A stretch of DNA of 64,000 nt from Paludibacteraceae bacterium (GTDB taxonomy: Bacteria; Bacteroidota; Bacteroidia; Bacteroidales; Paludibacteraceae), in the NCBI GenBank assembly GCA_045132415.1, contig JBGUSG010000003.1, forward strand, positions 106,004 through 170,003, written 5' to 3'. Every line of letters starts with the position of its first letter. Positions within the stretch are counted from its first letter, which is position 1. The translations under genes and the position numbers were made by a program. Below the pieces are notes generated by a model, which ran no database searches, was not told the origin of the DNA, and saw only the letters and a list, made by a program, of their open reading frames with translations. This document shows positions 1 through 64,000 of this stretch, piece by piece.

Positions 1-263
1 TACACACACATTGCTGCCACGTTTGGCACGCCAGGAAAGTGGTCTTCAAACTCATTGACGCGTTGTGCCATGGTTTCTACCTTTTCGGTAGTATCCTCAC
101 CATTGAGTGTGGTCAAGTCGATTGAGTGGAGACATTGTTTCCATACTTCGACGGTGTTATTTTCATCAAAATGTTTCGCTAAGATATCTTCTACCGCAGT
201 TTTTACGCTTTCATCTGTAAGCGTACAAGGATACGCTGCAAAAAGAGCTTCTAATTGGTTCAT
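1..263 (-). CDS. deoC: deoxyribose-phosphate aldolase, N-terminal part (gene runs off the left edge)
   Basis: ATG at 263-261 on the minus strand, open to position 1. It is absent from the ORF track because no stop lies in the window. My translation MNQLEALFAAYPCTLTDESVKTAVEDILAKHF...CLHSIDLTTLNGEDTTEKVETMAQRVNEFEDHFPGVPNVAAMCV shows the IDLTTLN...NVAA-CV pattern of the long Bacteroidales DeoC N-terminus. The + ORF 55..273 is its antisense shadow. Confidence 0.65.
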   Translation of the reverse strand, partial: MNQLEALFAAYPCTLTDESVKTAVEDILAKHFDENNTVEVWKQCLHSIDLTTLNGEDTTEKVETMAQRVNEFEDHFPGVPNVAAMCV

Positions 264-284
264 AATAATTTAGTATTTAATTGT

Positions 285-974
285 TTATATTATTGAGTTG
301 ATTCTTCCTATGATGGTTTCATTACCGCGAACGTGTTCGCCCATTGCAACAAAGATCTCGGTGTCAAGTGGCAAATACATATCTACGCGCGAACCAAATT
401 TGATAAATCCAAGATGCTCGTTACGGTGTGCTTGTTTACCTGCTTTTGCATAAGTCACAATACGACGTGCCATAGCTCCTGCAATTTGACGCACAGCCAC
501 TTGGACTTTGTTAGGTGTCTCAATTACTACTAAAGAACGTTCGTTCTCTGTACTTGATTTAGGCAACCATGCCCCTTGATGACGTCCTTTTTGGTGCTGA
601 GAAACCAATACATCACCTTCAATAGGATACCAATTGGCATGCACATTGAATGGTGACATGAAAATGCTCACTTGTAGGCGTTTCTCGTGGAAATACTCAT
701 TTTCCTCAGTCGGTTCGATCACTACCACACGTCCATCAGCAGGCGCGATAAGGAAATTAGGATCATCGACCTCTAATACACGCACAGGATTGCGGAAAAA
801 ATAAGTAACAAATACTAATAAAGCTGCTGAAAGCAACAATGTGATTGCGAATATCCAATTGGATGCCACAAAGAGGTAGATAGGTACATTGATTGCAAAA
901 ATCAAAAATGTAAGCCCTACGATAATGTTTCTTCCTTCGCGGTGAATACGAAGATTACGTTTTTTCTTTCCCAT
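285..974 (-). CDS. psd: phosphatidylserine decarboxylase family protein
   Basis: 229-aa ORF with N-terminal TM helices followed by a PSD core (VVIEP...HANWYPIEG...GFIKFGSRVDMYLP, which includes the G-S self-cleavage region). Confidence 0.85.
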   Translation of the reverse strand: MGKKKRNLRIHREGRNIIVGLTFLIFAINVPIYLFVASNWIFAITLLLSAALLVFVTYFFRNPVRVLEVDDPNFLIAPADGRVVVIEPTEENEYFHEKRLQVSIFMSPFNVHANWYPIEGDVLVSQHQKGRHQGAWLPKSSTENERSLVVIETPNKVQVAVRQIAGAMARRIVTYAKAGKQAHRNEHLGFIKFGSRVDMYLPLDTEIFVAMGEHVRGNETIIGRINSII

Positions 975-976
975 GA

Positions 977-1405
977 TTATAATTGGTTATAAGGTATTTG
1001 ACATAACATATCTATTGCTTGATCAAGACCGAGTTGCATTTTCTTGTCAAACATCATCTTAAACATAATAGGCATATCCGTTTTGATTGTGATACGGATA
1101 CGTGTATCTAATTCCGCCACTTGCTTCAATTGAATCCAAACATTGAATGGAATAGGCAGGTCTTCAGCTCCAAATTTGATGGTTTTGTATTCTTCCTTTT
1201 CCACAATAGCAATGGCTATTTTTTGCCCCAATCCTTCTACTTTCATGCGGATTCGATCGGGAGTAACCTCCATATCTTTGATCTTATCTTGAGGGATAAC
1301 ATCACGGAAGTGATTGATATTCTCTAGATTGCTCAGTACAGCAAAAACTGTACTATCATTAGCAGGTATTTGACCTATTTTACTTTCGTATTTGATTTCT
1401 GCCAT
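977..1405 (-). CDS. hypothetical protein (small soluble, SRPBCC-like size, unassigned)
   Basis: 142-aa ORF packed 3 nt from psd and 4 nt from pyrE, with normal composition. I recognise no motif. Confidence 0.55.
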   Translation of the reverse strand: MAEIKYESKIGQIPANDSTVFAVLSNLENINHFRDVIPQDKIKDMEVTPDRIRMKVEGLGQKIAIAIVEKEEYKTIKFGAEDLPIPFNVWIQLKQVAELDTRIRITIKTDMPIMFKMMFDKKMQLGLDQAIDMLCQIPYNQL

Positions 1406-1408
1406 AAC

Positions 1409-2041
1409 TTATTTGCTCCATTTAGAAGGGTTGTGTTGCCATTGATGGATCGCTTTGCTTTGTTCTGCATCAATAATTGACATATTCTCTGCATGGTGCA
1501 AAACAACATCCAAATTAGTCAATGCAATTAAGTCAACTTCGGCTTTTTGCAACTTTTTAGCAGTAGTAGGGAAAGCATAGTCAAAAATGGTAACAATACC
1601 CAAAACATTGCAGCCATTCTTGCGCAAAGCTTCCACTACCTTTAAGCAATTAGTGCCTATATTGACTTGATTTTCGATAATTACCACATTTTGGCGAGGA
1701 CGCAAATCGCCTTCTATTTGATTTTCCAATCCATGATCTTTTGGAGTGGGATGTACATACACAAATGGCAAACTGAGTTGCTCTGCAACTAGTACTCCGT
1801 GTGCAATGGCATTGGTTGCTACGCCTGCTATCACATCTGCGTCAGGGTACATTTCCGCAATGGTACGTGCCAACTCAATACGCACAAAATCACGGATCTT
1901 GGGATAGGATAATATCTTGCGATCATCGCAATATACAGGTGCATACCAACCATTGGCCCACTTAAATGGGTTACTAAGCTGGAACTTGAAGGCCTTTAGT
2001 TGCAGCATTTTGATTGCCGTTAGGTTTTGTAGAACACTCAT
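1409..2041 (-). CDS. pyrE: orotate phosphoribosyltransferase
   Basis: 210 aa. Contains FKFQLSNPFKWANGWYAPVYCDDRK and the PRPP-binding stretch VVIIENQVNIGTN typical of PyrE. Confidence 0.9.
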   Translation of the reverse strand: MSVLQNLTAIKMLQLKAFKFQLSNPFKWANGWYAPVYCDDRKILSYPKIRDFVRIELARTIAEMYPDADVIAGVATNAIAHGVLVAEQLSLPFVYVHPTPKDHGLENQIEGDLRPRQNVVIIENQVNIGTNCLKVVEALRKNGCNVLGIVTIFDYAFPTTAKKLQKAEVDLIALTNLDVVLHHAENMSIIDAEQSKAIHQWQHNPSKWSK

Positions 2042-2257
2042 ATTGCAAATATTAATGGTTGTTTTTAATAAAAAATCTTCGCATTATGCCAAAATTCGGA
2101 CAAAGGTACAATTTTTTTTGCACCTGTGCAAGAGAATGTGTAAAAATATTTTTTTTAAACAATTTTGTGGTTGGCTTCGGAGCGTAGTTGGGTAATCTGT
2201 GTAGATGGATGACTTGTGGCTGCCTGCCCGCTCATCAGAAGTTGATCAAACCAAAAG

Positions 2258-2406
2258 TTCTCCGCAAGCTACGCGACCATTTCGCGACCACTGTAGCACA
2301 TCTATCGCCTATTTGTATCATAGCGGTAGCTTTTGTGGGTTCACATTCCCATCATTCAGGATAGCCATAGAACCTTATAAGAATAAATATAACAATAACT
2401 CTCACC
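2258..2406. repeat. intergenic module D1 (paralogue of D2 at 46036..46200)
   Basis: GCTACGCGACCATTTCGCGACCACTGTAGCACATCTATCGCCTATTTGTATCATAGCGGTAGCTTTT...AAGAATAAATATAACAATAACTCTCACC aligns by eye with 46048-46200. Confidence 0.7.
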
Positions 2407-2441
2407 TTAATAGGGTGTTCTCAGGTTAACAACCCGATTAT

Positions 2442-2496
2442 CCTACGTATATCTTACGTATATGTTACGTATATCCTACGTATATGGTACGTAATT
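2442..2496. repeat. tandem array T1: 5 x 11 bp, each unit containing the palindrome TACGTA
   Basis: Units are CCTACGTATAT CTTACGTATAT GTTACGTATAT CCTACGTATAT GGTACGTAATT. A near-identical array with the same flanks (AACAACCCGATTATC ... GA-A-GGAAA) lies at 47653..47707. Confidence 0.9.
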
Positions 2497-2567
2497 GACA
2501 GCGGAAAGACAGGGATTTAGCAAGAATCGTTATGGGGCTAATCCCACTGATAACACTTTTCTATTCC

Positions 2568-2638
2568 CAGTGATTTCACTGATTTCACTGATTGCACTGA
2601 TACCTTGTTATCCGTGTTAATCCGTGAGATTCGTGAGA
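2568..2638. repeat. short tandem word repeats (9-10-bp periods)
   Basis: CAGTGATTTCACTGATTTCACTGATTGCACTGATA followed by TATCCGTGTTAATCCGTGAGATTCGTGAGA. Confidence 0.8.
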
Positions 2639-2662
2639 ATAACAAGAGAAATGCACGTACTA

Positions 2663-2738
2663 TTGCGTATGTGCAGGCTTTGTCCTTACGTAGAGTGGCA
2701 TGGTTGTACCTTTGAGGGCACCTTATCCTCGAAGCTAC
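2663..2738 (-). repeat. intergenic module F1 (paralogue of F2 at 31268..31366)
   Basis: The reverse complement GTAGCTTCGAGG..GGTGCCCTCAAAGGTACAACCATGCCACTCTACGTAAGGACAAAGCCTGCACATACGCAA matches 31268-31366. It contains a TACCTTTG box on the + strand (2707-2714). Confidence 0.7.
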
Positions 2739-2825
2739 GGTCGCATAATGCAGCCTATTTGCTTCCAAAATAGCGTCGAAAGTGAACTTTCCGCAATTTT
2801 GCTTGCAAATATGCATTTTTTGTTG

Positions 2826-2833
2826 TACCTTTG
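2826..2833 (+). promoter_or_regulatory. -7 box TACCTTTG (Bacteroidetes sigma-AB type) for lpxC-lpxA
   Basis: Cassette ATATGCATTTTTTGTTGTACCTTTGCAGCGG about 50 nt upstream of the lpxC ATG. The same cassette recurs at 7090, 28675, 31865, 35190 and 60845. Confidence 0.7.
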
Positions 2834-2884
2834 CAGCGGATTTCATACTACATTGGAGTAGTGTGCAAAAATATATAGAAAATA

Positions 2885-3793
2885 ATGAAGCAACATACAT
2901 TAAAAGCACCTTTTTTCTTTGAAGGAAAAGGACTGCATACTGGATTGCATATACATGCCACTTTTCTCCCTGCTGAGGAAAATACTGGTGTGCGTATCTG
3001 TCGAACCGACCTAGAGGGACGTCCTACCTACGAAGCCGTTGCCGACTATGTGACCGCTACAGAACGTGGCACCGTATTGGAGCGTGGCGCATGGAAAGTG
3101 TCCACCGTGGAACATGCGCTGTCGGCGTTGTATGCTTTGGGCGTGGATAACTGCCTTATTGAGGTGGACGGACCAGAGATGCCGATTCTTGATGGTAGTG
3201 CGAAGTATTATATCCAAGCTATAGAAAAGGTGGGCTTGCAAGAGCAAGAGGCGGAACAGAAAGTGTTTGTTGTCACAGAGCCAATCGAGTATATCTCGGA
3301 GCGTGGCAATAAGATGGTGATTCACCCCTGCGACCACTACGAGGCTGGGGTAACAATTGCCTATGATAATAGTGGTATATTGAGTGAGCAAAGTGCTGAG
3401 ATTCACGACCTCGTAGACTACAAACGCGAACTCTCTGCGGCTCGTACATTCTGCTTTGTGCGCGAGATAGAACCACTATTGCGCATGGGATTGATCAAAG
3501 GTGGCGATTTGCAGAATGCGCTTGTGATATACGAGACACCTATGTCGCAAGAGGGGTTGGATTATATGACCGACAAATTGGGTCAGCCACGTTTGGATGC
3601 AAGTAAGTTGGGATATCTCAGTCCGCTGAACTATCCTAATGAGCCTGCGCGACATAAGTTGTTGGATTTGATCGGTGATATGTCGCTGGTTGGCTGCCGT
3701 ATTCAAGGCAAGATTGCTGCGTTGCGACCAGGACATACCTTCAATACGCAATGCGCGAAACGCTTGCGCAATAAAATTGCAGCGGAAAAGTGA
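2885..3793 (+). CDS. lpxC: UDP-3-O-acyl-N-acetylglucosamine deacetylase (stand-alone, no FabZ domain)
   Basis: 302 aa. Contains FEGKGLHTG, TVEHALSALYALGVDN and PILDGSA motifs. It ends at the normal LpxC length, 28 nt before lpxA. Confidence 0.9.
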   Translation: MKQHTLKAPFFFEGKGLHTGLHIHATFLPAEENTGVRICRTDLEGRPTYEAVADYVTATERGTVLERGAWKVSTVEHALSALYALGVDNCLIEVDGPEMPILDGSAKYYIQAIEKVGLQEQEAEQKVFVVTEPIEYISERGNKMVIHPCDHYEAGVTIAYDNSGILSEQSAEIHDLVDYKRELSAARTFCFVREIEPLLRMGLIKGGDLQNALVIYETPMSQEGLDYMTDKLGQPRLDASKLGYLSPLNYPNEPARHKLLDLIGDMSLVGCRIQGKIAALRPGHTFNTQCAKRLRNKIAAEK

Positions 3794-3821
3794 AAACTGA
3801 AAACTGAAAAAGAAGAAAGAT

Positions 3822-4586
3822 ATGAACTACATCCATCCAGAAGCAAAGCTTCATCCAACTGTGACTGTCGGACATTTCTCTTGTATCCACGAGGATGTGG
3901 AGATTGGCGAAGGTACTGTGATCGATAATAATGTGACTATCTACAGCGGTACGCGTATCGGTAAAAACTGCCATATCTATTCGGGTGCAGTGGTTGGTGG
4001 CGATCCACAAGACTTGAAATACAAAGGCGAAAAGACCTATGCCATTATTGGCGATAATACTACGATTCGTGAGTTTGTTACCATTCACCGCGGTACAGCC
4101 AGCAAAGGCAAGACGGTGGTAGGCAACAACTGCCTCATCATGGCATACTGCCACGTGGCACACGACTGCTTGTTGCACGACCATATCATCATGTCCAACG
4201 CGACACAATTGGCGGGCGAAGTGGTAGTAGATGAATGGGCAATCATTGGTGGCGGTAGTCTGGTACACCAATTCAGCCATATCGGTGCACATGTGATGAT
4301 TCAAGGAGGCTCGAAGATCAACAAGGATGTACCTCCATATATTATTGCAGCTCGCGAGCCAATCTCCTATTGCGGTATCAACTCTGTAGGACTCAATCGC
4401 CGTGCATTCACCCAAGAGCAGATTACGGCTATTCAAAACACCTATCGTCTGGTGTACCTCTCGGGTTTGAATGTGAGCCAAGCGGTAGAGCAAGTGGAGA
4501 ATACCTTGCCACAAAGTGCGGAGCGCGACTTGATCCTTGAGTTTATCAAAGGTTCACCACGTGGTATAGTACGCGGATACAATTAA
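3822..4586 (+). CDS. lpxA: acyl-ACP--UDP-N-acetylglucosamine O-acyltransferase
   Basis: 254 aa with hexapeptide-repeat left-handed beta-helix sequence (IHPEAKLHPTVTVG.., IGDNTTIREFVTIHRGT) and the LpxA C-terminal helical domain. Confidence 0.9.
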   Translation: MNYIHPEAKLHPTVTVGHFSCIHEDVEIGEGTVIDNNVTIYSGTRIGKNCHIYSGAVVGGDPQDLKYKGEKTYAIIGDNTTIREFVTIHRGTASKGKTVVGNNCLIMAYCHVAHDCLLHDHIIMSNATQLAGEVVVDEWAIIGGGSLVHQFSHIGAHVMIQGGSKINKDVPPYIIAAREPISYCGINSVGLNRRAFTQEQITAIQNTYRLVYLSGLNVSQAVEQVENTLPQSAERDLILEFIKGSPRGIVRGYN

Positions 4587-4599
4587 ACCCTTCGTGTTG

Positions 4600-4628
4600 G
4601 TTTAAAGTTTAGAGTTTAAAGTTTAAAG
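4600..4628. repeat. tandem word repeat GTTTAAAG/GTTTAGAG (H1)
   Basis: GTTTAAAGTTTAGAGTTTAAAGTTTAAAG between lpxA and glnS. A sister copy lies at 58141..58169. Confidence 0.8.
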
Positions 4629-4637
4629 ACAAGAATA

Positions 4638-6329
4638 ATGGAAATGGAAGAAAGAAGTCTCAATTTTATTGAGCAAATCGTAGAAAAAGATTTACAAGAA
4701 GGTAAGAACGACGGACGTATTCAGACGCGTTTCCCGCCTGAACCAAATGGCTACCTGCATATCGGTCATGTGAAGGCCATCTGCATGGACTTTGGTATTG
4801 CGGAGAAATACAATGGCGTGTGCAACCTTCGTTTTGATGACACTAACCCCGTCAAAGAAGATGTGGAGTATGTGGACTCTATCCAACAAGACATCGCGTG
4901 GTTAGGTTTCAAGTGGGGTAATATTTACTACGCTTCCGATTATTTCCAACAGCTCTATGACTTGGCGATTGAGTTTATCAAACAAGGTAAAGCGTATATC
5001 GACGAGCAGACCGCTGAGCAGATTGCCGAGCAAAAAGGTACACCTACCGAGCCAGGTGTAGCTTCTCCATATCGTGATCGCCCTATCGACGAGAACCTTC
5101 GCCTCTTCCAAGCGATGCAAAATGGCGAGATTGAAGATGGTAAGATGGTGCTTCGTGCGAAGATTGACATGGCTAATCCAAACATGCACTTCCGCGATCC
5201 TATCATGTACCGCATCATTACCACTCACCCTCACCACCGCACTGGTCGTCGTTGGAACGTATATCCTATGTATGACTTTGCACACGGTCAGTCTGACTAC
5301 TTCGAGGGCGTGACACACTCTATCTGTACGCTGGAGTTCGTGGTACACCGTCCATTGTATGACTACTATATCGACCAATTCATCACTGGCGACTATCGCC
5401 CACGTCAATACGAGTTCAACCGCCTGAATATCACTTATACCGTGATGTCGAAGCGTAAAATGCTCCAATTGGTGAAAGAGGGCTTGGTAAGTGGTTGGGA
5501 CGACCCTCGTATGCCTACTGTATGCGGATTACGCCGCCGTGGTTACACCCCAGAGGCTATTCGTGCTTTTATCGATAAGATTGGTTACACTAAGGTGGAG
5601 GGTATGATTGACCTTGGCTTGCTAGAGCATACCGTTCGCGAGACATTGAAGGAGACTGCGCCACGCGTATGCGCTATCTTTGACCCTGTGAAACTTGTCA
5701 TCACAAACTATGAGGGCGAAGGCGAAACCATCGTGGCAGAAAATATCGATGGACATCCAGAGTTGGGTACTCGTGAGATGAAGTTCGCGAAGGAACTCTA
5801 TATCGAGCGCGGTGACTTCCAAGAGGAGGGCGATAAGAAGTTCTTCCGATTGAGTCCTGGTGGTCGTGAGGTTCGTTTGAAAGCGGCTTATATCATCCAA
5901 GCAACTGGTTGCGAGAAGGATGCTGAGGGCAATATCACCACCGTATATGCAACCTATGACCCAGACTCCAAGTCTGGTACCGAAGGCGGTAACCGCAAGA
6001 CCAAATCTACTATCAACTGGGTAGAGTGTGAGTCTTGTGTAGATGCTGAGGTTCGTTTGTATGACCGATTGTTTGCTTGCGAGAACCCATCTGCTGAGGA
6101 GGGCGACTTCCGCGACTTGCTGAATCCAGATAGTTTGAAGGTGGTGAACTGCAAGATCGAAGGTGCATTGAAAGCAGAGATGAAGACACCTGAGGTTGTG
6201 GATGGCATAGCTAAATGCAACAACTACCAGTTCCTCAAGCATGGTTACTTCGTGGTTGATCCTGACACAACCTGCGAGAAACTCGTCTTTAACCGCACTG
6301 CTTCGCTCAAGGATAATTGGCAGAAATAG
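4638..6329 (+). CDS. glnS: glutamine--tRNA ligase
   Basis: 563 aa. Class I signatures PEPNGYLHIGH and VMSKRK, plus the GlnRS-type C-terminal beta-barrels. Confidence 0.95.
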   Translation: MEMEERSLNFIEQIVEKDLQEGKNDGRIQTRFPPEPNGYLHIGHVKAICMDFGIAEKYNGVCNLRFDDTNPVKEDVEYVDSIQQDIAWLGFKWGNIYYASDYFQQLYDLAIEFIKQGKAYIDEQTAEQIAEQKGTPTEPGVASPYRDRPIDENLRLFQAMQNGEIEDGKMVLRAKIDMANPNMHFRDPIMYRIITTHPHHRTGRRWNVYPMYDFAHGQSDYFEGVTHSICTLEFVVHRPLYDYYIDQFITGDYRPRQYEFNRLNITYTVMSKRKMLQLVKEGLVSGWDDPRMPTVCGLRRRGYTPEAIRAFIDKIGYTKVEGMIDLGLLEHTVRETLKETAPRVCAIFDPVKLVITNYEGEGETIVAENIDGHPELGTREMKFAKELYIERGDFQEEGDKKFFRLSPGGREVRLKAAYIIQATGCEKDAEGNITTVYATYDPDSKSGTEGGNRKTKSTINWVECESCVDAEVRLYDRLFACENPSAEEGDFRDLLNPDSLKVVNCKIEGALKAEMKTPEVVDGIAKCNNYQFLKHGYFVVDPDTTCEKLVFNRTASLKDNWQK

Positions 6330-6347
6330 TTTATAGAACGGCACTAC

Positions 6348-6806
6348 GTGCCTACAGAACGCCCTCTGGGCTATAGTTTAGAGGCGATGAATATACGAAC
6401 ACAAAACGACAAACAACAGATTCTCTGTGCGTGGAGGCGGAAATATGTCCGCCTCACGCCAGAGGAGCATGTTCGTCAGACAATTCTGCATGCGTTAGAA
6501 GATAACTTTGACTATCCACACGGATTAATAGCCGTAGAAGTGCCTATAGAGGTCGCGGGATTGAAGAAACGATGTGATGCAATCGTATATAACCAACAGT
6601 TGCAACCACTTGTGCTGATTGAGTTTAAAGCTGAATCTGTGCCTCTTACGCAGCAGGTCTTTGACCAAGCAGCTATATACAATCGCCATTTGCATGTGCC
6701 TTATTTGATGCTGAGCAATGGTAAAGATACAATCATGGCAAAGATATTAGAAAAAGAATGCTCTTTCCTTGATCACATACCTAACTATAATGATGTCGTT
6801 AAATAG
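6348..6806 (+). CDS. type I restriction enzyme HsdR N-terminal-domain protein (stand-alone ~140-150 aa)
   Basis: RKYVRLTPEEHVRQ...KKRCDAIVYN...LIEFKAESVPLTQQVFDQAAIYNRHLHVPYLMLSNG matches the small HSDR_N_2-type proteins common in Bacteroidales. The listed start is GTG; ATG at 6387 is at least as likely. Confidence 0.75.
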   Translation: MPTERPLGYSLEAMNIRTQNDKQQILCAWRRKYVRLTPEEHVRQTILHALEDNFDYPHGLIAVEVPIEVAGLKKRCDAIVYNQQLQPLVLIEFKAESVPLTQQVFDQAAIYNRHLHVPYLMLSNGKDTIMAKILEKECSFLDHIPNYNDVVK

Positions 6807-6859
6807 TTAGATTTTCATAGAAATCGGAGAAATAATTTGCACGAATAAAAAAAAAGCAG

Positions 6860-6867
6860 TACCTTTG
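6860..6867 (+). promoter_or_regulatory. -7 box of the conserved tRNA promoter cassette (tRNA-Pro)
   Basis: AAAAAAAAAGCAGTACCTTTGCACTCGCG about 30 nt upstream of the tRNA 5' end. Confidence 0.7.
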
Positions 6868-6897
6868 CACTCGCGTTCGGTAATTTCTACGAGCAAA

Positions 6898-6971
6898 CGG
6901 GATGTGGCGCAGCCCGGTAGCGCAACGGTCTGGGGGACCGGAGGTCGCAAGTTCAAATCTTGTCATCCCGA
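6898..6971 (+). tRNA. tRNA-Pro (anticodon GGG)
   Basis: Hand-folded cloverleaf: acceptor CGGGATG/CATCCCG, D stem GCGC/GCGC, anticodon arm ACGGT-CTGGGGG-ACCGG, T arm GCAAG-TTCAAAT-CTTGT. CCA is not encoded. Confidence 0.8.
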
Positions 6972-6981
6972 CAAAATAAAT

Positions 6982-7020
6982 AGATAACTACTTTGATATG
7001 AAGTGGTTATCTTGTTTTTT
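6982..7020 (+). terminator. intrinsic terminator after tRNA-Pro
   Basis: AGATAACTAC...GTGGTTATCT stem followed by TGTTTTTT. Confidence 0.7.
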
Positions 7021-7179
7021 AATTGTAGTTTGCTCGAAAATCATTGAAAGAATCATACATTAAACTTCAAATAAAAACAACTTTTCTTGCGTATGTGCAT
7101 TTTTTGTTGTATCTTTGTCGCAAAATTGGAGTGATGGGTGCTTTGCCATTGACTAATCACTCATGGTTTGTAACTACCA

Positions 7180-8925
7180 ATGACCTACAAATGGAACATA
7201 CGATGTTTGACTGCTGTGGAACAAGAGATACAACAGCAATTGGAGCACGAATTGAATATCAGTTCGGCTGCGGCACGTATGTTGGTTGTACGTGGTATAC
7301 AAACAGCAGATGAGGCACGCGCATTTGTACGCCCATCATTGGAGATGCTGCATGATCCGTTCCTAATGAAGGATATGGACGAAGCCGTGGAGCGTCTGCA
7401 CCAAGCCATCACTCAAGGCGAGAAGATTCTTATCTACGGAGATTACGATGTGGACGGTACCACCGCCGTAGCAGTGATGTATCGGTTCCTTCAGAACCTT
7501 GTCTCTAACCTGTCGCCTTTAACCTTTAACCTTGATTACTATATCCCTGATCGCTATACAGAGGGTTATGGAGTGTCACAACAAGGTATTGACTATGCTG
7601 CAGCGCAAGGATGTAATCTGATTATCACGCTTGACTGCGGTATCAAGGCGGTAGAGAAAGTGGCTTATGCCGCTAGTAAAGGCATCGACGTGATCGTTTG
7701 CGACCACCATACACCAGGCGAAGAGTTACCCAATGCTGTAGCAGTGCTGAATATGAAGCGTAGCGATTGCCCTTACCCATACAAAGATCTTTCGGGCTGC
7801 GGTGTTGGTTTCAAATTAGCACAGGCATACACTTCTCGCTACGGTTTGCCATTCGATAATCTCATACCACTGTTGCAGCTCTTGGCAATGTCGATTGCTT
7901 CGGATATCGTGCCTATCACAGGTGAGAACCGTATCTTGGCCCACTTCGGTATTCAGCAACTTAATAAGGCACCTTTCACAGGATTGTCGGCTATCATGGC
8001 AGTAGCAAGTATAGAAGAGAAGAGACTGACAATCAGTGACCTAGTATATAAGATAGGGCCGCGTATTAATGCGTGCGGACGTATGAAATCAGGGCGTGCA
8101 GCGGTAGAATTACTACTCACCGATGACCCTGATTTCGCGCGCCAACAGGCGGAAGAGGTGAACCATCACAACGAAGACCGCCGTGATTGTGATACAGAAA
8201 CGACCAAAGAGGCATTGGCACAACTGCAGGGAGATCCTATGTTTGCCAACCGTCGTTCGACGGTGGTATATGCTCCACATTGGCACAAAGGTGTGGTGGG
8301 TATTGTGGCATCGCGCCTGACAGAAAACTACTACCGTCCGACAATCGTTCTTACCGCTAGTGAAGATGGTATTATCTCCGGCTCGGCACGCTCGGTGGGA
8401 GGTTTTGATATCTATGCGGCAATAGACTCATGCAGTGACTTACTCACCAACTTTGGTGGACATAAGTTTGCAGCTGGATTGAGCTTGCATATCAATGATT
8501 TGCCTGAATTCCAAGAACGTTTTGAGGCATATGTAGCAGCACATATCCGCGAAGATCAGTTGCAACCTACGTTGCAGATTGAGGCTGAGTTGCAGTTAGG
8601 CGATATTACTAAATCGTTCTACAATGTACTGCGCCATTTGGAACCTTTTGGGCCAGGTAATCCAAGACCATTGTTTGTATCACGTCATCTAATCAATCAC
8701 CGCGATACGCGTGCTGTAGGTAAGGAACGTGAGCATTTGCGATTGGATGTCACTGACCGTGTGAACGCTATCACAGGTATTGCTTTTGGTCGTGCGGATA
8801 TGGCAGAGTATATCCAAAATGGCAATGCTGTGGATATTTGCTACGAATTAAACGAAAATACATTTAACCATTATACCACCATCCAAATGATGGTACAAGA
8901 CATTCAACCATGTTCAGCGAATTAG
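7180..8925 (+). CDS. recJ: single-stranded-DNA-specific exonuclease RecJ
   Basis: 581 aa. DHH motifs ([16 protein letters not shown]), DHHA1 (GGHKFAAG) and the OB-fold C-terminus. A -7 box TATCTTTG lies at 7110-7117. Confidence 0.9.
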
Positions 8926-9512
8926 ATAGAAAAGGTCCTCGCTTGCGTCGAGGTAGTATAGAAGTAGTTTGCGGAAGTATGTTCTCGGGAAAAACAGAGG
9001 AACTTATCCGCCGTATGAAACGTGCACAGTTTGCGAAACTTAACGTAGAAATTTTCAAACCTGCTATAGATGTTCGCTATAGCGAGGCAGAAGTAGTGAG
9101 TCACGATCGCAATGCTATTCCTTCTACGCCAGTAGATAGCAGCCAAAATATCCTATTACTAGCCAGTGATGTGGATGTAGTGGGTATTGATGAAGCACAA
9201 TTCTTTGATATGGGTATCGTGGAAGTAGCCAATGAGTTGGCTCGCCGTGGTGTGCGTGTGATCTGTGCAGGATTGGACATGGACTTCAAGGGTGTACCAT
9301 TTGGTCCAATGCCAGCGTTGATGGCTATAGCTGACGACGTGTATAAGACTCATGCTATATGTGTACATTGCGGCGACTTAGCGTATGTGAGCCACCGTAC
9401 TGTGAGCAGCGATAAGCGTGTGTTGTTGGGCGAAACAGAGAGCTACGAGCCTCTCTGTCGTGTTTGCTACGAAAAAGCCCTTGCTGCTGAAAATTCAGAA
9501 GCGAATAAATAA
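8910..9512 (+). CDS. tdk: thymidine kinase
   Basis: 200 aa. P-loop [11 protein letters not shown] and the C-terminal Zn ribbon C..CG...CR.C. It overlaps the recJ end by 16 nt. Confidence 0.9.
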
Positions 9513-9557
9513 ACTAATCGTTACTGATTATTGTATATAAGTGTATCCACACTTAAT

Positions 9558-9593
9558 AAACGCCATTGAAATCATCAATGGCGTTTGTTTTTT
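9558..9593. terminator. bidirectional hairpin terminator shared by tdk (+) and glycerate kinase (-)
   Basis: AAACGCCATTGA-AATCATC-AATGGCGTTT flanked by an A-run and a T-run. It overlaps the last codons of the minus-strand gene. Confidence 0.7.
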
Positions 9594-10702
9594 AGAATGC
9601 GTTGTATAGTTTTCTCTACATTCGCTGCGGCGAAGTCAGGGCACATGGCTATTTCCAGCGGAACTTTCTCCTCCAAGATGGGATAGATGCCTGCAAAGCC
9701 CATTTGCTCGACACTTTCGCACATTTCCACGCATCCACCGATAGCTACAACAGGTATCCCTTGCTTCTTGGCACGAGCCAAAACGCCTGCGGCAGTCTTA
9801 CCTTTGGCTGTTTGGAAATCAATCTTTCCCTCGCCTGTAATAATCAAGTCAGCATCTTGGATTATTGCGTTGAAATCGATAGAATCTAGCACCATTTCTA
9901 TGCCTCGTTGGAGTTTGGCATCAAGGAATGCTCTGAATGCACCACCCATACCACCTGCGGCGCCAGCACCTGCCACGGGTATGATATTGATACCGTATTT
10001 GTTTTTGATGACATGGGCAAAAGATGTCATGCCCGCATCTAGTTTTTTCACCATCTCTGCATCGGCTCCTTTTTGCGGAGCGAACACGGGTGCTGCGCCT
10101 TCTGGACCGCAGAAGGGTGTGTCCACATCACATGCTACAATAAACTGTGCTTCTTGCACGGATTTTGGCACAAAAGTGTCGTCTAAATCGGCGATATCTT
10201 GCAATCTTCCACCACGGCAGTCGGTAATCTCTTTTCCGTTGAAATCGTAGAATTTGAAGCCTAATGCTTGCAACATACCCGTGCCAGCATCGTTGGTCGC
10301 ACTGCCTCCAATACCTACCAAAAACTGGCTGCAGCCTCTTTGAATGGCATCCATAATCATCTCACCTGTGCCATAAGTGGAGGTCATCCAAGGATTGCGT
10401 TCTGCGGGTTGGAGTAGGGGTAAACCACTGGCAGCTGCCATCTCAATGATGGCTTTTTCGCCTGCAATGCCGTAGCGTGCTTGAATTGGGCGACCTAACG
10501 GGTCGCTGACCGTGCAACGTACAATCTCGCCGCCCAATGCCTCTACTACGGCTTCTACGGTACCTTCGCCACCATCAGCCACATTTACTTCTACCACCTC
10601 GCAACTGGGATACACGGCTTTAATACCACGAGTAGCTGCTTGTGCTACTTCTACGGAAGTAAGTGATCCCTTGAAAGAATCGGATGCTATAACTATTTTC
10701 AT
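9575..10702 (-). CDS. glxK: glycerate kinase
   Basis: 375 aa. MKIVIASDSFKGSLTS... and the GGSATNDAG motif typical of the GlxK/GarK family. Confidence 0.9.
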   Translation of the reverse strand: MKIVIASDSFKGSLTSVEVAQAATRGIKAVYPSCEVVEVNVADGGEGTVEAVVEALGGEIVRCTVSDPLGRPIQARYGIAGEKAIIEMAAASGLPLLQPAERNPWMTSTYGTGEMIMDAIQRGCSQFLVGIGGSATNDAGTGMLQALGFKFYDFNGKEITDCRGGRLQDIADLDDTFVPKSVQEAQFIVACDVDTPFCGPEGAAPVFAPQKGADAEMVKKLDAGMTSFAHVIKNKYGINIIPVAGAGAAGGMGGAFRAFLDAKLQRGIEMVLDSIDFNAIIQDADLIITGEGKIDFQTAKGKTAAGVLARAKKQGIPVVAIGGCVEMCESVEQMGFAGIYPILEEKVPLEIAMCPDFAAANVEKTIQRILKNKRH

Positions 10703-10703
10703 T

Positions 10704-10718
10704 GTTTAGTGTTTAGAG
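10704..10718. repeat. word repeat GTTTAGTG-GTTTAGAG (G1)
   Basis: Sits directly between the gntP stop and the glxK start. The same words occur at 35460, 45327 (reverse complement) and 54922. Confidence 0.7.
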
Positions 10719-11972
10719 TTGAGCGGTGAGAAAATACATGCCGATGCTACCTAAGGTGAGGATTAAGCCGACTAATGTTTCATAAGGAATGAGGTGTAAG
10801 CGTTCGCTGACGGAGAAACCCATTGAACCACCTGTGGCATGGAAGAATGAGCCATGGGGTAGGTGATCCAGAGTGGTAGCACCCGCATTGGTCATTGCTG
10901 CTCCCCATGCGGCAGCTACTCCCGCTGCCAAAATGGCTTCGCCAAACGAAGCCGAAGCGATGGTAGCACCAGCGGTGGTGGAAGCGGTGGCTGCAGACAT
11001 CAGCGCACCTGCAATGGGAGCCATGAATGTACCGCCATTGCTCCAACCTGCCAACATGCCCACCAATACATCCTTAATTGCAGATGCCTTGATGATACCT
11101 GCTAGTGTACCTGTACCTACCAGCAAAATCGCGATGCCCGACATCTTCTCTAAACCATAGGTTAGGCATGCTGCTGTCTCGCGCCATTTGCCAGTAGCAA
11201 CAATACCTACTATACCACCTACGGGCAAAGCAATCATTGGGTCAATCACAATGCCCGCAATAGGGCGTAGTGCCAACAGAATAATGGTGACAATAGGGCC
11301 TAAAAGACTGCGCCATAGAGCAGGTAATGCCTCCTGGTTGCCGCGTTCTGTAGCTTCATCGCCAACCATCAAATCACCTTTTGGAATCAACGGTACGATA
11401 ACAAACACTGTGAAAATCAATCCTATTATTGCAGGTACAATACCTGCTGCCATCACGGATGAGAGGGGAGCGTCGAAGTTCTCCGCTGCGATAATCGTAT
11501 TGGGATTAGGCGATAGGATGTTGCCGCATTTGCCGCCACCAATCATAGCTAATAGCAGTTTGAATCTCGACAAACGCAGGCGGCAACCCATGATAATGGC
11601 GATAGGGGCAATTGTGATCACAGCCACATCAATAAACACGCCCATACCCGTAAGAATCATTGCAGAGATGGCTAATGCCAAGTAGATATATTTCTCGCCT
11701 AATGCCTTGATGATACTTTTGGCGATAGTGGTGGCAGCGCCTGTCCTGACGAGCATACCGGTGAGTACGCCTGCAGCAAGGATACGCACAATGGCGGGGG
11801 CGATATCTTTAACTCCGCCAATCATATGGGCAACGGTAGTTTCTAAGCCCCAACCAGCCAACAATCCGCCTACGATGGCACCCAACATCAAACTGAAGAC
11901 GGGTGACACCTTGCGAATGATCAATACGATGGAAAGTAGCAGTCCGATGACCGCTGCCAATGCACTATTCAT
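10713..11972 (-). CDS. GntP-family (gluconate/glycerate:H+) permease
   Basis: 419 aa, about 12 TM helices, Gly/Ala-rich GntP-like sequence. It forms an operon with glycerate kinase. Confidence 0.8.
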   Translation of the reverse strand: MNSALAAVIGLLLSIVLIIRKVSPVFSLMLGAIVGGLLAGWGLETTVAHMIGGVKDIAPAIVRILAAGVLTGMLVRTGAATTIAKSIIKALGEKYIYLALAISAMILTGMGVFIDVAVITIAPIAIIMGCRLRLSRFKLLLAMIGGGKCGNILSPNPNTIIAAENFDAPLSSVMAAGIVPAIIGLIFTVFVIVPLIPKGDLMVGDEATERGNQEALPALWRSLLGPIVTIILLALRPIAGIVIDPMIALPVGGIVGIVATGKWRETAACLTYGLEKMSGIAILLVGTGTLAGIIKASAIKDVLVGMLAGWSNGGTFMAPIAGALMSAATASTTAGATIASASFGEAILAAGVAAAWGAAMTNAGATTLDHLPHGSFFHATGGSMGFSVSERLHLIPYETLVGLILTLGSIGMYFLTAQL

Positions 11973-13495
11973 CGAAGCAGATATTTTTTGCCGTTGTTAA
12001 TGCCAATTCCTATATAACTTTCGGGGTCAATAGGTTGCCCCAAAACATTATACCATTGTCCAGTTAATAGTATGGTGACATTTTCTACTGAAGTAGGTTG
12101 TGTTGTAGTGATGAATTCACATGTAATCAGTCCATTAATCTCTTGGATATTCTTCAATTGATTATGTGGGAAGGTTGTATATGTGGTTATTTTTGCTGAA
12201 CCAGGGAATGGAACTTCTGGTTTTGGTTTGGTAGTCGTATAGGGAGAAGAAGTCTTCTTCGCTGAAACCAATAAGTAACGGGCAATATAGTCATTGGGAC
12301 AATTGCCGAACCAGTCTTGTTCATCAAATATGACACGCCAAATCAATAATCCATGACCAGGTAAGTATGCATCCCAGCCCTCTTGCTGACGATTTTCAAG
12401 GTAATAAACTGTATCTGTGCGGTATGGACCAGCATTCACATGTTGTTCATTGTGACTAATCATGTAGGTTGTCTTACCATCTGCTGGGATTTCAAGCGTT
12501 TGTGATTCAGCTAGCACTTCAGGTTCCAACCAACCCAAATAATACTTGTCATACACTGAATAATTAGGCGGGGTATTGCCGTCGTTGAGGTAATTCCCAT
12601 ATCCCATCAACGACCATGCTCCTGGTGTATATCGTTGATTAACAGCAGGATTATTGCTGGTTAGGTAGTAATCTGGTAGTCCCAATACATGGCTAAACTC
12701 ATGGCAAATTGTACCAATACCTGCACGTGCATTGTTGCTCTTTTTTATCTCGTTGGAACACGCGTAGTTGTTTAGCAATTTGCCATCAATCTCAGGCAAC
12801 TTGTAGTTTGTAGCAGATGTTGCGAAATATTCTTGTTGATTTGTATAACCAAAATATAAGGCAGAAATCAAATCCCAGTTGTGAGGCCAAACAGCATCCG
12901 CACCACCACCTTCTGACTCCGCGTAGCCAGCGTAGATAATGTATACAAAATCCACCATGCCATCATTGTCATTATCATATTCAGCAAAATCAACACCTAA
13001 TTCATCTGCTCCTTTGCATGCATCAATCACAAAATCAACGACATATTGATCGTTTCCGTCTAGTTTGTTTGCTCCGTAGTATGCCATTGATTGTGGCAGA
13101 ACTACTGGTCCAACCACATCAAAGTGTGGCACGTATTGTCCGTTGGATTGATCTTTGAAATATGCTTGGCATGAACCATTTGCTCCATTGTAAGTGTAGT
13201 TTTCTCCGTTTGCAAGCGAGTCAAACGCCTGAATGGTATTCGTTTCTGCAAACGTAACATCTGAAAAATTTACCAAAATCAATAATCCACGGGGTGCAAG
13301 ATTGATTTTTGGGGTTTGACGTGGAGCCACTTTTTGTATATTCTTTGCAGCATCGTGTGACACTATTGTAAAAGGCGCGCGTGCGCGATAGGGTTCCACT
13401 AAATCCAATCCTGGTAGAGGAGCTACGGCAAATGCATTTATTCCTACTATCCAAAGCAATGCCGCTATAGCGGCGCGATAAATACTCTGTTTCAT
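11969..13495 (-). CDS. secreted M6-like (immune inhibitor A-type) zinc metalloprotease with T9SS C-terminal sorting tail
   Basis: HEFSHVLGLPDYY zinc motif, signal peptide MKQSIYRAAIAALLWIVGINAFA, and tail ...WYNVLGQPIDPESYIGIGINNGKKYLLR. The track start (13522, TTG) lies inside the -7 box at 13520-13527, so I use ATG 13495. Confidence 0.75.
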   Translation of the reverse strand: MKQSIYRAAIAALLWIVGINAFAVAPLPGLDLVEPYRARAPFTIVSHDAAKNIQKVAPRQTPKINLAPRGLLILVNFSDVTFAETNTIQAFDSLANGENYTYNGANGSCQAYFKDQSNGQYVPHFDVVGPVVLPQSMAYYGANKLDGNDQYVVDFVIDACKGADELGVDFAEYDNDNDGMVDFVYIIYAGYAESEGGGADAVWPHNWDLISALYFGYTNQQEYFATSATNYKLPEIDGKLLNNYACSNEIKKSNNARAGIGTICHEFSHVLGLPDYYLTSNNPAVNQRYTPGAWSLMGYGNYLNDGNTPPNYSVYDKYYLGWLEPEVLAESQTLEIPADGKTTYMISHNEQHVNAGPYRTDTVYYLENRQQEGWDAYLPGHGLLIWRVIFDEQDWFGNCPNDYIARYLLVSAKKTSSPYTTTKPKPEVPFPGSAKITTYTTFPHNQLKNIQEINGLITCEFITTTQPTSVENVTILLTGQWYNVLGQPIDPESYIGIGINNGKKYLLR

Positions 13496-13599
13496 ATAAA
13501 ATTGTGTTATTTTTCTCTGCAAAGGTACGATTTTTTTGCAACACTACAAAAAAAATGTACTTTTTTATTAAAAAATTTGGTCATATCAAAAAAAAGCAG

Positions 13600-13607
13600 T
13601 ACCTTTG
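13600..13607 (+). promoter_or_regulatory. -7 box of the conserved tRNA promoter cassette (tRNA-Arg)
   Basis: TCAAAAAAAAGCAGTACCTTTGCACCCGCTTTTGAGAAG. Confidence 0.7.
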
Positions 13608-13627
13608 CACCCGCTTTTGAGAAGCAT

Positions 13628-13701
13628 GGTCCGTTAGCTCAACTGAATAGAGTACCACACTACGGATGTGGGGGTTGCAGGTTTGAATCCTGCACGGATC
13701 A
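13628..13701 (+). tRNA. tRNA-Arg (anticodon ACG)
   Basis: Acceptor GGTCCGT/ACGGATC, anticodon arm CCACA-CTACGGA-TGTGG, T arm GCAGG-TTTGAAT-CCTGC. Confidence 0.85.
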
Positions 13702-13712
13702 CAAAAAAAGTA

Positions 13713-13746
13713 AAAAACGCTAAAGAATTCTTTAGCGTTTTTTGTT
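13713..13746. terminator. bidirectional terminator (tRNA-Arg / yqiA-like gene)
   Basis: AAAAACGCTAAAGAATTCTTTAGCGTTTTT, a perfect palindrome with A/T runs on both sides. Confidence 0.75.
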
Positions 13747-14301
13747 TTATGTATTCATTGCATCACCAAGTTTGTGCTTAATGTAGTGTTCGTCGGTGAA
13801 GTGGGAACGGAGGTGAGACGTCATCTCCGCATGGGCAAAGAATTTCTGGTATTCGCGTTTGATGTCTTCGCCTAGGTTGGGATCGTGAGGCGTATAATGA
13901 CAAATCGTTTCAGGCGTGTCCTTAGGCTTAAATGCCTTGAAACGAAAGAGATCCTGCATAGTGAGTTTGAACTCCGTTTCGCCATTCTCGCGGCGACCTC
14001 GGTATTTGTTTACACCGACTGCTTTTTTCAATGAGGACATAGGATTGAGGACAGGATTGATGACGATTTTGCGCCCTGCGAAATCGGCGCAGAGGACGTA
14101 GAAGCCGCCAAGCGAACTGCCTATCAAATACTTGACATCTGTATTCGATTTGATAAAGTCATTTATTTTCTTCACCGATTCTTCCACATGGTGATTCACT
14201 TCCAACGGACACCACTCCAATTCTGGGTAGTATTTCCTGAAGTTCGTAATTGTATCAGAGTGTATTGAACCCGCAAAACCGTGGATGTAAACTGCTTTCA
14301 T
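13747..14301 (-). CDS. YqiA/YcfP-family alpha/beta hydrolase (esterase)
   Basis: 184 aa. MKAVYIHGFAGS... with the nucleophile elbow GSSLGG. Confidence 0.65.
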   Translation of the reverse strand: MKAVYIHGFAGSIHSDTITNFRKYYPELEWCPLEVNHHVEESVKKINDFIKSNTDVKYLIGSSLGGFYVLCADFAGRKIVINPVLNPMSSLKKAVGVNKYRGRRENGETEFKLTMQDLFRFKAFKPKDTPETICHYTPHDPNLGEDIKREYQKFFAHAEMTSHLRSHFTDEHYIKHKLGDAMNT

Positions 14302-14316
14302 CTATTTTTGATTATG

Positions 14317-14342
14317 GATTAGTTAGTGATTAGTTAGTGATT
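14317..14342. repeat. tandem word repeat GATTAGTTAGT x2
   Basis: GATTAGTTAGTGATTAGTTAGTGATT immediately upstream (minus sense) of the yqiA-like ATG. Confidence 0.7.
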
Positions 14343-14382
14343 CTGCTACCTTCCCGCTACCATTCAACTATTGAAAGTAAAA

Positions 14383-14418
14383 ATAAAAGAGCGTGTCATA
14401 TCGGCACACTCTTTTATT
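14383..14418 (-). terminator. intrinsic terminator of leuS
   Basis: AAAAGAGCGTGTC-ATATCG-GCACACTCTTTT about 20 nt after the leuS stop, with a T-run on the minus strand. Confidence 0.7.
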
Positions 14419-14436
14419 ATATTATAAGGTGTCACC

Positions 14437-17244
14437 TTACATCACGATATTGACAATCTTGCCTGGAACGACGATGACTTTCTTTGGAGCGGCGCCGTTC
14501 AATTGTTTAGCGGTCAGTTCGTGAGCCATAACTACTTTCTCCACTTCCTCGCGTGGAGTATCCTTTGCCACCTCAATCGTAAAGCGTACCTTACCATTGA
14601 ATTGAACAGGGTACTTTTGCGTTGCCTCTACTAAGTATGCCTCGTTGCACTCTGGCCACTCGGCATGGCAAACAGAACCTGTTTCGCCACAGAGGTGCCA
14701 TGCCTCCTCAGCAATGTGAGGAGCGTATGGAGCAAGCAAGATAGCGAAAGTCTTGAGGATCTCGACCTTGTTGCACTTGAGGGCTTGCAACTCGTTTTGC
14801 GCAATCATAAAAGCAGGGATAGAGGTATTGAATGAGAAGTTCTCAATATCCCAAGTAATCTTCTTGATGAGTTTATGCAAGCTACGCAATTCCTCTGCTG
14901 TTGGTTCGTCGTTGGAGAGGGTCTCGAACATGTTCCACCACTTGCGCAAGAAGCGGTGTACGCCATCAATACCGTTGGTATCCCAAGGTTTGGACATCTC
15001 AAGAGGGCCGAGGAACATCTCGTACAAACGCAATGTATCTGCGCCATACTTGGCCACCACATCGTCTGGGTTCACCACATTGAACATAGACTTAGACATC
15101 TTCTCAACTGCCCAACCGCAGATGTATTGCTTGTCGGTAGGAGTGCCCATGTATGGGTTGTCAATGTCGGTAGTACCATCCGAATAGATGAACTCCGCAT
15201 TCTTGAACTCAGGCATCCAGTTGCGGAAGGCATCAATGTCCAAAACATCGTTCTTAACGATATTCACGTTCACGTGGATAGGTTGTACCTTATCTTTGTA
15301 CTCTGGGTTATCAATGAGGTTGTAGCTGATAAAGAGGTTTCCCGTTGCGCCTTCGCCAATATAGCGATATACGAAGTTGGAGCGACCTTGAATCATACCT
15401 TGGTTGATAAGTTTCTTAAATGGCTCATCCTCGCAGATATAGCCGAGGTCATAGAGGAACTTATTCCAGAAACGACTATAGATCAAGTGACCCGTAGCAT
15501 GCTCAGTACCACCAATATAGAGGTTGACTTGACGCCAGTAGTCGTTGGCCTCTTTGCCCACAAGCGCAGCGTCGTTGTGGTTGTCCATATAGCGGAGGTA
15601 GTAAGCCGATGAACCTGCGAAACCAGGCATGGTGCAAAGTTCGAGTGGGAAGATATTGACATTGTCAATCAACGACTTAGAGACTACTTGGTTATTCTTT
15701 TCGTCCCATGCCCAGAGGTCGGCATTGCCGAGAGGAGGCTCGCCTGTGGTAGTAGGTTTGAAGTCAGACACCTCAGGCAAGAGGAGTGGCAGGCACTCTT
15801 CTGGGAGCATATATGGCATACCATCCTTGTAATATACCGGGAATGGTTCGCCCCAGTAGCGTTGGCGGCTGAAGACCGCATCGCGGAGGCGGTAGTTCAC
15901 TTTCACACGACCGAGACCGGTATTGGTGATATGCTCTTTCATCGCTTGGATAGCGTCTTTGACTTGCATGCCATTGAGGAAGCCCGAATTGATCATCACG
16001 CCCTCTTTGGCATCGAAGCTCTGCTCGCTGACATCGGCACCCTCAATGAGTGGGATAATAGGCAAGTTGAAGTGCTTAGCGAACGCATAGTCACGGCTGT
16101 CGTGCGCAGGTACCGCCATGATAGCACCTGTACCGTAACCGCTCAATACATAATCACTCACGTAGATAGGTATCTCAGCTTTGGTGAGAGGGTTGATAGC
16201 ATACGAACCTGTGAAGACACCTGTCACATGGCGGTCAGCAATACGCTCACGCTCAGTACGGTTCTTCACCATTTGCAGGTACGCCTCTACCTCTGCTTTT
16301 TGCTCCTCGGTCGTCACACGAGCCACATACTCGCTCTCTGGAGCCAATACCATGAAGGTGACACCATATACAGTATCCGCACGGGTAGTAAAGATGGTGA
16401 ATGGCTCGTCTTGACCTTTGATAGCAAAGCGCATCTCAGCACCCTCGCTACGGCCGATCCAGTTGCGTTGGGTTTCCTTGAGGGAGTCGGTCCAATCCAC
16501 AGTATCAAGACCTTGGAGGAGGCGTGGCGCATAGGCACTCACGCGGAGGTTCCATTGGCGCATGACGCGTTGCTCTACAGGGTAGCCACCACGAACAGAG
16601 AGGCCTTCGCTCACCTCATCGTTGGCAAGCACACAACCGAGTTGTGGGCACCAGTTCACCTTGGTATCAGCCAAATAAGCGATACGGTAGTTCATAAGGC
16701 GCTCTTGTTGCTCTTGCTCGGAGAGGGTTGCCCAAGTAGGGTCCGTTTGCTCGAACTTCTCGATGAGTTTGCTGATAGGTTGTGCCTTTTGCAAAGAGGT
16801 ATCGAAGTAGGAGTTGAACATTTGGATAAATGCCCATTGTGTCCACTTGTAGAAGTCAGGGTTGCAAGTCTTCACCTCTCGATCCCAATCGTAGTTGAAA
16901 CCAATCTTTTGGAGTTGCTCGATATAGTGAGCGATATTCTCCATGGTGGTTTTCTCTGGGTGTTGGCCTGTTTGGATAGCATATTGCTCCGCAGGCAAAC
17001 CATAAGAGTCAAAGCCCATTGGGTGGAGGACATTGAAACCCTGAAGGCGTTTGTAACGGCTGTAGATATCGCTAGCGATATACCCCAGAGGGTGACCTAC
17101 GTGCAAACCTGCGCCCGATGGATAAGGGAACATATCGAGCACATAGAATGGCTTTTTGTCGCTTTGGTTACTTACGCGGTAAGTACCTGCTTTCGCCCAT
17201 TCGGCTTGCCATTTCTTTTCAATTTCAGTGAAATTGTAATCCAT
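14437..17244 (-). CDS. leuS: leucine--tRNA ligase
   Basis: 935 aa. Contains [16 protein letters not shown] (HIGH) and [10 protein letters not shown] (KMSKS) plus a CP1 editing domain. The promoter box is at ~17359-17366 (minus). Confidence 0.95.
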
Positions 17245-17445
17245 AAAACTATTTATGATTTAATTATTTAGCATTTATTCATTTCCTATTTCGGCTTGGC
17301 AGCCTCAAACAATCTGCTTACACCGTGGTCATTTAGGCGTGACCTTTGCGCTGCAAAGGTACTACAAAAATTGCACATATGCAAATTTTTAACTGTTTTT
17401 GTGGCGAAAGTTATCTATTCATTTAGAATAATTATACTCTTTCAT

Positions 17446-18891
17446 TTACACAAACAAGTCATCCAATGTTATAGTATGCATAAAGTCGCTGGAGTATTCG
17501 TTATACTCAAGACCATAAGTAGTGATGAGTATCGGATGTATGGCAGTCTTGCGAGATAAATGCTGAAGGAGTAGATTGGTACGATGCACTAATTTCTGGT
17601 GATAGGACTTGTTCACAGCAAAGTCTTCGCTATAAAATTTCATCTCGCATAGATTGACTATATTATCTTTTCTACTAATAAGCAAATCAATCTGTGTACC
17701 TTCGTGTTCGTTATCTCCTATCACCGACCAAGCGGATTGTGTAGATGAAATGCCACCTATTTGCAATGCGCGTTTTATTTGATCTACATGGCGGAAACAC
17801 AAGTCCTCAAACGCATATCCTCGCCAAGCATTGATTTTAGGCGATAGTACATTGTTCATCCAGAACTCATTATCCATCTCTTTTTGTCCCTCAATAAAAC
17901 GAAGATAAAATAAGCAGAATGGGTCTATGAGCTTATAGTGTATATTGCGTTTGCTTTCGCCGAAAGGTACGTATTTCTCAATAAAATCACTTGCCACAAG
18001 TGCATTGAGCCACTTAGTAAGTTCGCCATTAATAGTTATTTGCGCAGTTGTGGCTAATTCTTCGCGAGTATATCCTTTTCTTTTCATTGCGAGGGTACGC
18101 ACTATCCGCATCATCTGTTCGGGATTGGAGAATACTGATTGGAATAAACGTGTGAACTCATTGTTGAGTTTCGCGTTTTTAGCAAAGAATAGTTCATCTA
18201 TGTTTTGTGCCAAACTCTTCGCGCGTTGGAAATAATTCATATAGTATGGAATACCACCTAAAATCATATTCGCTTGTGCGATGTCATAACGCGACATACG
18301 TATCCCTCTGCTCTTGTAAAAGAGTTCGCATTCCATTAGATTGAATGGAGATAATTTTATTTCGTAGGTAGTACGTCCGTATAGTCCACCATGATTATTA
18401 ACCAAGTTGTCTATCATCCAAGAGTTGGCACTACCACAAACGACAAGCATGATATTTTGACGGTGGCATGCCCAAGTATTCCAAAAACTCTCCAAAGCAG
18501 TGATGAATCCACTGCGTGGTGTATCCATCCATGGCAATTCATCTAAGAAGATAACCTGTCTGCTGCCATTGTCTGTCTGTTGCAGATGTTGCTCCAGCAT
18601 AAAAAAGGCTTCTAACCAATTCTTAGGACAACGGCTTTTGCGCATGCCATGTAGCTGCAATGATTGGTAGAAATGTAGTAGTTGTTGCTTGAGATTATTC
18701 GATTGTCCGCTCTCGTCTATAGGGCTTAATCCTGCATGACGAAATGTGATTTTGCCACGCAATGCTTCATCTATAAGAAAGGTTTTGCCCACACGACGCC
18801 TGCCATATACCGCAACAAACTCAGACTTCTTGCTGATATACAGGCGTTTAAGCTCGTCCACTTCTTTTGTTCTTCCTATTAAACTATCCAT
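17446..18891 (-). CDS. ATP-binding protein (archaeal-ATPase/AAA N-domain + DUF234-type C-domain)
   Basis: GRTKEVDELKRL...AVYGRRRVGKTFLI (Walker A), FLDELPWM (Walker B) and a C-terminal IDLLISRKDNIVNLCEMKF (PD-(D/E)xK-like). The track ORF extends to 19152 but runs through a -7 box at ~18967-18974 (minus), so I start at ATG 18891. Confidence 0.75.
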   Translation of the reverse strand: MDSLIGRTKEVDELKRLYISKKSEFVAVYGRRRVGKTFLIDEALRGKITFRHAGLSPIDESGQSNNLKQQLLHFYQSLQLHGMRKSRCPKNWLEAFFMLEQHLQQTDNGSRQVIFLDELPWMDTPRSGFITALESFWNTWACHRQNIMLVVCGSANSWMIDNLVNNHGGLYGRTTYEIKLSPFNLMECELFYKSRGIRMSRYDIAQANMILGGIPYYMNYFQRAKSLAQNIDELFFAKNAKLNNEFTRLFQSVFSNPEQMMRIVRTLAMKRKGYTREELATTAQITINGELTKWLNALVASDFIEKYVPFGESKRNIHYKLIDPFCLFYLRFIEGQKEMDNEFWMNNVLSPKINAWRGYAFEDLCFRHVDQIKRALQIGGISSTQSAWSVIGDNEHEGTQIDLLISRKDNIVNLCEMKFYSEDFAVNKSYHQKLVHRTNLLLQHLSRKTAIHPILITTYGLEYNEYSSDFMHTITLDDLFV

Positions 18892-19310
18892 AAAAGTTAT
18901 CTTTATTCCGCCACGAAACGTGCTTTTTGCAAACTCATAGCGGATTATCTTAATGTTTTTGCGCTGCAAAGGTAGTGATTTTATTTGGTTTGTGCAAATG
19001 TTTTTTGTATTTCTGTCAGAAATCCCCGATTTTTGGGTTTTGCAAGACATATAAAGTTTCCTGCAGATTAGGCGACCACCATAGGAGATCTCTGGGACAT
19101 CTGTGGGCTTTCGGTGGCTTTCTATAAATGTGTCTCTATAATAATGCTGCAAAAATCTTCGGCACGGAAGGAGTTTTGTGCCGAAGATTTGTATGTTTTG
19201 CTATAGAAGGGTGCTTAAAGCAAGCGGAAGGTGTTGATTACCAACGCCTCCCGCTTGGGTGATTTTTTTGTTATTTTTCTTCTTCGTGCCGAAGATTGTG
19301 CCGAAAGTTT

Positions 19311-20921
19311 CTATTGTTGTAAGAAAAGATTTAGTTTTTCTTCGGGTGTAGAGGCAATTTTTAAAGCTTTTTCTAAATCTTTTGTATTTGAATCTCGCCC
19401 TTCATACATCACATCTATCACTGAAATAAATTGTTTTACACCCTCTTGATATTCATCTATAGTAGATGTTTTTACTTTATTGTAGAGATTATCTGCAACT
19501 TCTATATAAGCATTATACAAATATTTCTTCTTGTTGCATTTCGTGGTGCAATTTTCATTAGTGAATTTCGGCCTTTTGGATGAAGATACAGATAATCGTC
19601 CTTCGTTGTATGTTGAATTTGTATAACCCGATGATATGCAGTATATCTTATCCATATTCTTGTTTAGTTGTTCACATACTATTTCTAACTGTTCTATAGT
19701 CTTTGCTACATCCGTATCGTTTAGTCGTTGTAAATAGTCGCTCATTGTCTTAACTATTTCATCTGTTAAGTCTTCATCTCCTTTTCCGCCATAATCATAT
19801 TTATGAAACTCTAAACTATTAATAGTTTCTTTTATAACATTCAAATGCTTGTTAAACATACCAAATAGTAAACTATCTACGGCTTCATTTAAGACTACTG
19901 GATGCACAATGCCATCCATGGTATAGTAATTATCCATTGGTTTCAAATAGAAGCGTGCACGTTTGTATTTCTCAAGGATATTTTTGGCTTGCGAATATGC
20001 AGAGAAATAAGTGTCTTTGCGTTTACGAATAAGTTCTTGTTCTATTTTCTGCTTTTCTTGGACCTGTTCTTTCGCTCTTATGTAATGAGAGTGCAATGTA
20101 TCTTTATCGATCTGAGATAAATAGTAAGAGTTTACGATATTGCTTTCAATATATAGAATTTCATTTAGATTAGTACCTTGATACTGCATCATAAATTGAT
20201 ATTCAGGTATGTCTTTTAAATTATCATAAGGATTGTCCACATAGCGAGGCAAATTTACTATGTATTTTTCCATACCACCATTATTATCTGATGGGAAATC
20301 AAACATAATAAAGTATCCTTTTATTTCTTGCAAATTAGCATTTGGTGTATTTGCTGGCAAAATATTCTTATATCGTTTGACCTCGCTAGATTCACCAATA
20401 TATCGTAATTCTTCTTGTACAAGTTGTCTTGATCGTTCTGTAATAACTAGTTCAGAATCATCTATTAAGATACCATTTATAGCATGAGCACAGAAATTAT
20501 TTTCCACTCCCCAAGGTCCTTGATAAGTGACATTAATCTCTCCCGTCATATATCCATTGAACATATCAACACTAAAATTATCCAACATTTTATCAGAGAG
20601 AACCCAACGAACCTCTTTGTCAGTAGCCAAAGTAAAATATGCTTTATAAACATTCCAATCACAAGAATATGTAAGTCTTCCGTGTAGTAATCCATCTTTA
20701 TAATTACAATTTAATGTCTTATTTACTTTGTAATCATCTCTGTTCTCTTTCCAAACAATTGTATATTTTCCGTGTCTAATTTCTTCTCCTTGCTCGTTCA
20801 CATAATAACTATATGTGCGTGTTGTCGTCTGGTTAATCTTTTCGGTTTTTGTTTGGGTCGTTTGTGCGCTTGCAGAGATTGTTGCTAACGCTAATGCCAT
20901 TAGAATAAAAGTTCTTTTCAT
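19311..20921 (-). CDS. secreted hypothetical protein, 536 aa, AT-rich gene
   Basis: Signal peptide MKRTFILMALALATISASAQ (start moved to 20921). The N-terminal region has a MORN/YwqK-like flavour (GKYTIVWKEN...YKDGLLHGRLTY). The rest is helical and Lys/Glu/Asn-rich with no motif I recognise. Confidence 0.6.
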   Translation of the reverse strand: MKRTFILMALALATISASAQTTQTKTEKINQTTTRTYSYYVNEQGEEIRHGKYTIVWKENRDDYKVNKTLNCNYKDGLLHGRLTYSCDWNVYKAYFTLATDKEVRWVLSDKMLDNFSVDMFNGYMTGEINVTYQGPWGVENNFCAHAINGILIDDSELVITERSRQLVQEELRYIGESSEVKRYKNILPANTPNANLQEIKGYFIMFDFPSDNNGGMEKYIVNLPRYVDNPYDNLKDIPEYQFMMQYQGTNLNEILYIESNIVNSYYLSQIDKDTLHSHYIRAKEQVQEKQKIEQELIRKRKDTYFSAYSQAKNILEKYKRARFYLKPMDNYYTMDGIVHPVVLNEAVDSLLFGMFNKHLNVIKETINSLEFHKYDYGGKGDEDLTDEIVKTMSDYLQRLNDTDVAKTIEQLEIVCEQLNKNMDKIYCISSGYTNSTYNEGRLSVSSSKRPKFTNENCTTKCNKKKYLYNAYIEVADNLYNKVKTSTIDEYQEGVKQFISVIDVMYEGRDSNTKDLEKALKIASTPEEKLNLFLQQ

Positions 20922-20940
20922 GATTTTGATATTTAGATGG

Positions 20941-21492
20941 TTAATGAATTCCAATTAGTGGTTCGTATTTGCGAGCGAGTTCTGTCTCAAAAATCTCTTG
21001 TACAGGTATCACGTCGTATGGTAAAACTATGATGTGCAAGCGAAGTTGCAGATTCATTGCTTTTGCCCAATCATTGAGTTGCAAACCATGCGATGCTTGA
21101 TTTAGGTGATAGCCGAGATGTTGAATAACTCTGCCGACAATATGCTGCTGCACTTTGCCCACATAAAGCGTATTTTCTCTTGTTACTGCTTTTTTTAGTA
21201 CACGAGGTGTATATTTGGGCAATTGACTGACGGTTTGTTTGATTTGTTCTGCATCATAGGGCGACGTAATCTCCCAACGATACAAGCAAGGCAATTCATC
21301 TACTTCGGCTAATCGCTCAAACATCATTTTGAAAGGTGTTGAATAGCGGACATCTTCTAAGTTACGGTATTTGTCTTCGAAATCTTTGCTGTCAATTTCA
21401 AAAGACATTTCTTTTACAATACCGATCTCTGCGAGATGGTGAAAACGAGCACTGTACAAATCTGCGATTTCACGAACAAAATCTTTTTCCAT
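20941..21492 (-). CDS. hypothetical protein with GIY-YIG-like C-terminal half
   Basis: 183 aa. CLYRWEI...(~35 aa)...TLYVGKVQQHIVGRVIQHLG...ETELARKY resembles the GIY / YIG / Arg / Glu layout of GIY-YIG nucleases. The assignment is by eye only. Confidence 0.45.
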   Translation of the reverse strand: MEKDFVREIADLYSARFHHLAEIGIVKEMSFEIDSKDFEDKYRNLEDVRYSTPFKMMFERLAEVDELPCLYRWEITSPYDAEQIKQTVSQLPKYTPRVLKKAVTRENTLYVGKVQQHIVGRVIQHLGYHLNQASHGLQLNDWAKAMNLQLRLHIIVLPYDVIPVQEIFETELARKYEPLIGIH

Positions 21493-21514
21493 AATTGTAG
21501 TGATTTATGAGTTG

Positions 21515-21748
21515 TTGATATATATACACGAAAAAGCGTGAACTTTCGTTCGCTTCAATTTGATTTTCTGAGGTTCTCGACTACCTTACTTATTCAAATC
21601 TACGCACGGAAAACTCACGCTGAAAGCATGAGCGTGCATAAACCGTACTTGAATAAGTAATGATTTCTTGAAAGTGTCGAGTTTTCAGAAAATCAAGTTT
21701 GGGCTTATAACGCTATATTAAATATGTCGGGCAACGGATCGTTGCGGA
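21515..21748 (-). ncRNA. E1: member of a structured non-coding element family (5' hairpin + ~145-nt extended hairpin + GC hairpin/T5)
   Basis: Its reverse complement aligns with 31950-32178 along the full length. Stems: TTGATTTTCTGA/TCAGAAAATCAA, CTCGAC/GTCGAG, TTACTTATTCAA/TTGAATAAGTAA. Terminator AGCGAACGAAAGTTCACGCTTTTT (minus sense) at 21531-21556. No conserved ORF. Confidence 0.5.
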
Positions 21749-21806
21749 TTAACTATAAACTATGAGTGATGAGTGATAAGTAAATTAGGGGGTTAGTATT
21801 GTTTGG

Positions 21807-22655
21807 TTATTTCAATTCTTTTGCTTTAGTATCTTCTATTGGATGGATGTAATCACTTGCTTTATCAGGTGAGATAATGCTATGCCCTAAGCCTTGCTCA
21901 ATATTCTCGCGAGCAACACGCGCAGCATTACCTCCTTGCTTCGCTACACGCTGATTAGCAGCCATACCTTTAGGGTTGTATTGCTTAGAGAATTCCGCCG
22001 TAGCTGCCTCTGCCAAAGTATTAAGAGCCAACTCCAGATTAGTCATATTATCACGCAAGTTTTCTTTCCTCAATCCTTTGAATCGCTTATATTCACGTGT
22101 TGTCTTACCACTCCATGCTTTCGTGATAATATCTGTTAGCATAGCAAATTCTTTGCCTTCTTGTATTCCTCCACGCTTCCACTCATCAGTCAACTCTTTG
22201 CGTGTTTCAATGGATTTTACACGTTGGTTAATCCAATTGTCAGAATATCCTAATCTACGATAATCAGCAATAGCTTGGTGGATACTGAGTTCTGGGTCTT
22301 GCAATTGATCTATACGCTGACGTCCTATTTCAGCAAGCCATAACTTAAATGGTTCAGCTTTTTTGGAAGGGATAGATTGTATCAAACGCAGAATTTGCTC
22401 AGTATCAGCCACATCTGTAAGGTATTTCTTTCCATCTGCAGCGGGCATTTTCAGTTGACTACAATTTGTAGCCAACTCACTACCTTCCTTTTTTAGGCGA
22501 GTCTTAAGAACGCTCCAGTACTTTCGAGCATTAGGCGTATCTGTCAGTACTTGCACTACATCAACGACCGAGAAGAAATACTTCTCCTGTTCGTCATCCC
22601 AAATCACGCGTATTTGGCGATCTTCGAATAACTGTATAGCATTATATTCTTGCAT
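21807..22655 (-). CDS. Bro-N domain protein, DinD-like (DNA-damage-inducible protein D family)
   Basis: 282 aa. The N-terminus FEDRQIRVIWDDEQEKYFFSVVDVVQVLTD...ARKYW is a Bro-N domain, and the overall length and order match E. coli DinD-type proteins. Confidence 0.7.
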   Translation of the reverse strand: MQEYNAIQLFEDRQIRVIWDDEQEKYFFSVVDVVQVLTDTPNARKYWSVLKTRLKKEGSELATNCSQLKMPAADGKKYLTDVADTEQILRLIQSIPSKKAEPFKLWLAEIGRQRIDQLQDPELSIHQAIADYRRLGYSDNWINQRVKSIETRKELTDEWKRGGIQEGKEFAMLTDIITKAWSGKTTREYKRFKGLRKENLRDNMTNLELALNTLAEAATAEFSKQYNPKGMAANQRVAKQGGNAARVARENIEQGLGHSIISPDKASDYIHPIEDTKAKELK

Positions 22656-22688
22656 GACAATTTACGAGTTACAATGTACGATTACAAA

Positions 22689-22983
22689 CTATCTCTTAAT
22701 TTCCTGGGCTAACTTGGCTTGCTGAAGCATTTGCACTTGCTTCAAGGCTTGTTCGCGCGTAGCAGCTGACGAGGTATGCCCCAATGAGCATCTCACCTGC
22801 GCAGCAGAGACCTGCATGCTCCGCTTGATTGAATTGAGTAAGGTTTGTTTTTCCATTGAGTATGTCGTTTGTGAAATTATCAATAAGTTGTGTTGTTTGC
22901 TCTGAAAATCCGTTATCACGAATAGCAGCATAGATTAATTCGATGCTTATTGGTGATGCGCTATTCAATAGTTCTTTTGACAT
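22689..22983 (-). pseudogene. small hypothetical gene, possibly frameshifted
   Basis: Two overlapping minus-strand ORFs (22696..22983 and 22689..22931). The first has a plausible N-terminus (MSKELLNSASPISIELIYAAIRDNGF...) and a -7 box (TATCTTTG, minus, ~23013-23020). The second has the more protein-like C-terminus (...TREQALKQVQMLQQAKLAQEIKR). Confidence 0.35.
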
Positions 22984-23116
22984 GATTTTCTTTGCAATTT
23001 ACAATTCCGCTCGCAAAGATACACTTTTTTTTCGAGATGTGCAAGAAAAATCGTTTTTTGAGGTGATTTTTCTGGTGTAGGATGTAAAGTGTAGGGTATA
23101 GAGGCGAGAAATGTAA

Positions 23117-23424
23117 GTCAACGGTTTCAGGAATGGAGTCAACTTTTTTAGGATGGGAGACAACTTTTTTAGGTTCTCAATCTTAACAAAAGTCACTTTT
23201 GGGAGGCGAGGAGTTGTGCCGCTCTTCTCTCGCTCTTCTCTCGGTCGTCGGTCGGTGGAATAAGGCAAGGTATAAGAGAGGTAAAAGAGACGGCAATCTT
23301 AACAAACAGCACTTTTTGGTGGTTGGGAGTTCTTTGGTTCTTCTTTGGTTTCTCCTTGGTCTTTAGCCCGAGGAAGAAAGGGAGGGTACAAAGGAAGGTA
23401 ATCTTAACAAATAGCACTTTTTGC
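23117..23424. repeat. composite direct-repeat region (3 x 21 nt, then 3 copies of AATCTTAACAAANAGCACTTTTTG ~105-116 bp apart)
   Basis: 21-mers at 23117-23137, 23138-23158 and 23159-23179. Long-period motif at 23178-23203, 23294-23319 and 23399-23424, separated by G-rich then CT-rich low-complexity tracts. Confidence 0.8.
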
Positions 23425-23430
23425 ACAAGA

Positions 23431-23463
23431 CAAAAAATGCTCGGCGAATTAACGCCGAGCATT
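23431..23463 (-). terminator. intrinsic terminator of tkt
   Basis: AATGCTCGGCG-AATTAA-CGCCGAGCATT with a T-run on the minus strand (CAAAAAA on plus). Confidence 0.8.
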
Positions 23464-23494
23464 AAACTTGTCGCCTTTGCGATGTGATTACTTA

Positions 23495-25504
23495 TCAGAG
23501 CAACTTCTTTACTTGGTCGTACACGTTTTGTGCGGTGAAGCCGAGTTTCTCATCGAGCACTTTGTATGGCGCAGAGAAGCCGAAGGAGTTGAGTCCCCAA
23601 ACGGTACCGTGCTCGCCTACAAGGCCTTCGAGGTTGCATGGCAGACCGGCGGTGAGGCCAAAGCGAGCTATGCCTTGTGGCAATACCTCTGCTTGATACT
23701 CTTTGCTTTGTTGACGGAAGATAGCCTCTGAAGGAACGCTCACGATTTGGAGGCGAATACCCTCAGCACGAAGGAGTTCAGCACCTGCCATAAGGGTAGA
23801 AACCTCGCTACCTGAAGCAATCATCACCACTTGTGGGTTTTCATCTTTGCTCACGATATACGCACCTTTCTTCACGCCTGCCTCTGATGTGTTAGGCACA
23901 GAAGTAACGTCTTGGCGAGAGAGGATAAGGGCGGTAGGAGTGTAGATATTCTCCATTGCCATCTTCCATGCAGCGGTAGTCTCCTCGGCATCAGCAGGAC
24001 GGAGTACCATCACGCTTGGACGGCCAGAGTGGTTGTGGAGTTTCTCCATGAGGCGGATTTGTGCCTCTTGCTCTACAGGCTCATGGGTAGGACCATCTTC
24101 ACCTACGCGGAAAGCATCGTGGCTCCAAACGAACATCATCTGAATCTCCATCAATGCTGCCATGCGGATAGCAGGTTTCATATAGTCAGAGAATACGAAG
24201 AAGGTTCCGCAAGCAGGAATAATACCGCCGTGGAGTGCCATACCGATGCAGACGCAAGCCATGGTGAGCTCGCTTACACCAGATTGGAGGAAACGACCTG
24301 TGAAGTCATCGGCTGTGATGACATGGGTATGCTTGAGGAAGCCGTCGGTCTTGTCTGAGTTGCAAAGGTCGGCGGAGGATACAATCATGTTGCCGACATG
24401 CTCAGAGAGGAAGGAGAGGGCAGAAGCGGAAGCGGTACGGGTTGCGACATTGTCTTTTTGTTGGAGCAGACTCCAGTCAAGGCAAGGTGTCTCGCCGCTC
24501 ATAAAGGTCTCGTACTCGTTGGCAGCCAATGGATTAGCCTCTTTCCACTCGTGGTAAGCCGCATAGCGTTGGTTGGTTATCTCGCGAAGTTCCTCAGCGC
24601 GTTTATCGAAGAGCGCTTGTACGTCAGGGAAGATTTGGAATGGGTTCTCAGGGTCGCCACCAAGGTTCTTGATAGTAGCCTCGAAGCTTGCGCCAGACTT
24701 GCTGAGTGGTTGACCGTGAGTAGAGGTCTTGCCTTCCCAACTCTCGCCTTCAGCATTCACGCAACCCTTACCCATAGAGGTATGACCAATGATGAGCGAA
24801 GGACGGTTCTTTTCGTTTTGTGCATTGATGATGGCTTGGCGGATAGCGTCTGGATCGTGACCGTCGATGTCTTGTACATACCAACCCCATGCCTCGTACT
24901 TCATGGCTACGTTCTCAGAAGAGACCTCGTTGCAAGAAGTGGAGAGCTGAATCTCGTTGGAGTCGTAGTACATAATGAGGTTATCTAGCTTGAGGTGACC
25001 TGCCATACGGCCTGCGCCTTGGCTAATCTCCTCTTGGATACCACCATCAGAGATGAAAGCATATATGGTTGGGTTGTGGATCTCGCCGTAACGAGCATTG
25101 AACCACTTAGCTGCGATAGCTGCACCTACAGCGAAGGTGTGACCTTGACCAAGCGGACCAGAGGTGTTTTCAATGCCACGCTCTACATTACGCTCTGGGT
25201 GACCAGGAGTCGCACTTCCCCATTGACGGAGTTGCTTGAGTTCGTCCATGGTGAAGTGACCTGTCATGCAGAGTTGTGCATAGAGCATAGGTGACATGTG
25301 ACCAGGATCAAGGAAGAAACGGTCGCGCGCCTCCCAACATGGGTTCTCTGGGTCGTGGATAAGGAACTCAGAGTAAAGTACTTGTACGAAGTCTGCTCCA
25401 CTCATTGAGCCACCAGGGTGACCACTCTTGGCCTTCTCGACCATTGCTGCAGCAAGGATACGGATGTTATCTGCCGCTTTTGTCATTAGTTGTTTTGAAT
25501 TCAT
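23495..25504 (-). CDS. tkt: transketolase
   Basis: 669 aa. Contains SGHPGGSMS, the TPP-binding GDG-type region (FISDGGIQEE) and the THEPVEQ motif. Confidence 0.95.
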   Translation of the reverse strand: MNSKQLMTKAADNIRILAAAMVEKAKSGHPGGSMSGADFVQVLYSEFLIHDPENPCWEARDRFFLDPGHMSPMLYAQLCMTGHFTMDELKQLRQWGSATPGHPERNVERGIENTSGPLGQGHTFAVGAAIAAKWFNARYGEIHNPTIYAFISDGGIQEEISQGAGRMAGHLKLDNLIMYYDSNEIQLSTSCNEVSSENVAMKYEAWGWYVQDIDGHDPDAIRQAIINAQNEKNRPSLIIGHTSMGKGCVNAEGESWEGKTSTHGQPLSKSGASFEATIKNLGGDPENPFQIFPDVQALFDKRAEELREITNQRYAAYHEWKEANPLAANEYETFMSGETPCLDWSLLQQKDNVATRTASASALSFLSEHVGNMIVSSADLCNSDKTDGFLKHTHVITADDFTGRFLQSGVSELTMACVCIGMALHGGIIPACGTFFVFSDYMKPAIRMAALMEIQMMFVWSHDAFRVGEDGPTHEPVEQEAQIRLMEKLHNHSGRPSVMVLRPADAEETTAAWKMAMENIYTPTALILSRQDVTSVPNTSEAGVKKGAYIVSKDENPQVVMIASGSEVSTLMAGAELLRAEGIRLQIVSVPSEAIFRQQSKEYQAEVLPQGIARFGLTAGLPCNLEGLVGEHGTVWGLNSFGFSAPYKVLDEKLGFTAQNVYDQVKKLL

Positions 25505-25534
25505 GATTGTATCGTTAGTTTATTATAAGCGTTG

Positions 25535-26179
25535 TTAAAATTTATATGCGAGGTAGTAGTTAAATCCCCAATTAAAATCTTGGCGGAAACCCAAACCAGG
25601 AACGTAGTATGGCATCACTTCTCCTTCCTTGGCATTGCGGGTGAATAGGAGTTTCATACGAATATACCATCCCATCTGAAAACCCTTGTACACTTGCACC
25701 TGACAACCCGCTACTATCTCTCCCCAACAGTCAAAACGTTGCTGGTCGTAGAAGTTCAGTCGTTGTTCCCCCCAATACTCGCTGTGCAATTTGACATTCG
25801 TTAGGTCGTAGTTTTGGTACGCACCACCAAAGCGCAAACCAACCAACATGTTGTTCTCCGACGCACCTTTCTTTACCACCGCCAAATCCATACCCAAACG
25901 ACCAAAACCACCTTGCCCTTTGTGCATGCCACCATCTGCACCACGCTCCGCCATGGCATATCCTACCTCGAGAGTAGGGTAAAAGCGTTTCGCAAGGCGC
26001 ACATTCACCGCTACCTCGTAACTCTGAATCTTACCTGCTGAGCGCGCCAATTCGAGAACGGAGTTCCCAATATCCAACTTCACGCTCATACCCTGATACA
26101 CAGCTGTATCTGCATACTCGCGCGCGCTCGCGCATAATGCGAGGCAACAGAGGGATACTATGAGCAACAGTCTATTCAT
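25535..26179 (-). CDS. hypothetical outer-membrane beta-barrel-like protein
   Basis: Signal peptide MNRLLLIVSLCCLALCASA (start moved from 26227 to 26179), alternating beta-strand pattern, C-terminal ...YYLAYKF. Confidence 0.6.
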   Translation of the reverse strand: MNRLLLIVSLCCLALCASAREYADTAVYQGMSVKLDIGNSVLELARSAGKIQSYEVAVNVRLAKRFYPTLEVGYAMAERGADGGMHKGQGGFGRLGMDLAVVKKGASENNMLVGLRFGGAYQNYDLTNVKLHSEYWGEQRLNFYDQQRFDCWGEIVAGCQVQVYKGFQMGWYIRMKLLFTRNAKEGEVMPYYVPGLGFRQDFNWGFNYYLAYKF

Positions 26180-26696
26180 GCAGGTAAATACACAGATTGT
26201 CTTGAGCCACGGATTCCACACTCGCATTAATGATACTTACGCTGTCCACGCGCGGGTCACTTGACCATGCTGCAGTAATGGTGTGATATACCGCACAACC
26301 ACAAGCCATGCTGATAAACTGCTGACGAGGGGTGTGCTGAATATAGAGTGTATCTATTTGGTTGTGATAGAGCATCAGGTAGGCTGTCAGATTGGCGTCA
26401 GGTCGCAACTCTAGTCCCATGACTTTGACACCCTTACCTTGCATACCAATGTCGCTACCGATGCCCACAACGGCAATGCTATCCCATTGAGCGTAGTATG
26501 CGGTGTCGCCTGCCGAAGTAATCGAATCAGCGGATAATGTGATTTGTACCGCTGAGTCCAACTCTTGGTGGCAAGTGGTGTCAGGCTCGCAAGCAGCTAA
26601 TAGGGAACAAAGAATAAGGAATAAAGAGCACAGACGAATATGCTTCGTCTGTCGTAAGAGGAACTGATATGTCTTGATTCTTTGCTCTTGGTTCAT
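26172..26696 (-). CDS. hypothetical lipoprotein
   Basis: 174 aa with lipobox LILCSLLAAC. It overlaps the downstream gene by 8 nt, implying an operon. Confidence 0.6.
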   Translation of the reverse strand: MNQEQRIKTYQFLLRQTKHIRLCSLFLILCSLLAACEPDTTCHQELDSAVQITLSADSITSAGDTAYYAQWDSIAVVGIGSDIGMQGKGVKVMGLELRPDANLTAYLMLYHNQIDTLYIQHTPRQQFISMACGCAVYHTITAAWSSDPRVDSVSIINASVESVAQDNLCIYLHE

Positions 26697-26699
26697 GAC

Positions 26700-27212
26700 T
26701 CACAATAATGTCTTCGCCTCGTTTTTGAGTGCTTGCAGCGCAATATCATTGGGCGTATCACCATTGGTGCGATAGGCTGTGATGAGTGTTTTAGCGTAGT
26801 CCAAAGCGCTGCTCCCAACTGGCATCTGTTGTGCAATGCTATTCACAAAAGCCACTGTCTGTTGCTTGGCGTTGTCAATCAAACCCCACACCTCGTCACT
26901 TACATAAATCTGTTGGCTGAGGTTATGGTCATACTCTTGGCGGATGGTCTGCATCAGATGTGCTTGCACTTGCAGGGGAGTCATTTCCGCCAGATTGAGA
27001 TCAATGAGCATATGCTCTGGCGTAGTACGCTCCAGCAGCAATGACAGACGCTCATATGCGCGCACACGAATGGGCGAAATCTCTTTTTGTGAAAGTCTTT
27101 TCAATTCCCAAAGACGCTTTTCTTCCTCGTTTTTATAAAACTTATGCATCACAAACCATGTCGCCAAAAGCACGCAAAGGGCAGGAATGCAATATCTTAA
27201 AATCTCTACCAT
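26700..27212 (-). CDS. hypothetical membrane-anchored protein
   Basis: One N-terminal TM helix followed by a helical domain. The track start (27242, TTG) lies inside the -7 box TAACTTTG (27240-27247, minus), so I use ATG 27212. Confidence 0.55.
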   Translation of the reverse strand: MVEILRYCIPALCVLLATWFVMHKFYKNEEEKRLWELKRLSQKEISPIRVRAYERLSLLLERTTPEHMLIDLNLAEMTPLQVQAHLMQTIRQEYDHNLSQQIYVSDEVWGLIDNAKQQTVAFVNSIAQQMPVGSSALDYAKTLITAYRTNGDTPNDIALQALKNEAKTLL

Positions 27213-27289
27213 AATCACAAAGTTATCCAAATTATCGTGCAAAGTTACTGTTTTTTTTGCATATATGCAAGAAAAAACGGTATTTTTGT

Positions 27290-28576
27290 TTATTTATCGC
27301 CTAATTGTATACTAATCAGTATAGGGTCGTGGTCCGCATAGCGGAACATCGTCTTGTCAAGCCGACGCTTGTATCCACGCGAGTAGAAGTAGTCAGCATT
27401 CAGGTGATAGGGGTGCACTGCCTTTACTTGTGCAGCCATTGTTGGAGAAGCAAATGCACGGTCCAGATACCCCGCCTCGCTATGATACACATAGGAATAC
27501 CCCGTTGAATCATATTGCATGAGTACATCTTCATAACCAGCCTGTACGAGTGTTTGAATAGGCTGCTCTTGGCTATAACAGTTATAGTCACCTACGAGCA
27601 GGATATCCTTGTCGCCAAACAACTGCTCTTTCTCAATCTTGTCCAGCATTACCAACAGACTATCCACATTCACCATTCTTTTGCTATTCGACGCATCACC
27701 CGTACCACGTTTCGAACGCAGATGGTTGATGTTCAGTACAAAGCGCTCACCGCTCTTAATCTCCTCAAATCCGCACGCCACCATGCGATAGTGGTAGTGA
27801 CTACTTGGGTCGTGATACCCATATTGTAGGTCGCCATATGGACGCACGCGGTCGGTGCGATAGATATACCCGCAGGAGATGGTGTCGCCATTGCTCCAGC
27901 CCTGCGACACGTATGCATAGCGCGCTTTTTTGGCTCTTTCATTCATCGCACGCACTAACATCTCAGCTGCACTATCGCCCTTTTGTATCTCGCAAATAGC
28001 GTAGATATCGGCATTGATATGCGTGAGCGCCTTGCTGATTTTCTCTGTTTGAATAGCTTGTTGTTCTCTAGTGGTCTTGCGATGTGCATAGCCCCCCAAA
28101 TCATAGAAATAGTTTTGGATATTGGCTGCACATACCAGCAGACCCTTGGGCATCTTGGGTTTTGGCTCGGGCTTGTTATTTTGGAACTTTGGCGTAGCGC
28201 CAGTCACCAGTTTTCCTGGTGCAACCACACGCGCGGTCAGGTTCTTCAATACTGCACCCGTGCGCACTTCATAGTTGCGGATATTGCATGTCAATCGAAT
28301 GATCTGTGCCCTATTTGCCTGCTTGATAGCCCAATATGCGGTGCTGTCGCCCTCTGCCAAACCTGTAGCGCGTTCCTCAGGTACATACAACCGCTCGGGA
28401 GCAAGAATCAGCGAGTCATAGTAGTTGCCACACACATAAAGCGGAGTGGTGATTTGCACCATTTTGCCTACGTATGGCTCCCAACCATCGGCAAATGATT
28501 CTGGAAATTGCACTTTCTCCACGGCAAGTAGCGAGGAGGTGAAAAAGATAGCTAACAATAATACGATTTTGCGCAT
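27290..28576 (-). CDS. secreted endonuclease/exonuclease/phosphatase (EEP) family protein, ExeM/NucH-like
   Basis: 428 aa with a signal peptide. EEP motifs ICEIQ, LVGDYN and DHDPILISI. Confidence 0.75.
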   Translation of the reverse strand: MRKIVLLLAIFFTSSLLAVEKVQFPESFADGWEPYVGKMVQITTPLYVCGNYYDSLILAPERLYVPEERATGLAEGDSTAYWAIKQANRAQIIRLTCNIRNYEVRTGAVLKNLTARVVAPGKLVTGATPKFQNNKPEPKPKMPKGLLVCAANIQNYFYDLGGYAHRKTTREQQAIQTEKISKALTHINADIYAICEIQKGDSAAEMLVRAMNERAKKARYAYVSQGWSNGDTISCGYIYRTDRVRPYGDLQYGYHDPSSHYHYRMVACGFEEIKSGERFVLNINHLRSKRGTGDASNSKRMVNVDSLLVMLDKIEKEQLFGDKDILLVGDYNCYSQEQPIQTLVQAGYEDVLMQYDSTGYSYVYHSEAGYLDRAFASPTMAAQVKAVHPYHLNADYFYSRGYKRRLDKTMFRYADHDPILISIQLGDK

Positions 28577-28722
28577 GAGACTCTGATTTTACAAATATGC
28601 CACAAAGGTACTACTTTTTTGCGAGATATGCAACAATTCTGGCGAATTCGCCTTAATTCTTGACTTTTATTTGTGTATATGCATTTTTTGTAGTACTTTT
28701 GCACAAAATTTCAGATACACAG

Positions 28723-29751
28723 ATGCGCAAGTTTTTCGTATTTTTGATAGGATTGACCACCCTGCTGTTTGCGAGTTGCCGCACTCAGCAAGTGGCGCAG
28801 CTACCCGTTGCAGCACAACCTGATACCACCGTGATTCCCACTTTCCCCGCAGAGCTATTCTACGTGTTGGGCGCACGATGGGAAGCTGATTCTGCTTTGC
28901 AAGACCATACGATAGCCGAGTACATCGAGCAGGAGTTGATACGCCTCTATCCAGAGAAAGCCTATGCAGGATATATCAATCGCCTGTGTGCGTTGACCGA
29001 CAGATTGTTGGTTTCCTCCCAACGAAAACCGATTTTGTTCAATCCCCACAAACAAGAGATTAATTTTTCTTCTGCCGCATCGCTGCGTACCGATTTTGCT
29101 GCGGCATTAGACTCACTTTCGTTGGCAGAAGAGATAGAGGTGCTCGAATTGACGCCTGAAGAGCAGGCGGATTGGAACACCCTGCAATCCCTCGTACATA
29201 GCGAACAGCCCCTTACGCGTGAGGCGTTCGACACGTTGAATCTCGCATTTTTCGAGGAGGAAGATGTGCTGCTGCCATTGCTTTTGTGGCGCGGTCCAAG
29301 GTTGTTCTATCGTGTGCTACAGAGCAAAGCCCGTGCCGAGAAACTGGCGCGCTATTACTATGGCGAAGCTACCAACAATGGCCGTCCTGGCGATGCCTTC
29401 AAGCATATTTATGTCAATGTCCTATTGCGAACATATGTCGGTGAATGGCTATCGCATGCCATCATGGATATTTTTTGGGAATGGAAGAGCCCTAATGCGC
29501 CGTGCGATCACTATATGGACTTGCACAACAATATCATTGGTCGCCAAACGCGCTATGATGAGTTCACGACAATCGACACACAATGTACCGATATGCGGCA
29601 TTGGCTGCAATGGGCGGAAAATGTGCAGCATTTCGTACAAGACTCAGTCAATGGCGACTATCAGGGGTGGAACAAAGAAACACCTACTTTCGTGGTCGAA
29701 CCTGCTGCCAAAAAAGTGAGCAATACCCAGTACATCTATTGGGATAAATAA
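28723..29751 (+). CDS. hypothetical lipoprotein
   Basis: MRKFFVFLIGLTTLLFASC lipobox. The start is moved from 28660 because the -7 box TACTTTTG (28692-28699) lies inside the listed ORF. The C-terminal region has GDAFKHIYVNVLL...DLHNNIIGR, a motif I cannot assign. Confidence 0.6.
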   Translation: MRKFFVFLIGLTTLLFASCRTQQVAQLPVAAQPDTTVIPTFPAELFYVLGARWEADSALQDHTIAEYIEQELIRLYPEKAYAGYINRLCALTDRLLVSSQRKPILFNPHKQEINFSSAASLRTDFAAALDSLSLAEEIEVLELTPEEQADWNTLQSLVHSEQPLTREAFDTLNLAFFEEEDVLLPLLLWRGPRLFYRVLQSKARAEKLARYYYGEATNNGRPGDAFKHIYVNVLLRTYVGEWLSHAIMDIFWEWKSPNAPCDHYMDLHNNIIGRQTRYDEFTTIDTQCTDMRHWLQWAENVQHFVQDSVNGDYQGWNKETPTFVVEPAAKKVSNTQYIYWDK

Positions 29752-29823
29752 GATGGTTTGTTGCAGATGCCAATCCATTAAAAAAGAGAAACGATAACGA
29801 AACACCTTCATTATCGCCTCCAG

Positions 29824-30212
29824 TGGAGATAGCGGGATTCGAACCCGCGTCCAAACAAGGAACCAATATGCTTTCTACACGCTTATCTTGGCCTTAATTT
29901 TCGAGCAATGGCAAGACCCAAGCCACCAACCATTGCCTTATCTGCTGTTATCTCATTCTTGCATCGCAGCCTGCAACAACCAGTCCCGATATTTCCGCAC
30001 CGCTTAACCCATTCAGCCTCTGGACGTTGGCTTGGAGCGATGTCTCGGTTCAGCACCTTGTGCCGAAACTAGGCGAATCTACTATACTTCGATTACGCAG
30101 CGAGAGCTACAGTATTGTTGCCAGTTATAATGGCGAACCCGATTAACGAGCGGTGTTCATGCTCGGCGTGCTTACATACCTGTTCTACCTGCTGTCAAAA
30201 CCAAATATCCCC
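29824..30212 (-). ncRNA. ssrA: tmRNA (SsrA)
   Basis: 5' GGGGATATTTGGTTTTGACAGCAGG... and 3' ...CGCGGGTTCGAATCCCGCTATCTCCA form the tRNA-like domain. Predicted tag frame: GGC AAC AAT ACT GTA GCT CTC GCT GCG TAA = (G)NNTVALAA. A -7 box TACTTTTG lies ~25 nt upstream (minus). Confidence 0.85.
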
Positions 30213-30331
30213 TTATAAAACAGTTTGCGACTGCAAAAGTAGTGCTTTTTTGTGACTTACGCAAGAATTTGGTGCAAAAACACCCGTTTATCGTTATTTT
30301 TCTTCACTTTTTCGCCTTGATATGCCTTTTC

Positions 30332-31144
30332 TTACCACTTTCGACGAATAAGACCTCCAAAAAGTGACAGGAGAATATACATCGGATACAACAACTCCAA
30401 CAGCAGCGCATCCCACCAACCCACACGCTTGTCGCGGCGTTTGATCATACCATATTCAATCGGGAATTTCACCAATACCACCACAGGACATACCAACTGC
30501 AACATATTGACCAACAACACAATAGCGCCACACTTGAGTATATCACCATCCGTGTATTTAGGTGCTTTTCCCGCCCAACGCATGCGCTGTTTCACAAAGG
30601 CACGCCACGAGGTATGCGGACGAACTATCGCCTCATAGCAAGGGTCATCCATCACTCCTATTTTCAATCCACGACGCTTAAACGATTCCAGCAGAAACAT
30701 ATCATCTCCGCTCGGTATCTCTGGGTGCAAATCAGCATACGACTCCAGCCATCTATCGCGCTTGGCTATCAGATTCGCCCCGCTGCACATCACCGCATGC
30801 CCCCGTTTCGCCGTCTCAATAGTCAGTTGCTGAATCGCTGCATACTCCGCTATTTGCAACCGCTCCAACAGCGATGGCTTCTCACGCTCCGACTCCATCC
30901 GCAGCGGCAATATCACCAAATCCTCGTCTGATAGTGTAGCGGTCATACTTCCGACAGCGCAGCGGTCTGACAGCACAGCGGTCTTGAACACAACATCATC
31001 ATCTTGCATCCACACATATTCCGTTTGGGCAGCCGTGATAAGCCGATAGAGGGCATGTTTCTTGCCTTTGCCTTCATCGTTAATCCCCCGCTGCGGAATG
31101 ACAATGCTGATATGCGTATGAGTAGATGCCATTTGCTTGCCCAT
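30332..31144 (-). CDS. glycosyltransferase family 2 protein
   Basis: ISIVIPQRG..., DDD, and the QRMRWAGK (QxxRW-like) motif, followed by C-terminal TM helices. The start is moved from 31216 to ATG 31144 because a -7 box (31165-31172, minus) is inside the listed ORF. Confidence 0.7.
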   Translation of the reverse strand: MGKQMASTHTHISIVIPQRGINDEGKGKKHALYRLITAAQTEYVWMQDDDVVFKTAVLSDRCAVGSMTATLSDEDLVILPLRMESEREKPSLLERLQIAEYAAIQQLTIETAKRGHAVMCSGANLIAKRDRWLESYADLHPEIPSGDDMFLLESFKRRGLKIGVMDDPCYEAIVRPHTSWRAFVKQRMRWAGKAPKYTDGDILKCGAIVLLVNMLQLVCPVVVLVKFPIEYGMIKRRDKRVGWWDALLLELLYPMYILLSLFGGLIRRKW

Positions 31145-31267
31145 CAAGAAAGTTAAATGATAATTCCGTTTGCAAAGGTACAGAAAAAAATGCACAAATA
31201 CAAAAAAAACGAGCAAAAGTTTATTTTTAGGCTCGTTTTCTCTGTATTTGGGCTGCGTAGGGTGGCA

Positions 31268-31366
31268 GTAGCTTCGAGGTGGGCGAGTACCTTATGGTAC
31301 GAGGTCGGTGCCCTCGAAGGTACAACCTTGCCACTCTACGTTAGGACGAAGTCCGCACATACGCAA
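31268..31366 (+). repeat. intergenic module F2 (paralogue of F1)
   Basis: GTAGCTTCGAGGTGGGCGAGTACCTTATGGTACGAGGTCGGTGCCCTCGAAGGTACAACCTTGCCACTCTACGTTAGGACGAAGTCCGCACATACGCAA. It contains the nested hairpins CTTCGAGG/CCTCGAAG and GTACC/GGTAC. Confidence 0.7.
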
Positions 31367-31430
31367 GCAGGTGAGTATATTTTTACCCAAAACTTGCCTA
31401 TTGTTTGCCCTTTATATGCCACCTACATAC

Positions 31431-31485
31431 ATTGGAACCTCATTGGAACCTGATTGGAACCTGATTGGAACCTCATTGGAACCTC
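31431..31485. repeat. tandem array T3: 5 x 11 bp ATTGGAACCT(C/G)
   Basis: ATTGGAACCTC ATTGGAACCTG ATTGGAACCTG ATTGGAACCTC ATTGGAACCTC, with an exact 11-bp period. Confidence 0.9.
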
Positions 31486-31556
31486 GTCGAATAATTACCG
31501 ATACTTCAAGCCATAATCACCGAGAGATCATCCGTATAAAAATTACCAATCAAAAC

Positions 31557-31787
31557 CTATTTCCGTTTGGGATTTTTGGGAAACCAACCACGTGTGCCCG
31601 TGTCGTACTGAAATTGCTGTCCCCAAACATGGTTCAAGATATCCTCGCGCGAGCATATTTGGTCAGCGTTCTGCGCCAAGTATTCGAGCAACCGAAACTC
31701 AATATTGGTCAGTCGCACAACCTGCGCACGACGCATCACACAATGCGCAGAACTGTCTATGACTATGTCAGCAAAACGATATTTCAT
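31557..31787 (-). CDS. orphan OmpR/PhoB-type winged-helix DNA-binding domain, apparently C-terminally truncated
   Basis: MKYRFADIVIDSSAHCVMRRAQVVRLTNIEFRLLEYLAQNADQICSREDILNHVWGQQFQYDTGT matches a Trans_reg_C domain up to the wing, then ends in unrelated RGWFPKNPKRK. Own -7 box TACTTTTG (minus, ~31810-31817). The start is moved from 31892. Confidence 0.5.
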   Translation of the reverse strand: MKYRFADIVIDSSAHCVMRRAQVVRLTNIEFRLLEYLAQNADQICSREDILNHVWGQQFQYDTGTRGWFPKNPKRK

Positions 31788-31881
31788 CAAAGATGGGTGA
31801 TTTAACGGGACAAAAGTACTGTGTTTTTTTTGAATATGCAAGTTTTGTACGTATTTCCTTGCGTATGTGCATTTTTTGTTG

Positions 31882-31889
31882 TACCTTTG
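31882..31889 (+). promoter_or_regulatory. -7 box TACCTTTG driving E2
   Basis: GCGTATGTGCATTTTTTGTTGTACCTTTGCAACG, the same cassette as at recJ, lpxC and rpsO. Confidence 0.65.
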
Positions 31890-31949
31890 CAACGTGAAAC
31901 AAACACCAAAAGATTTTTATGAATAAACAGATAGAATCATAACCAAACT

Positions 31950-32178
31950 GCAACGCATAGCCGTTGCCCGACATATTTAATATAGCGTTATAAGCCAAAC
32001 TTGAGTTTTTGAAACTTCGACACTTTTAAAAACTTATTATTTGTTCAAGTCACGGTTTATGCACGCTCACGTTATCAGCGTGAGTTTTCTGTGCGTAAAT
32101 TTGAACAAATAAGGTAGTCGAAGACCTCAAAAACTCAAATGAAGCGAACGAAAGTTCACGCTTTTTGTATGTATATAT
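31950..32178 (+). ncRNA. E2: second copy of the structured element family
   Basis: P1 GCAACG-CATAGC-CGTTGC. Stems TTGAGTTTTTGA/TCAAAAACTCAA, CTTCGAC/GTCGAAG and TTATTTGTTCAA/TTGAACAAATAA. Apical CTCACG-TTATCAG-CGTGAG. Terminator AGCGAACGAAAGTTCACGCTTTTT at 32143-32166. Confidence 0.55.
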
Positions 32179-32374
32179 GAAATACGTAAACAATAGATAC
32201 GTAGTATAAAGATATCATCATGATCTAAACAAAAAAAGATTCTGTACAAAAAAAGTATAAATTATTGATAAACAATTGTTGTAGTCATCCTTTTCTGTAC
32301 AAAAGCTAAAAAGTTTTTATATATCAAAAAAAAGCAGTACCTTTGCAAGAAGTTTCAGAAAACAAGATTCGCTT

Positions 32375-33841
32375 ATGAAAAGAAATCTAATTGTATTATT
32401 GGCATTGTTGATATTCGTGACCTACGTGCCCATTTGGGCGCAGTCTATCACATTAACCAAAGAGTTTCAGACGATGCCGAATGTAAAAGCCTCAGAGGTT
32501 TATCGCAACCAGTTTGGCAATTACGAGATTGTGGGTGCAGATGATCCGTTCCCATATGTGGTTATTCGTATAGGTTTGGATGGCAACAGCAAGGATATAG
32601 AGGATGCTAAGGAGCGATTGAATATTTCGCTGGGGCGAATGGTGAAAGTGGAGAGTGTGTTTAAAGAAGCGAGAAATGAGTTGCTATTTCTCATTCCTTC
32701 GCGTGCTCGCTATATTGAAATGCAATGCAATGGCGAGTGTTTGCCACAAATGATGTTTGATAGTTTGGTACATCTGCAATCTAATACCGTATTTTATGGT
32801 CGCGTGCACTACGTTATGCAAGACGATATGCGCGATCCAAACCAGTTAAAGACATATCCGTTTGCTCTGACCGTAGAACCTGCTGAGGCAAAAGTAGAGA
32901 TGCGTTCGGGGTTTATGACGGAGGAGTGGAAATTGGAGAATGGTACTGCGCAGCAATTGTTGATAGAAGGAACATACTACTATACCATTACGGCAGAGGA
33001 TTATAAGACAGCCGAAGGGTCTTTTGTGGTGGATTCGTTGCACAAAGACACCGCGATAGCTTTGGTGCCCAAATTTGGTTGGTTGAGCGTGAAGAGTGAT
33101 AGTGCAGACTTGTCAGGTTTGTCGCTTGAGGTGGAGTATTTGAAGCAGAAACAAGTGGTAGAATTGCCATTGGAGAATGAGAAATGTGGATTGGGGCAGT
33201 ATGTGCTGACCATAAAGAAACCGAAATGCCATACTTGGAAGAAGAAAGTGGTGGTGCATGCAGGAGAACATGTGGAGGTGTATCCTGCGCCCCTGAAAAA
33301 GGAGTATCGTCATAATACTTTTGTGTTGGCTGAGGGTGGATATGCGATGAATCCTGCATGGAGCGTAGGTTTGATGGCAGGACAAGTGTATGGTGAGGTG
33401 ACGCGAGTAATGGGAATAGGTTGGTATGTGAAAGGTCGTTCTAACTTCCAAACAACAAAAGCGATAGAGGGACTGCATATCAATAACGGAGGATTGATTG
33501 GAATAACAAGTCCGTTGATGCCAGCGTACACGGGAAGAACGCGTTTTACGGAATGGAATCTGAATGCAGGTGTAGTATTGAACTTCCTGAACAAGAAAGC
33601 GCTTAATCTCCACAAGAACAGTATGTTTGGTCTGTATGCGGGTTTGGGATATGGCCAATATACTCGTTATTGGGAGATTGTTGATGGGCGGTGGTTTGAA
33701 TATGCGCCAACATCTGTTCAAGGATTGAGTGTAGGCGGTGGTGTGATAGGAAGTATAAAAGGACTGACAATCAGTGCAGGTGTGAACACCATTATGGCAA
33801 AATACATGGAGATTGAAATGGGATTGGGATGGACATTTTAA
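32375..33841 (+). CDS. secreted hypothetical protein (PEGA-like middle region, beta-barrel-like C-terminus)
   Basis: 488 aa. Signal peptide MKRNLIVLLALLIFVTYVPIWAQ, GTYYYTITAEDYKTAEGSFVV (PEGA-like) and a Gly/aromatic-rich C-terminal third. Own -7 box at 32338-32345. Confidence 0.6.
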   Translation: MKRNLIVLLALLIFVTYVPIWAQSITLTKEFQTMPNVKASEVYRNQFGNYEIVGADDPFPYVVIRIGLDGNSKDIEDAKERLNISLGRMVKVESVFKEARNELLFLIPSRARYIEMQCNGECLPQMMFDSLVHLQSNTVFYGRVHYVMQDDMRDPNQLKTYPFALTVEPAEAKVEMRSGFMTEEWKLENGTAQQLLIEGTYYYTITAEDYKTAEGSFVVDSLHKDTAIALVPKFGWLSVKSDSADLSGLSLEVEYLKQKQVVELPLENEKCGLGQYVLTIKKPKCHTWKKKVVVHAGEHVEVYPAPLKKEYRHNTFVLAEGGYAMNPAWSVGLMAGQVYGEVTRVMGIGWYVKGRSNFQTTKAIEGLHINNGGLIGITSPLMPAYTGRTRFTEWNLNAGVVLNFLNKKALNLHKNSMFGLYAGLGYGQYTRYWEIVDGRWFEYAPTSVQGLSVGGGVIGSIKGLTISAGVNTIMAKYMEIEMGLGWTF

Positions 33842-33855
33842 AAAGGAGAAATAAT

Positions 33856-35103
33856 ATGAAAAAGATATATCAATATATAGTTGTTGGACTGTTGGGCTGC
33901 CTCATGATGGCTGCTTGTCAGCGTGAAGAATTGCCCCCATTAACGGAAGTGATGATCGATAGTTTGGTCATTGTACCTGCGTATGTGGATGCAGAAGTAG
34001 TGTGTAAGTTTCGCTCTAGTGTTACGATAGAAAATGCTATGCTCTTTTTATCAACAGATTCCAATTTCACTAGTGTAGAAAAGATAATGTTGAATAGGCA
34101 ACCGTACAACCAATTCACGGGAAATTTGACTAACCTTATTGATGGAATGACTTATTATGTTCGCTTTAGAATCTCAAATACTTGGTCAGAGCTGCTTGTT
34201 GATGAAACAACGGAGTTTACGACTTATCCTATTTCTACACCAGTTATGGATGCTACAGTAATGACGGATCTTACTTTCAATAGTGCTATCATCAATAGTA
34301 AGATTATACGAAGCGGCGGCAAAGACGTTTCTCGTCGTGGTGTGGTTTATGGTGTAGCAACTAACCCAACAATAGAAAATGCCACAAAAATAGAAATTTT
34401 TGATTCAAAGGCATCTTTCTCGTGTTTCTTGGGTGGTTTGGATAAAAACGTAGTATATTACGCACGACCATTTGCAGCAAACGAATTGGGTGTGTCGTAT
34501 GGTGAGGAAGTATGTTTTGAAGTAGATACTTTGTGGGATGGCTATGATTTAGGATTGAGTGTGAAATGGGCACATATAAATATTGGAGCTACTTATCCAG
34601 AAGAAGCAGGTGATTATTTTGCATGGGGCGAAACCGAACCTAAAATAGAATATACCTGGGCTAATTATAAATTTTGCAATGGTTCTCCTGGAGGTATATC
34701 AAAATATAGCACTCGTGTAGATAGTTTAGAGGTACTTGAACCTCAGGACGATGCTGCAACTGTAAATTGGGGTGGAAAATGGCGCATGCCAACGAATGCG
34801 GAGATAAGTGAATTATTAGAAAAATGTAAATGGCAATGGAAGGAAATAAATGGAGTTGCTGGATATATGGTATCTTCAAATCGACTAGGTGGTAAAAGTA
34901 TATTTATCCCTGTCGCAGGACATAAAGAGGGTAGTAAGCTAATCGAATACAACAGTTATGGTGCTTATTGGGGGAATACGCTCATGTCGAATACAGATGC
35001 TGGATACTTAAGGATGCTCCCTAAGGATTATTCTCCAACCGCTGACAGGATGAATGCTTCGCGTTACCAAGGAATGCCTGTGCGTGCGGTTTGTCCGAAA
35101 TAA
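33856..35103 (+). CDS. lipoprotein with DUF1566/Lcl-like C-terminal domain
   Basis: MKKIYQYIVVGLLGCLMMAAC lipobox (start moved from 33829). The C-terminus FAWGETEP...WGGKWRMPTNAEISELL...YWGNT resembles the DUF1566 / Fibrobacter-paralogous domain. Confidence 0.6.
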   Translation: MKKIYQYIVVGLLGCLMMAACQREELPPLTEVMIDSLVIVPAYVDAEVVCKFRSSVTIENAMLFLSTDSNFTSVEKIMLNRQPYNQFTGNLTNLIDGMTYYVRFRISNTWSELLVDETTEFTTYPISTPVMDATVMTDLTFNSAIINSKIIRSGGKDVSRRGVVYGVATNPTIENATKIEIFDSKASFSCFLGGLDKNVVYYARPFAANELGVSYGEEVCFEVDTLWDGYDLGLSVKWAHINIGATYPEEAGDYFAWGETEPKIEYTWANYKFCNGSPGGISKYSTRVDSLEVLEPQDDAATVNWGGKWRMPTNAEISELLEKCKWQWKEINGVAGYMVSSNRLGGKSIFIPVAGHKEGSKLIEYNSYGAYWGNTLMSNTDAGYLRMLPKDYSPTADRMNASRYQGMPVRAVCPK

Positions 35104-35209
35104 AGTGTATGAATATCATGTTAGAGTGGAAAAGAAAGCAGAAATTGCTGACTTTTCCACTTTTTTTGTAAAAATACTCTCAGCACTTGCATATGTGCAT
35201 TTTTTTTTG

Positions 35210-35217
35210 TACCTTTG
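35210..35217 (+). promoter_or_regulatory. -7 box TACCTTTG, probable promoter of the small-ORF-rseC-rnf operon
   Basis: GCATATGTGCATTTTTTTTTGTACCTTTGCGCG. I see no other consensus box before rnfB. Confidence 0.6.
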
Positions 35218-35260
35218 CGCGTTTTTTGCAAAGCAAAAGGAAAATGCCAAAAATTAAGGC

Positions 35261-35455
35261 ATGACGAGCGAAGAGAAACAACAATACCAAAAAGACTTGT
35301 TGCGCGGTCTTGAGTTAGCGGAGTATCGTATGCTTCGCGATAAAGCGATGCATAACGAGACAATCATTCAAGGTGATGGCAATGGCGGTTGGCGTGAGGT
35401 TTCGGCTCGCGAGGTGTTTGTGAAATTGTACAACGAACCTGTGCCAACATTCTAA
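35261..35455 (+). CDS. small hypothetical protein (64 aa)
   Basis: ATG ~45 nt after the -7 box, with normal composition (MTSEEKQQYQKDLLRGLELAEYRMLRDKAMHNETIIQGDGNGGWREV...). No recognisable family. Confidence 0.45.
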   Translation: MTSEEKQQYQKDLLRGLELAEYRMLRDKAMHNETIIQGDGNGGWREVSAREVFVKLYNEPVPTF

Positions 35456-35459
35456 TACT

Positions 35460-35489
35460 GTTTAGAGGACGCATCGCTACTGTTTAGTG
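35460..35489. repeat. word-hairpin-word mini element (G2)
   Basis: GTTTAGAG-GACGCATCGCTACT-GTTTAGTG. Confidence 0.6.
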
Positions 35490-35520
35490 AACGGGCAAAG
35501 CCCTACAGAAGAAAAGGAAA

Positions 35521-36048
35521 ATGATCAAACATGACGGCATAATAATCGCATTGAATGAGGACGGCACCGCCCTCGTGCGCATCGTGCAGACAAGTGCATG
35601 TGCAGCATGCAAAGCCAAAGCCATGTGCGCCAGCGCAGAGAGCGCCGAGAAGGAGATGACGGTTGTTCTTCTGAACCAAGAACCAAGAACCAAGGAGAAA
35701 TCGTTCGAGCGCAAGCAAGATAAGAACCAAGACGCATCAGCAACGACAGATCAGACGAAGGTAACAAGTCTTGGCTCTTTGCTCCTGGCTCCAGAAGCCT
35801 ACAAAGTAGGCGATACTGTAGAAGTGATGGTGCAGCAGAAGATGGGATGGAAAGCCGTAGTACTCGCCTACTTGCTGCCATTCTTTGTGATGTTGGCAGT
35901 GATGTTCATAGGCAATGCAATCTGGGCAGTACGCGAGGAGATTCTCGGTACAGTAGCACTCTGCGCTATGGCACTCTACTACCTCATACTCGGCATGTTC
36001 AAAGACAAACTGCAAAAAGAGTTTAGCTTTACCGCTCGCAAGAAGTGA
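35521..36048 (+). CDS. rseC: RseC/SoxR-reducing-system family protein carrying a ~40-aa internal insertion
   Basis: N-terminus IVQTSACAACKAKAMCASAESAEKEMTVV and C-terminus AYKVGDTVEVMV + 2 TM helices are RseC-like and sit in the usual position before rnfB. Residues ~LLNQEPRTKEKSFERKQDKNQDASATTDQTKVTSLGSLLLAP are encoded by repeat B1. Confidence 0.75.
   Translation: MIKHDGIIIALNEDGTALVRIVQTSACAACKAKAMCASAESAEKEMTVVLLNQEPRTKEKSFERKQDKNQDASATTDQTKVTSLGSLLLAPEAYKVGDTVEVMVQQKMGWKAVVLAYLLPFFVMLAVMFIGNAIWAVREEILGTVALCAMALYYLILGMFKDKLQKEFSFTARKK
35672..35792 (+). repeat. repeat B1 (GAACCAAG-word element) inside the rseC reading frame
   Basis: GAACCAA x3 - GAGAAATCGTTCGAGCGCAAGCAAGATAA - GAACCAAGAC - core GCATCAGCAACGACAGATCAGACGAAGGTAACAA - GTCTTGGCTCT TTGCTCC TGGCTCC. 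The core is homologous to B2 (38532..38627). Confidence 0.75.
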
Positions 36049-36051
36049 CAA

Positions 36052-36216
36052 GACCGCCCTGCGGGCTGTTAGAAGTTAGATCGCCACATGGTGGCTGTTA
36101 GACTCCAGAAATCTAACAGTAAGCAAAGCGGAAAAATCGTTCGAGCGAATGCGAGATAAGAACGATCTAACAATGAAATGGTCTAACAATGACAGTGGTC
36201 TAACAGCGAAGCGGTC
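36052..36216. repeat. palindromic element A1 (GTTAGA/TCTAAC family), rseC|rnfB junction
   Basis: The left arm has CTGTTAGA-type words, each followed by a small GC hairpin (GCCC-TGC-GGGC, GCCAC-ATG-GTGGC). The right arm has 4 x (G)TCTAACA words. The termini GACCGC...GCGGTC are complementary. Confidence 0.85.
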
Positions 36217-36255
36217 AATTTGGAGAGTAACGAACAAATTAAAAATAATAACACA

Positions 36256-37197
36256 ATGAATTTAATTCTGATTTCTTTAGCCGTTTTGGGCGTAACGGGA
36301 TTGGTGGCAGCGGTGCTGCTCTATCTAGTTGCCCAAAAATTCAAGGTAGAAGAAGATCCACGCATCGATGAGGTGCAAGAGGCATTGCCTGGTGCTAACT
36401 GCGGTGGCTGCGGTTTCGCTGGTTGTCGTGCCTTTGCCGAAGGCTGCGTGAAAGCCGAGACACTCGATGGACTTCTCTGCCCTGTAGGCGGCGCACCTAC
36501 GATGAAGACAGTAGGTGAGATCCTAGGAATGGCGGTCGGAAACATCGACCCCAAAGTAGCAGTAGTTCGCTGCAACGGTACGTGCGAAGCACGACCAAAA
36601 ACGAGCATCTACGACGGTGCTAAGAGTTGCCAAATCCTGCATAACTGCTATGTGGGTGAGTCGGCTTGTCCGTTCGGTTGCTTGGGCTGTGGCGACTGTG
36701 TAGCAGCCTGCGAGTTCGACGCTATCCACATGAACCCTGAGACAGGTCTTCCAGAGGTGGATGACGAGAAGTGTACCAGCTGCGGCAAGTGCGTTAGCGC
36801 ATGTCCAAGAAACATCATCGAGCTGCGCAAGAAAGGTCCTAAGAGCCGTCGCATGGTAGTGATGTGCGTCAACAAAGACAAGGGCGCTGTAGCACGCAAG
36901 GCATGTACCAACGCTTGTATCGGTTGCAGCAAGTGCCAAAAAGTGTGCGAGTTTGATGCAATCGTCATCGAGAACAACTTGGCATACATCGACTACAACA
37001 AGTGCCGTCTGTGCCGTAAGTGCGAGGATGCGTGCCCAACAGGTGCCATCCATGCAGTGAACTTCCCACCACGCAAACCAAAAGCAGAAGCGCCAGCGGC
37101 TGCACCAGCAGCACCAAAGGCTGCGCCTGTGGCTGCTGAGGTTAAAGGTGAAGAGGTTAAAGGCGTAGAAACTAAACAAGAGGAGGCAAAGGCATGA
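36256..37197 (+). CDS. rnfB: Rnf electron-transport complex subunit B
   Basis: N-terminal TM helix, CGGCGFAGC cluster, several 4Fe-4S ferredoxin motifs (CxxCxxCxxxCP) and an Ala/Pro/Lys-rich tail. ATG 36256 is preferred over the listed TTG 36220. Confidence 0.9.
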   Translation: MNLILISLAVLGVTGLVAAVLLYLVAQKFKVEEDPRIDEVQEALPGANCGGCGFAGCRAFAEGCVKAETLDGLLCPVGGAPTMKTVGEILGMAVGNIDPKVAVVRCNGTCEARPKTSIYDGAKSCQILHNCYVGESACPFGCLGCGDCVAACEFDAIHMNPETGLPEVDDEKCTSCGKCVSACPRNIIELRKKGPKSRRMVVMCVNKDKGAVARKACTNACIGCSKCQKVCEFDAIVIENNLAYIDYNKCRLCRKCEDACPTGAIHAVNFPPRKPKAEAPAAAPAAPKAAPVAAEVKGEEVKGVETKQEEAKA

Positions 37198-38531
37198 AAT
37201 CGACATTCCGTATAGGTGGAGTACATCCACATGATAATAAGCAATACTCTGTTCATCAACCCATCACCGAGTGTGCTTTGCCAGCGAAGGCAATCATTCC
37301 TTTGGTGCAACACATCGGTGCGCCTGCACAGGCAGTCGTAGAGAAAGGACAGAAAGTGAAAGTAGGTGAGTTGATCGCCAAGGCAGGTGGCTTCGTTAGC
37401 GCGAATATCCACGCTCCTTTTAGCGGCACTATCACCAAGATTGACACGACCATCGATGCATGGGGCATGAAAATGCCAGCCATCTTCATGGATGTGGAGG
37501 GCGACGAGTGGCTCGAGACTATCGACCGCAGCAAGGACATCGTTCGCAAATTAGACTACGAACCAAAAGCCATCATTGACAAGGTGCAAGAGGCAGGTAT
37601 CGTAGGTTTGGGTGGCGCATGTTTCCCAACCCATGTAAAACTGATGCCTCCTCCAGGCAAGACCGCTGAGGTGCTCATCGTGAATGGTGTGGAATGCGAG
37701 CCATATCTCACTTGCGACCACCAATTGATGCTCGAGCATGGCGAGGAGATCATCATCGGTATTCAACTCCTCATGCGTGCGCTCAATATCCAAAAGGCCA
37801 TTATCGGTATTGAGGCTAACAAACCAGATGCCATCCAACACATGACGGCACTTGCTAGCAAAGTGCTCGGTATTGAGGTGAAGGCATTGAAACTGAAGTA
37901 CCCACAAGGTGGTGAGAAACAGCTCATCGACGCATGTATCCGTCGCCAAGTGCCAAGCGGTGCACTGCCAATCGAGGTAGGCGCTGTAGTGGATAACGTG
38001 GCAACTATTTATGCTGTATATGAGGCGGTACAAAAGAATAAACCATTGATCTCTCGCGTGATGACCGTGACGGGTAAGAGTCTTGCTAAGCCAGGCAACT
38101 ATGATGTGCGTTTCGGTACACCATTGACCGAGGTGGTAGCATTAGCAGGCGGTGTGCCTGAGGATACCGGTAAAGTCATCGGCGGTGGTCCTATGATGGG
38201 TCGTGCGATGAGCAATATCGATATGCCAAGCAACAAACGCGTGAGTGGTCTGCTCTTCTTGCCAGAGGCAGAGAGTATGCGTGAGGAGATCACCAACTGC
38301 GTTCGCTGCGGTAAGTGCGTAGGCGCTTGTCCAATGGGTCTCGAACCATGGCTCCTCAGTAAACAAGCATGGCACAGCATGTGGGACGAGATGGAGGATC
38401 ACAACATCATGGACTGCATCGAGTGCGGTTGCTGCCAATTCACCTGCCCAAGTCACTTGCCATTGCTCGACTATGTACGCATGGGTAAAGCGAAAGTAGG
38501 AGGAATTATCCGCAGCAGAGCTGCTAAATAG
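37194..38531 (+). CDS. rnfC: Rnf complex subunit C
   Basis: 445 aa. Contains GGACFPTHVK, the SLBB/NADH-binding region and 2 x CxxCxxCxxxCP. Its start overlaps the rnfB stop. Confidence 0.9.
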   Translation: MKSTFRIGGVHPHDNKQYSVHQPITECALPAKAIIPLVQHIGAPAQAVVEKGQKVKVGELIAKAGGFVSANIHAPFSGTITKIDTTIDAWGMKMPAIFMDVEGDEWLETIDRSKDIVRKLDYEPKAIIDKVQEAGIVGLGGACFPTHVKLMPPPGKTAEVLIVNGVECEPYLTCDHQLMLEHGEEIIIGIQLLMRALNIQKAIIGIEANKPDAIQHMTALASKVLGIEVKALKLKYPQGGEKQLIDACIRRQVPSGALPIEVGAVVDNVATIYAVYEAVQKNKPLISRVMTVTGKSLAKPGNYDVRFGTPLTEVVALAGGVPEDTGKVIGGGPMMGRAMSNIDMPSNKRVSGLLFLPEAESMREEITNCVRCGKCVGACPMGLEPWLLSKQAWHSMWDEMEDHNIMDCIECGCCQFTCPSHLPLLDYVRMGKAKVGGIIRSRAAK

Positions 38532-38627
38532 AATAAAGAACAAGGAACCAAGAGCCAAGACAAATCAGCAATGACTGATCAGACGAAAGTAATAAGTCTT
38601 TATTCCTGACTCCTGATTCCTGACTCA
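38532..38627 (+). repeat. repeat B2, rnfC|rnfD junction
   Basis: GAACAAG GAACCAAG AGCCAAGAC - AAATCAGCAATGACTGATCAGACGAAAGTAATAA - GTCTT TATTCC TGACTCC TGATTCC TGACTC. Confidence 0.75.
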
Positions 38628-38641
38628 AAAACAAAACGATT

Positions 38642-39637
38642 ATGAAACAATTTATAGTATCTCCCGCACCACACTTCCATAGCGGTGATAGCGTGCGGAA
38701 AAATATGCTGTTGGTGATTATCGCCCTGTTGCCAGCTTACGCAGTCAGCGTATGGCAATTTGGCTGGGGTGCATTGATCACCACCGCCATCAGCGTGGCA
38801 GCATGCGTGCTGTTTGAGTGGCTGATTGCGAAATATCTATTGAAACAAAAATCTACTATCGGCGACCTCTCTGCTGTATTGACTGGTCTGCTGTTGGCAT
38901 TCAACTTGCCAAGCAACTTACCTTGGTGGATTGTTATCATCGGTGCCTTGGTGGCTATCGGCGTAGCGAAAATGAGCTTCGGTGGCTTGGGACAAAACAT
39001 CTTCAACCCTGCTCTTGTGGGTCGTGTGTTCCTGCTCATCTCTTTCCCTGCTCAGATGACCACATGGCCAGTGCCACAAGGTTTTGCGACTTCTTATGTG
39101 GATGCTGCTACAGGTGCAACTCCTCTTGCAGCCATGAAAGTGGCTCTCACGGGCAGCGATAGCATGATGAGCGCTGTGCCAGAGATGTGGGATATCCTCA
39201 TCGGTAAGATGGGCGGTAGTCTTGGCGAGGTGAGCGCATTGCTCTTGCTCGCAGGCGGTATCTTCCTCATTGCTACCCGCGTGATTACATGGCATATCCC
39301 AGTAAGTATCATGGCTACTGTGGCATTGTTTGCTGCGGTGACTGGTTGGGCAGGTCTATTGCCAGAGAGCGTGGCTACAGGCGAGTATGTGATGCTCAGC
39401 CTCTGCACCGGTGGTATGATGCTGGGTGCATGGTTCATGGCTACTGACTACGTGACCTCACCTATGAGCAACTGCGGTAAACTGATCTTCGGTGTGGGTA
39501 TTGGTGTGATTGTGATGGTGATTCGTACTTGGGGTGCTTACCCAGAAGGTATGTCATTCGCTATCCTTATCATGAACGCCTGCGCACCATTGTTGAACCT
39601 CATTCGTCCAAAACGCTTTGGCGAGAAAAAGAAATAA
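38642..39637 (+). CDS. rnfD: Rnf complex subunit D
   Basis: 331 aa polytopic membrane protein with the SPAPH N-terminus and the NqrB/RnfD FMN-attachment region (SGATPL-like DAATGATPLA). Confidence 0.9.
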   Translation: MKQFIVSPAPHFHSGDSVRKNMLLVIIALLPAYAVSVWQFGWGALITTAISVAACVLFEWLIAKYLLKQKSTIGDLSAVLTGLLLAFNLPSNLPWWIVIIGALVAIGVAKMSFGGLGQNIFNPALVGRVFLLISFPAQMTTWPVPQGFATSYVDAATGATPLAAMKVALTGSDSMMSAVPEMWDILIGKMGGSLGEVSALLLLAGGIFLIATRVITWHIPVSIMATVALFAAVTGWAGLLPESVATGEYVMLSLCTGGMMLGAWFMATDYVTSPMSNCGKLIFGVGIGVIVMVIRTWGAYPEGMSFAILIMNACAPLLNLIRPKRFGEKKK

Positions 39638-39641
39638 AAAT

Positions 39642-39756
39642 GACCGCCCTGCGGGCTGTTAGAAGCTAGACCGGCTTCGCCTGTTAGACCTAAGAAATCT
39701 AACATCTAACAGCAAAGCGATCTAACAATGAAATGGTCTAACAACGCAGTGGTCTT
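39642..39756. repeat. palindromic element A2, rnfD|rnfG junction
   Basis: GACCGCCCTGCGGGCTGTTAGAAGCTAGACCGGCTTCGCCTGTTAGACC...TCTAACATCTAACAGCAAAGCGATCTAACAATGAAATGGTCTAACAACGCAGTGGTC. Confidence 0.85.
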
Positions 39757-39770
39757 AAAACAAAAGTATT

Positions 39771-40454
39771 ATGGCAAAATTACAAAGTTCATTTAAGAAT
39801 ATGTTGCTATCGCTGACGCTTATCGCGTTGGTGGCTGCGGCTGCTTTGGCTGGCGTATATATGCTGACCAAAGACCCTATCGCTGCGGCAATGACTGAGA
39901 AGCAACAAAGCGCTATCATGCAAGTGCTCCCAGAGGTAGAAGGCGATATCCGTATTGCTGAAGCGGAAGAGAGCAATGGTGTGACCCTCTACAAAGCATA
40001 TGTAGGCGAAGAGTGGATCGGTACTGCCGTAGAGGCAACTACCGAGGGTAACCAAAACATGCCATTCGGCGGCACTTTCCGCCTGATGGTTGGTTTCAAC
40101 AATGTAGGCGATGTAGTTCGCTATGTGGTATTGGAGCAAGCCGAGACCCCAGGTCTGGGTGCGCTGATGAGCACATGGTTCTGCAACCCTGACAAACCAA
40201 AATCCAACATCCTTGGTAAGAACCCTGCAACTACCAATTTCAGCGTAAGCAAAGACGGTGGCGATGTGGATGCTATCACCGCATCAACCATCACCTCGCG
40301 CGCGTTCCTTGAAGTAGTGGTTAAGGCATACAACGGTATTGCGGCGGGGTCCCCGACGAACCACGTGGGTTCGTGGGGTGCTGAGCAGCCTATGCCAATC
40401 GAGGCAACGAGCGGTGCAACACAATTAACAACAGAGGAAGGAGGCCAACAATGA
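39771..40454 (+). CDS. rnfG: Rnf complex subunit G (FMN-binding)
   Basis: 227 aa. N-terminal TM helix, FMN-binding domain with AITASTITSRA, and an unusual ~40-aa C-terminal tail containing a 12-bp-stem palindrome. Confidence 0.85.
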   Translation: MAKLQSSFKNMLLSLTLIALVAAAALAGVYMLTKDPIAAAMTEKQQSAIMQVLPEVEGDIRIAEAEESNGVTLYKAYVGEEWIGTAVEATTEGNQNMPFGGTFRLMVGFNNVGDVVRYVVLEQAETPGLGALMSTWFCNPDKPKSNILGKNPATTNFSVSKDGGDVDAITASTITSRAFLEVVVKAYNGIAAGSPTNHVGSWGAEQPMPIEATSGATQLTTEEGGQQ

Positions 40455-41041
40455 AAAATAAAGCATTAAACACCGTTCTTAACGGTATCTTGCGCGAGAA
40501 TCCAGTATTCGCTCTCGTGCTCGGTATGTGTCCTACCTTGGCGACTACCACTTCTGCTATCAATGGTATGTCCATGGGACTCGCTACTACCTTCGTGCTT
40601 ATCTGCTCGAATGTGGTGATTTCACTCTTGAAGAATTTGATTCCTGATAAAGTACGTATTCCTGCGTTTATCGTGGTGATTGCTACTTTCGTGACCATGG
40701 TACAACTCTTGATGCAAGCTTATCTGCCTGCCATTTATGAGGTGCTTGGTTTGTTTATCCCACTGATTGTGGTGAACTGTATCGTACTCGGTCGTGCCGA
40801 GGCTTTTGCTGCTAAGAACACCGTTGGCTTGTCTGCTTTGGACGGTCTGGGTATGGGTCTTGGTTTTACATTGGCATTGACTTTGATTGGTGCAGTGCGT
40901 GAGTTGTTAGGTACAGGTAGTTTGTTTGGCATGAACCTCTATAGCGAGACCTATGGTATGTTGATTTTCGTGCTCGCTCCTGGTGCGTTCATCGTATTGG
41001 GTTATTTGATGGCATTGGTACAAAAACTGCTTAAAAAATAA
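40451..41041 (+). CDS. rnfE: Rnf complex subunit E
   Basis: 196 aa. NPVFALVLGMCPTLA... typical RnfE/NqrD. Its start overlaps the rnfG stop. Confidence 0.9.
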   Translation: MKNKALNTVLNGILRENPVFALVLGMCPTLATTTSAINGMSMGLATTFVLICSNVVISLLKNLIPDKVRIPAFIVVIATFVTMVQLLMQAYLPAIYEVLGLFIPLIVVNCIVLGRAEAFAAKNTVGLSALDGLGMGLGFTLALTLIGAVRELLGTGSLFGMNLYSETYGMLIFVLAPGAFIVLGYLMALVQKLLKK

Positions 41042-41045
41042 AATA

Positions 41046-41190
41046 GACTGCCCTGCGGGCTGTTAGAAGTCAGACCGGCTTCGCCTGTTAGACCGCCGCG
41101 AGGCGGCTGTTAGACCAAGAAATCTAACATCTAACAGTGAGCAAAGCGAACGATCTAACAACGTAGTGGTCTAATAGTGAAACGATCTAA
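41046..41190. repeat. palindromic element A3, rnfE|rnfA junction
   Basis: GACTGCCCTGCGGGCTGTTAGAAGTCAGACCGGCTTCGCCTGTTAGACCGCCGCGAGGCGGCTGTTAGACC...TCTAACATCTAACAG...GATCTAACAACGTAGTGGTCTAATAGTGAAACGATCTAA. Confidence 0.85.
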
Positions 41191-41200
41191 ATAAAAGATT

Positions 41201-41794
41201 ATGGTATATTTTCTGATATTTATCTCTGCGATATTCGTGAATAATATCGTATTGAGCCAGTTCTTGGGTATCTGTCCATTCTTGGGCGTAAGTAAGAAAA
41301 TCAATACTGCGCTGGGTATGGGTGCTGCCGTGTTGTTTGTCATGACATTGGCAACATTGGTGACCTACCTTTTGCAACAACTCTTGAACGCATGGGGCTT
41401 GGGCTTCTTGCAAACCATCTTGTTTATCTTGGTGATTGCTGCCCTCGTGCAAATGATTGAGATTATCCTCAAGAAGATCTCTCCATCGTTGTACCAAGCA
41501 TTGGGTGTGTTCTTGCCATTGATCACTACAAACTGCTGTTTGTTGGGTGTAGCTATCATGGTAGCCAGCGGCACATATAAGTTGCCTATGGGCGCAGAGC
41601 CAGGCTTGTTGACAGGTATGTTGTTTGCTATCGCAACAGCTATTGGTTTTGCATTGGCATTGGTATTGTTCGCAGGTATGCGCGAGCAATTGGCATTGGC
41701 TAAAGTGCCTAAGGCACTACAAGGCACTCCTATCGCCCTCCTCACCGCCGGCCTCTTGGCTATGGCATTCATGGGCTTTAGCGGCGTAGTATAA
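41201..41794 (+). CDS. rnfA: Rnf complex subunit A
   Basis: 197 aa. NNIVLSQFLGICPFLGVS... typical RnfA/NqrE. Confidence 0.9.
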   Translation: MVYFLIFISAIFVNNIVLSQFLGICPFLGVSKKINTALGMGAAVLFVMTLATLVTYLLQQLLNAWGLGFLQTILFILVIAALVQMIEIILKKISPSLYQALGVFLPLITTNCCLLGVAIMVASGTYKLPMGAEPGLLTGMLFAIATAIGFALALVLFAGMREQLALAKVPKALQGTPIALLTAGLLAMAFMGFSGVV

Positions 41795-41815
41795 TCCTCT
41801 CCGCTTAACTAAATG

Positions 41816-41863
41816 AAAAATCGCACATTGCGTAGGTAAAACTTGCAAATGTGCGATTTTTTG
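41816..41863 (+). terminator. intrinsic terminator of the rnf operon
   Basis: AAAAATCGCACATT...AATGTGCGATTTTTT. Confidence 0.75.
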
Positions 41864-41956
41864 TATGTTTATGGCATAACCCAACGATATAAGAAAAGGG
41901 CTATGACAATTTCGTCATAGCCCTTTCTCGATTCTTGTAGTTTGTAAAGTAATGAA

Positions 41957-42295
41957 TTACTCTGCTACTTCCTCAGTCTCAAACTCAGGTACTGCTTGAG
42001 CAGCTTGCTCAGCTTCGTAAGCCTCTTGCACTTGCTCGGTGATAGCACTACCTTCTTCTGTAGTCGCATTTTGGCTCTTGTTGAAACCAACTGCGAGAAT
42101 GCTCAATGCGATGATGATAGCAGCTAAAGTCCAACTTGCTTTCTCCAAGAAGTCAGCAGTCTTAGGAGCACCCATCACTTGGTTTCCGCTAGAGAAACCA
42201 GCAGCCAAACCGCCGCCCTTGCTGTTTTGAACCAACACCAAAAGGGTGAGCAATACTGCTGCAATTACAATCAAAATAGTTAATAGTACGTACAT
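41957..42295 (-). CDS. secG: preprotein translocase subunit SecG
   Basis: 112 aa. Contains LLTLLVLVQNSKGGGLAAGF and a second TM helix. Terminator hairpin at 41893-41929. Confidence 0.85.
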   Translation of the reverse strand: MYVLLTILIVIAAVLLTLLVLVQNSKGGGLAAGFSSGNQVMGAPKTADFLEKASWTLAAIIIALSILAVGFNKSQNATTEEGSAITEQVQEAYEAEQAAQAVPEFETEEVAE

Positions 42296-42472
42296 AATTT
42301 ATTGTTTTAAAAGTTTTTAAAGGTTCTAAATATTTTAAGCGTTGTGCGCTTGTTCTCGAGTCGCAAAAACCCAATGAGCTTGCAAAGGTACAAAAATATT
42401 TACAATTTACAAAATTTACGATGTACAATTTGCATTTTTCGCATGAAAAGCATAAAAAATATACTAAAACTA

Positions 42473-43084
42473 CTACAACTGACCTGCTTCTACGAGGTTT
42501 ATCACCCGTTCTACGATTCTGTCTTTGTCCAAGGCATCGTATTCTTCTTTGAGGTCGTTCTTAAATAGTTTGGCGATGAACTGCCAGAAATTTGCGCTTG
42601 CTTTTCCGCGATAGTGCTTGATGATATCGTAGCTGGTTCGGTCGCTTTCTCGATCCATGAGTTTCATGAGCATTTGTCCTTGCGAGGCAGTCATCTTGCG
42701 GAAATGTTGTTCGTATTTCTTAAAGAGGTACTTCTCATGTTGTCGCCACCATTTTTTTCGCAGTTTTACATCAGGAATCTTGGCAAGCTGTTCGTCGGCA
42801 TACTCCATCTCTTTGGTTAGCAGCTTGGCAAAGGGTAGGGTTTTCTTAACATCGCGGACTGTTTTCCAGTAGAAACGTTCCTGTTGTTTGTTTTTGAATA
42901 CCATCTTTGGGTACACCCAAATCTCGTGCATATGTGCGAGGTAGAAGGTATCGTTGTTGCTCACTTGCAACTGTACCGAATCCACATAATCCATCTCATG
43001 TGACGGCATGACAAAGTCGGGCAGAACTTCTCCCCATGTGACTGTGGGCACCAACAGCATTATGAGTATCCAAACCTTTCGCAT
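42473..43084 (-). CDS. DUF4294-like secreted protein
   Basis: The start is moved from 43126 to ATG 43084 (MRKVWILIMLLVPTV signal peptide) because the -7 box TACCTTTG (43094-43101, minus) is inside the listed ORF. Lys/Glu-rich ~200-aa protein of the size and type annotated DUF4294 in Bacteroidales (assignment from memory). Confidence 0.55.
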   Translation of the reverse strand: MRKVWILIMLLVPTVTWGEVLPDFVMPSHEMDYVDSVQLQVSNNDTFYLAHMHEIWVYPKMVFKNKQQERFYWKTVRDVKKTLPFAKLLTKEMEYADEQLAKIPDVKLRKKWWRQHEKYLFKKYEQHFRKMTASQGQMLMKLMDRESDRTSYDIIKHYRGKASANFWQFIAKLFKNDLKEEYDALDKDRIVERVINLVEAGQL

Positions 43085-43140
43085 TTCTGCGCAAAGGTAG
43101 TATATTTTTCTGGAATATGCAACCATCTATGGCATTTTAT

Positions 43141-43169
43141 GCAAAAAAGCCACCCTACAGGATGGCTTT
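43141..43169 (-). terminator. intrinsic terminator after tRNA-Met
   Basis: Minus strand: AAAGCCATCCTGTAGGGTGGCTTTTTTGC. Confidence 0.75.
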
Positions 43170-43176
43170 CGTCTTG

Positions 43177-43248
<72 letters not shown>

Positions 43249-43274
43249 ATACATATCTCTTTCGAAATCGGGTG

Positions 43275-43282
43275 CAAAGGTA
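43275..43282 (-). promoter_or_regulatory. -7 box of the conserved tRNA promoter cassette (tRNA-Met)
   Basis: Minus strand AAAAAAAAGCAGTACCTTTGCACCCGATTTCGAAAGAG. Confidence 0.7.
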
Positions 43283-43382
43283 CTGCTTTTTTTTGGAATG
43301 ACCAAATATTTTCGTACTTTTTTTACTTTTTTAACTGAAAATAGCAGGTTTCCCCCTTGCAGAGAGCATACGGAAGTGTAGA

Positions 43383-43922
43383 TTATTCTACACCCGCAGC
43401 CACCTCGCGATAGGCATGCAGACTGAGATTGTCGCTAACTACTTTGAGCGAAGATAGATGTGTGAATCCCATGGCTGCAATATATGCCAGCTCCATATCG
43501 AAGACACAATCTTGGTAGTCGGATTGCAAGACAAAATCGGTGTTGCTATAGCAAACGGAGTGTAAGCAATCTTGTGGCTTTCGCAAATAGTTATCGGCGA
43601 TAGGTGACAGGTGCAACTCGGGCTCGGGGTATGTGACACAAGGGTGATTCAAACGCACCTCTGTAACGCTCACGATTGAACCAATGGCATAATTCGCGCT
43701 GCCAGCATAGCCGATATTGATAATTTGGGCATCGCGAGGCAATTCGCGCAAGGTATGTAATACATTGATTGCTCCAACGCCTGTGACGATGATGTCCCAT
43801 ACGGTGCCGTCGGTCATATGCCATTGACCATCAAGCATTTCTCCTTGTAGGTGCTGTGCGATGAGTTTTTGTTCGCCAATAAAATCACCAGCTTCTGCGA
43901 TAACGATAAAATGATTGTTCAT
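43383..43922 (-). CDS. nucleoside phosphorylase-I family protein (MTA/SAH nucleosidase-like)
   Basis: 179 aa. IIVTGVGAINV, IGYAGSA and DMELAYIA resemble MtnN/PNP_UDP_1 motifs. Substrate unknown. Confidence 0.55.
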   Translation of the reverse strand: MNNHFIVIAEAGDFIGEQKLIAQHLQGEMLDGQWHMTDGTVWDIIVTGVGAINVLHTLRELPRDAQIINIGYAGSANYAIGSIVSVTEVRLNHPCVTYPEPELHLSPIADNYLRKPQDCLHSVCYSNTDFVLQSDYQDCVFDMELAYIAAMGFTHLSSLKVVSDNLSLHAYREVAAGVE

Positions 43923-44035
43923 GTTGTTGAAAATGTTTTGGGCTGCAAAGGTACGAAAAAATTTGCATATTTGCGAAAAATGTAGTAACTTTGCAGCGAA
44001 AAATCTTATTTATCATCCAAAATTCATTTTGTCCC

Positions 44036-44653
44036 ATGTTTATCATTGGCATAGCGGGCGGTACTGGCTCGGGTAAAACAACGGTAGTCAAAAAACTGAT
44101 AGAGCGCCTTCCTAAAGGCGAAGTAGTGGTTATTCCTCAGGATTCCTATTACAAGGATAGTAGTGATGTGCCTGCGGAGGAGCGCCAAAACATCAATTTC
44201 GATCACCCTGATGCGTTTGAGTGGCCATTGCTTGCAAAGCATATTGAGCAACTGAAGCAAGGTCACGCCGTAGAGCAACCAATCTATGACTACATTACCT
44301 CTTCGCGTCAGAAGGAGACTATCCATGTTGAGCCTCGCGAAATCATTATCGTAGAGGGAATTATGGCATTGCGCGATTATCATCTCCGCCAGCAGATGGA
44401 TTTGAAGATTTTTGTGGATGCAGATGCAGATGACCGTCTGATTCGTGTTGTGCAACGTGATATTGTGGAGCGTGGACGTACTGTAGAGGCTGTGATGGAG
44501 CGTTATCAGCGTGTACTCAAGCCTATGCATGAGCAGTTTATTGAGACATGCAAACGCTATGCGGACGTGATTATTCCTCAAGGCGGACACAACAATGCTG
44601 CTATCAATATGCTGGTGAAATTCATCAAGCAAGAGCTCAAAGAGAAGAAATAA
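44036..44653 (+). CDS. udk: uridine kinase
   Basis: MFIIGIAGGTGSGKTT P-loop, FDHPDAF and IIVEGI. The listed TTG 43991 lies in the -7 box TAACTTTG (43987-43994), so the start is moved to ATG 44036. Confidence 0.9.
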   Translation: MFIIGIAGGTGSGKTTVVKKLIERLPKGEVVVIPQDSYYKDSSDVPAEERQNINFDHPDAFEWPLLAKHIEQLKQGHAVEQPIYDYITSSRQKETIHVEPREIIIVEGIMALRDYHLRQQMDLKIFVDADADDRLIRVVQRDIVERGRTVEAVMERYQRVLKPMHEQFIETCKRYADVIIPQGGHNNAAINMLVKFIKQELKEKK

Positions 44654-44790
44654 GACCGCCTTCGGCTGTTAGACCACTTCGTTGTTAGACCGCCCTTCGG
44701 GCTGAGAGAAGTTAGACTTCTATAATCTAACAGCGACAAAGTCGCGGTCTAACAGTGCAACGGTCTAATATCTAATAGCAAAGCGGTCTA
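44654..44790. repeat. palindromic element A4, udk|chrA junction
   Basis: GACCGCCTTCGGCTGTTAGACCACTTCGTTGTTAGACCGCCCTTCGGGCTGAGAGAAGTTAGAC...TCTAACAGCGACAAAGTCGCGGTCTAACAGTGCAACGGTCTAATATCTAATAGCAAAGCGGTCTAATA. It starts 1 nt after the udk stop and ends 2 nt before the chrA ATG. Confidence 0.85.
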
Positions 44791-44792
44791 AT

Positions 44793-45341
44793 ATGCTTTA
44801 TTTTCAGCTCTTTTGGACATATCTCAAGATTGGTACCTTCACGATAGGTGGAGGGTATGTGATGTTGTCTATGATTGAGCATGAGGTGGTGGAGCGCAAG
44901 GGGTGGATTGACCGTGAGGAGTTCCTGAATATGATTGCTTTGGCACAAGCTGCGCCTGGGTTGATAGCGGTGAATTCGGCAATATTCATTGGTTGGCGCA
45001 TTGGCGGATGGCGTGGTGTGATAGCCACCGTATTGGGTGCGGTATTGCCTTCGTTCTTGATAATCTTGGGGATAGCGCTGGTGTTTCAGGATTATAAGGA
45101 CTTGCCTGCTGTAGAGGCGGTGTTTAAAGGTATTCGCCCTGCGGTAGTGGCTCTGATTGCTGCTCCGCTCTGCAAGATGGCGCACAGCGCCAAGATTACT
45201 TGGGCAACGGCTATCATCCCTATTGCGGGTGCGTTGCTAATTTGGTTGGGTGGGTTGTCGCCTGTATGGATAATCTTCGTTACCGTCGTAGCAACCCTAC
45301 TATACACCTACCTCAAAGAACGAAAATCCTCTAAACACTAA
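44793..45341 (+). CDS. chrA: chromate transporter family protein (half-size, 1 of 2)
   Basis: 182 aa. LKIGTFTIGGGYVMLSMIEHEVV... is a CHR-family signature. Confidence 0.8.
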   Translation: MLYFQLFWTYLKIGTFTIGGGYVMLSMIEHEVVERKGWIDREEFLNMIALAQAAPGLIAVNSAIFIGWRIGGWRGVIATVLGAVLPSFLIILGIALVFQDYKDLPAVEAVFKGIRPAVVALIAAPLCKMAHSAKITWATAIIPIAGALLIWLGGLSPVWIIFVTVVATLLYTYLKERKSSKH

Positions 45342-45375
45342 ACAGTAGGCGCAGCCGTCCTCTAAACACTAAACA
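45327..45375. repeat. word-hairpin-word mini element (G3): TCCTCTAAACACTAAACA x2 around GGCGCAGCC
   Basis: The first word supplies the last codons and stop of chrA-1. The second ends 3 nt before the chrA-2 ATG. It is the reverse complement of the G4 architecture. Confidence 0.75.
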
Positions 45376-45378
45376 AAA

Positions 45379-45999
45379 ATGATATACCTGCAACTATTTT
45401 TGAGCTTCTTGAAAATCGGATTGTTCGGTTTTGGTGGAGGATTGGCTATCTTCTCACTTATTCAACACGAGATAGAGGTACATGGCTGGATGACCCAAGA
45501 GGAGTTTGTCGATATCTTGGCTATCAGCCAAGTGACTCCTGGTCCGATAGGTATCAACTGCGCCACATATGTGGGTTATACAGCTACGGGCAGCGTGTGG
45601 GGTAGTTTGCTGGCTACTGTGGCGATAGTTATTCCCAGTTTGGTTATTATGCTGTCGCTTTGTAAGGTGTATTTTGTTATCAGCACGCGTTTTCAGCATA
45701 ATATTTATTTCACTCGCACGATGCAGATGTTGCGTCTTTCGGTTTTGGGAATGATTGCTGCGGCAGCATTATTGCTGATGAAGCCAGTCAATCAGCCTTC
45801 TGTCAGCTTTATAGATTGGAAGAGTTGGGTTATCTTCGGGGTCGTATGTTTGTTTACTCTCTTGCCTATGTTTTTGAAGAACACAGCAGGCGTTTCTAAA
45901 AAAAGTGCTGAGGTATTTAAGAAGTTTATCAACCTGCTCTCTCACCCGATTTTATTGATAGTTTTAGCGGGTGTGGCAGGGTATGTGATTTATAGTTGA
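45379..45999 (+). CDS. chrA: chromate transporter family protein (half-size, 2 of 2)
   Basis: 206 aa. LKIGLFGFGGGLAIFSLIQHEIEVHGWMT... Confidence 0.8.
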   Translation: MIYLQLFLSFLKIGLFGFGGGLAIFSLIQHEIEVHGWMTQEEFVDILAISQVTPGPIGINCATYVGYTATGSVWGSLLATVAIVIPSLVIMLSLCKVYFVISTRFQHNIYFTRTMQMLRLSVLGMIAAAALLLMKPVNQPSVSFIDWKSWVIFGVVCLFTLLPMFLKNTAGVSKKSAEVFKKFINLLSHPILLIVLAGVAGYVIYS

Positions 46000-46000
46000 T

Positions 46001-46237
46001 GAATCACATTCACGGTATTTTATCTGGATTTTTTCAAGTTCCCTTCGGGCTACGTGACCACTTCGCGACCACTGTAGCATATCTGTGTCCTATTTGTGTC
46101 ATAGCGGTGGCTTTTCAGTTTTTACCTTTCCGTTTTCTATTCCCCTTGCTGAAGGAGCGCTTGAATGCGAGCACTAAGAATAACAATATAAAAACTCACC
46201 CCGCTACCAAATGAGAGTGGCGGGGTGAATGTGATTC
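46001..46237. repeat. 237-bp segment bounded by perfect 13-bp inverted repeats; contains module D2 (46036..46200)
   Basis: GAATCACATTCAC at 46001-46013 and GTGAATGTGATTC at 46225-46237. The interior is homologous to D1 (2258..2406). Confidence 0.7.
46197..46227 (-). terminator. intrinsic terminator of the 46281..47024 gene
   Basis: Minus strand CACCCCGCCACTCTCATTTGGTAGCGGGGTG followed by AGTTTTTAT. Confidence 0.65.
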
Positions 46238-46280
46238 AGTTACCTGTATTGAAATAAACTGAGAATACTTATTTATAGCA

Positions 46281-47024
46281 TTATTTTATTTCTTGACCTT
46301 GGATGGTATAAATATTCTTTTCGTTCTCTATTAACACTTGAGCATCGTGGATATACTTACGGGCATTGCGACGAGGGGCATAAACTTCGTTAATCGCTGT
46401 AGCTTCGCCATTACCTGGGAGAGCATAAATATCATAATCATATCTGCCATCATCATCTTGATTATTCTCTACTATTAATTTATATCGTTCATCAACTTTT
46501 ACTAAATAGCAAAAAGATTGGTCAATACTAGCATAGTTTTTACAGGTATATGGCATAGATGTTAGAATGTTGCCATCTTGAGAGATGACCTTAATTTCTC
46601 CTTTTCTTGGGTCTCCATAGTAACCAACTTCGGTTACTGTTCTACAAATATAAGCAAACTTAGAATCGGTAGTGAAAATATTTTTGGCAATGAAATATGG
46701 TCCTCTATATGTGTTTCGTCCAAAAGTTTGTTCTACATTCACAGAAAACTCTAACGAATAATCGTTTAAATTATACACATTGGTAAAAACAGTCGGATCA
46801 TATTGTGCATTACCATCATCAGCAAACTCGGTTAGAATAAGATAATCCCCACCGATGACAAAAGGATAAAATTCTTCAACTAACGGAAAAACTTTTACAT
46901 TGCGTCCAAAATTATATGAACTGATGCCGTCCTGCAAATCGGTTAGTGTGTGTTCCAATGTGATTTGAGCGTGAGATAATAGTGTAGCAAAAAGGAATGC
47001 TACCAAGGCGAATAATTTTTTCAT
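46281..47024 (-). CDS. secreted hypothetical protein with T9SS-type C-terminal tail
   Basis: Signal peptide MKKLFALVAFLFATLLSHAQ (start moved from 47057). C-terminus ...AQVLIENEKNIYTIQGQEIK resembles Por/T9SS sorting-domain ends. AT-rich gene. Confidence 0.6.
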   Translation of the reverse strand: MKKLFALVAFLFATLLSHAQITLEHTLTDLQDGISSYNFGRNVKVFPLVEEFYPFVIGGDYLILTEFADDGNAQYDPTVFTNVYNLNDYSLEFSVNVEQTFGRNTYRGPYFIAKNIFTTDSKFAYICRTVTEVGYYGDPRKGEIKVISQDGNILTSMPYTCKNYASIDQSFCYLVKVDERYKLIVENNQDDDGRYDYDIYALPGNGEATAINEVYAPRRNARKYIHDAQVLIENEKNIYTIQGQEIK

Positions 47025-47071
47025 AAACTTACATGTCTTTTGGGACATTGGCTCCAAATGCCCTATTGCTA

Positions 47072-47328
47072 TAAATATACAAAAAGCGTGGAACCTTACT
47101 TTTGCTTATTCTTAACTATTGAGGTTCTGGTAAACCTATTCCCCAAGAATAAACAATAACGCCCACGCTGATATGTACAACGCGCACTATCAGCGCGGTA
47201 GAATACATACCAATGAGCATTTATTGCTGTTCTTGCCTTGGGGGAAGGAAATTTACCAGATTTCAATAGTTCCAAAACAAGCGCTAATAAACGCTTTTTA
47301 TTTATGTCTGCAAACTTTTGGTTTGCGG
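47072..47328 (-). ncRNA. E3: divergent third member of the E family
   Basis: Minus strand: -7 box TACCTTTG (47331-47338), P1 GCAAAC-CAAAA-GTTTGC (47310-47326), and an extended hairpin at 47111-47272 (AACTATTGA/TCAATAGTT, TCTGGTAAA/TTTACCAGA, CCCCAAG/CTTGGGG, CTGATA/TATCAG). The 3' end AAGCAAAAGTAAGGTTCCACGCTTTTTGTATAT is homologous to the E1/E2 terminator but has a weaker stem. Confidence 0.45.
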
Positions 47329-47330
47329 TG

Positions 47331-47338
47331 CAAAGGTA
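47331..47338 (-). promoter_or_regulatory. -7 box TACCTTTG driving E3
   Basis: Minus strand TTTTTCACTACCTTTGCACCGCAAACC. P1 starts about 4 nt after the box. Confidence 0.6.
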
Positions 47339-47652
47339 GTGAAAAATTTGCAGGTGTGCAAGAAAAATTGCATTTTCTTGCGATTTTTTACTCGGCGGGT
47401 TATCGCCGAGCACAAGACAAGTGGCGGGTATTGGGAGTCGGGACTCGCGAGACGGGAATCCGTCGAGCGGAGGATAGGGAGCATGGTACGGGGAAAGTAT
47501 TGGATGGTGATACAGTGGTAACAGAGTGGTATCGGAATAATAACGAGGTGGTTTCGAGAAAGATAGCGGGAAAGAAGCATATAGAAGGCAGGATGAAGGT
47601 AAGAGGACGATAGGAGGGAGATAGGGTATTCTTAGGTCAACAACCCGATTAT

Positions 47653-47707
47653 CTTACGTGTATCCTACGTATATGTTACGTATATCCTACGTATATGGTA
47701 CGTAATT
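47653..47707. repeat. tandem array T2: 5 x 11 bp TACGTA-containing units
   Basis: CTTACGTGTAT CCTACGTATAT GTTACGTATAT CCTACGTATAT GGTACGTAATT, with flanks homologous to T1. Confidence 0.9.
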
Positions 47708-47966
47708 GATAAGGAAAAGGCAAGGGAAGAAATAGGGATAATGGGGAAATACAAAATACATAAGGGGTAGGAAAAATGGAGTAAAAAAGTGGTTGGTTAG
47801 GAGAGTCTGCAACCGATTGCGGAGATTTATATGGCGGGATTGAACTGAAAAATCGCAAGAGTATTGCATATGTCAAAAAAATGTTGTACCTTTGCAGCGC
47901 TTTTTGTGCGCACGTGCGCATGTTTTTTTTGAATACTAAGTACAAAAAAGAATAAAAATTACAATT

Positions 47967-50528
47967 ATGGTTATTAAAGTAAGTAACACCAATCAACCTA
48001 ATTGGACAGATTTGAATGTTCATGCAAATCTGCCAAAGAACCTCAGCAAACTTCAAGAGATCGCTAACAACCTCTGGTGGGTTTGGAACTCTGAAGCAAA
48101 AAACATTTTCCGTAAAATTGACATCGATGCTTGGCACCAAGCGCAATCTAACCCTGTTGTATTGCTCAATACTATCAGCTATGATCGTATGTTGGAGCTC
48201 AGCAAGGACAAAGCGTTTATGAAGGAGTTGGACGCTGTATATGCAGAATTTCGTGCATATATGGACGAGCCAAAAGATCCTAAGAAACCAAGCGTAGCAT
48301 ACTACTCCATGGAGTATGGTTTGACACAAGTACTCAAAATCTACTCTGGTGGTCTTGGCGTACTCGCAGGTGACTACCTGAAAGAGGCATCAGACTGCAA
48401 CGTGGACATGACCGCTATCGGTTTCCTCTATCGCTACGGCTACTTCACACAAACACTCTCTCCAGAGGGACAACAAATTGCTAAATACGAGGCACAAAAC
48501 TTCTCTAATCTCCCTATCTCACAAGTGAAAGAGGCAGACGGAACTCCAATGATTATTGAGGTTCCTTACCCAGAGCGCATTGTGAAAGCTTATTTGTGGA
48601 AGGTGGCAGTAGGCCGTATCAACCTCTATTTGCTCGACACCGACAACGAGATGAACTCTGAGTGGGATCGCCAAATCACTCACCAACTCTATGGTGGCGA
48701 CTGGGAGAACCGTATCAAACAAGAGATCATGCTCGGTATGGGTGGTACACTCGCCCTCAACAAATTGGGTATCAAGAAAGATGTTTACCACTGCAACGAG
48801 GGTCACGCAGCTTTCATGGGCTTGCAACGTATGCTCGACCTCGTGGAGAAAGAGGGCTTGAACTTCCAACAAGCATTGGAGGTAGTTCGCGCAAGCGGTT
48901 TGTACACTTGCCACACTCCAGTACCTGCAGGTCACGACTACTTCGAGGAGGGATTGTTCTACAAGTATATGAACGCATTCCCAGCACGCCTCGGCATCGA
49001 GTGGGCTGACCTCATCGGTATGGGTCGTCAAAATCCAGCAGACAACACCGAGAAGTTCTCTATGTCTGTATTCGCCCTCAACACCTGCCAAGAGGCTAAC
49101 GGTGTGAGCTGGTTGCACGGCGAAGTGAGCAAGAAGATGTTTGCTCCTGTATGGCCAGGTTACTTCGAAGAGGAGTTGCACGTGGACTATGTGACCAACG
49201 GTGTGCACATGCCTACATGGGCTGCTAGCGAGTGGAAAGCTATCTACAAAGAGATCTTCCCAAAAGAGTGGATTAAAGATCAATCTAACCTCGCTATGTG
49301 GGCGCCATACAACGATATGCCAGAGGAGAAGATCTGGGCGACTCGTATGAGCCTCAAGATAAAGCTCATTGACTACTTGAAAGAGCAATTCCGTGACAAC
49401 TGGATGAAGAGCCAAGGTGATCCAGCTCGTATCGTTCGCGCATTGAACGAGATGAATGCTGATAACCTTATCATCGGTTTCGGTCGTCGTTTCGCAACAT
49501 ACAAACGTGCTCACTTGCTCTTCACCGACTTGGAGCGTTTGGATAAATTGGTGAACAACCCTAACCGTCCAGTACAATTCTTGTTTACTGGTAAGGCTCA
49601 CCCAGCTGATGGTGGTGGTCAAGGCCTCATCAAGCGTATCATCGAGATTAGCCGTATGCCACAATTCTTGGGTAAGATTATCTTCCTCGAGAACTACGAC
49701 ATGCGTTTGGCTAAACGATTGATCTCTGGTGTGGATATCTGGTTGAACACTCCTACTCGTCCATTGGAGGCGTCTGGTACATCTGGTGAGAAGGCACAAA
49801 TGAACGGTGTATTGAACTTCTCTGTCCTCGATGGTTGGTGGAAAGAGGGTTACGTAGAAGGTGCTGGTTGGGCATTGACCGACAAGCGTACCTACGAGAA
49901 CCAAGCTCACCAAGACCAATTGGATGCAGCTACTATCTACCAAATGCTTGAGAACGAGATTATCCCAATGTACTACGCTAAGAACAGCAAGGGTTACTCT
50001 CCAGCATGGATTCAAACTATCAAGAACTCTGTGACTAAGATCACCCCACGCTTCACAACCAAGCGTATGATGGATGACTATTTCGAGAAGTTCTACAACA
50101 AACTCGCTAAGCGTCACGCTTTGCTCGGCGCAGACAACTACAAGATTGCTAAGGACATCGTAGCTTGGAAGCAAAATATCGTAGCTCACTGGGATGAGAT
50201 ACAAGTTGTAAGCTCTATCTTTGAACCAAACGAGCAACCTGCTAACGTAGGTGGTAAGTGCAAGGTAGCAGTAGAGTTGGATACCAAGGGCTTGAACGAT
50301 AAGGGTATCGGCGTTGAGTTGGTAGCAATCCGCACCTCTACTCACAACAACGATAAGCTATATGAAGTTAAGCAACTTGACCTCGTGAAGGCAGAGGGAA
50401 GCCATCTCTTCTTTGAGGCAGACTATCGTTTGGATTACGCTGGCGGTATGAAGTTCGGCTTGCGTATGTATCCTAAGAACGATTTGTTGCCACACCGCAT
50501 GGACTTCTGCTACGTTCGTTGGATTTAA
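47967..50528 (+). CDS. glgP: alpha-glucan (glycogen/maltodextrin) phosphorylase, GT35
   Basis: 853 aa. Contains YYSMEYG, GGLGVLAGD and the PLP-site EASGTSGEK of the alpha-glucan phosphorylase family. Terminator at 50551-50579. Confidence 0.9.
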   Translation: MVIKVSNTNQPNWTDLNVHANLPKNLSKLQEIANNLWWVWNSEAKNIFRKIDIDAWHQAQSNPVVLLNTISYDRMLELSKDKAFMKELDAVYAEFRAYMDEPKDPKKPSVAYYSMEYGLTQVLKIYSGGLGVLAGDYLKEASDCNVDMTAIGFLYRYGYFTQTLSPEGQQIAKYEAQNFSNLPISQVKEADGTPMIIEVPYPERIVKAYLWKVAVGRINLYLLDTDNEMNSEWDRQITHQLYGGDWENRIKQEIMLGMGGTLALNKLGIKKDVYHCNEGHAAFMGLQRMLDLVEKEGLNFQQALEVVRASGLYTCHTPVPAGHDYFEEGLFYKYMNAFPARLGIEWADLIGMGRQNPADNTEKFSMSVFALNTCQEANGVSWLHGEVSKKMFAPVWPGYFEEELHVDYVTNGVHMPTWAASEWKAIYKEIFPKEWIKDQSNLAMWAPYNDMPEEKIWATRMSLKIKLIDYLKEQFRDNWMKSQGDPARIVRALNEMNADNLIIGFGRRFATYKRAHLLFTDLERLDKLVNNPNRPVQFLFTGKAHPADGGGQGLIKRIIEISRMPQFLGKIIFLENYDMRLAKRLISGVDIWLNTPTRPLEASGTSGEKAQMNGVLNFSVLDGWWKEGYVEGAGWALTDKRTYENQAHQDQLDAATIYQMLENEIIPMYYAKNSKGYSPAWIQTIKNSVTKITPRFTTKRMMDDYFEKFYNKLAKRHALLGADNYKIAKDIVAWKQNIVAHWDEIQVVSSIFEPNEQPANVGGKCKVAVELDTKGLNDKGIGVELVAIRTSTHNNDKLYEVKQLDLVKAEGSHLFFEADYRLDYAGGMKFGLRMYPKNDLLPHRMDFCYVRWI

Positions 50529-50550
50529 TAATAACCAACATATGCAATCA

Positions 50551-50579
50551 AAAAAGCAACTCGGTCGAGTTGCTTTTTT
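50551..50579 (+). terminator. intrinsic terminator of glgP
   Basis: AAAAAGCAACTCGGTCGAGTTGCTTTTTT. Confidence 0.8.
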
Positions 50580-50630
50580 GTTTATGTCTAAAATAGCGAT
50601 GCTACTATCTGTTTTGTAGTAGTATCAAAC

Positions 50631-51707
50631 TCATCGGCTTACGCGAATATACAGCAGAGCGCCAATGGCTAAGAATACAAAATTAGGTATCCATACGCTC
50701 ATAAAGGGCGACATTACGCCATTTACTGAGAAAGTGGTTGATACAGTGGAGAATAAGATGTATAATGCACTGAGCGTGATACCAATGCCAAGGTTCTTTC
50801 CCATACCACCACGCACTTTCTTCGAACTCAATGTTACACCCAATAGTGTCATGATGAATGCGCCAATTGGACTTGCCCAACGTTTCCACCATTCTGTTTC
50901 GAAGGCTTGGATATTGCCCGAACCGCGTTTGCGTTGGGTTTCAATATATTCTTTTAATTCGGGGTTGCTCATCATTTGGGCGTTTTCAGCTGTGTAGAAT
51001 AGTTCTTTGGGTAGGATAGGGATGATTGTGTCTAGGCGATTACCCCGTGAGAGTGTCTCGTACATGCCATCGAAATCACGACGTACATATTTGTCCAAGT
51101 GCCAATTGTAGGCAGAGTCGTAATGAATACGGTCCGCGGTGATCCGCGTAACCAATTTCTTGCCATCAAAATGTTCTAGTGATGCACGATAGCCCATGTT
51201 GGTACGCTTCTGAAAACTTTCGATATACAATATTGTGCCAGGCTCCACCTCCATTTGAATGTTGCGGGCGTTTTCGCGCGAAAAGCGTTGGATGTATTTG
51301 TCTTGGAAAGTAAGCATTTTTTCGGAGGCGGGTGGAATTACATATCCCGTCATCCAGAACGAAAGTATGAAAAGGAGCAGGGCGCTGATAAAATAGGGTA
51401 GCATTAAGCGATGGTAACTCACGCCGCTTGCTAAGATGGCGATGATTTCGCTGTTTCCAGCTATTTTGGATGTGAAGAATATGACTGATATGAATATGAA
51501 TAAAGGCGAGAACATATTCATAAAATAGGGTACGAAATTGAAATAATAATCGAATACGATTTCGCGCAGAGGTGCTTGATTCTCAAAGAAGTCATCCATC
51601 TTCTCTGTGAGGTCAAACACTACGGCAATGCTCATAATCAGCACGATAGAAAAGAAGAAGGTGCCGAGAAATTTGCCAATAATATATCGATCAATGCGCT
51701 TAATCAT
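50631..51707 (-). CDS. LptF/LptG-family LPS export permease
   Basis: 358 aa. MIKRIDRYIIGKFLGTFFF..., with 6 TM helices and a periplasmic beta-jellyroll insert. Confidence 0.8.
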   Translation of the reverse strand: MIKRIDRYIIGKFLGTFFFSIVLIMSIAVVFDLTEKMDDFFENQAPLREIVFDYYFNFVPYFMNMFSPLFIFISVIFFTSKIAGNSEIIAILASGVSYHRLMLPYFISALLLFILSFWMTGYVIPPASEKMLTFQDKYIQRFSRENARNIQMEVEPGTILYIESFQKRTNMGYRASLEHFDGKKLVTRITADRIHYDSAYNWHLDKYVRRDFDGMYETLSRGNRLDTIIPILPKELFYTAENAQMMSNPELKEYIETQRKRGSGNIQAFETEWWKRWASPIGAFIMTLLGVTLSSKKVRGGMGKNLGIGITLSALYILFSTVSTTFSVNGVMSPFMSVWIPNFVFLAIGALLYIRVSR

Positions 51708-51709
51708 CG

Positions 51710-52843
51710 TTATAATCGTTGCATCAATCGTGGGGTAATGTCATCCTTCCATGCCTTGAAGTCGCCTTCAAGGATGTGTTTGCGTGCTTCGCCAACAAGC
51801 CAAAGATAGAATGCCAGATTGTGAATACTCAGCAGTTCCAGTCCTAACATCTCTTGCGCGTGTATTAAATGACGTACGTACGCGCGCGTGTACTCGTGAT
51901 CCACATGGCTTGTACCACAAGGGTCAAGTTCTGTGAAGTCATTCTCCCACTTCTTGTTGCGCATATTCATTACACCGTTTTGGGTGAAAATCATGCCGTT
52001 ACGTCCATTTCGAGTTGGCATTACGCAATCAAACATATCCACTCCGCGCTCAATTCCCTCCAGCAGATTCCATGGAGTACCAACTCCCATTAGATAGCGA
52101 GGTTTGTTTTCGGGGAGGATATCGTTTACCACCTCAATCATCTCATACATCACTTCGGTAGGTTCGCCAACGGCTAAGCCGCCAATAGCATACCCATCTC
52201 GATCCAAATCGCGCAAGTGCTTGGCTGCATCTTGGCGCAAGTCTTTATATACACATCCCTGTACAATCGGGAAAAGGTGTTGCTTATATCCGTATAAATC
52301 AGGTGTTTCGTCAAAACGCTTGATACATCTGTCTAACCATCTGTGTGTGCGTTGCATGGATGATGTAGCGTATTGGCGATCGGCTGTACCAGGGCAACAT
52401 TCGTCAAATGCCATCATGATATCTGCGCCAATCTCACGCTCAATATCCATCACGCTTTCTGGGGTAAACATCAATTTTCTACCATCAATATGCGAAGAGA
52501 ATTGCACACCTTCCTCTGTCATCTTGCGAATGTCGGTCAGAGAAAATACCTGAAAGCCACCACTGTCCGTCAAAATAGGCCTATTCCAGCCTTCGAAGCG
52601 GTGCAATCCGCCTGCTTGATGCAAAATCTCCGTTCCAGGGCGAAGGTAAAGATGATAAGTATTGCCCAAAATGATTTGTGCTTTGATATCATCTTCTAAA
52701 TCGCGACGCTGAACACCCTTCACCGTGCCCACAGTGCCAACAGGCATGAAAATAGGGGTTAATATATCCCCATGATCAGTATGTACCACACCAGCGCGGG
52801 CTGCGGAACAACTATCTGTATGAATGAGGTCAAAAAACGCCAT
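51710..52843 (-). CDS. tgt: tRNA-guanine(34) transglycosylase
   Basis: 377 aa. Contains TPIFMPVGT, LTDSGGFQV, GLAVGE and the Zn site C.C..H. Confidence 0.95.
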   Translation of the reverse strand: MAFFDLIHTDSCSAARAGVVHTDHGDILTPIFMPVGTVGTVKGVQRRDLEDDIKAQIILGNTYHLYLRPGTEILHQAGGLHRFEGWNRPILTDSGGFQVFSLTDIRKMTEEGVQFSSHIDGRKLMFTPESVMDIEREIGADIMMAFDECCPGTADRQYATSSMQRTHRWLDRCIKRFDETPDLYGYKQHLFPIVQGCVYKDLRQDAAKHLRDLDRDGYAIGGLAVGEPTEVMYEMIEVVNDILPENKPRYLMGVGTPWNLLEGIERGVDMFDCVMPTRNGRNGMIFTQNGVMNMRNKKWENDFTELDPCGTSHVDHEYTRAYVRHLIHAQEMLGLELLSIHNLAFYLWLVGEARKHILEGDFKAWKDDITPRLMQRL

Positions 52844-53187
52844 TATTGCAGATGATTATTTACAGGAAAAACAATAGCAGGTTTGAAATCTTTTTGTTCT
52901 TCAGGTGTCATCATGGCATATGCCATAATGATAACGGTATCGCCCACGTTAATAAGATGTGCTGCTGCCCCATTGATGCATATGCAACCACTTCCACGTT
53001 TACCAGGGATGACATACGTTTCCAAACGGGCACCATTGGTGTTGTCCACTATTTGCACTTTCTCCCCTGCGTAGATATTTGCTGCGTCCATAAGGTCTTC
53101 ATCAATCGTAATACTTCCAATGTATTCTAGATTGGCTTCAGTCACTTTTACGCGGTGAATTTTCGATTTTAGTATGTGTAAAAACAT
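52843..53187 (-). CDS. panD: aspartate 1-decarboxylase
   Basis: [32 protein letters not shown]... (G-S self-processing site). The start is moved from 53208. The stop shares one base with the tgt ATG (TAATG). Confidence 0.9.
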
Positions 53188-53268
53188 AATAATGTCAAAT
53201 TTTGGCACAAAATTACTACTTTTTTCTTAAACTTGCAAAAAAAATTTGCATATTTCAAAAAAAAGTAG

Positions 53269-53276
53269 TACTTTTG
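53269..53276 (+). promoter_or_regulatory. -7 box of the conserved tRNA promoter cassette (tRNA-Ser)
   Basis: TCAAAAAAAAGTAGTACTTTTGCACCCGCTTTCGAAAGAG. It is divergent from the panD box TAATTTTG (53210-53217, minus). Confidence 0.7.
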
Positions 53277-53314
53277 CACCCGCTTTCGAAAGAGAGCGTA
53301 TTTGCTACGGCAAA

Positions 53315-53400
<86 letters not shown>

Positions 53401-53408
53401 AAAAACAG

Positions 53409-53438
53409 AAAACCGAATCCAAATGGGTTCGGTTTTTT
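53409..53438 (+). terminator. intrinsic terminator after tRNA-Ser
   Basis: GAAAACCGAATCC-AAATG-GGTTCGGTTTTTT. Confidence 0.8.
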
Positions 53439-53467
53439 CATATCAAGAATTCTAACGATATTACAAA

Positions 53468-54844
53468 ATGTCCTTTAAACAATATCTTCCATACTACAAA
53501 CGCAATCTCCGTGTGGCATTGCCTGTGATGCTGACTCAATTAGGGGCATCATTGGTAGGATTGTTTGATTCTATCATGGTCGGACATTATGCTACTGTGG
53601 ATCTCGCTGCCGTAAGTTTTGCTAATGCATTGTTCTTTATGGCGATGGTGTTTGCTATGGGGGCACTGATGGCTATTACACCATTGGTGGGCGTTCGAGT
53701 GGGCGAGATGAATACACGTCCAGAGGAGCAAACAGAAATCCGCCATAAGATAGCCATACTATTTCAGAATGGTATGCTTTTTGCCCTGTTGCAATCGGTA
53801 TTGATGTTGTTGCTGTTGGGTGGTTGTCTTCCGTTCTTGGAGTATTTTGGTCAGGACCCAGCTGTAATTGAAGTTGCACGACCTTATTACGTGTTGATAG
53901 TTATCTCGTTGGTACCATTCTTGATTTTTACTTTCTTTAAGCAATTTCTAGAGGGACTGGGCAATACGCTGGTTGCTATGATTATCACACTAGCAATGAA
54001 CGCATTAAATATTTTCCTCAATTGGATATTTATTTATGGTCATTGGGGTGTGGAGGCAATGGGAGCTGCAGGAGCAGGTATTGGCTCACTGATTTCTCGC
54101 GCAGGTATGGCACTCTGCTTTTTTGCTGCCATATGGTTTCATCGTGATTGGAAATACTATATCCAAACATTCTCGTGGCGTAACTTCAGTTGGCACGCAA
54201 TCAAGCAGCAAATAAAGGTTGGTTTTCCCATTGGCGCACAAACTTTCTTAGAAACTTTTACCTTTGCGGTATCGTTTGTGATAATCGGTTGGATTAGTAA
54301 GGAGGCGCTGGCTGCTCATCAAGTGGCTAATCAGATTGCTGATATGACTTTTATGATTGCTCTTGGTATCGGTGCAGCTACCACGATTCGCGTATCGCAT
54401 CAATTGGGAGCGGGAGATCTTCATGCGGTGCGTATGGCAAGCAATGCTAGTATTCATTTGGTATTGGTAATGAATACCATTGGTGCAGCGCTGATGATTG
54501 GTTTGCGCAATTATATCCCAATGCTTTTTACTGAGGACCCAGAGGTTATTGCCATCGCCTCGCAACTGATTATTATTGCGGGATTGTTTCAGTATGCGGA
54601 TGGTTTGCAGGCAGTGGGTGCTGCCATGTTGCGTGGTATCACAGATGTGAAAGTGCCAATGATCATCGCTTTTATATCGTATATATTGGTGGGTTTGTCG
54701 GTGGGTTTGTTGTGTGCCTTCCCATTGCAGATGGGAGCTGCAGGTATCTGGTGCGGTTTTATCGCAGGTTTAGCGTTGGCAGCAATTTGCTTTCACATTC
54801 GTTTCAATAGCAAATTCAAACAGTTGATGCTGTCTAAACGGTGA
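53468..54844 (+). CDS. MATE-family efflux transporter
   Basis: 458 aa, 12 TM helices, with N-terminus YKRNLRVALPVMLTQLGASLVGLFDSIMVGH typical of NorM/MATE. Confidence 0.85.
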   Translation: MSFKQYLPYYKRNLRVALPVMLTQLGASLVGLFDSIMVGHYATVDLAAVSFANALFFMAMVFAMGALMAITPLVGVRVGEMNTRPEEQTEIRHKIAILFQNGMLFALLQSVLMLLLLGGCLPFLEYFGQDPAVIEVARPYYVLIVISLVPFLIFTFFKQFLEGLGNTLVAMIITLAMNALNIFLNWIFIYGHWGVEAMGAAGAGIGSLISRAGMALCFFAAIWFHRDWKYYIQTFSWRNFSWHAIKQQIKVGFPIGAQTFLETFTFAVSFVIIGWISKEALAAHQVANQIADMTFMIALGIGAATTIRVSHQLGAGDLHAVRMASNASIHLVLVMNTIGAALMIGLRNYIPMLFTEDPEVIAIASQLIIIAGLFQYADGLQAVGAAMLRGITDVKVPMIIAFISYILVGLSVGLLCAFPLQMGAAGIWCGFIAGLALAAICFHIRFNSKFKQLMLSKR

Positions 54845-54921
54845 ATAGATCCACTATTATTATCAAGTAATAAATTGAAATAAATAGCCACTTGTGTATG
54901 AAACACAAATGGCTATTGTTT

Positions 54922-54957
54922 GTTTAGTGGACGGCGCTTTGCGCCTACTGTTTAGTG
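54922..54957. repeat. word-hairpin-word mini element (G4)
   Basis: GTTTAGTG-GACGGCGCTTTGCGCCTACT-GTTTAGTG, with central GGCGC/GCGCC hairpin. Confidence 0.7.
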
Positions 54958-54965
54958 ACAAATAT

Positions 54966-56429
54966 CTATAAGGTCTCCAATACGCGTTTCAGCCACTCCC
55001 AGCATTTGCCAGTTGAAGCAATACTCAGGCGCTCTTGTGGAGAGTGGACACCGAACATTTGTGGGCCAATGGACACCATATCCAAATATGGATACTTCTC
55101 TAAGAACAAACCACATTCCAAACCTGCGTGGATAGCCAATACCTTTGGCTCCGCAGCAAACAAATCTTGATATGCTTTCTTGGTCACTTCCAACAATGGC
55201 GATTGTGGGTTAGGCGCCCAACCTGGGTAACCATCGCCATGTGTCACCTCGTCGCAAGCCAATGCCAAAGCACACTCTACCATCTGCTTGATATCGTGCT
55301 TCTTGCTCTCAATAGAAGAGCGTTGGCTAGTATTGATCTCAACAAACGCACCCTTCTCGTCCTCTTTCATCTTCACGCTAGCGAGGTTGGTACTGGTCTC
55401 TACCAAGCCTGGCATAGTCTTCGACATCGCCGTCATACCATGAGGGCAAGCATAGAGCGCTTGGATAAGCAACTTGGCTTTGTCTGCAGGAATAAACAAC
55501 GCTGGCATATCGGTTGTCTCAAGATGCATAAAGAAGTCCTTCTCTACATCGCCGATCTCTGCTTCTATAGTAGCGATATAATGGTTGAGCATCACGCGGA
55601 TATCTTCTTTATACGCCATAGGAATAGCAATCACCGCTTCTGCTTCACGCGCAATCGCATTGCGCAAGTTACCGCCATTGATTGTAGCCAACTGCATATC
55701 AGTAGCTTGCATCACTTGATATAAGAAACGCACGAGGATCTTATTCGCATTGCCACGACCTTTGTTTATATCGTCACCTGAGTGACCACCCATGAGGCCA
55801 CCGACTTTGAGATGTATCGCTAGCCTCTCGCCTTTCGCCTCTAGCCTCATCGCCTCATAGTGCATTTTGGCGAGCGTATCGATACCTCCTGCGCAGCCGA
55901 TGAACACTTGGCCATCATCCTCAGAGTCAAGGTTAATGAGTTGTTTGCCTTGCAAGCAGCCGTCTTGCAGACGGAAAGCGCCTGTCAAACCAGTCTCCTC
56001 ATCCACGGTGAAGAGGCACTCCAAAGCAGGGTGCTTCAAGGTGTCAGAGGTGATAGCTGCCAACATCAATGCCATACCGATGCCGTTATCTGCACCAAGA
56101 GTAGTGCCCTGAGCTTTGATAAAATCACCATCAATATAAGTATGGATAGGATCGTTATCGAAGTCGTGTACGGTGTCGTTGTTTTTCTCACACACCATAT
56201 CCATATGCGCTTGCAAAATCACGCCTGGTTTATCTTCGTAGCCAGGAGTAGCTGGTTTGCGCATGATGATATTACCTGCTTCATCTACTGTATGTTCCAA
56301 ATTATGCTTTACGGCAAACGCCTTAAGCCATTCGATAATCTTTCCTTCGCGCTTCGATGGGCGAGGCACTTGGGTAATCTCATGAAAAATTGAGAAAACC
56401 TCTTGTGGGTGTAATTCTTGTATATTCAT
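54966..56429 (-). CDS. pepD: aminoacyl-histidine dipeptidase (PepD, M20C)
   Basis: 487 aa. Contains EITQVPRPSKRE, HMDMV, LGADNGIG and FTVDEETG. Confidence 0.9.
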   Translation of the reverse strand: MNIQELHPQEVFSIFHEITQVPRPSKREGKIIEWLKAFAVKHNLEHTVDEAGNIIMRKPATPGYEDKPGVILQAHMDMVCEKNNDTVHDFDNDPIHTYIDGDFIKAQGTTLGADNGIGMALMLAAITSDTLKHPALECLFTVDEETGLTGAFRLQDGCLQGKQLINLDSEDDGQVFIGCAGGIDTLAKMHYEAMRLEAKGERLAIHLKVGGLMGGHSGDDINKGRGNANKILVRFLYQVMQATDMQLATINGGNLRNAIAREAEAVIAIPMAYKEDIRVMLNHYIATIEAEIGDVEKDFFMHLETTDMPALFIPADKAKLLIQALYACPHGMTAMSKTMPGLVETSTNLASVKMKEDEKGAFVEINTSQRSSIESKKHDIKQMVECALALACDEVTHGDGYPGWAPNPQSPLLEVTKKAYQDLFAAEPKVLAIHAGLECGLFLEKYPYLDMVSIGPQMFGVHSPQERLSIASTGKCWEWLKRVLETL

Positions 56430-56434
56430 ATTTA

Positions 56435-56489
56435 TTAGATATTAGACCGCTGCGCTGTAAGACCGCCTGCGGCTGTTAGATGTTAGACA
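56435..56489. repeat. half element A5 (GTTAGA arm only), between pepD and the C69 dipeptidase gene
   Basis: TTAGATATTAGACCGCTGCGCTGTAAGACCGCCTGCGGCTGTTAGATGTTAGAC. Confidence 0.7.
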
Positions 56490-56495
56490 ATAGGG

Positions 56496-58130
56496 TTACT
56501 CATGAGCAATGTGCTCGTGTACGCTCTCAAGGAATGAGGTTGGGTAAGGTGTGCGGTTTGGTCCTTCTGGTTCGCCATAAGGGTTACGCAAGAACTCACC
56601 GTCTTTCTCCTTGCGCTCTTGACCATCCAAGTACTTTACAAACAGATAGATACCCAACTCTTTCCATGCCGCCGTGGACTCTTGCGCTTGTGCACAAGAG
56701 TACTTAGTCAAGAACTCAGTAGCTGTAGCAGGATCCATTTCTGCCACTTGAGCATCCACGGCCTCTACTTGCGCATTAAACTTATCTTCCCAAGCGGCTT
56801 GCACCTTCTTGATATCAGGCATCATAGCCGAATACTTGGTATATGCCCAGTTGGCTACGATATTGTAGGTCCACCAAGCCGATGTAGGCGAATAATTATA
56901 CATATCGCCATTGCCCTCCTTGAAGCACTCTGGCACCTCAGTGATAGTACTATACATAGGCACATACACAGTAGATGCCGCATCGTCCACACCAAACCAC
57001 AAGATGCCGCCAGCCTTAGCCGACTCATAGCCACGCATTTGTGCCACAAAGGACCATGCAGTTTGTTGGGTAGCGATTGGACGCTCAAACCAATATTGCA
57101 CCGAATCCAACTTAAAGCCCAATGAACCATAGCGCAACTTGCTATTCCATGGACCCGCATCAGGACCTTGGGTAATATCCAATGGTGTACCCTCGTATTG
57201 ATCACGCATGCAGTTTTTCAACTCTTGTGCGCTCACCTTATGATTAGGCTTGATATACAGCGGCATACGCTCGCCAGCGAACTTACCGCCTGTCTCTACG
57301 AAGGTTTTGCCCGACGCAAAGTCAAAATACTTGTCCATATCGCCCGAGAACTTGCGGAAGAACGACCATACGCGTGCCTCGCACACATACAAGCCAGAGA
57401 AATCGTATGGCGCATATGCCTCTTGGAAATTGAAATCCTCGTCTTTCTTGCCTGTATAGTAACCTTGTTTGCGAGCGAACTTCACCACATCCTTGCTCCA
57501 CATCCAGTTCTCTTTGTCTTTGAAGTTGATGGTGGTAAAGCGCGCTTGGTTAGCATGCGCTGCAATGCAATCATCTGGCACACGGGTTGCTACCCACACT
57601 GCGCCTTTCTCCACTTTACCTTTGCCGATCAACTCCATCATCCATACTTCGTTAGGGTCAGCAATAGAGAAGGTCTCACCCGATGAAGCATAGCCATATT
57701 CAGCCACGAGATCGGTCATACACTTAATCGCTTCGCGAGCAGTCTTGCAACGCTCCAATGCAATGTAAATCAATGAACCATAGTCGATACCTTCGCCTAC
57801 CTCCAATTCAGGACGACCGCCAAAAGTGGTCTCACCAATGGTGAGTTGGTGCTCATTCATATTACCCACGACATTGTAGGTGTGAGCCACTTGTGGGATG
57901 GTGCAGAGAGGTTTGCCCGTATCCCAGTCCTTGACTTCGCGCACAGCATCTGCAGGATGGTCAGTAGCAGGAACGTAATGCAAGAAACCATACAATGCAT
58001 AACTATCAGCAGCATACGTGATCATCGTGCTGCCGTCTGCTGATGCGTCTTTACCTACTAAGAAATTGGTGCAGGCCATACCTGCCACCCATGCGCTACA
58101 TAGCGCGAATATCAAATAAATTCGTTTCAT
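56496..58130 (-). CDS. C69-family dipeptidase
   Basis: 544 aa. The signal peptide ends ...AGMAC followed by TNFLVGKDASADGS, i.e. the N-terminal nucleophile Cys of peptidase C69. Confidence 0.85.
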   Translation of the reverse strand: MKRIYLIFALCSAWVAGMACTNFLVGKDASADGSTMITYAADSYALYGFLHYVPATDHPADAVREVKDWDTGKPLCTIPQVAHTYNVVGNMNEHQLTIGETTFGGRPELEVGEGIDYGSLIYIALERCKTAREAIKCMTDLVAEYGYASSGETFSIADPNEVWMMELIGKGKVEKGAVWVATRVPDDCIAAHANQARFTTINFKDKENWMWSKDVVKFARKQGYYTGKKDEDFNFQEAYAPYDFSGLYVCEARVWSFFRKFSGDMDKYFDFASGKTFVETGGKFAGERMPLYIKPNHKVSAQELKNCMRDQYEGTPLDITQGPDAGPWNSKLRYGSLGFKLDSVQYWFERPIATQQTAWSFVAQMRGYESAKAGGILWFGVDDAASTVYVPMYSTITEVPECFKEGNGDMYNYSPTSAWWTYNIVANWAYTKYSAMMPDIKKVQAAWEDKFNAQVEAVDAQVAEMDPATATEFLTKYSCAQAQESTAAWKELGIYLFVKYLDGQERKEKDGEFLRNPYGEPEGPNRTPYPTSFLESVHEHIAHE

Positions 58131-58140
58131 ATTCTATTTA

Positions 58141-58169
58141 GTTTAAAGGTTAGATGTTAAAGTTTAAAG
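58141..58169. repeat. tandem word repeat GTTTAAAG/GTTAGATG (H2)
   Basis: GTTTAAAGGTTAGATGTTAAAGTTTAAAG. Confidence 0.7.
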
Positions 58170-58177
58170 GCGAGAGA

Positions 58178-58924
58178 TTAGCGGATAGACATACGTCCAT
58201 CCACTTTCGCTTGTACTACTTTCACCTGCTTGATATATTCGATGTATAGGTCGCGGATTTTCTCTTGAGAGTTCCAGCAATGGATATGGTTCTTTAGTGG
58301 TAGCATGCCATCGTTACCTTGGCTAAGGTAATCGCTTGTAGCCACGGTGTATGTTTTGTCCATTTCTAGGGGTTTGCCGTTGATAGTCACCAATGCTTCT
58401 TGTTGCATCACTTTATCGCCTATGGCTTTGATGCGCATACCTGCTATGCCTTGTCCGCCCGAATATGCAAAGATTTCGCAGAGTTGTTGTAGGTCACTTC
58501 CTTTTAAGGTTAGTACAACCAACATATTATCAAAAGGCATCAATTCAAATACGTGTCTGAAAGTAATATCTCCTGCAGCCCACTCGCATCGCATACCACC
58601 AATATTTACCACGGCAACATCCACTGGCTTTGGGAACAAATCTCGCGCTATAGCTAACAATGCATCACTAGCCCAATTCAGCATTGGGCATTCAGGTTTA
58701 TATACTTCTAACGCCTTAGGAGCGTAACCTATAGGAGCTCCTAATTGTACTTCTAAATTCGCTTTGATAGGTGCCAATTCCGATAGGTAAGTACTATCCT
58801 GCATGGCATCTAATCCACTATCAATGAGTAGTATGTCGCCTTTGATATGCGTCACATTGCTTGGCCGATGTATGCAAGAAACCATGCCAAGAACTATTAG
58901 TAAAGTGCAAATTCCTTTTTTCAT
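58178..58924 (-). CDS. 5'-nucleotidase C-terminal-domain lipoprotein
   Basis: 248 aa with lipobox LGMVSC. NIGGMR...VATSDYLSQGNDG resembles 5_nucleotid_C. No adjacent metallophosphatase partner gene. Confidence 0.65.
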   Translation of the reverse strand: MKKGICTLLIVLGMVSCIHRPSNVTHIKGDILLIDSGLDAMQDSTYLSELAPIKANLEVQLGAPIGYAPKALEVYKPECPMLNWASDALLAIARDLFPKPVDVAVVNIGGMRCEWAAGDITFRHVFELMPFDNMLVVLTLKGSDLQQLCEIFAYSGGQGIAGMRIKAIGDKVMQQEALVTINGKPLEMDKTYTVATSDYLSQGNDGMLPLKNHIHCWNSQEKIRDLYIEYIKQVKVVQAKVDGRMSIR

Positions 58925-59045
58925 TGTAATTTTATTTTGCGGTGCAAAGTTACTATTTTTTTTTCAATTATGCAAATTTACATACAAAATAGCGAGCCAA
59001 CAATCTGTTAGCCCGCTATACCATACTACTCTAAATAATCTTTTC

Positions 59046-59735
59046 TTACATTGCAGATAGTATTGATTTAGCAATCAGATGATAACCTTTATTATTGGGA
59101 TGGATGCCATCTGCACATAAATAATCTTTTTGGCGCAACAATGCAGATGTTACATCTACCAAATGTGCATCCGTTGCCTCTGCTATGCGCTTTACTGCAT
59201 CGTTGTATAGTTCATGTCCCGCCCAAATAGTATCTATATTACCTTTGAGCCATTTTAGTACGTTCTTTTTCTGTTGCTCATCAAATTGTCGCGTAAAATG
59301 GTCAAAATAATAGTGCGCATTCATTGGTGGAAGTGAAAGTACGAGTGGGGTATATCCCATATTACGCACCTTATTGATAATACGTATGTAAGTTTTTTCG
59401 AATGTGCTTAATGATGTCTTTGGATGGTGTTCGCCATTTGGACACTTTGCTATCGCATTCCAATCATAATCGCTATCGTTTCCACCATAACATAGCACTA
59501 CATAATTGGCGCCATCCATATGTTCGGTATAGCGTTCTAGGATACGCTCTCCATTTTCTATCGTACTTCCCATCTTTCCTAAATTAATCGTTTCACAATG
59601 CAGGCTATCTGCTATATGATTGACAATGTTTTGCTCCGACAGAGAATAGTGTCCCCGTCCGTTTTCTTCTTCAGAAAACAAAACTCCCTTAATAATTGAA
59701 TCACCCAATGCTACTAATTTCATAACTAAATTCAT
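59046..59735 (-). CDS. SGNH/GDSL hydrolase family protein
   Basis: 229 aa. VALGDSIIKG (block I), GGND (block III) and DGIHPN (block V). Confidence 0.7.
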   Translation of the reverse strand: MNLVMKLVALGDSIIKGVLFSEEENGRGHYSLSEQNIVNHIADSLHCETINLGKMGSTIENGERILERYTEHMDGANYVVLCYGGNDSDYDWNAIAKCPNGEHHPKTSLSTFEKTYIRIINKVRNMGYTPLVLSLPPMNAHYYFDHFTRQFDEQQKKNVLKWLKGNIDTIWAGHELYNDAVKRIAEATDAHLVDVTSALLRQKDYLCADGIHPNNKGYHLIAKSILSAM

Positions 59736-59956
59736 ATATTTAAATTTTACTGTTTTTTATCCCATTGTTTCATTATTAATATCGCTAATAAGTTAAAAAT
59801 CGATGCAAAATTACTGCCATTTTTACATATGGCGAAATTTTTGTGATAGTATGGCATAATTTTTGTACAAAACGTAAATATAGGGATAAAAATGTATTAT
59901 TTGTGACAAAATATGCTAATAAATGATTTTGTCACACCAATTAAATTGACAAAATC

Positions 59957-60757
59957 ATGAGTAAATTGCCAACGATTTTTGCCACATTGCGCAGTAATTT
60001 ATCTTTTGTAGTAGTCATACCTGTCTTTTGGTTAAGTTTTGTATTGCTTTACCAACCTTCAAAGCTATTGGATCTGCTCAATATGGGCGATAGCATGTTG
60101 AATTTTAACACTACAATCATCATGTGCATACTTTTAGGTGTAATGATTATTTCTCGAGGAGTATTAATGGCAATACATCATACCCTTCAATTGAATTGGT
60201 TTAAATTCATGGTATGGGAAGTGGCAGAGGTGATGACTATGAGTCTATTTACGGCTCTTTATATCACACTGATGTATCATGGTGAATATACCTATTTTTT
60301 CATGACGGGGCAATGCTTATATCATTTGTTGCTGATTACGATATTCCCTTATATTATTTTCAATTTATCTTTTGCGTACGTGAGTGTATTGGAGCAAGAT
60401 ACCATGTTTGATGATAGTTTAATGCGCTTTTACGACAATACTCAAAAACTCAAACTCATGATTGCTTCTTCAGCTGTATTGTATATTGAAGCAGCCGAAA
60501 ACTATGTACATGTACGCTATATGGAAGGAGATCACTTGAAAGATTTTCCGTTGCGTGCTTCTATGAAATCACTAGAAGATTTGCTGCAAAAGCATGGACT
60601 TGTTCGTTGTCAGCGTAGTTATTATATCAATCCACAGCATATCAAAGTACTACGACGCGATAAAGAAGGTATGATTTCTGCCGAATTGGACATACCAAAT
60701 CAAAAATCCATTCCTGTATCTCCCAAGTACTACGACTCACTGGCAAAGTGGTTGTGA
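59957..60757 (+). CDS. membrane-anchored LytTR-domain DNA-binding protein
   Basis: 266 aa with ~4 TM helices followed by a LytTR domain (YIEAAENYVHVRYMEGDHLKDFPLRASMKSLEDLL...FVRCQRSYYINPQHI). Confidence 0.75.
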   Translation: MSKLPTIFATLRSNLSFVVVIPVFWLSFVLLYQPSKLLDLLNMGDSMLNFNTTIIMCILLGVMIISRGVLMAIHHTLQLNWFKFMVWEVAEVMTMSLFTALYITLMYHGEYTYFFMTGQCLYHLLLITIFPYIIFNLSFAYVSVLEQDTMFDDSLMRFYDNTQKLKLMIASSAVLYIEAAENYVHVRYMEGDHLKDFPLRASMKSLEDLLQKHGLVRCQRSYYINPQHIKVLRRDKEGMISAELDIPNQKSIPVSPKYYDSLAKWL

Positions 60758-60964
60758 TATTTTGAGCGGCGAAATAGTAGAAGTATCATCGAAATACATA
60801 TAAATAAGCACAAAAACTAAACTTTTTATGTTTTTTCTTGCGTATATGCATTTTTTGTAGTACCTTTGCACGCTTTTTTGAGAAAAGCACGTAGATGTGA
60901 CATCGTTTGGATTATAGCATCATGCGAGGTCATTATTGTTTAACTAATTAAATATCAATTACAA

Positions 60965-61234
60965 ATGTATTTGACATCTGAGAAAAAAGCAGAACTCTTT
61001 GCTAAGTATGGCAATGACGCTAAGAACACAGGTTCTGCAGAGAGCCAAATCGCTCTGTTCACTTTCCGTATCAACCACCTTACAGAGCACCTCAAGAAGA
61101 ACCATAAGGACTTCGGTACTGAGCGCGCTTTGACCATGTTGGTAGGTAAACGTCGTCGTTTGCTTGACTACTTGAAAGCAAAAGACATTGAGCGTTATCG
61201 TGCTATTATCAAAGAGTTGGGTATCCGTAAGTAA
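60965..61234 (+). CDS. rpsO: 30S ribosomal protein S15
   Basis: 89 aa. MYLTSEKKAELFAKYG...GSAESQIALFTFRINHLTEHLKKNHKDFGTERAL... Confidence 0.95.
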   Translation: MYLTSEKKAELFAKYGNDAKNTGSAESQIALFTFRINHLTEHLKKNHKDFGTERALTMLVGKRRRLLDYLKAKDIERYRAIIKELGIRK

Positions 61235-61250
61235 TACTTGCTACTCAATT

Positions 61251-61288
61251 AAAAAACGCTGCATCGATTCGATGCAGCGTTCTTTTTT
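61251..61288. terminator. bidirectional terminator (rpsO / murG)
   Basis: AAAAAACGCTGCATCG-ATTC-GATGCAGCGTTCTTTTTT. Confidence 0.8.
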
Positions 61289-61302
61289 ATAACGCAACCT
61301 TT

Positions 61303-62409
61303 TTATTTTTGCGCCAATTTCATCACTTCTTCTGCGATACGTTTAGCCGAATCAGGTAGGGCGAGCGTAAGGATATTTGCACGTAATGCTTCTAATCGTG
61401 CCGTATCGTGAATGAGCGAAAGAGCAGTCGCTACCATTTGGTCTTTAGCATCTATGTCTTTTACCAAAACGCCAGCATCTTTTTTAACCAATGCCATCGC
61501 ATTATGTGTTTGGTGATCTTCTGCCACGTTTGGCGAAGGCACTAAAATGGAAGGTTTACCCAATAAGCACAACTCGGAAATAGATGAAGCACCAGCACGC
61601 GAGATTACTAAGTCCGCCAACGCATATGCCAAAGGCATTTGGCTTACAAAATCCGTGCAAATGATATTGTTGTGAGGCAACGCCTCAAGAGCTTTCTTAC
61701 AATCAGCAAGATAATTTTTTCCTGTTTGCCAAATCACTTGTACGTTACTATCTATCAGTTGGTTGAGGTGGGCAATAATGCTTTGGTTGATAGTGCGAGC
61801 ACCTAAACTACCGCCGATGATAAGTAGGGTTTTCTTCTCGGCGTTGAAGTTTACACCAAATTCCTCGTTAAAGTATCTTATAGCTTCTTCCTTGCTGCCA
61901 GAGGTCAAGTTTTGACGTACAGGATTACCAGTGAGAATGATTTTCTCTTTAGGGAAGAAACGCTCCATTCCCTCATATGCTACGCAAATTTTCTTCGCAT
62001 CGTCTTTGAGCAGTTTGTTGGTCACACCCGCGAAGCCGTTTTGCTCTTGCAATAGGATTGGCACTCCCATCTTGGCTGCCATTTTCATGGCTGCGCCACT
62101 AGCATAGCCACCTACTCCAATTCCTACATCTGGTCGGAAGTCGCGTACAATCCTACGGGCTTGAGACATTGAGCGAAGCAAATCAATCACAACGCGGATA
62201 TTGCGCCATGGATGACTGCGGTCAAATCCCTTAACAGGCAGACCTATAATGGGATAACCTGCTTGTGGTACGCGCTCCATCTCCATACGGCCGAGCGCAC
62301 CGACGAATAGAATCTCGCAACTTGGGTCAGCTTCACGCAATGCGTTTGCAATACTCACGGCAGGAAAAATATGTCCTCCTGTTCCGCCTCCAGAAATTAG
62401 GTACTTCAT
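61303..62409 (-). CDS. murG: undecaprenyldiphospho-muramoylpentapeptide beta-N-acetylglucosaminyltransferase
   Basis: 368 aa with GGGTGGHIFPAVSIA and a GT28 C-terminal domain. It stands alone with its own -7 box (62433-62440, minus), not in a dcw cluster in this window. Confidence 0.9.
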   Translation of the reverse strand: MKYLISGGGTGGHIFPAVSIANALREADPSCEILFVGALGRMEMERVPQAGYPIIGLPVKGFDRSHPWRNIRVVIDLLRSMSQARRIVRDFRPDVGIGVGGYASGAAMKMAAKMGVPILLQEQNGFAGVTNKLLKDDAKKICVAYEGMERFFPKEKIILTGNPVRQNLTSGSKEEAIRYFNEEFGVNFNAEKKTLLIIGGSLGARTINQSIIAHLNQLIDSNVQVIWQTGKNYLADCKKALEALPHNNIICTDFVSQMPLAYALADLVISRAGASSISELCLLGKPSILVPSPNVAEDHQTHNAMALVKKDAGVLVKDIDAKDQMVATALSLIHDTARLEALRANILTLALPDSAKRIAEEVMKLAQK

Positions 62410-62665
62410 ACGAATTCAGTAATTTTGTGCAAAGGTACGGAAATTATTTGAATTATTGGCTCAATTGTTCTTAAAAAATATTAAAAAATATCATTTTTTG
62501 AGTCAATAAAGTAAGAATAGGTGTGTTTTGATATTTGTCTTCTCTGCCATTTTGGCAGGTGTTTTTTGTGTTCAAGCGCTTTTGGTATGGGTTTTGTCTA
62601 TAACCTAGTAACGACCTTAAAGTCTTTAACGACCTTAAGGACCTTGACTAACAATAACAACAACT

Positions 62666-64000
62666 ATGAATACAATGAACAACAAAACCGAAAACCTACA
62701 GAAGTTCGCTATTAACCTTTGCGAACGTGCCCAACAGGGCAAACTGGATCCTGTGATTGGTCGTGACGACGAGATTCGTCGCGTGCTACAAATCCTCTCA
62801 CGTCGTACCAAAAACAACCCTATCCTCATTGGTGAGCCCGGTGTAGGTAAGACTGCTATTGTGGAGGGTTTGGCGCATCGTATCATCCGTGGTGATGTGC
62901 CTGAGAACCTCAAAAAGAAACAGATCTACTCCCTGGATATGGGTGCGCTGATTGCTGGTGCGAAGTACCAAGGTGAGTTTGAAGAGCGCCTCAAAGGTGT
63001 TATCACAGAGGTGACTAGCGCGGCGGGCGAGATCATCCTCTTTATAGACGAGATACATACGCTCGTGGGTGCAGGCAAGAGCAGTGGCGCGATGGATGCC
63101 GCTAATATCCTCAAGCCTGCTTTGGCACGAGGGGAATTGCGTGCGGTGGGAGCGACTACCTTGGACGAGTATCAGAAGTACTTTGAGACCGACAAAGCCC
63201 TTGAGCGTCGCTTCCAGATGGTGATGGTGGATGAGCCCGATGAGGCGGCTACTATCTCTATCCTGCGTGGATTGAAAGAGCGCTACGAGACCCACCACAA
63301 GGTGCGTATCAAAGATGATGCGCTGATTGCTGCGGTGACGCTATCGACTCGCTATATATCAGATCGTTTTCTTCCGGATAAAGCCATTGATTTGGTGGAT
63401 GAAGCTGCGGCTAAACTGCGTCTAGAAGTGGACTCTAAACCCGAAGAATTGGACAACCTTAATCGCCAGATTATGCAATTGCAGATTGAGCGCGAAGCCA
63501 TCAAGAAAGAGCATGACAAAGCCAAACTTGCCACTATTGAGGAACAACTCCATGCGTTGCAAGCCGAGGCGAAGGAGATGAACGCACGTTGGGAGCAGGA
63601 GAAAGGTTATGTGGCGACGATTCAAAACGAGAAAGCCAATATCGAGCAGATGAAACACGAAGCAGAGGTCGCTGAGCGAGAAGGCAACTACGGCAAGGTG
63701 GCGGAGATTCGCTATGGCAAGATCCAACAAGCCGAGGCGAATATTAAAGCTGCGCAAGAGGCATTACATGCAATGCAAGGTGAGAGCCTCATCAAGGAGG
63801 AAGTGGATGAAGACGATATCGCCGAGATTGTGGCTCGTTGGACAGGTATCCCTGTGACCAAGATGATGCAATCCGAGCGAGACAAACTCTTGCATTTGGA
63901 GGAGGAGTTGCACAAACGTGTTGTGGGGCAAGATGAAGCAATACAAGCTGTTAGCGATGCCATCCGCCGCTCTCGTGCGGGTTTGCAAGATCCTAAACGT
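62666..64000 (+). CDS. clpB: ClpB-type AAA+ disaggregase lacking the N-terminal domain (3' end beyond the window)
   Basis: ATG 62666, open in frame to 64000 (not in the ORF track because there is no stop). My translation [73 protein letters not shown]... is followed by the coiled-coil M-domain. It begins where NBD1 begins. Confidence 0.85.

Follow-up and report, generated by a model that had tools for sequence, protein, structure and literature searches.

A structured RNA element repeated in gut Bacteroidales, with two conserved folds and a proposed role as a conditional transcription terminator

What is the function of a non-coding element that recurs within a bacterial genome and whose copies differ by base changes that leave their pairing intact? 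The question arises from a 64,000-nt stretch of a Paludibacteraceae genome, analysed at its full length and referred to here as the window, in which the initial annotation described two closely similar copies of an element, E, with a common architecture and five compensated differences, together with a third copy. Alignment by blastn gives 87.5% identity across 224 nt for E1 (21515-21748, minus strand) and E2 (31950-32178, plus strand). Both adopt a common fold consisting of a 5′ hairpin, an extended hairpin of ~145 nt and a 3′ hairpin followed by T5, with fold-energy z values against dinucleotide shuffles of -7.35 (E1) and -7.48 (E2). All five pair-preserving double substitutions are present in the alignment and the pair table: T-A to G-C and C-G to T-A in the outer stem, C-G to T-A in the second stem, and C-G to T-A and A-T to G-C in the third. 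E3, the third copy (about 47078-47330, minus strand), has the architecture of E1 and E2 at a fold z of -8.7 and is much more divergent in sequence, with a single 56-nt blastn match.

Copies in the window and in related genomes

The core of E1 extends from the motif ATAGCGT to the T-run (21528-21717, minus strand) and scores 217.8 bits under covariance model R1, which was built from the main type of the element. The E2 core (31981-32169, plus strand) scores 219.8-219.9 bits, and the E3 core (47078-47298, minus strand), which represents a divergent 'E3-type' and folds as well, 30.7-49.8 bits. The 5′ hairpin reads GCAACG-ATC-CGTTGC in E1 (21731-21745, minus strand), where it is followed by a conserved GACATA, and GCAACG-CATAGC-CGTTGC in E2 (31950-31967, plus strand), both taken from sequence and fold; its counterpart in E3 is GCAAAC-CAAAA-GTTTGC (47310-47326, minus strand). 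E would comprise a core of about 190 nt, or about 230-250 nt including the 5′ hairpin. The three copies are spaced by 10-15 kb on both strands, amid transketolase, tmRNA and glycosyltransferase genes, and a scan of the window with R1 returned no copies beyond them. A candidate fourth copy at 44621-44812 (15 bits) proved to be a cluster of TTAGACC/GGTCTAA repeats, which is a different repeat. The closest relatives of the window are Paludibacteraceae contigs with 96% and 92% identity along about 2 kb.

Further members were retrieved with a gapped pattern of the bases common to E1, E2 and E3, run on a species-representative genome collection. The pattern matched at least 80 loci, at least 79 of them beyond the window; the matches listed come from 68 assemblies, with up to three loci per assembly. 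Nearly all of the matches lie in genomes from herbivore guts (cattle, sheep, goat, deer, yak, buffalo and horse) that are assigned to Paludibacteraceae or are unclassified within Bacteroidales; the outliers among the matches listed are one human-gut Rikenellaceae genome and one Porphyromonadaceae genome. A match in a bin labelled as a euryarchaeote was discarded as a chance hit of the pattern, as the covariance model does not find it. Neither phage GenBank records (searched by blastn) nor IMG/VR (searched with the pattern) contained a match to E.

The initial annotation could place the element in no known RNA class, and Rfam 15 bears this out. At the gathering threshold the whole window yielded only one tmRNA (29821-30212, minus strand) and four tRNAs, and at E <= 10 the E1 and E3 regions gave chance-level matches of 12-17 bits only. 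Eighteen related loci had no Rfam 15 match at E, so that tmRNA, 6S, SRP, RNase P, T-box and riboswitch families are among those that E does not match, and literature searches brought up no described motif that corresponds to it.

Since parts of the retrieval pattern (TCAGCGTGRG, ACCTCA, CACGCTTTTT and a regular expression for the 5′ motif) imposed some of the invariance seen among the retrieved copies, namely in segments 3 and 4 (defined below) and in the 5′ motif, two routes around this ascertainment bias were taken. A metagenome scan with a pattern for the 5′ half alone gave one locus only (L081). For the other route, the protein encoded behind E3 served to fetch homologues (60-96% identity) with their flanks, a set not selected by the pattern, and an E3-type element was present in 10 of the 11 distinct loci obtained in this way. 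E3-type elements are kept before homologues of this one gene even where protein identity has fallen to 64%. At L084, a 79%-identical homologue of the E3 gene has no element and a plain promoter instead. Judged from these sequence comparisons, E is a real, previously uncatalogued structured RNA family of uncultured gut Bacteroidales.

The rod and the alternative fold

We analysed the ~150-nt rod, fold R, in alignment A3, which contains 67 distinct main-type cores, and in alignment A5, which includes divergent members. RNAalifold assigns 52 pairs to the rod in the 67 copies, and 98.7% of the cells are standard pairs, compared with 89.4% after shuffling and 26-46% in controls with slid partners. 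Double changes occur in 19 of these pairs, with up to 4-6 pair types per position, and there are 305 double-change cells against 86 +/- 6.5 in shuffles, none of 500 shuffles reaching 305. With the divergent members included (A5), 94.3% of cells remain paired and 30 of the 52 pairs carry double changes. Three hypervariable helix segments stay paired through 21, 8 and 40 variants, which occur in 55 combinations among the 67 copies. The compensation first noticed between E1 and E2 extends to the family, and the view that it reflects selection on a folded nucleic acid instead of a decaying duplication is supported by the covariation in these sequences.

The rod contains 352 G-U cells and 11 A-C cells, so that the fold is strand-specific; R1 gives the opposite strand of E2 only 13.4 bits against 219.8-219.9 for the given strand, and the fold therefore belongs to the latter. 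The apical 55 nt are nearly invariant in the 67 copies, stems included, and the sequences of the 5′ hairpins vary between copies. A lengthening of the basal helix P1 by AU-rich flanks (ACAUAU with UAUAUAC) was considered and dropped, as it is not conserved across copies. The copies were said to have no open reading frame in common, and this held up. An ATG recurs in the apical stem and opens frames of 5-37 aa, for example of 7 aa in 22 copies and of 17 aa elsewhere, but it is absent from 11 copies and its frame is broken by 1-nt changes in loop length. We therefore rejected a small apical-stem ORF, and with it a leader-peptide attenuator, for which the leader offers no conserved short ORF.

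The initial annotation gave the element one fold, with the extended hairpin between a 5′ and a 3′ hairpin. The extended hairpin is indeed conserved as the rod, yet it covers only half of the picture. For 13 E3-type copies RNAalifold returned a three-domain fold instead of the rod, and this fold revealed a scheme of four segments, each with two possible partners, that is valid for the main type as well. Segment 1 (AGCGUUAUAAGCC) pairs with segment 4 in the rod (helix P1) and with segment 2 in the alternative fold (13 bp with one bulge); segment 2 (GGUUUAUGCACGCU) pairs with segment 3 in the apical hairpin of the rod and with segment 1 in the alternative. Segment 3 (AGCGUGAGUUUUC) forms the other arm of the apical hairpin and alternatively pairs with segment 4 (GAAAGUUCACGCU followed by UUUU) over 13 contiguous bp that lead into the U-run. 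In E1 (minus strand throughout) segment 1 (AGCGTTATAAGCC) is located at 21702-21714, segment 2 (GGTTTATGCACGCT), the 5′ side of the apical hairpin, at 21631-21644, segment 3 (AGCGTGAGTTTTC), which supplies the apical hairpin with its 3′ arm and the terminator helix with its 5′ arm, at 21609-21621, and segment 4 (GAAAGTTCACGCT), the 3′ arm of that helix together with the T5 run, at 21531-21547. The corresponding segments 1 to 4 occupy 31984-31996, 32054-32067, 32077-32089 and 32150-32162 in E2 (plus strand; T-run 32162-32166), and 47283-47297, 47217-47227, 47161-47169 and 47085-47095 in E3 (minus strand; T-run 47081-47085).

A further pairing concerns the 5′ bulge of the rod, a stretch of ~10-14 nt that we call the decoy. 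It nearly repeats the 3′ strand of the outer helix; it is therefore complementary to the 5′ strand of this helix, with which it co-varies. The 5′ strand of the outer helix H3 of E1 (TTGATTTTCTGA, 21685-21696, minus strand) can thus pair either with 21560-21571 in the rod or with the decoy (CTTTCAAGAAATCA, 21661-21674, minus strand), which is bulged in the rod and provides the 3′ strand of an early hairpin, hairpin A, in the alternative fold. The equivalent positions in E2 are 32001-32012 for the H3 5′ strand and 32023-32036 for the decoy (plus strand), and in E3 47272-47281 for the 5′ strand of hairpin A and 47232-47241 for the decoy (minus strand). Duplexes of the decoy with its own partner have an average energy of -8.65 kcal/mol, compared with -6.41 +/- 0.21 kcal/mol for permuted partners (z = -10.6, 0/5000), and for 60 of the 67 copies the nascent transcript contains hairpin A in its minimum-energy fold. 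It recurs with a different sequence in the E3-type (CUUGUUUUGG / CCAARGCAAG).

In the alternative fold, fold T, helix 1:2 encloses hairpin A. Over the 67 copies this fold is 94% paired, against 20-51% in slid controls. The 1:2 duplex of E1 has an energy of -15.3 kcal/mol (shuffled, -5.8) and its 3:4 duplex one of -18.4 kcal/mol (shuffled, -9.3). For ten copies from at least four lineages (E1, E2, E3, L093, L060, L065, L008, L078, L081 and L068b) the 3:4 duplex ranges from -16 to -24 kcal/mol, and from -8 to -11 kcal/mol with shuffled partners. The extension of helix 3:4 varies in sequence among lineages while its complementarity is kept: UUUUC pairs with GAAAG in the main type, CA with UG in L060, GCUUUUGUU with AACAAAGC in L065 and CCUUGUU with AACAAG in L068b, and a U-run follows it in every copy tested. 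Within the main type helices 1:2 and 3:4 are mostly invariant, partly through the retrieval pattern, and support for them is therefore drawn mainly from the comparisons between lineages and from the set ascertained through the downstream protein. Forcing 3:4 recreates the whole alternative fold; the energy penalty is 15.8 +/- 3.2 kcal/mol for main-type copies and only 5.0 +/- 3.2 kcal/mol for those of the E3-type.

Helix 3:4 has the form of an intrinsic terminator, its 13 contiguous pairs ending at the first U of UUUUU; its 'loop' of about 65 nt, which is partly paired, is atypical for such a structure. The small 3′ GC hairpin before the T-run, described in the initial annotation, does not qualify: as a local terminator it failed the stem and spacing criteria on the strand of the element, its inner pairs are inconsistent between variants, and its bases turn out to be the 3′ arm of the 13-bp helix. 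The modelled pairings thus indicate that a second fold of the same bases is conserved and mutually exclusive with the rod. Segments 1-4 have two partners each, and one of the two folds contains a terminator, as expected of a switch.

Genomic setting and proposed mechanism

The genes around E show a strong orientation bias. Of 69 evaluable copies, 68 share the orientation of the nearest downstream gene, the median gap being about 62 nt, in keeping with the initial remark that an accessory or secreted protein is encoded next on the same strand. A Bacteroidetes -7 box (TAnnTTTG) is found in only 6 of 68 spacers and is missing from the other 62, which places E in the position of a leader, on the same strand as the gene and with no promoter between them. 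E2 is the exception in the window: behind it a TACCTTTG box at 32338-32345 (plus strand) lies 30 nt 5′ of the ATG at 32375, and the gene downstream of E2 therefore has its own promoter. After E3, the ATG of a gene for a 246-aa protein with a signal-peptide-like N-terminus (46284-47024, minus strand) follows 57 nt past the T-run, and the spacer contains no promoter box. E1 is flanked by a Bro-N protein gene (21807-22655) and an ORF of 183 aa (20941-21492), both co-oriented with it. The product of the latter had been called GIY-YIG-like, a label that did not survive, as Pfam and NCBIfam assign neither GIY-YIG nor any other family to it; these databases returned no families for any of the E-downstream proteins of the window. 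Among the relatives, 47 of 68 downstream proteins have signal-peptide-like N-termini according to our own heuristic, 19 of 68 are BspA-type LRR proteins, and others carry Listeria-Bacteroides repeats, Big_2 or T9SS sorting domains.

On the 5′ side, 51 of 68 copies have a co-oriented upstream gene, and upstream genes often encode a small accessory protein (toxin-antitoxin-like, DUF3990/DUF3791-like or Bro-N, by our reading of the termini). A TAnnTTTG box precedes E in 30 of 68 evaluable copies, at a preferred distance and against a background of 0.7 per kb per strand. It is present in 14 of 17 copies with a divergent upstream gene and in 16 of 51 with a co-oriented one. In the window such a box, read as TACCTTTG, lies 5′ of E2 (31882-31889, plus strand) and of E3 (47331-47338, minus strand), and none precedes E1. 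The site of E2 is orthologous in L003, and the genes directly behind it are different (3 kb in the window, 0.6 kb in L003). In L001 the same upstream module stands once before a plain terminator and once before E, and a cassette bounded by a repeated 33-nt module adjoins E. Near-identical cores with differing 5′ flanks occur as well. As the genes behind an orthologous E site vary, we suggest from these arrangements that E may mark 'expression slots' for the exchange of cargo genes.

Taking folds and setting together, we lean towards reading E as a family of leader RNAs, each of which would act in cis as a conditional transcription terminator (attenuator) for the following gene. E is presumably expressed, and would be transcribed from the given strand, with a Bacteroidetes-type promoter of its own or through transcription that continues from the upstream accessory gene. 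As the transcript grows, hairpin A would form first, from the decoy and the outer-helix 5′ strand, helix 1:2 would then close the 5′ domain, and the 13-bp helix 3:4 with the U-tract would finally act as an intrinsic terminator that releases an RNA of ~230 nt (fold T). In fold R, segment 3 would be locked in the apical hairpin (2:3) and segment 4 in P1 (1:4), so that the terminator would be dismantled and RNA polymerase would read into the downstream gene, usually one for a surface or secreted protein. Helix 1:2 and hairpin A would thus serve as anti-antiterminator, helix 2:3, stabilised by the remainder of the rod and by 1:4, as antiterminator, and 3:4 with the U-tract as terminator. We infer from this model that T is the off state and R the on state, and that a factor, be it a protein, a small molecule or the kinetics of transcription, would set the balance between them. 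In main-type copies the rod is favoured over fold T by ~16 kcal/mol, so that fold T would depend on kinetic trapping or on a factor that stabilises it; a released ~230-nt RNA would subsequently relax into the stable rod. Because the rod sets the 5-bp helix P1 directly before the U-run, it might terminate transcription as well, and the direction of the switch is a prediction only. The promoter of the gene behind E2 and the L084 homologue that has no element also count against the attenuator reading.

The same observations allow other readings, among which free-standing, trans-acting sRNAs deserve the most attention. Here the rod would be the functional form, binding a protein, acting as a sponge or pairing through its conserved apical loops, helix 3:4 would merely end the sRNA gene, and the adjacency to surface-protein genes would result from co-duplication. 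E2, with its own promoter and terminator and a separate promoter for the next gene, could be such a gene, as could the 30 of 68 copies with a promoter box just 5′ of E; the near invariance of the apical 55 nt even in stems would fit a recognition surface, a terminated transcript would relax into the far more stable rod, and multi-copy sRNA families are known in Bacteroides (FopS, PMC11697453). Independent sRNA genes would, however, not be expected to share, in 68 of 69 copies, the orientation of a gene that follows after ~60 nt and mostly without an intervening box, the co-varying decoy and helix 1:2 would have no role in a simple sRNA, and no target or partner could be identified, so that we hold this reading to be unlikely. 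It is less likely still that E is a module of RNA processing or stability, in which a ~60-bp imperfect rod would be cut by an RNase III-type enzyme, uncoupling the cistrons and leaving protective hairpins on both products. Intercistronic RNase III sites occur in phage T7, the long imperfect duplex of E has bulges that are conserved, co-oriented genes flank many copies on both sides (51 of 68 by the upstream gene), and the alternation of plain terminator and E behind the L001 upstream module would suit such a role. This reading does not explain why an alternative fold is conserved, why a terminator helix immediately precedes the U-tract or why some copies begin a transcription unit.

We consider very improbable that E acts at the level of DNA, as a MITE, as an attC-like cassette site folding as single-stranded DNA or as portable homology for the swapping of cassettes. 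The accessory flanks (toxin-antitoxin-like, DUF3990-like, Bro-N and variable surface proteins), the differing genes behind the orthologous E2 site in L003, the L001 cassette with its 33-nt module beside E and the near-identical cores with different 5′ flanks would all be in line with mobility. Upstream promoter boxes, a U-tract after the helix and a near-absolute orientation to the next gene are, on the other hand, features of transcription; the hairpin is not flanked by RYYYAAC / GTTRRRY core sites, the copies form no array and are scattered over both strands amid housekeeping genes, the phage and viral collections gave no matches, and G-T pairs suit RNA or single-stranded DNA but not duplex DNA. 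A MITE was rejected because 68 of 69 copies have the same orientation as the gene that follows, and an integron attC site because the hairpin flanks AGCGTTATAAG and GAAGCGAACGAAAG lack core sites and the copies lie 10-15 kb apart on both strands.

The attenuator reading can be extended to a broader proposal, which we regard as possible but speculative. E would then represent a new class of signal-responsive attenuators, either riboswitch-like or dependent on an RNA-binding protein, and would form a regulon-wide gate before the variable repertoire of surface proteins (BspA-type LRR and other secreted proteins) in an abundant uncultured family of herbivore-gut Bacteroidales. The 150-nt rod would serve as antiterminator, the co-varying decoy hairpin as a timer of co-transcriptional folding and the hairpin loop as a toehold-like point of access, and the released rod may in addition act in trans.

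Relation to known regulatory elements

Attenuators and riboswitch-like leaders are a known kind of element; what is new is this family, the rod form of its antiterminator together with the co-varying decoy, the use of multiple copies before surface-protein genes, and the host clade. To our knowledge, attenuation by structured leaders is hardly documented in Bacteroidota, which do not initiate translation through Shine-Dalgarno sequences and have unusual promoters. If the proposed function is correct, E would be a new class of regulatory RNA and would offer a handle on the control of the cell-surface repertoire in uncultured Paludibacteraceae of rumen and hindgut. With about 80 copies, extensive covariation and two folds in the same bases, the family is a clean case for study that suits work on co-transcriptional folding and could enter Rfam.

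Among elements that resemble E in part, integron attC sites and Vibrio cholerae repeats are likewise imperfect repeated hairpins in which structure is conserved above sequence, and they share with E the strand-specific folding and the position between co-oriented accessory cassettes. Unlike attC, E has no R''/R' core sites and forms no array, being dispersed on both strands; no integrase turned up among the proteins scanned, and E has an upstream promoter and a downstream U-tract.

FopS/GibS of Bacteroides thetaiotaomicron are multi-copy sRNAs, and FopS RNAs are short, consisting of a single-stranded 5′ seed (R1 in that work, unrelated to our covariance model) and a terminator hairpin; its authors state that the family was deposited in Rfam (PMC11697453). 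E resembles them as a paralogous non-coding family of Bacteroidales with sigma-ABfr-type promoters and a link to the outer surface. In contrast to FopS, E measures about 190-240 nt, is dominated by a long hairpin with two folds, has no Rfam match and is nearly always co-oriented with and near the next gene; given the different architecture and the missing Rfam match, we rejected membership in the FopS/GibS family.

Structured leader RNAs followed by a terminator also precede long genes of the surface or exopolysaccharide type in HK022 put and in EAR of the Bacillus eps operons, and E corresponds to them in this arrangement before surface-type genes. The put and EAR elements act on RNA polymerase and need no alternative fold that overlaps the terminator, and E has no sequence or Rfam similarity to them.

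Parallels in design are the four-segment attenuators and riboswitch platforms (trp-type 1:2 / 2:3 / 3:4, RAT with LicT/BglG, T-box), in which anti-antiterminator, antiterminator and terminator helices overlap as proposed for E, and which like E are located in the 5′ leader directly before the presumed regulated gene. E differs from these systems in that it contains no leader peptide, no T-box or other Rfam signature and no recognisable aptamer or sensor domain. It further departs from known attenuators in that its antiterminator state would be a rod of ~150 nt closed by a fourth pairing (1:4), to which the co-varying decoy hairpin is added, and in that E, in place of serving one metabolic operon, is multi-copy and precedes unrelated surface-protein genes.

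Possibly exchangeable genes downstream of E

The site of E2, the second window copy of the multi-copy structured RNA element E, is syntenic in a related genome (locus L003), with flanking housekeeping DNA that is 92% identical. The genes immediately 3′ of E are replaced between the two genomes (window 32184-35200 versus L003:1019-1650): in the window E is followed by genes for a 488-aa and a 424-aa secreted protein, in L003 by a gene for a 126-aa protein. E may be the marker of an exchangeable "cargo slot". The protein whose gene follows E3, the divergent third copy, has a homologue with 79% identity that is encoded without an E element (L084:1157-1476 and L085); a plain TAATTTTG promoter region precedes its gene in place of E. 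The presence of the leader is therefore optional before one gene family.

Spacer and gene calls at E3-type loci

At loci carrying the E3-type variant, strong conservation extends to the 55 nt from the U-run that ends E to the start codon, which read TATATTTATAC-CAACGGGGCGTTTGGAGCCAATGTCCCAAAAGACATGTAAGTTT-ATG in alignment A7 (window 47027-47070, minus strand) and contain an imperfect hairpin. This spacer may constitute a second regulatory element, with translation as its target. In three loci, public annotation has small ORFs running across the E3-type element, with lengths of 94 aa (L086:1145-1429), 97 aa (L095:1199-1492) and 51 and 35 aa (L093:1117-1353). Because the underlying sequence is a conserved structured RNA, these ORFs are probably spurious.

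Sequences 5′ of E

In the E1-type copies (E1 and those in L024, L029, L050, L055, L079 and L080), the shared sequence continues for another ~60 nt on the 5′ side, AATACTAACCCC..ACTCATCACTCATAGTTTATAGTTAATCC (window 21749-21806, minus strand, for E1), despite different upstream genes. The canonical TAnnTTTG box, the Bacteroidetes-type −7 promoter element, is absent from the extension; a sigma-70-like TTATCA-N16-TATAGT was flagged within it. The extension could hold a non-canonical promoter.

A small module recurs immediately upstream of many E copies, as in L001 (L001:1230-1335 and L001:225-262, minus strand) and upstream of E in L013, L014, L022, L027, L034, L038, L041-L045, L052, L053, L058, L066, L068 and L072. 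The module begins with a hairpin of 4-5 bp (often CGTCN...NGACG), followed by TTAAAY or TAAAAM and by a final 3-5 nt that are complementary to the hairpin loop, giving a pseudoknot topology, and its 3′ end abuts GACATA. A ~1.1-kb cassette in L001, with DUF3791/DUF3990-like genes as well as a terminator and a promoter, is bracketed by two identical 33-nt copies of the module; a plain terminator follows the first module copy and E follows the second. The module has no match in Rfam and could represent either a site of recombination or insertion or another RNA motif.

Neighbouring RNAs and TTAGACC clusters

Other RNAs occur beside E in further genomes: a tRNA gene directly followed by E (L021:4345-4418), E followed by a DUF805b RNA motif and then a DUF805 gene (L043:3783-3817), and, near E, a SAM-II riboswitch preceding metK (L034:1533-1591).

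At two intergenic sites in the window, direct and inverted copies of the word TTAGACC(G) / (C)GGTCTAA are clustered; neither cluster bears any relation to E. Cluster 1 (44640-44790, minus strand) holds at least 8 copies of the word and has a fold z of −4.3; cluster 2 (36165-36215, plus strand) lies at the right edge of the window region that differs from L003. Both look like arrays of protein-binding sites, of the operator or iteron type.

Follow-up and report, generated by a model that had tools for sequence, protein, structure and literature searches.

A multi-copy structured RNA family of gut Paludibacteraceae and related Bacteroidales, with one copy apparently fused to a housekeeping-type promoter

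We analyzed a locus in which a promoter, a short leader and a structured element, here called E2, are followed by a second promoter and a gene for a 488-aa protein (Table 1; the window is the whole 64,000-nt stretch of DNA analyzed). A second copy of the element, E1, lies in the same window on the opposite strand. Ahead of E2, the -7 box TACCTTTG (31882-31889) sits within the 31-mer GCGTATGTGCATTTTTTGTTGTACCTTTGCA (31861-31891), a cassette that was found six times in the window against zero expected when up to three mismatches were allowed. Other cassettes of this kind precede lpxC (2885), recJ (7180), rpsO (60965) and, on the minus strand, leuS (17244), and the one at E2 is identical in type to these promoters. 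The more general pattern TTTG-N17-21-TAnnTTTG was also frequent (16 occurrences in the window against 1.7 expected). Judged from these patterns, the window appears Bacteroidota-like and the E2 promoter appears to be of the housekeeping type, with a predicted transcription start at about 31895-31900. A sequence-only reading of this DNA, which had assigned the box to a cassette shared with lpxC, recJ and rpsO, was right on this point, and leuS can be added to its list.

Table 1. Features of the E2 and E1 loci (positions in the window)
Feature	Position	Strand	Description
Putative left-hand recombination block	31441-31999		Tandem repeat, regulator fragment, promoter, leader, P0 and module A
Truncated OmpR-type regulator fragment	31557-31787	-	Inside the left-hand block
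Promoter cassette of E2	31858-31891	+	-33 TTG at 31859-31861; -7 box TACCTTTG at 31882-31889
Locus-specific 5' leader	31897-31949	+	Outside the repeat; not in E1 or other copies (identical in loci L123 and L125)
P0, small hairpin	31950-31967	+	GCAACG-CATAGC-CGTTGC; 6 bp, arms covary
Module A, near-invariant single-stranded stretch	31968-31999	+	CCGACATATTTAATATAGCGTTATAAGCCAAA; invariant in close copies
Hairpin H (P1-P5), rod-like	32000-32139	+	Fold and covariation
T2	32143-32166	+	AGCGAAC-GAAA-GTTCACGCT hairpin (3' arm GTT(CA)CGCT), GNRA loop, then TTTTT
Conserved tail	32167-32177	+	GTATGTATATA; family consensus TRTNTATATA, after T2 in most long-type copies
Second promoter, for the downstream CDS	32308-32347	+	-7 box at 32338-32345, ahead of the ATG at 32375
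Downstream gene of E2	32375-33841	+	488-aa protein, signal-peptide-like N-terminus, no Pfam domain
E1, second copy	21531-21745	-	P0, module A, H and T2; without a promoter
Upstream gene of E1	21807-22655	-	Bro-N/DinD-like; PADLOC PDC-S13, 4.5e-131
U1, conserved stop-codon-rich spacer	21746-21806	-	Contains CCTAATTTACTTATCACTCATCACTCATAGTTTATAGTTAATCC; joins the stop codon of the Bro-N gene to P0
Downstream gene of E1	20941-21492	-	183 aa; ATG 38 nt past T2

The only ATG-initiated ORF in the predicted E2 transcript is ATGAATAAACAGATAGAATCATAA, which has 7 codons (31919-31942), and the plus strand contains no ORF of at least 30 aa between 31897 and 32170; this agrees with what had been noted before. 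The sense strand gave a fold of -75.8 kcal/mol (z = -7.2), which none of 200 shuffles equalled in stability, compared with z = -4.3 for the antisense strand. At the 3' end, the hairpin and T-run that had been proposed as an intrinsic terminator are indeed present. However, this T2 hairpin is only a weak one (-7.1 kcal/mol, 7 bp with a 2-nt bulge, then U5) and was absent from the plus-strand list of a generic terminator scan, and it looks more like a weak, leaky terminator-like element. The separate -7 box reported ahead of the next CDS was also found; the second promoter to which it belongs lies 170 nt past T2 and is atypical for the family. The 488-aa protein showed no homology to the family of ~480-aa proteins behind other copies, and public contigs with its gene break inside E2 at 32137. 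Since a consensus promoter stands before E2 and a hairpin with a U-run after it, a discrete RNA of ~270 nt is plausible, and E2 is probably expressed as such an RNA, ending at T2 with some read-through.

When the region 31700-32400 was searched with the covariance models of Rfam 15, permissive thresholds included, nothing scored above 17 bits and all E-values were 0.69 or higher. No copy of the element was present in collections of phages, plasmids and viral contigs. More than 200 further copies were found in gut MAGs and metagenomes of Paludibacteraceae/Bacteroidales. When species-representative genomes were scanned with a 20-mer from the most conserved stretch, at least 100 loci were revealed, essentially all of them in Paludibacteraceae or Bacteroidales MAGs from animal guts, and several MAGs carried 3-6 copies among the matches listed. 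An independent metagenome scan anchored on T2 revealed 109 loci. The element is a multi-copy structured RNA family of gut Paludibacteraceae and related Bacteroidales, which had not been curated previously. Within the window, E1 and E2 are ~90% identical, with compensatory changes visible in the long hairpin. The genes flanking E1 are co-directional with each other, and the spacer U1 of this locus is common to many copies and not found in E2.

From 5' to 3', the family unit of about 230 nt consists of P0, module A, the ~140-nt rod-like hairpin H, T2 and the TRTNTATATA tail. P0 is preceded either by a promoter or by one of a small number of spacers rich in stop codons (U1-U4). All six pairs of P0 were changed on both sides across the family (for example, GCACCG/CGGTGC, GCATCG/CGATGC and GGCGCA/TGCGCC). 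Module A, ~30 nt long and single-stranded in the fold, contains a universal core, AGCGTTATAAGCC (31984-31996), which was observed in every copy found via the T2 anchor, and the 34 identical nucleotides that E1 and E2 share here are their longest perfectly shared stretch. In H, stems P1 and P3 are hypervariable in their middle parts, and the internal loops and the apex are conserved; its 3' half holds a -7-like box, TAAATTTG, at 32098-32105. No H without module A was found in ~700 kb of sequence. The sequence of T2 was nearly invariant in 65 copies found via module A, except for variants with GTT>GCG, in which the inner pairs are lost, and its U-run varies in the wider family. In T2 it is the sequence, and not the pairing, that is conserved; this conservation is stricter than a mere terminator would need and hints at a sequence-specific partner. 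A "short" variant, with a strong terminator (-17.5 kcal/mol) in place of H and T2, accounted for 24 of 102 copies among the matches listed.

Covariation was analyzed in a close set (65 copies, RNAalifold) and in a diverse set (64 copies with a curated structure). In the former, 52 pairs were predicted, 18 of which had changes on both sides. In the latter, 91.4% of the cells were paired, compared with 26-40% when the partners were slid by 1-3 columns, and 28 pairs carried double changes. The number of doubly changed cells was 334, against 102±11 in shuffles, a value that none of 500 shuffles reached. The apical stem P5 varied almost only via G-U wobble (GU:38/GC:26, UA:38/UG:26, AU:46/GU:18 and CG:30/UG:28), and these wobble pairs become A·C mismatches on the opposite strand. 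Thus, the selected molecule is the sense-strand RNA (or a single strand), which reads in the direction of the flanking genes. Compensated stems, together with invariant loops and module A and the strand-specific wobble, point to long-term purifying selection on this RNA.

An alternative pairing, P1alt, in which the 5' arm of P1 forms a local helix with the 5' side of the second internal loop, received moderate support from covariation. It comprises 13 perfect base pairs in E2 and has an energy of -7.5 to -8.4 kcal/mol; 81.6% of its cells were paired, compared with 22-63% in slid controls, and 9 of its 12 pairs had double changes (33 doubly changed cells against 13.5±3.3). Candidate anti-terminator pairings between module A and T2 were UUGC/GCGA (from RNAalifold) and AGCGU/ACGCU (by eye), both of which involve invariant bases only. 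No correlation between the 3' arm of P1 and the base after the U-run was found by eye.

The genomic context of the copies was counted in a genome set (module A anchor, among the matches listed) and in the T2-anchored metagenome set; since recent recombination links many of the copies, these counts are not fully independent. The next gene lay on the strand of the element in 89 of 89 cases in the genome set, among the matches listed, and in 96 of 98 in the T2-anchored set, and the previous gene did so in 81 of 89 (again among the matches listed). By comparison, 77% of adjacent genes at the listed loci were co-oriented, and pairs that span the element were both in sense in 52 of 57 cases. For hairpin-type copies among the matches listed, the median distance from T2 to the ATG was 71 nt (usual range 30-110 nt), and no TAnnTTTG box was present in the gap to the next gene in 54 of 59. 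Most gaps in the T2-anchored set (84 of 96) were 150 nt or shorter, 79 of these 84 being without a -7 box. Taken over all gaps, a -7 box between element and next gene was present in 5 of 59 listed copies and in 7 of 96 T2-anchored copies. In the strong-terminator type, 18 of 19 gaps contained a -7 box and the median gap was 440 nt (among the matches listed).

On the upstream side, only 3 of 66 hairpin-type copies among the matches listed (E2, L073 and L008) had a -7 box within 150 nt. In the T2-anchored set such a box was found in 32 of 80, clustered at ~45, 61-67 and 76-78 nt from the core. At L073 the order is promoter, element, 44 nt and gene. The upstream genes are small cytosolic accessory genes, including DUF3990-like, RhuM-like, AbiEii-like, YhcG-like and Bro-N genes, named by sequence resemblance, with a Pfam scan for Bro-N only. 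Downstream, at least 87 of 131 distinct proteins had signal-peptide-like N-termini; most were without a Pfam domain, and the BspA-type LRR was the only recurrent Pfam family (11 of 101). Sense orientation combined with promoter-less next genes is what marks a leader or intercistronic element, as opposed to an independent gene. The earlier suggestion of an sRNA gene, distinct from a 5' UTR, is not supported by this, and the promoter-to-terminator layout on which that suggestion was built is not a family trait. The downstream proteins are heterogeneous and have no shared pathway or transport function, which argues against a metabolite riboswitch.

Comparison of loci indicated that the promoter-element junction of E2 is the product of a recent recombination inside the invariant module. 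Locus L123 (GCA_045119855.1) was 100% identical to the window over 31441-31999 (559 nt). Right after module A it differs, continuing with a strong terminator, then a promoter and a galE-like gene, so that promoter, leader, P0, module A and strong terminator form a self-contained unit of ~150 nt. Reciprocally, L216 has a YhcG-like gene and U1 on the left side, and from module A on, by inspection, the same E2-type hairpin, T2 and 208-nt spacer with a promoter, followed by an orthologue of the 488-aa gene. Locus L124 was 94.6% identical over 4.4 kb and lacks E2; no clean empty site for the element was found. The idea of a stand-alone ~270-nt transcript is plausible in view of the promoter, the structured non-coding body, the hairpin with its U-run and the L123 unit; the layout itself is recombinant and seems to be an accident of recombination rather than the design of the family.

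Similar mosaics were observed elsewhere. An identical Bro-N protein occurred in 190 blocks of the collection, with the element next to it and then at least six different gene sets. Homology of L104 to the E1 locus stops at 21703, where module A ends; in L103, Bro-N and a whole element stand between unrelated genes; and in L109, Bro-N is followed by a hairpin of the E2 type (98% identical). Near-identical E2-type hairpins (98-100%) lie between different flanks in the window, L005, L109, L201 and L216. Module A is therefore, from these comparisons, a frequent crossover point between left and right flanks.

Our preferred explanation, to which we give an even chance, is that the family is a cis-acting structured leader or intercistronic RNA and that E2 is a promoter-fused copy of it. 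The element would be transcribed in sense, either from the upstream gene or from a promoter 45-80 nt ahead, and the following gene, which mostly encodes an exported or surface protein and has no promoter of its own, would be reached only by transcription through the element. Its fold, either the long rod or the local P1alt hairpin, could then set the amount or the stability of the transcript that reaches the next gene, through incomplete termination at T2, processing of the long duplex, or both. Homologous recombination within the invariant module would have fused the element to a strong housekeeping-type promoter at E2. The position in sense upstream of a promoter-less gene holds for the family and not for E2 itself, where the 488-aa gene has its own promoter, so that a cis role is not required at this locus. 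Given how diverse the downstream genes are in function, they do not suggest a shared signal or ligand.

On the other hand, E2 and other members of the family, released from 3' UTRs or made from promoters of their own, might be stable small RNAs that act in trans on unlinked mRNAs, with module A as a seed or a protein site. This would fit several properties of E2, namely its consensus promoter, the lack of an ORF, the stable fold and the hairpin with a U-run, as well as the single-stranded and nearly invariant state of module A. Two further observations point the same way: the sRNA-like ~150-nt unit of L123 ends directly at a strong terminator, and in the 24 "short" copies (among the matches listed) module A stands before a strong terminator at gene 3' ends, like 3'UTR-derived sRNAs. 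However, the orientation is tied to the next gene (89/89 among the matches listed and 96/98), with no promoters between, and only 3 of 66 close copies among the matches listed have a promoter of their own. Moreover, sequences complementary to module A in the window amounted to 1 ten-mer against 6 expected, several copies per genome and hypervariable stems are unusual for a seed-type sRNA, and the promoter junction of E2 is a recombination product. We consider trans action unlikely; for E2, a role as a leader or intercistronic element is more probable than that of an independent regulatory sRNA gene.

The uneven divergence of the element, with its compensated stems, invariant loops and module A and strand-specific wobble, is a mark of purifying selection, which argues against a dispersed repeat of the MITE, ERIC or Correia kind, selfish or neutral, and against a recombination module; either would spread or be kept uniform by gene conversion and would have no dedicated regulatory role, being only tolerated in transcribed spacers. 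Such a repeat would explain the multiple copies, the breaking of assemblies inside the element, the E2-type hairpins that remain 98-100% identical between differing flanks, the identical Bro-N and element followed by at least six different gene sets, and the mosaic combinations of modules. Yet the element has a fixed orientation to genes, whereas ERIC and MITE elements occur both ways, its ends are asymmetric, an informal look noticed no target-site duplication, and neither a clean empty site nor a match in phage, plasmid or viral collections was found; this explanation appears very unlikely. The least credible reading, in our opinion, is that an outward promoter in the 3' half of H (TAAATTTG/TAGATTTG, 32098-32105 in E2) drives the promoter-less next genes. 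It could account for the missing downstream promoters and for the independence from upstream context, and in the majority apical variant an exact TAnnTTTG is present at a fixed position, adjoining an invariant TTCAAG/TTTGAA at the top of the hypervariable P3. But the box is inexact in about one third of the copies and has no TTTG at -33, covariation of both arms requires that the whole hairpin is transcribed from upstream, a promoter-less gene still adjoins the element in five copies that break off after the 5' arm of P1, and T2 would fall within the resulting 5' UTR.

With regard to known systems, ERIC/IRU of Enterobacteria, Correia/nemis of Neisseria and BOX of S. pneumoniae are dispersed intergenic repeats that are co-transcribed and form long RNA hairpins. 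Like them, the element is multi-copy, falls within 100-250 nt, forms an imperfect long palindrome in transcribed intergenic spacers and is tied to recombination and assembly breaks; it is also modular, like BOX, and similar effects on mRNA processing, stability and termination are proposed. Unlike them, it is strictly sense to the flanking genes and has asymmetric ends (P0 and module A at the 5' end, T2 at the 3' end). In addition, its invariant loops, hypervariable but compensated stems and G-U asymmetry point to RNA selection and not to recent transposition, and it shares no sequence similarity with these repeats.

Leaders that control elongation into surface-structure operons, such as the EAR RNA of the Bacillales eps operon and JUMPstart/ops with RfaH, offer a second comparison. 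Capsule leaders of Bacteroides contain opsX sites with pause hairpins and are linked to UpxY (PMC11685472). The element resembles EAR, ops/RfaH and opsX/UpxY in being a conserved transcribed sequence right before genes whose products are exported or belong to the surface, in that it can sit within an operon, and in having a nascent-RNA hairpin and a terminator-like feature to pass. It differs from them in that no NusG paralogue or dedicated factor is linked to it, and in being much larger (~230 nt) and present in many copies per genome before unrelated single genes. The element is a member of none of these systems, from ERIC/Correia/BOX to opsX/UpxY.

Bacterial sRNA genes and 3'UTR-derived sRNAs form a general class that includes Bacteroides sRNAs such as GibS. 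E2 shares with them a promoter, a structured non-coding body, a conserved single-stranded stretch and a hairpin with a U-run, but the family differs in being tied to a downstream gene that is mostly without its own promoter, and neither target complementarity in the window nor an Rfam sRNA match was found. Integron attC sites, such as the Vibrio cholerae repeats, are long imperfect hairpins with strand asymmetry, in which structure is conserved above stem sequence. Both they and the element follow small accessory ORFs, precede promoter-less ones and sit where variable gene content is joined. In contrast to attC, there are no cassette arrays (a single locus has two copies within 1.1 kb in ~700 kb), no GTTRRRY/RYYYAAC core sites can be seen, the strand that folds is the coding one, and P0, module A and T2 bear no relation to attC. 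In an nhmmer search over all loci the elements proved solitary, except for one pair in L100, and integron attC was rejected; at L103, the Bro-N cassette has no element ahead of it. Other rejected candidates, all suggested by the rod shape, were 6S RNA, T-box, retron msr/msd, ωRNA/bridge RNA and the hairpin ribozyme; none of them gave a model match, no RT, TnpB or recombinase was found nearby, and the downstream genes were heterogeneous.

The element is a new and well-supported structured RNA family with a proposed mechanism, and the covariation is strong enough to define the family now. If the leader explanation is true, an abundant uncultured family of animal-gut Bacteroidales places a ~230-nt structured RNA before many variable surface-protein genes, which would provide a shared control or processing point for the cell-surface repertoire. 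With regard to annotation, promoter, structure and hairpin with U-run at one locus mimicked an sRNA gene, and the family context exposed this locus as a recombinant exception.

Finally, module A could serve as the crossover of a genome-wide swapping system that varies the expression of surface proteins across the population, although we regard this as distinctly improbable. Copies scattered over the genome, among them inverted pairs like E1 and E2 (10 kb apart), would recombine, and promoters or upstream genes would be re-joined to other promoter-less surface-protein genes with a hairpin leader. The identical left and different right side of L123, the reciprocal arrangement of L216 and the association of Bro-N with at least six gene sets are consistent with such swapping, and they would fit programmed switching and occasional homologous recombination equally well. 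Public contigs repeatedly end inside the element, which marks recombination junctions and breaks assemblies and so matters for MAG reconstruction and accessory-gene exchange.

The intergenic DNA of this Paludibacteraceae genome appears to be built from reused modules, among them near-identical promoter cassettes of 33 nt. Several repeats were located in the window, and their coordinates are listed together with those of neighboring features in the table below. The D7, D8 and I14 families contain many TCTAACA / GGTCTAACAATGA units as well as a GACCGCCCTGCGGGCTGTTAGAAG hairpin. The 60-nt repeat, which was also found in related loci of other assemblies (L124-L126), looks like a promoter cassette whose halves are split by an insert (TTGCGTATGTGCA...GGTTGTACCTTTGAGGGCACC).

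Features in the window and in one related locus (L104)
Feature	Position	Strand	Remarks
Repeat families D7, D8, I14	36039-36192, 39629-39763, 41033-41180, 44742-44777, 56433-56466		short, intergenic
60-nt repeat, two sites	2663-2722; 31307-31366	+; -	90% complementary to each other
Tandem repeat	31430-31486		~5 units of ~11 nt (CATTGGAACCT/GATTGGAACCT)
OmpR-type winged-helix fragment	31557-31787	-	76 aa, truncated, stand-alone; Trans_reg_C
Bro-N + DinD-like protein gene	21807-22655	-	matches PADLOC defence candidate PDC-S13, 4.5e-131
183-aa and 547-aa genes, 3' of E1	19311-21492	-	
tmRNA gene	29821-30212	-	Rfam RF00023, 143.9 bits
Conserved leader, ~300 nt	L104 4020-4330		...CCACGCCTTGGGATTATGTCT...AGACATAATAAAGGCG...

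Two further conserved sequences were observed in the related loci. The motif ACGGAGTGTGCCGAAAATCCGACAAAGAGTAGGCA lies in the gap between T2, the weak GNRA hairpin and U-run that ends the element, and the start codon, and is conserved ~20 nt upstream of the latter in several signal-peptide genes (L005, L011, L084, L088, L089, L092, L093 and L097); it is absent from the window. Based on the possible pairings CGGA/TCCG and TGCC/GGCA, this motif could form an H-type pseudoknot. The leader in L104, for which no match was found in Rfam, has resembling sequences in L030, L072 and L090, and is arranged in the order of strong-terminator and promoter module, leader and PEGA-domain gene.

Variable contexts were also found for genes close to both copies of the element in the window. 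Near E1 lies the gene for the Bro-N + DinD-like protein; 190 blocks of the public collection hold the identical protein, and its contexts there are many and varied. On the 3' side of E1, the 183-aa and 547-aa proteins had no match in Pfam, NCBIfam or PADLOC, and the position of their genes holds other genes in other strains. Near E2, the OmpR-type fragment, apparently the product of a frameshift after ...YDTGTR, occurs as an identical protein in other assemblies, in three different genomic contexts. L123 shares a block of 559 nt with the window at 100% identity, and the left border of this block (31441) falls at the tandem repeat. The tmRNA gene lies 1.7 kb from E2, and four tRNA genes are located in other parts of the window.

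Follow-up and report, generated by a model that had tools for sequence, protein, structure and literature searches.

Correia elements of Neisseria, enterobacterial ERIC/IRU elements and REP/BIME sequences are transcribed palindromic repeats that modulate neighbouring mRNAs: they form long RNA hairpins, are co-transcribed with genes and can have promoter or terminator activity. For the Bacteroidota, few RNA regulators are known and, to our knowledge, these bacteria have no Hfq, ProQ or CsrA and use no Shine-Dalgarno sequence. Among the RNAs described there, FopS comprises trans-acting sRNAs of 65-70 nt, bound by RbpB and with an exposed, conserved 5' seed (PMC11697453), and DUF805b and DUF805 (RF02914 and RF03081) are cis-regulatory candidates located in 5' UTRs. 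The element analysed here, E3, lies on the minus strand of a 64,000-nucleotide stretch of DNA (the window) and is a strongly folded leader RNA of ~245 bases, located 5' of a gene for a secreted protein.

E3 and its relatives (E elements) share with the Correia, ERIC/IRU and REP/BIME repeats, compared by description only, the condition of dispersed, multi-copy imperfect palindromes. Unlike them, E elements showed no terminal inverted repeats with target duplication, keep a strict orientation, possess two covarying alternative folds and are conserved across the phylum, not a genus or family. With trp-, pyr- and T-box-type attenuators and riboswitch platforms they have in common that they are promoter-proximal leaders, that one segment (S3 and C in E3) has either an upstream or a downstream partner, and that the downstream pairing stops at a U-run a short way ahead of the gene under control. 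They differ from these in lacking a leader peptide, a recognisable aptamer, tRNA-binding features or an Rfam match, in occurring in 28 copies per genome before unrelated accessory genes, in having as "antiterminator" a rod that runs the whole length and takes the U-run into its pairing, and in showing an extra conserved contact with a hairpin past the terminator. Assignment to a riboswitch class was rejected on the lack of an Rfam match and the heterogeneity of the downstream genes, and neither a ligand-like conserved pocket nor a trans factor was identified. FopS and GibS are, as the E elements, multi-copy non-coding RNAs of Bacteroidota with TAnnTTTG-type promoters and a link to the outer surface (PMC11697453); E elements are, in contrast to FopS, 175-330 nt long, stand directly upstream of genes and show no sequence similarity to it. 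The DUF805b and DUF805 candidates, also from Bacteroidota 5' UTRs, are hairpin motifs of 35-68 nt distinct from the E element. Finally, 6S RNA is similarly rod-like, about 180-200 nt in size and closed by its 5' and 3' ends, but it differs from the E element, which occurs in many copies, lies in gene-leader position and contains no large central bubble; 6S RNA was discarded as an identity for the E element, given 28 copies in the genome and 6S and 6S-Flavo models that gave no hit even at E<=10.

The initial annotation had described E3 as a diverged third member of a family, after E1 and E2, that keeps the architecture but not the sequence of the stems. Direct reading of the minus strand recovered every sequence feature that it named (Table 1). 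A covariance model (R1) built from nine E1/E2-type copies, without E3-type sequences, matched E3 over its full length (47081-47314, minus strand, model positions 1-200) at 38.2 bits and E=1.8e-7, the best noise for this model being 11.6 bits. E3 can thus be threaded onto the E1/E2 model and, together with the duplex and pair-count tests described below, this bore out that it is a diverged E1/E2 relative whose stem sequences have turned over. The notion of a third member had to be abandoned, as a joint nhmmer profile search revealed 28 family copies in the 2.1-Mb genome, the E3 type being the majority (19/28). In all 26 copies with a downstream ORF this ORF is co-oriented, at a distance of 22-200 nt; of 25 upstream genes, 8 are divergent. 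E3 therefore belongs to the family and, as its relatives, is co-oriented with its downstream gene.

Table 1. Features of E3 and its surroundings (positions in the window)
Feature	Position	Strand	Remark
-33-like TTG, putative promoter element	47359..47361	-	20 nt 5' of the -7 box
-7 promoter box TACCTTTG	47331..47338	-	predicted transcript start about 47327-47325
P1, 5'-terminal hairpin GCAAAC-CAAAA-GUUUGC	47310..47326	-	from sequence and MFE fold
GACAUA motif, conserved, single-stranded	47303..47308	-	ACATA invariant in the 24-copy alignment A1
S1, AAAAAGCGU	47291..47299	-	closes the rod by pairing with ACGCUUUUU (S4 + U-run)
Arms AACTATTGA/TCAATAGTT	47271-47263 / 47122-47114	-	from sequence
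A strand (AACUAUUGA, AA, UCUGGUAAA)	47252..47271	-	5' half of the hypervariable central helix
TATCAGCGTG	47173-47164	-	apex motif named in the initial annotation
S3, GCGUGGGC	47161..47168	-	partner is the apex 5' strand (rod) or S4 (terminator)
T domain, long-range terminator hairpin, 83 nt	47086..47168	-	S3:S4, C:C', tip AGGU:ACCU, A' core in loop
A' strand (UUUACCAGA, ACC, UCAAUAGUU)	47114..47134	-	3' half of the central helix
H-box GGUUCC	47090..47095	-	6-nt bulge in the rod; partly within the terminator stem
S4 (ACGC) + U5 run	47081..47089	-	predicted 3' end of the terminated RNA
Post-terminator hairpin GGGCAUU-U-GGAGCC-AAUGUCCC	47042..47063	-	loop complements the H-box
Downstream gene	46281..47024	-	signal peptide MKKLFALVAFLFATLLSHAQ; no family match
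1.42-kb block	46198..47616	-	upstream region, promoter, E3, hairpin, gene and gene terminator

At the 5' side, the TACCTTTG box is the -7 promoter element of Bacteroidota; the window has 26 of these boxes where 2.1 would be expected, and a TAnnTTTG box is found 30-100 nt upstream of the GACATA motif in 19/24 full copies of this genome. The TTG further upstream is a putative promoter element, judged from the known TTTG/TAnnTTTG layout of Bacteroidota promoters, and a CTTGC/TTTGC block is aligned at this -33-like position in other copies too. P1 differs between E3 and E1 by exactly the two paired changes noticed initially; however, this hairpin, although found in other copies, shows hypervariability of both length and sequence within the family, which makes these changes weak evidence on their own. 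The linker reads AGCGTTTATTAGCGC, and the arms listed in Table 1 are accompanied on the minus strand by TCTGGTAAA/TTTACCAGA, CCCCAAG/CTTGGGG, AACAGCAATAA/TTATTGTTT and CTGATA/TATCAG. The 3' end is ...AAGGTTCCACGCTTTTT, with 47081 as its last position. CACGCTTTTT, at S4 and the U-run, is conserved family-wide, and the G, GT and adjoining bases of S3 are invariant in alignments A1 and A3.

The extended hairpin attributed to E3 was reproduced by the MFE fold of the whole transcript (-92.3 kcal/mol), and the resulting rod, which ends in a 4-bp GCGU:ACGC helix next to the U-run, is the MFE fold in every copy examined. The structure belongs to the RNA and is strand-specific: the sense strand of E3 folds at -85.8 kcal/mol versus -68.9 kcal/mol for the antisense (a difference of 16.9), sense is the more stable in 50/51 copies (mean difference 16.8 kcal/mol), and the folds of the copies contain 592 G-U pairs in sense versus 273 in antisense, with 18 versus 50 A.C mismatches. 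The central helix of the rod differs in sequence in almost every copy. Its cognate A:A' duplexes amount to -11.1 and -9.3 kcal/mol versus -3.5 and -3.3 kcal/mol for non-cognate ones; for E3 itself the figures are -11.5 and -7.2 versus -4.8 and -2.8 kcal/mol, and at most 2.3% of non-cognate partners equal its cognate duplexes. Pairing in the rod involved 77.9% of cells, compared with 43-51% after sliding, with 371 double-change cells versus 170 in shuffled data; phylum-wide, the values were 90.5% versus 36-47% and 581 versus 179, all these counts coming from copies that are not independent of each other, either within one genome or across kin. Alignment A4 was fitted to the structure of the model. 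Since their sequences are conserved, covariation cannot be tested in S1:S4, S3:S4 and C'':C', the helices common to both folds. A further hairpin in the 5' half (H5, A-outer:A*) found no general support (-5.2 versus -4.5 kcal/mol), and its x:x' pair is accounted for by the rod.

The second fold involves the 3' end, which the initial annotation had considered to carry a degraded terminator stem. This proved to be mistaken: the T domain forms a long-range hairpin with a GCGUGGG:UCCACGC base, a UUGUUUAUUCUU:AAGAAUAAGCAA middle and the AGGU:ACCU tip, followed directly by U5, and folds at -31.8 kcal/mol (z=-5.3), stronger than in E1 (-23.9) or E2 (-24.4). The GC-rich basal stem with a U-tract immediately after it is a feature of intrinsic terminators; the small local GAAC-GAAA-GUUC hairpin of E1 is missing from E3, and a simple terminator scanner made no call at the T domain of E3 because the interior of the hairpin is long. 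E3 shares with its family the alternative 3' hairpin, in which S3 pairs with S4, the tip is AGGY:RCCU and a U-run follows. In this fold, 79.2% of cells are paired, compared with 37-53% when slid, and the C:C' duplex yields -12.7 kcal/mol for cognate versus -8.6 kcal/mol for non-cognate strands. The tip pair is UA in 32 cases, CG in 17, UG in 2 and other in 0, and no change matching these variants was detected in the 5' strand of the rod. Phylum-wide, the geometry of hairpin plus U-run is conserved and the tip appears as GGU:ACC, GGC:GCC or GGG:CCC (from the flank-pair table, the automated tip-stem duplex test being noisy). Both the rod and the terminator fold carry compensatory change, and A:A' and the tip stem enclosing A', which are mutually exclusive, both covary.

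A further long-range contact involves the H-box, which is unpaired in the rod MFE and has its complement in the loop of the hairpin that follows the U-run. A post-terminator hairpin with a matching loop was present in 28/28 copies with a GGUUCC, GGUACC or GACUCC H-box, and at least nine compensated H-box:loop variants were found order-wide, including GGUACC:GGUGCC, GACUCC:GGAGUC, AGUCCC:GGGACU, CAGUCC:GGACUG and AAGCACC:GGUGCU. This covariation backs the contact and, as the loop lies beyond the U-run, read-through transcripts must matter. From the U-run to the ATG at 47024 there are 56 nt, which contain the conserved hairpin but no promoter box.

We hold, with moderate confidence, that the gene at 47024 has E3 as its promoter-proximal 5' leader, within a Bacteroidota-wide family of bistable leaders. 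A role as cis leader or attenuator had been raised at the outset as an alternative, and it is the better reading in view of the 26/26 co-orientation and the H-box:loop covariation. According to the mechanism we propose, transcription would begin about 5 nt past the TACCTTTG box and the nascent RNA could zip into a ~230-nt rod through apex:S3, C*:C, A:A' and the pairing of S1 with S4 and the U-run. Alternatively, the 3' 83 nt would fold on themselves as a continuous hairpin (S3:S4, C:C', tip AGGU:ACCU) ending exactly at U5, which may act as an intrinsic terminator and free an RNA of ~245 nt. The rod would leave GGUUCC bulged beside S4, and the GGAGCC loop of the read-through RNA (47055-47050) could pair with this bulge, locking the rod and completing a compact 5' UTR just before the start codon. 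We infer termination by the compact hairpin, read-through by the rod and a regulated partition between them, which would set the amount of polymerase reaching the gene. Counting against a two-state model, the rod surpasses the combination of 5' part and T hairpin by 13 kcal/mol in stability and should also win co-transcriptionally, zippering from the apex; in addition, the rod itself could terminate by means of the GCGU:ACGC helix at the U-run. An extension that we consider unlikely is that the family constitutes an ancient, phylum-wide class of RNA switches gating accessory "contingency" genes (surface or secreted proteins, restriction-modification systems), either through a common signal or protein or through a stochastic partition of folds. 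Were it true, a stochastic partition would produce heterogeneity resembling phase variation without any DNA change, and locking of a read-through state by the H-box:loop contact would be novel.

Possible, although doubtful, is that no switch exists and that E3 is a constitutive structured 5' UTR, in which the rod and the docked hairpin stabilise and insulate the mRNA with the help of the 5'-terminal P1 hairpin, the long duplex and possibly RNase III processing. The U-run would then exist mainly as the complement of the A-run, and the alternative hairpin would either arise when the processed RNA refolds or serve as a partial, fail-safe terminator without regulated choice. That the rod is the MFE, and kinetically the obvious fold, in all copies examined speaks in its favour, as do the location of P1 at the extreme 5' end, an H-box:loop contact that fits only the rod and read-through RNA, and downstream genes too diverse for a common metabolic signal. 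Yet the tip hairpin has the A' core in its loop, so it cannot coexist with the A:A' helix, and it covaries independently, in at least four lineages here and as three Watson-Crick variants phylum-wide; moreover, C' and C* are equally good partners for C, and the hairpin-plus-U-run geometry is maintained throughout the phylum.

It is improbable that the terminated ~245-nt RNA is itself the product, a multi-copy sRNA acting in trans whose place before genes is incidental or reflects a dual use. The element does have its own promoter and a hairpin with a U-run, the gene downstream of E1 has a separate promoter 170 nt further on, and multi-copy sRNA families such as FopS exist in Bacteroides (PMC11697453). 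As to expression, a 306-nt bovine-gut metatranscriptome contig covers 47012-47315 with 0 mismatches and includes E3, the U-run and the start codon, such contigs showing no RNA ends and possibly stemming from DNA carry-over in the RNA libraries. In four metatranscriptome runs, exact contigs fell on the element and none on the gene body (46505-46931) or upstream of the promoter (47359-47600), a weak observation from contigs only, and these gaps are not counted as evidence. However, the strict co-orientation of 26/26 copies with a close next gene is at odds with such a role, E3 leaves no room for a second promoter, and the only hypervariable segment sits inside a duplex and is not exposed as a seed. 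Furthermore, each H-box covaries, locus by locus, with its own downstream hairpin loop, which argues for an intramolecular contact in the read-through RNA.

The history of the locus bears on a third proposal. The 1.42-kb block is missing from a paralogous intergenic region (window 2255-2514), and this comparison shows E3 and its gene as one inserted block that moved together. The 853-aa neighbour is conserved in 40/41 genomes of the genus; at the 29 loci of relatives that were inspected, the region upstream of it contained neither E3 nor its gene. Synteny ends at ~47874-47937, even with the closest relative, without a simple empty site there, and the genes beside the relatives' family copies included no orthologue of the E3 gene. 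Homology boundaries vary from subfamily to subfamily. That the elements are selfish palindromic DNA repeats of a MITE, REP or attC kind, which might fold as single-stranded DNA and owe their arm complementarity to processes at the DNA level, the RNA features being by-products, seems very improbable to us, even though they are dispersed, multi-copy imperfect palindromes associated with accessory genes, four contig ends mark places where near-identical copies interrupted the assembly, E3 is missing from the syntenic site in the 29 relatives and the genome has one Y1-transposase-like ORF. Indeed, G-U pairs far exceed A-C on the gene-sense strand, the second, exclusive fold and the loop-bulge contact both covary, and the homology extends over both the promoter and the post-terminator hairpin, E3 having travelled with its gene as a block. 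Besides, a copy linked to an MBOAT gene is retained at the orthologous locus in three species, and the divergent orientation of 8/25 upstream genes is unlike attC cassettes. A MITE or Correia-like repeat was discarded, as the sole empty-site comparison concerns a 1.42-kb block with a gene and no terminal inverted repeats or target duplication were visible at 46198/47616; so was a REP/RAYT system, with a single weak Y1_Tnp match (25.3 bits) on a contig (C10) that has no E copy. The least tenable idea, almost certainly wrong, is that the element encodes a small hydrophobic peptide (MLIGMYSTALIVRVVHISVGVIVYSWGIGLPEPQ in E3, ATG near 47216): several E3-type copies have a 22-37-codon ORF over the same conserved nucleotides (...ISAWAFIVYS...), but many others (e.g., L002, L006, L012, L014, L016, L019, L024-L027 and L042-L044) have no ORF of at least 15 codons, starts and frames differ in the remainder, and conservation proceeds by base-pair compensation with indels, not by codons.

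The downstream gene had also been called a T9SS cargo, which could not be confirmed: its 255-aa product, which carries a signal peptide, matched nothing in Pfam or NCBIfam, no C-terminal sorting domain (Por_Secre_tail / TIGR04183) was found with these collections, and its C-terminus resembles that of a BspA-like paralogue over only 48 aa. The gene neighbouring another copy (L010) carries a C-terminal sorting domain.

The family was traced phylum-wide, in gut Paludibacteraceae, Prevotella, Flavobacteriia, Sphingobacteriia, Chitinophagia and Cytophagia, with Alistipes putredinis DSM 17216, Sphingobacterium lumbrici, Myroides, Paenimyroides aquimaris and Flagellimonas meridianipacifica among the cultured carriers. 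Copies mostly precede genes for surface proteins and restriction-modification systems, and the downstream genes are heterogeneous (LRR adhesins, MBOAT, GtrA, proteases, DNA methylases). A structured leader is thus placed, up to 28 times per genome, before genes that shape interactions with host, phage and community, and the covariation in favour of two exclusive folds and a third long-range contact makes the family a ready-made model for co-transcriptional RNA switching. It is in no catalogue searched: Rfam 15, at gathering and permissive thresholds, gave no family at the element in E3, E1, distant homologues or the loci of named species, no published description was found in the literature, and the HMP2_1881/HMP2_4205 candidates, in the portion of the supplementary files available (PMC8040213), lack the GCGUGGGC motif. 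Its inclusion in RNA catalogues is warranted, and would improve the annotation of 5' UTRs and "intergenic repeats" in MAGs. In E3, the Rfam search gave no DUF805 or DUF805b match, the GGAGCC hairpin standing there instead, and the DUF805b loop was discarded as a partner for the H-box, inspection revealing no convincing complementarity. DUF805b does lie 40-70 nt past the U-run of four E copies of this genome (L006 twice, L019 and L020), and also at L101, and in Sphingobacterium an E copy is followed by DUF805 at a distance of about 140 nt.

All the features listed by the initial annotation were found at 47338-47066 on the minus strand. The TACCTTTG box, present 26 times in the window versus 2.1 expected, is the Bacteroidota -7 promoter element and, as a TTG is located 20 nt upstream of it, the E3 transcript should start at ~47327-47325, directly before the 5'-terminal hairpin P1. 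Up to the U-run, this transcript was folded by RNAfold into P1 plus one rod of ~230 nt (-92.3 kcal/mol), which reproduces the arm pairs described earlier. The threading of E3 onto its relatives was carried out with R1, a covariance model built from nine E1-type copies only (alignment A2) and searched over the window. R1 scored 220 bits for E1 and 212 bits for E2, and matched E3 over the full model at 47081-47314, minus strand (38.2 bits, E=1.8e-7), the central helix having different yet complementary bases; the best other match reached 11.6 bits (E=0.31). E3 therefore withstood the check that the initial annotation had set for it and is a diverged member of the E1/E2 family, as had been claimed, but not the third of a trio: when the genome (2.09 Mb, 30 contigs, 43.8% GC) was searched by BLAST and nhmmer, a single profile yielded 28 copies, nine of E1/E2 type and nineteen of E3 type, some with apex insertions of 60-100 nt and four located at contig ends. 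All four of these contigs break off within E3-type copies that are nearly identical (C8:3-170, C30:102285-102441, C13:1-166 and C21:1-164); two or more duplicates of very recent origin, or copies resulting from gene conversion, exist and interrupt the assembly.

The family extends well beyond this genome. Copies were found by BLAST in 21 of the 24 other species of the genus, and the E1-only model detected it in 37/60 genomes and 25/33 genera of the taxonomic family, and in 20/120 other families of the order. A 20-base apex pattern gave more than 118 stretches among the matches listed, which come from Bacteroidia, Flavobacteriia, Sphingobacteriia, Chitinophagia and Cytophagia, with carriers including Alistipes putredinis DSM 17216, Sphingobacterium lumbrici, Myroides, Paenimyroides and Flagellimonas; 72 of the 80 loci retrieved contained full-length model matches. 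Phylum-wide, too, the downstream genes encode surface proteins and proteins with a signal peptide; of 64 such genes, about ten belong to restriction-modification systems. No matching family was found in Rfam 15, nor any description in the papers searched.

A comparison of the strands of 51 copies (24 from this genome and 27 from congeners) argues that selection acts on the E transcript and not merely on a DNA palindrome. The gene-sense strand folded better than its complement in 50 of them, by a mean of 16.8 kcal/mol (for E3, -85.8 versus -68.9 kcal/mol), with 592 G-U pairs in sense versus 273 in antisense and 18 versus 50 A.C 1x1 mismatches. The downstream ORF, beginning 22-200 nt past the element, is co-oriented in all 26 copies having one, and a TAnnTTTG box is found 30-100 nt upstream in 19 of 24 full copies.

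Two folds could be distinguished. In the rod, the central helix formed by its 5' (A) and 3' (A') halves differs in sequence in nearly every copy while keeping complementarity: cognate duplexes averaged -11.1 versus -3.5 kcal/mol for non-cognate ones in the core, and -9.3 versus -3.3 kcal/mol in the outer part, the cognate duplex ranking in the top 5% in 43/51 and 47/51 copies, respectively. On A3, a MAFFT alignment not fitted to the model, 77.9% of the E3 rod cells were paired versus 70.3% when shuffled and 43-51% when slid, with 371 versus 170 double-change cells; phylum-wide, on a model-fitted alignment, the A:A' values were 90.5% versus 36-47% slid, and 581 versus 179. The second fold involves the 3' 83 nt of E3 (47168-47086), which alone form one continuous hairpin ending directly at the U-run (U5). 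This compact hairpin (-31.8 kcal/mol, z=-5.3 versus dinucleotide shuffles) is stronger than its equivalents in E1 (-23.9) and E2 (-24.4), so that the "degraded" terminator stem was a misreading; the extra local GAAC-GAAA-GUUC hairpin of E1 is absent from E3. In the compact fold, 79.2% of cells were paired versus 37-53% after sliding. The tip pair, which is U:A (32 copies), C:G (17) or U:G (2) and broken in none, has switched independently at least four times without a corresponding change in the 5' strand of the rod, and across the phylum the tip appears as GGU:ACC, GGC:GCC or GGG:CCC. Since the tip stem encloses A', it and A:A' are mutually exclusive, and the E RNA is genuinely bistable. Segments S3, S4, C and C', used in both folds, are conserved in sequence, so covariation has no power on their pairings; such conservation would be expected of segments that each have to fit two partners.

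A third conserved contact involves the H-box, a hexamer that forms a 6-nt bulge in the E3 rod and, in the terminator fold, lies partly inside the stem. Each of the 28 copies having an H-box of this kind carries a matching hexamer at a hairpin apex 13-32 nt beyond the U-run; a partner is missing from all E1-type copies. GGUACC copies carry the loop GGUGCC and the GACUCC copy carries GGAGUC, while pairs in other families of the order and phylum include AGUCCC:GGGACU, CAGUCC:GGACUG, AGUUCC:GGAACU, AAGCACC:GGUGCU and UUGCAGUC:GGACUGCAA. H-box and loop vary together from locus to locus, and the loop is located 3' of the U-run. The contact must therefore form within read-through RNA, which shows that such RNA matters; the E3 read-through MFE contains it. 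No promoter box was found in the 56 nt from the U-run to the ATG (47024), so the gene depends on the E3 promoter.

Features of E3 and of related loci, with predicted pairings
Feature	Position	Strand	Remark
P1 hairpin	47326-47310	-	just 3' of predicted transcript start
Rod closure, AAAAAGCGU with ACGCUUUUU	47299-47291 with 47089-47081	-	RNAfold
Compact hairpin base, GCGUGGG:UCCACGC			E3
Compact hairpin middle, UUGUUUAUUCUU:AAGAAUAAGCAA			E3
Compact hairpin tip, AGGU:ACCU			E3; loop is the A' core
H-box GGUUCC	47095-47090	-	just 5' of S4; complementary to post-terminator hairpin loop
Post-terminator hairpin GGGCAUU-U-GGAGCC-AAUGUCCC	47063-47042	-	~20 nt past U-run
Paralogous intergenic modules	2255-2334 / 2410-2514 vs 46036-46115 / 47621-47725		second pair split by 1.42-kb E3 block
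DUF805b sites	L019:2530-2564; L006:2534-2568 and 2078-2112; L020:2524-2558	-	Rfam RF02914
DUF805b site	L101:1734-1769	+	Rfam RF02914
DUF805 RNA	L169:3773-3840	+	RF03081; ~140 nt after E copy, Sphingobacterium lumbrici

Other observations concern the region past the U-run. When read-through RNA is folded, its MFE pairs the conserved CAUAAAU belonging to the GACAUA motif (47306-47300) with GUUUAUG (47028-47022), a stretch containing the start codon; this pairing, on which covariation is powerless because the motif is invariant, might connect the leader with the initiation of translation. A 5'-UTR motif, AAAGUUGCNCCCGACAC...AGGG (a CCC/GGG hairpin), lies between E copy and start codon, just before the latter, at L017, L032, L035 and L043, from different species, and had no significant match in Rfam. 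In the GCAGUCCCGC subfamily (congeners L044, L045 and L049), the sequence of S4 recurs in the post-terminator hairpin and is followed by a second U-run (for example, GCGGGAAC...GUCCCGCUUUUU). This makes a putative second terminator in tandem, and its 5' arm could pair with S4 as well. Several E copies are followed, 40-70 nt past the U-run, by the DUF805b RNA motif (above gathering score), and the DUF805b/DUF805 motifs may have in the E element an upstream partner that has gone unrecognised.

The reading that we favour, at somewhat better than even chances, is that E3 is a leader that acts in cis to attenuate transcription. The compact hairpin with U5 would terminate transcription, and the rod, once the contact between H-box and loop has locked it, would allow transcription to continue into the gene. 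This reading has weak points: the base of the rod itself abuts the U-run, and the rod is favoured over the terminator fold by 13 kcal/mol, and kinetically as well, so that termination needs something holding back its 5' strand. The main rival, which we consider rather unlikely, is a UTR with a constitutive role in stabilisation or insulation. A trans-acting sRNA, a selfish repeat or a peptide-coding element are less likely. As for expression, the locus is present in bovine-gut metatranscriptome assemblies: a 306-nt contig with 0 mismatches spans 47012-47315, from just inside P1 over the U-run and start codon, and two more exact contigs span 47081-47294. These contigs show only that E3 is present in RNA libraries and that its terminator is bridged, as contigs give neither RNA ends nor levels and DNA carry-over is possible.

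The gene downstream of E3 encodes a 255-aa protein with a signal peptide but no match in Pfam or NCBIfam, which leaves its earlier label of T9SS cargo unconfirmed. Other copies precede genes for BspA-type LRR, Por_Secre_tail, MBOAT, GtrA and DUF3267 proteins, trypsin-like proteases, lipoproteins and a DNA methylase. E3 and its gene are accessory: the conserved 853-aa neighbour is found in 40/41 genomes of the genus, and E3 and the gene were absent upstream of it in the 29/29 relatives' loci inspected. A 1.42-kb block (46198-47616), made up of the upstream region, the promoter, E3, the hairpin and the gene with its terminator, is missing from the paralogous intergenic region 2255-2514 of the same genome, and neither terminal repeats nor a target duplication are obvious; rather than moving as a repeat by itself, the leader travels together with its gene. 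Three species retain the MBOAT-linked copy at the orthologous site, A:A' being different and compensated in each. A single Y1_Tnp-like (IS200/RAYT-type) match (25.3 bits) lies at C10:126652-126942, minus strand, within a 342-aa open frame with no E copy nearby. A second dispersed repeat of ~250 nt (window 47473-47730), containing a 5 x 11-bp TACGTA array, occurs many times without an E copy and also 60-130 nt upstream of E3 and at least eight other copies (contigs C3, C6, C8, C11, C12, C13, C21 and C30).
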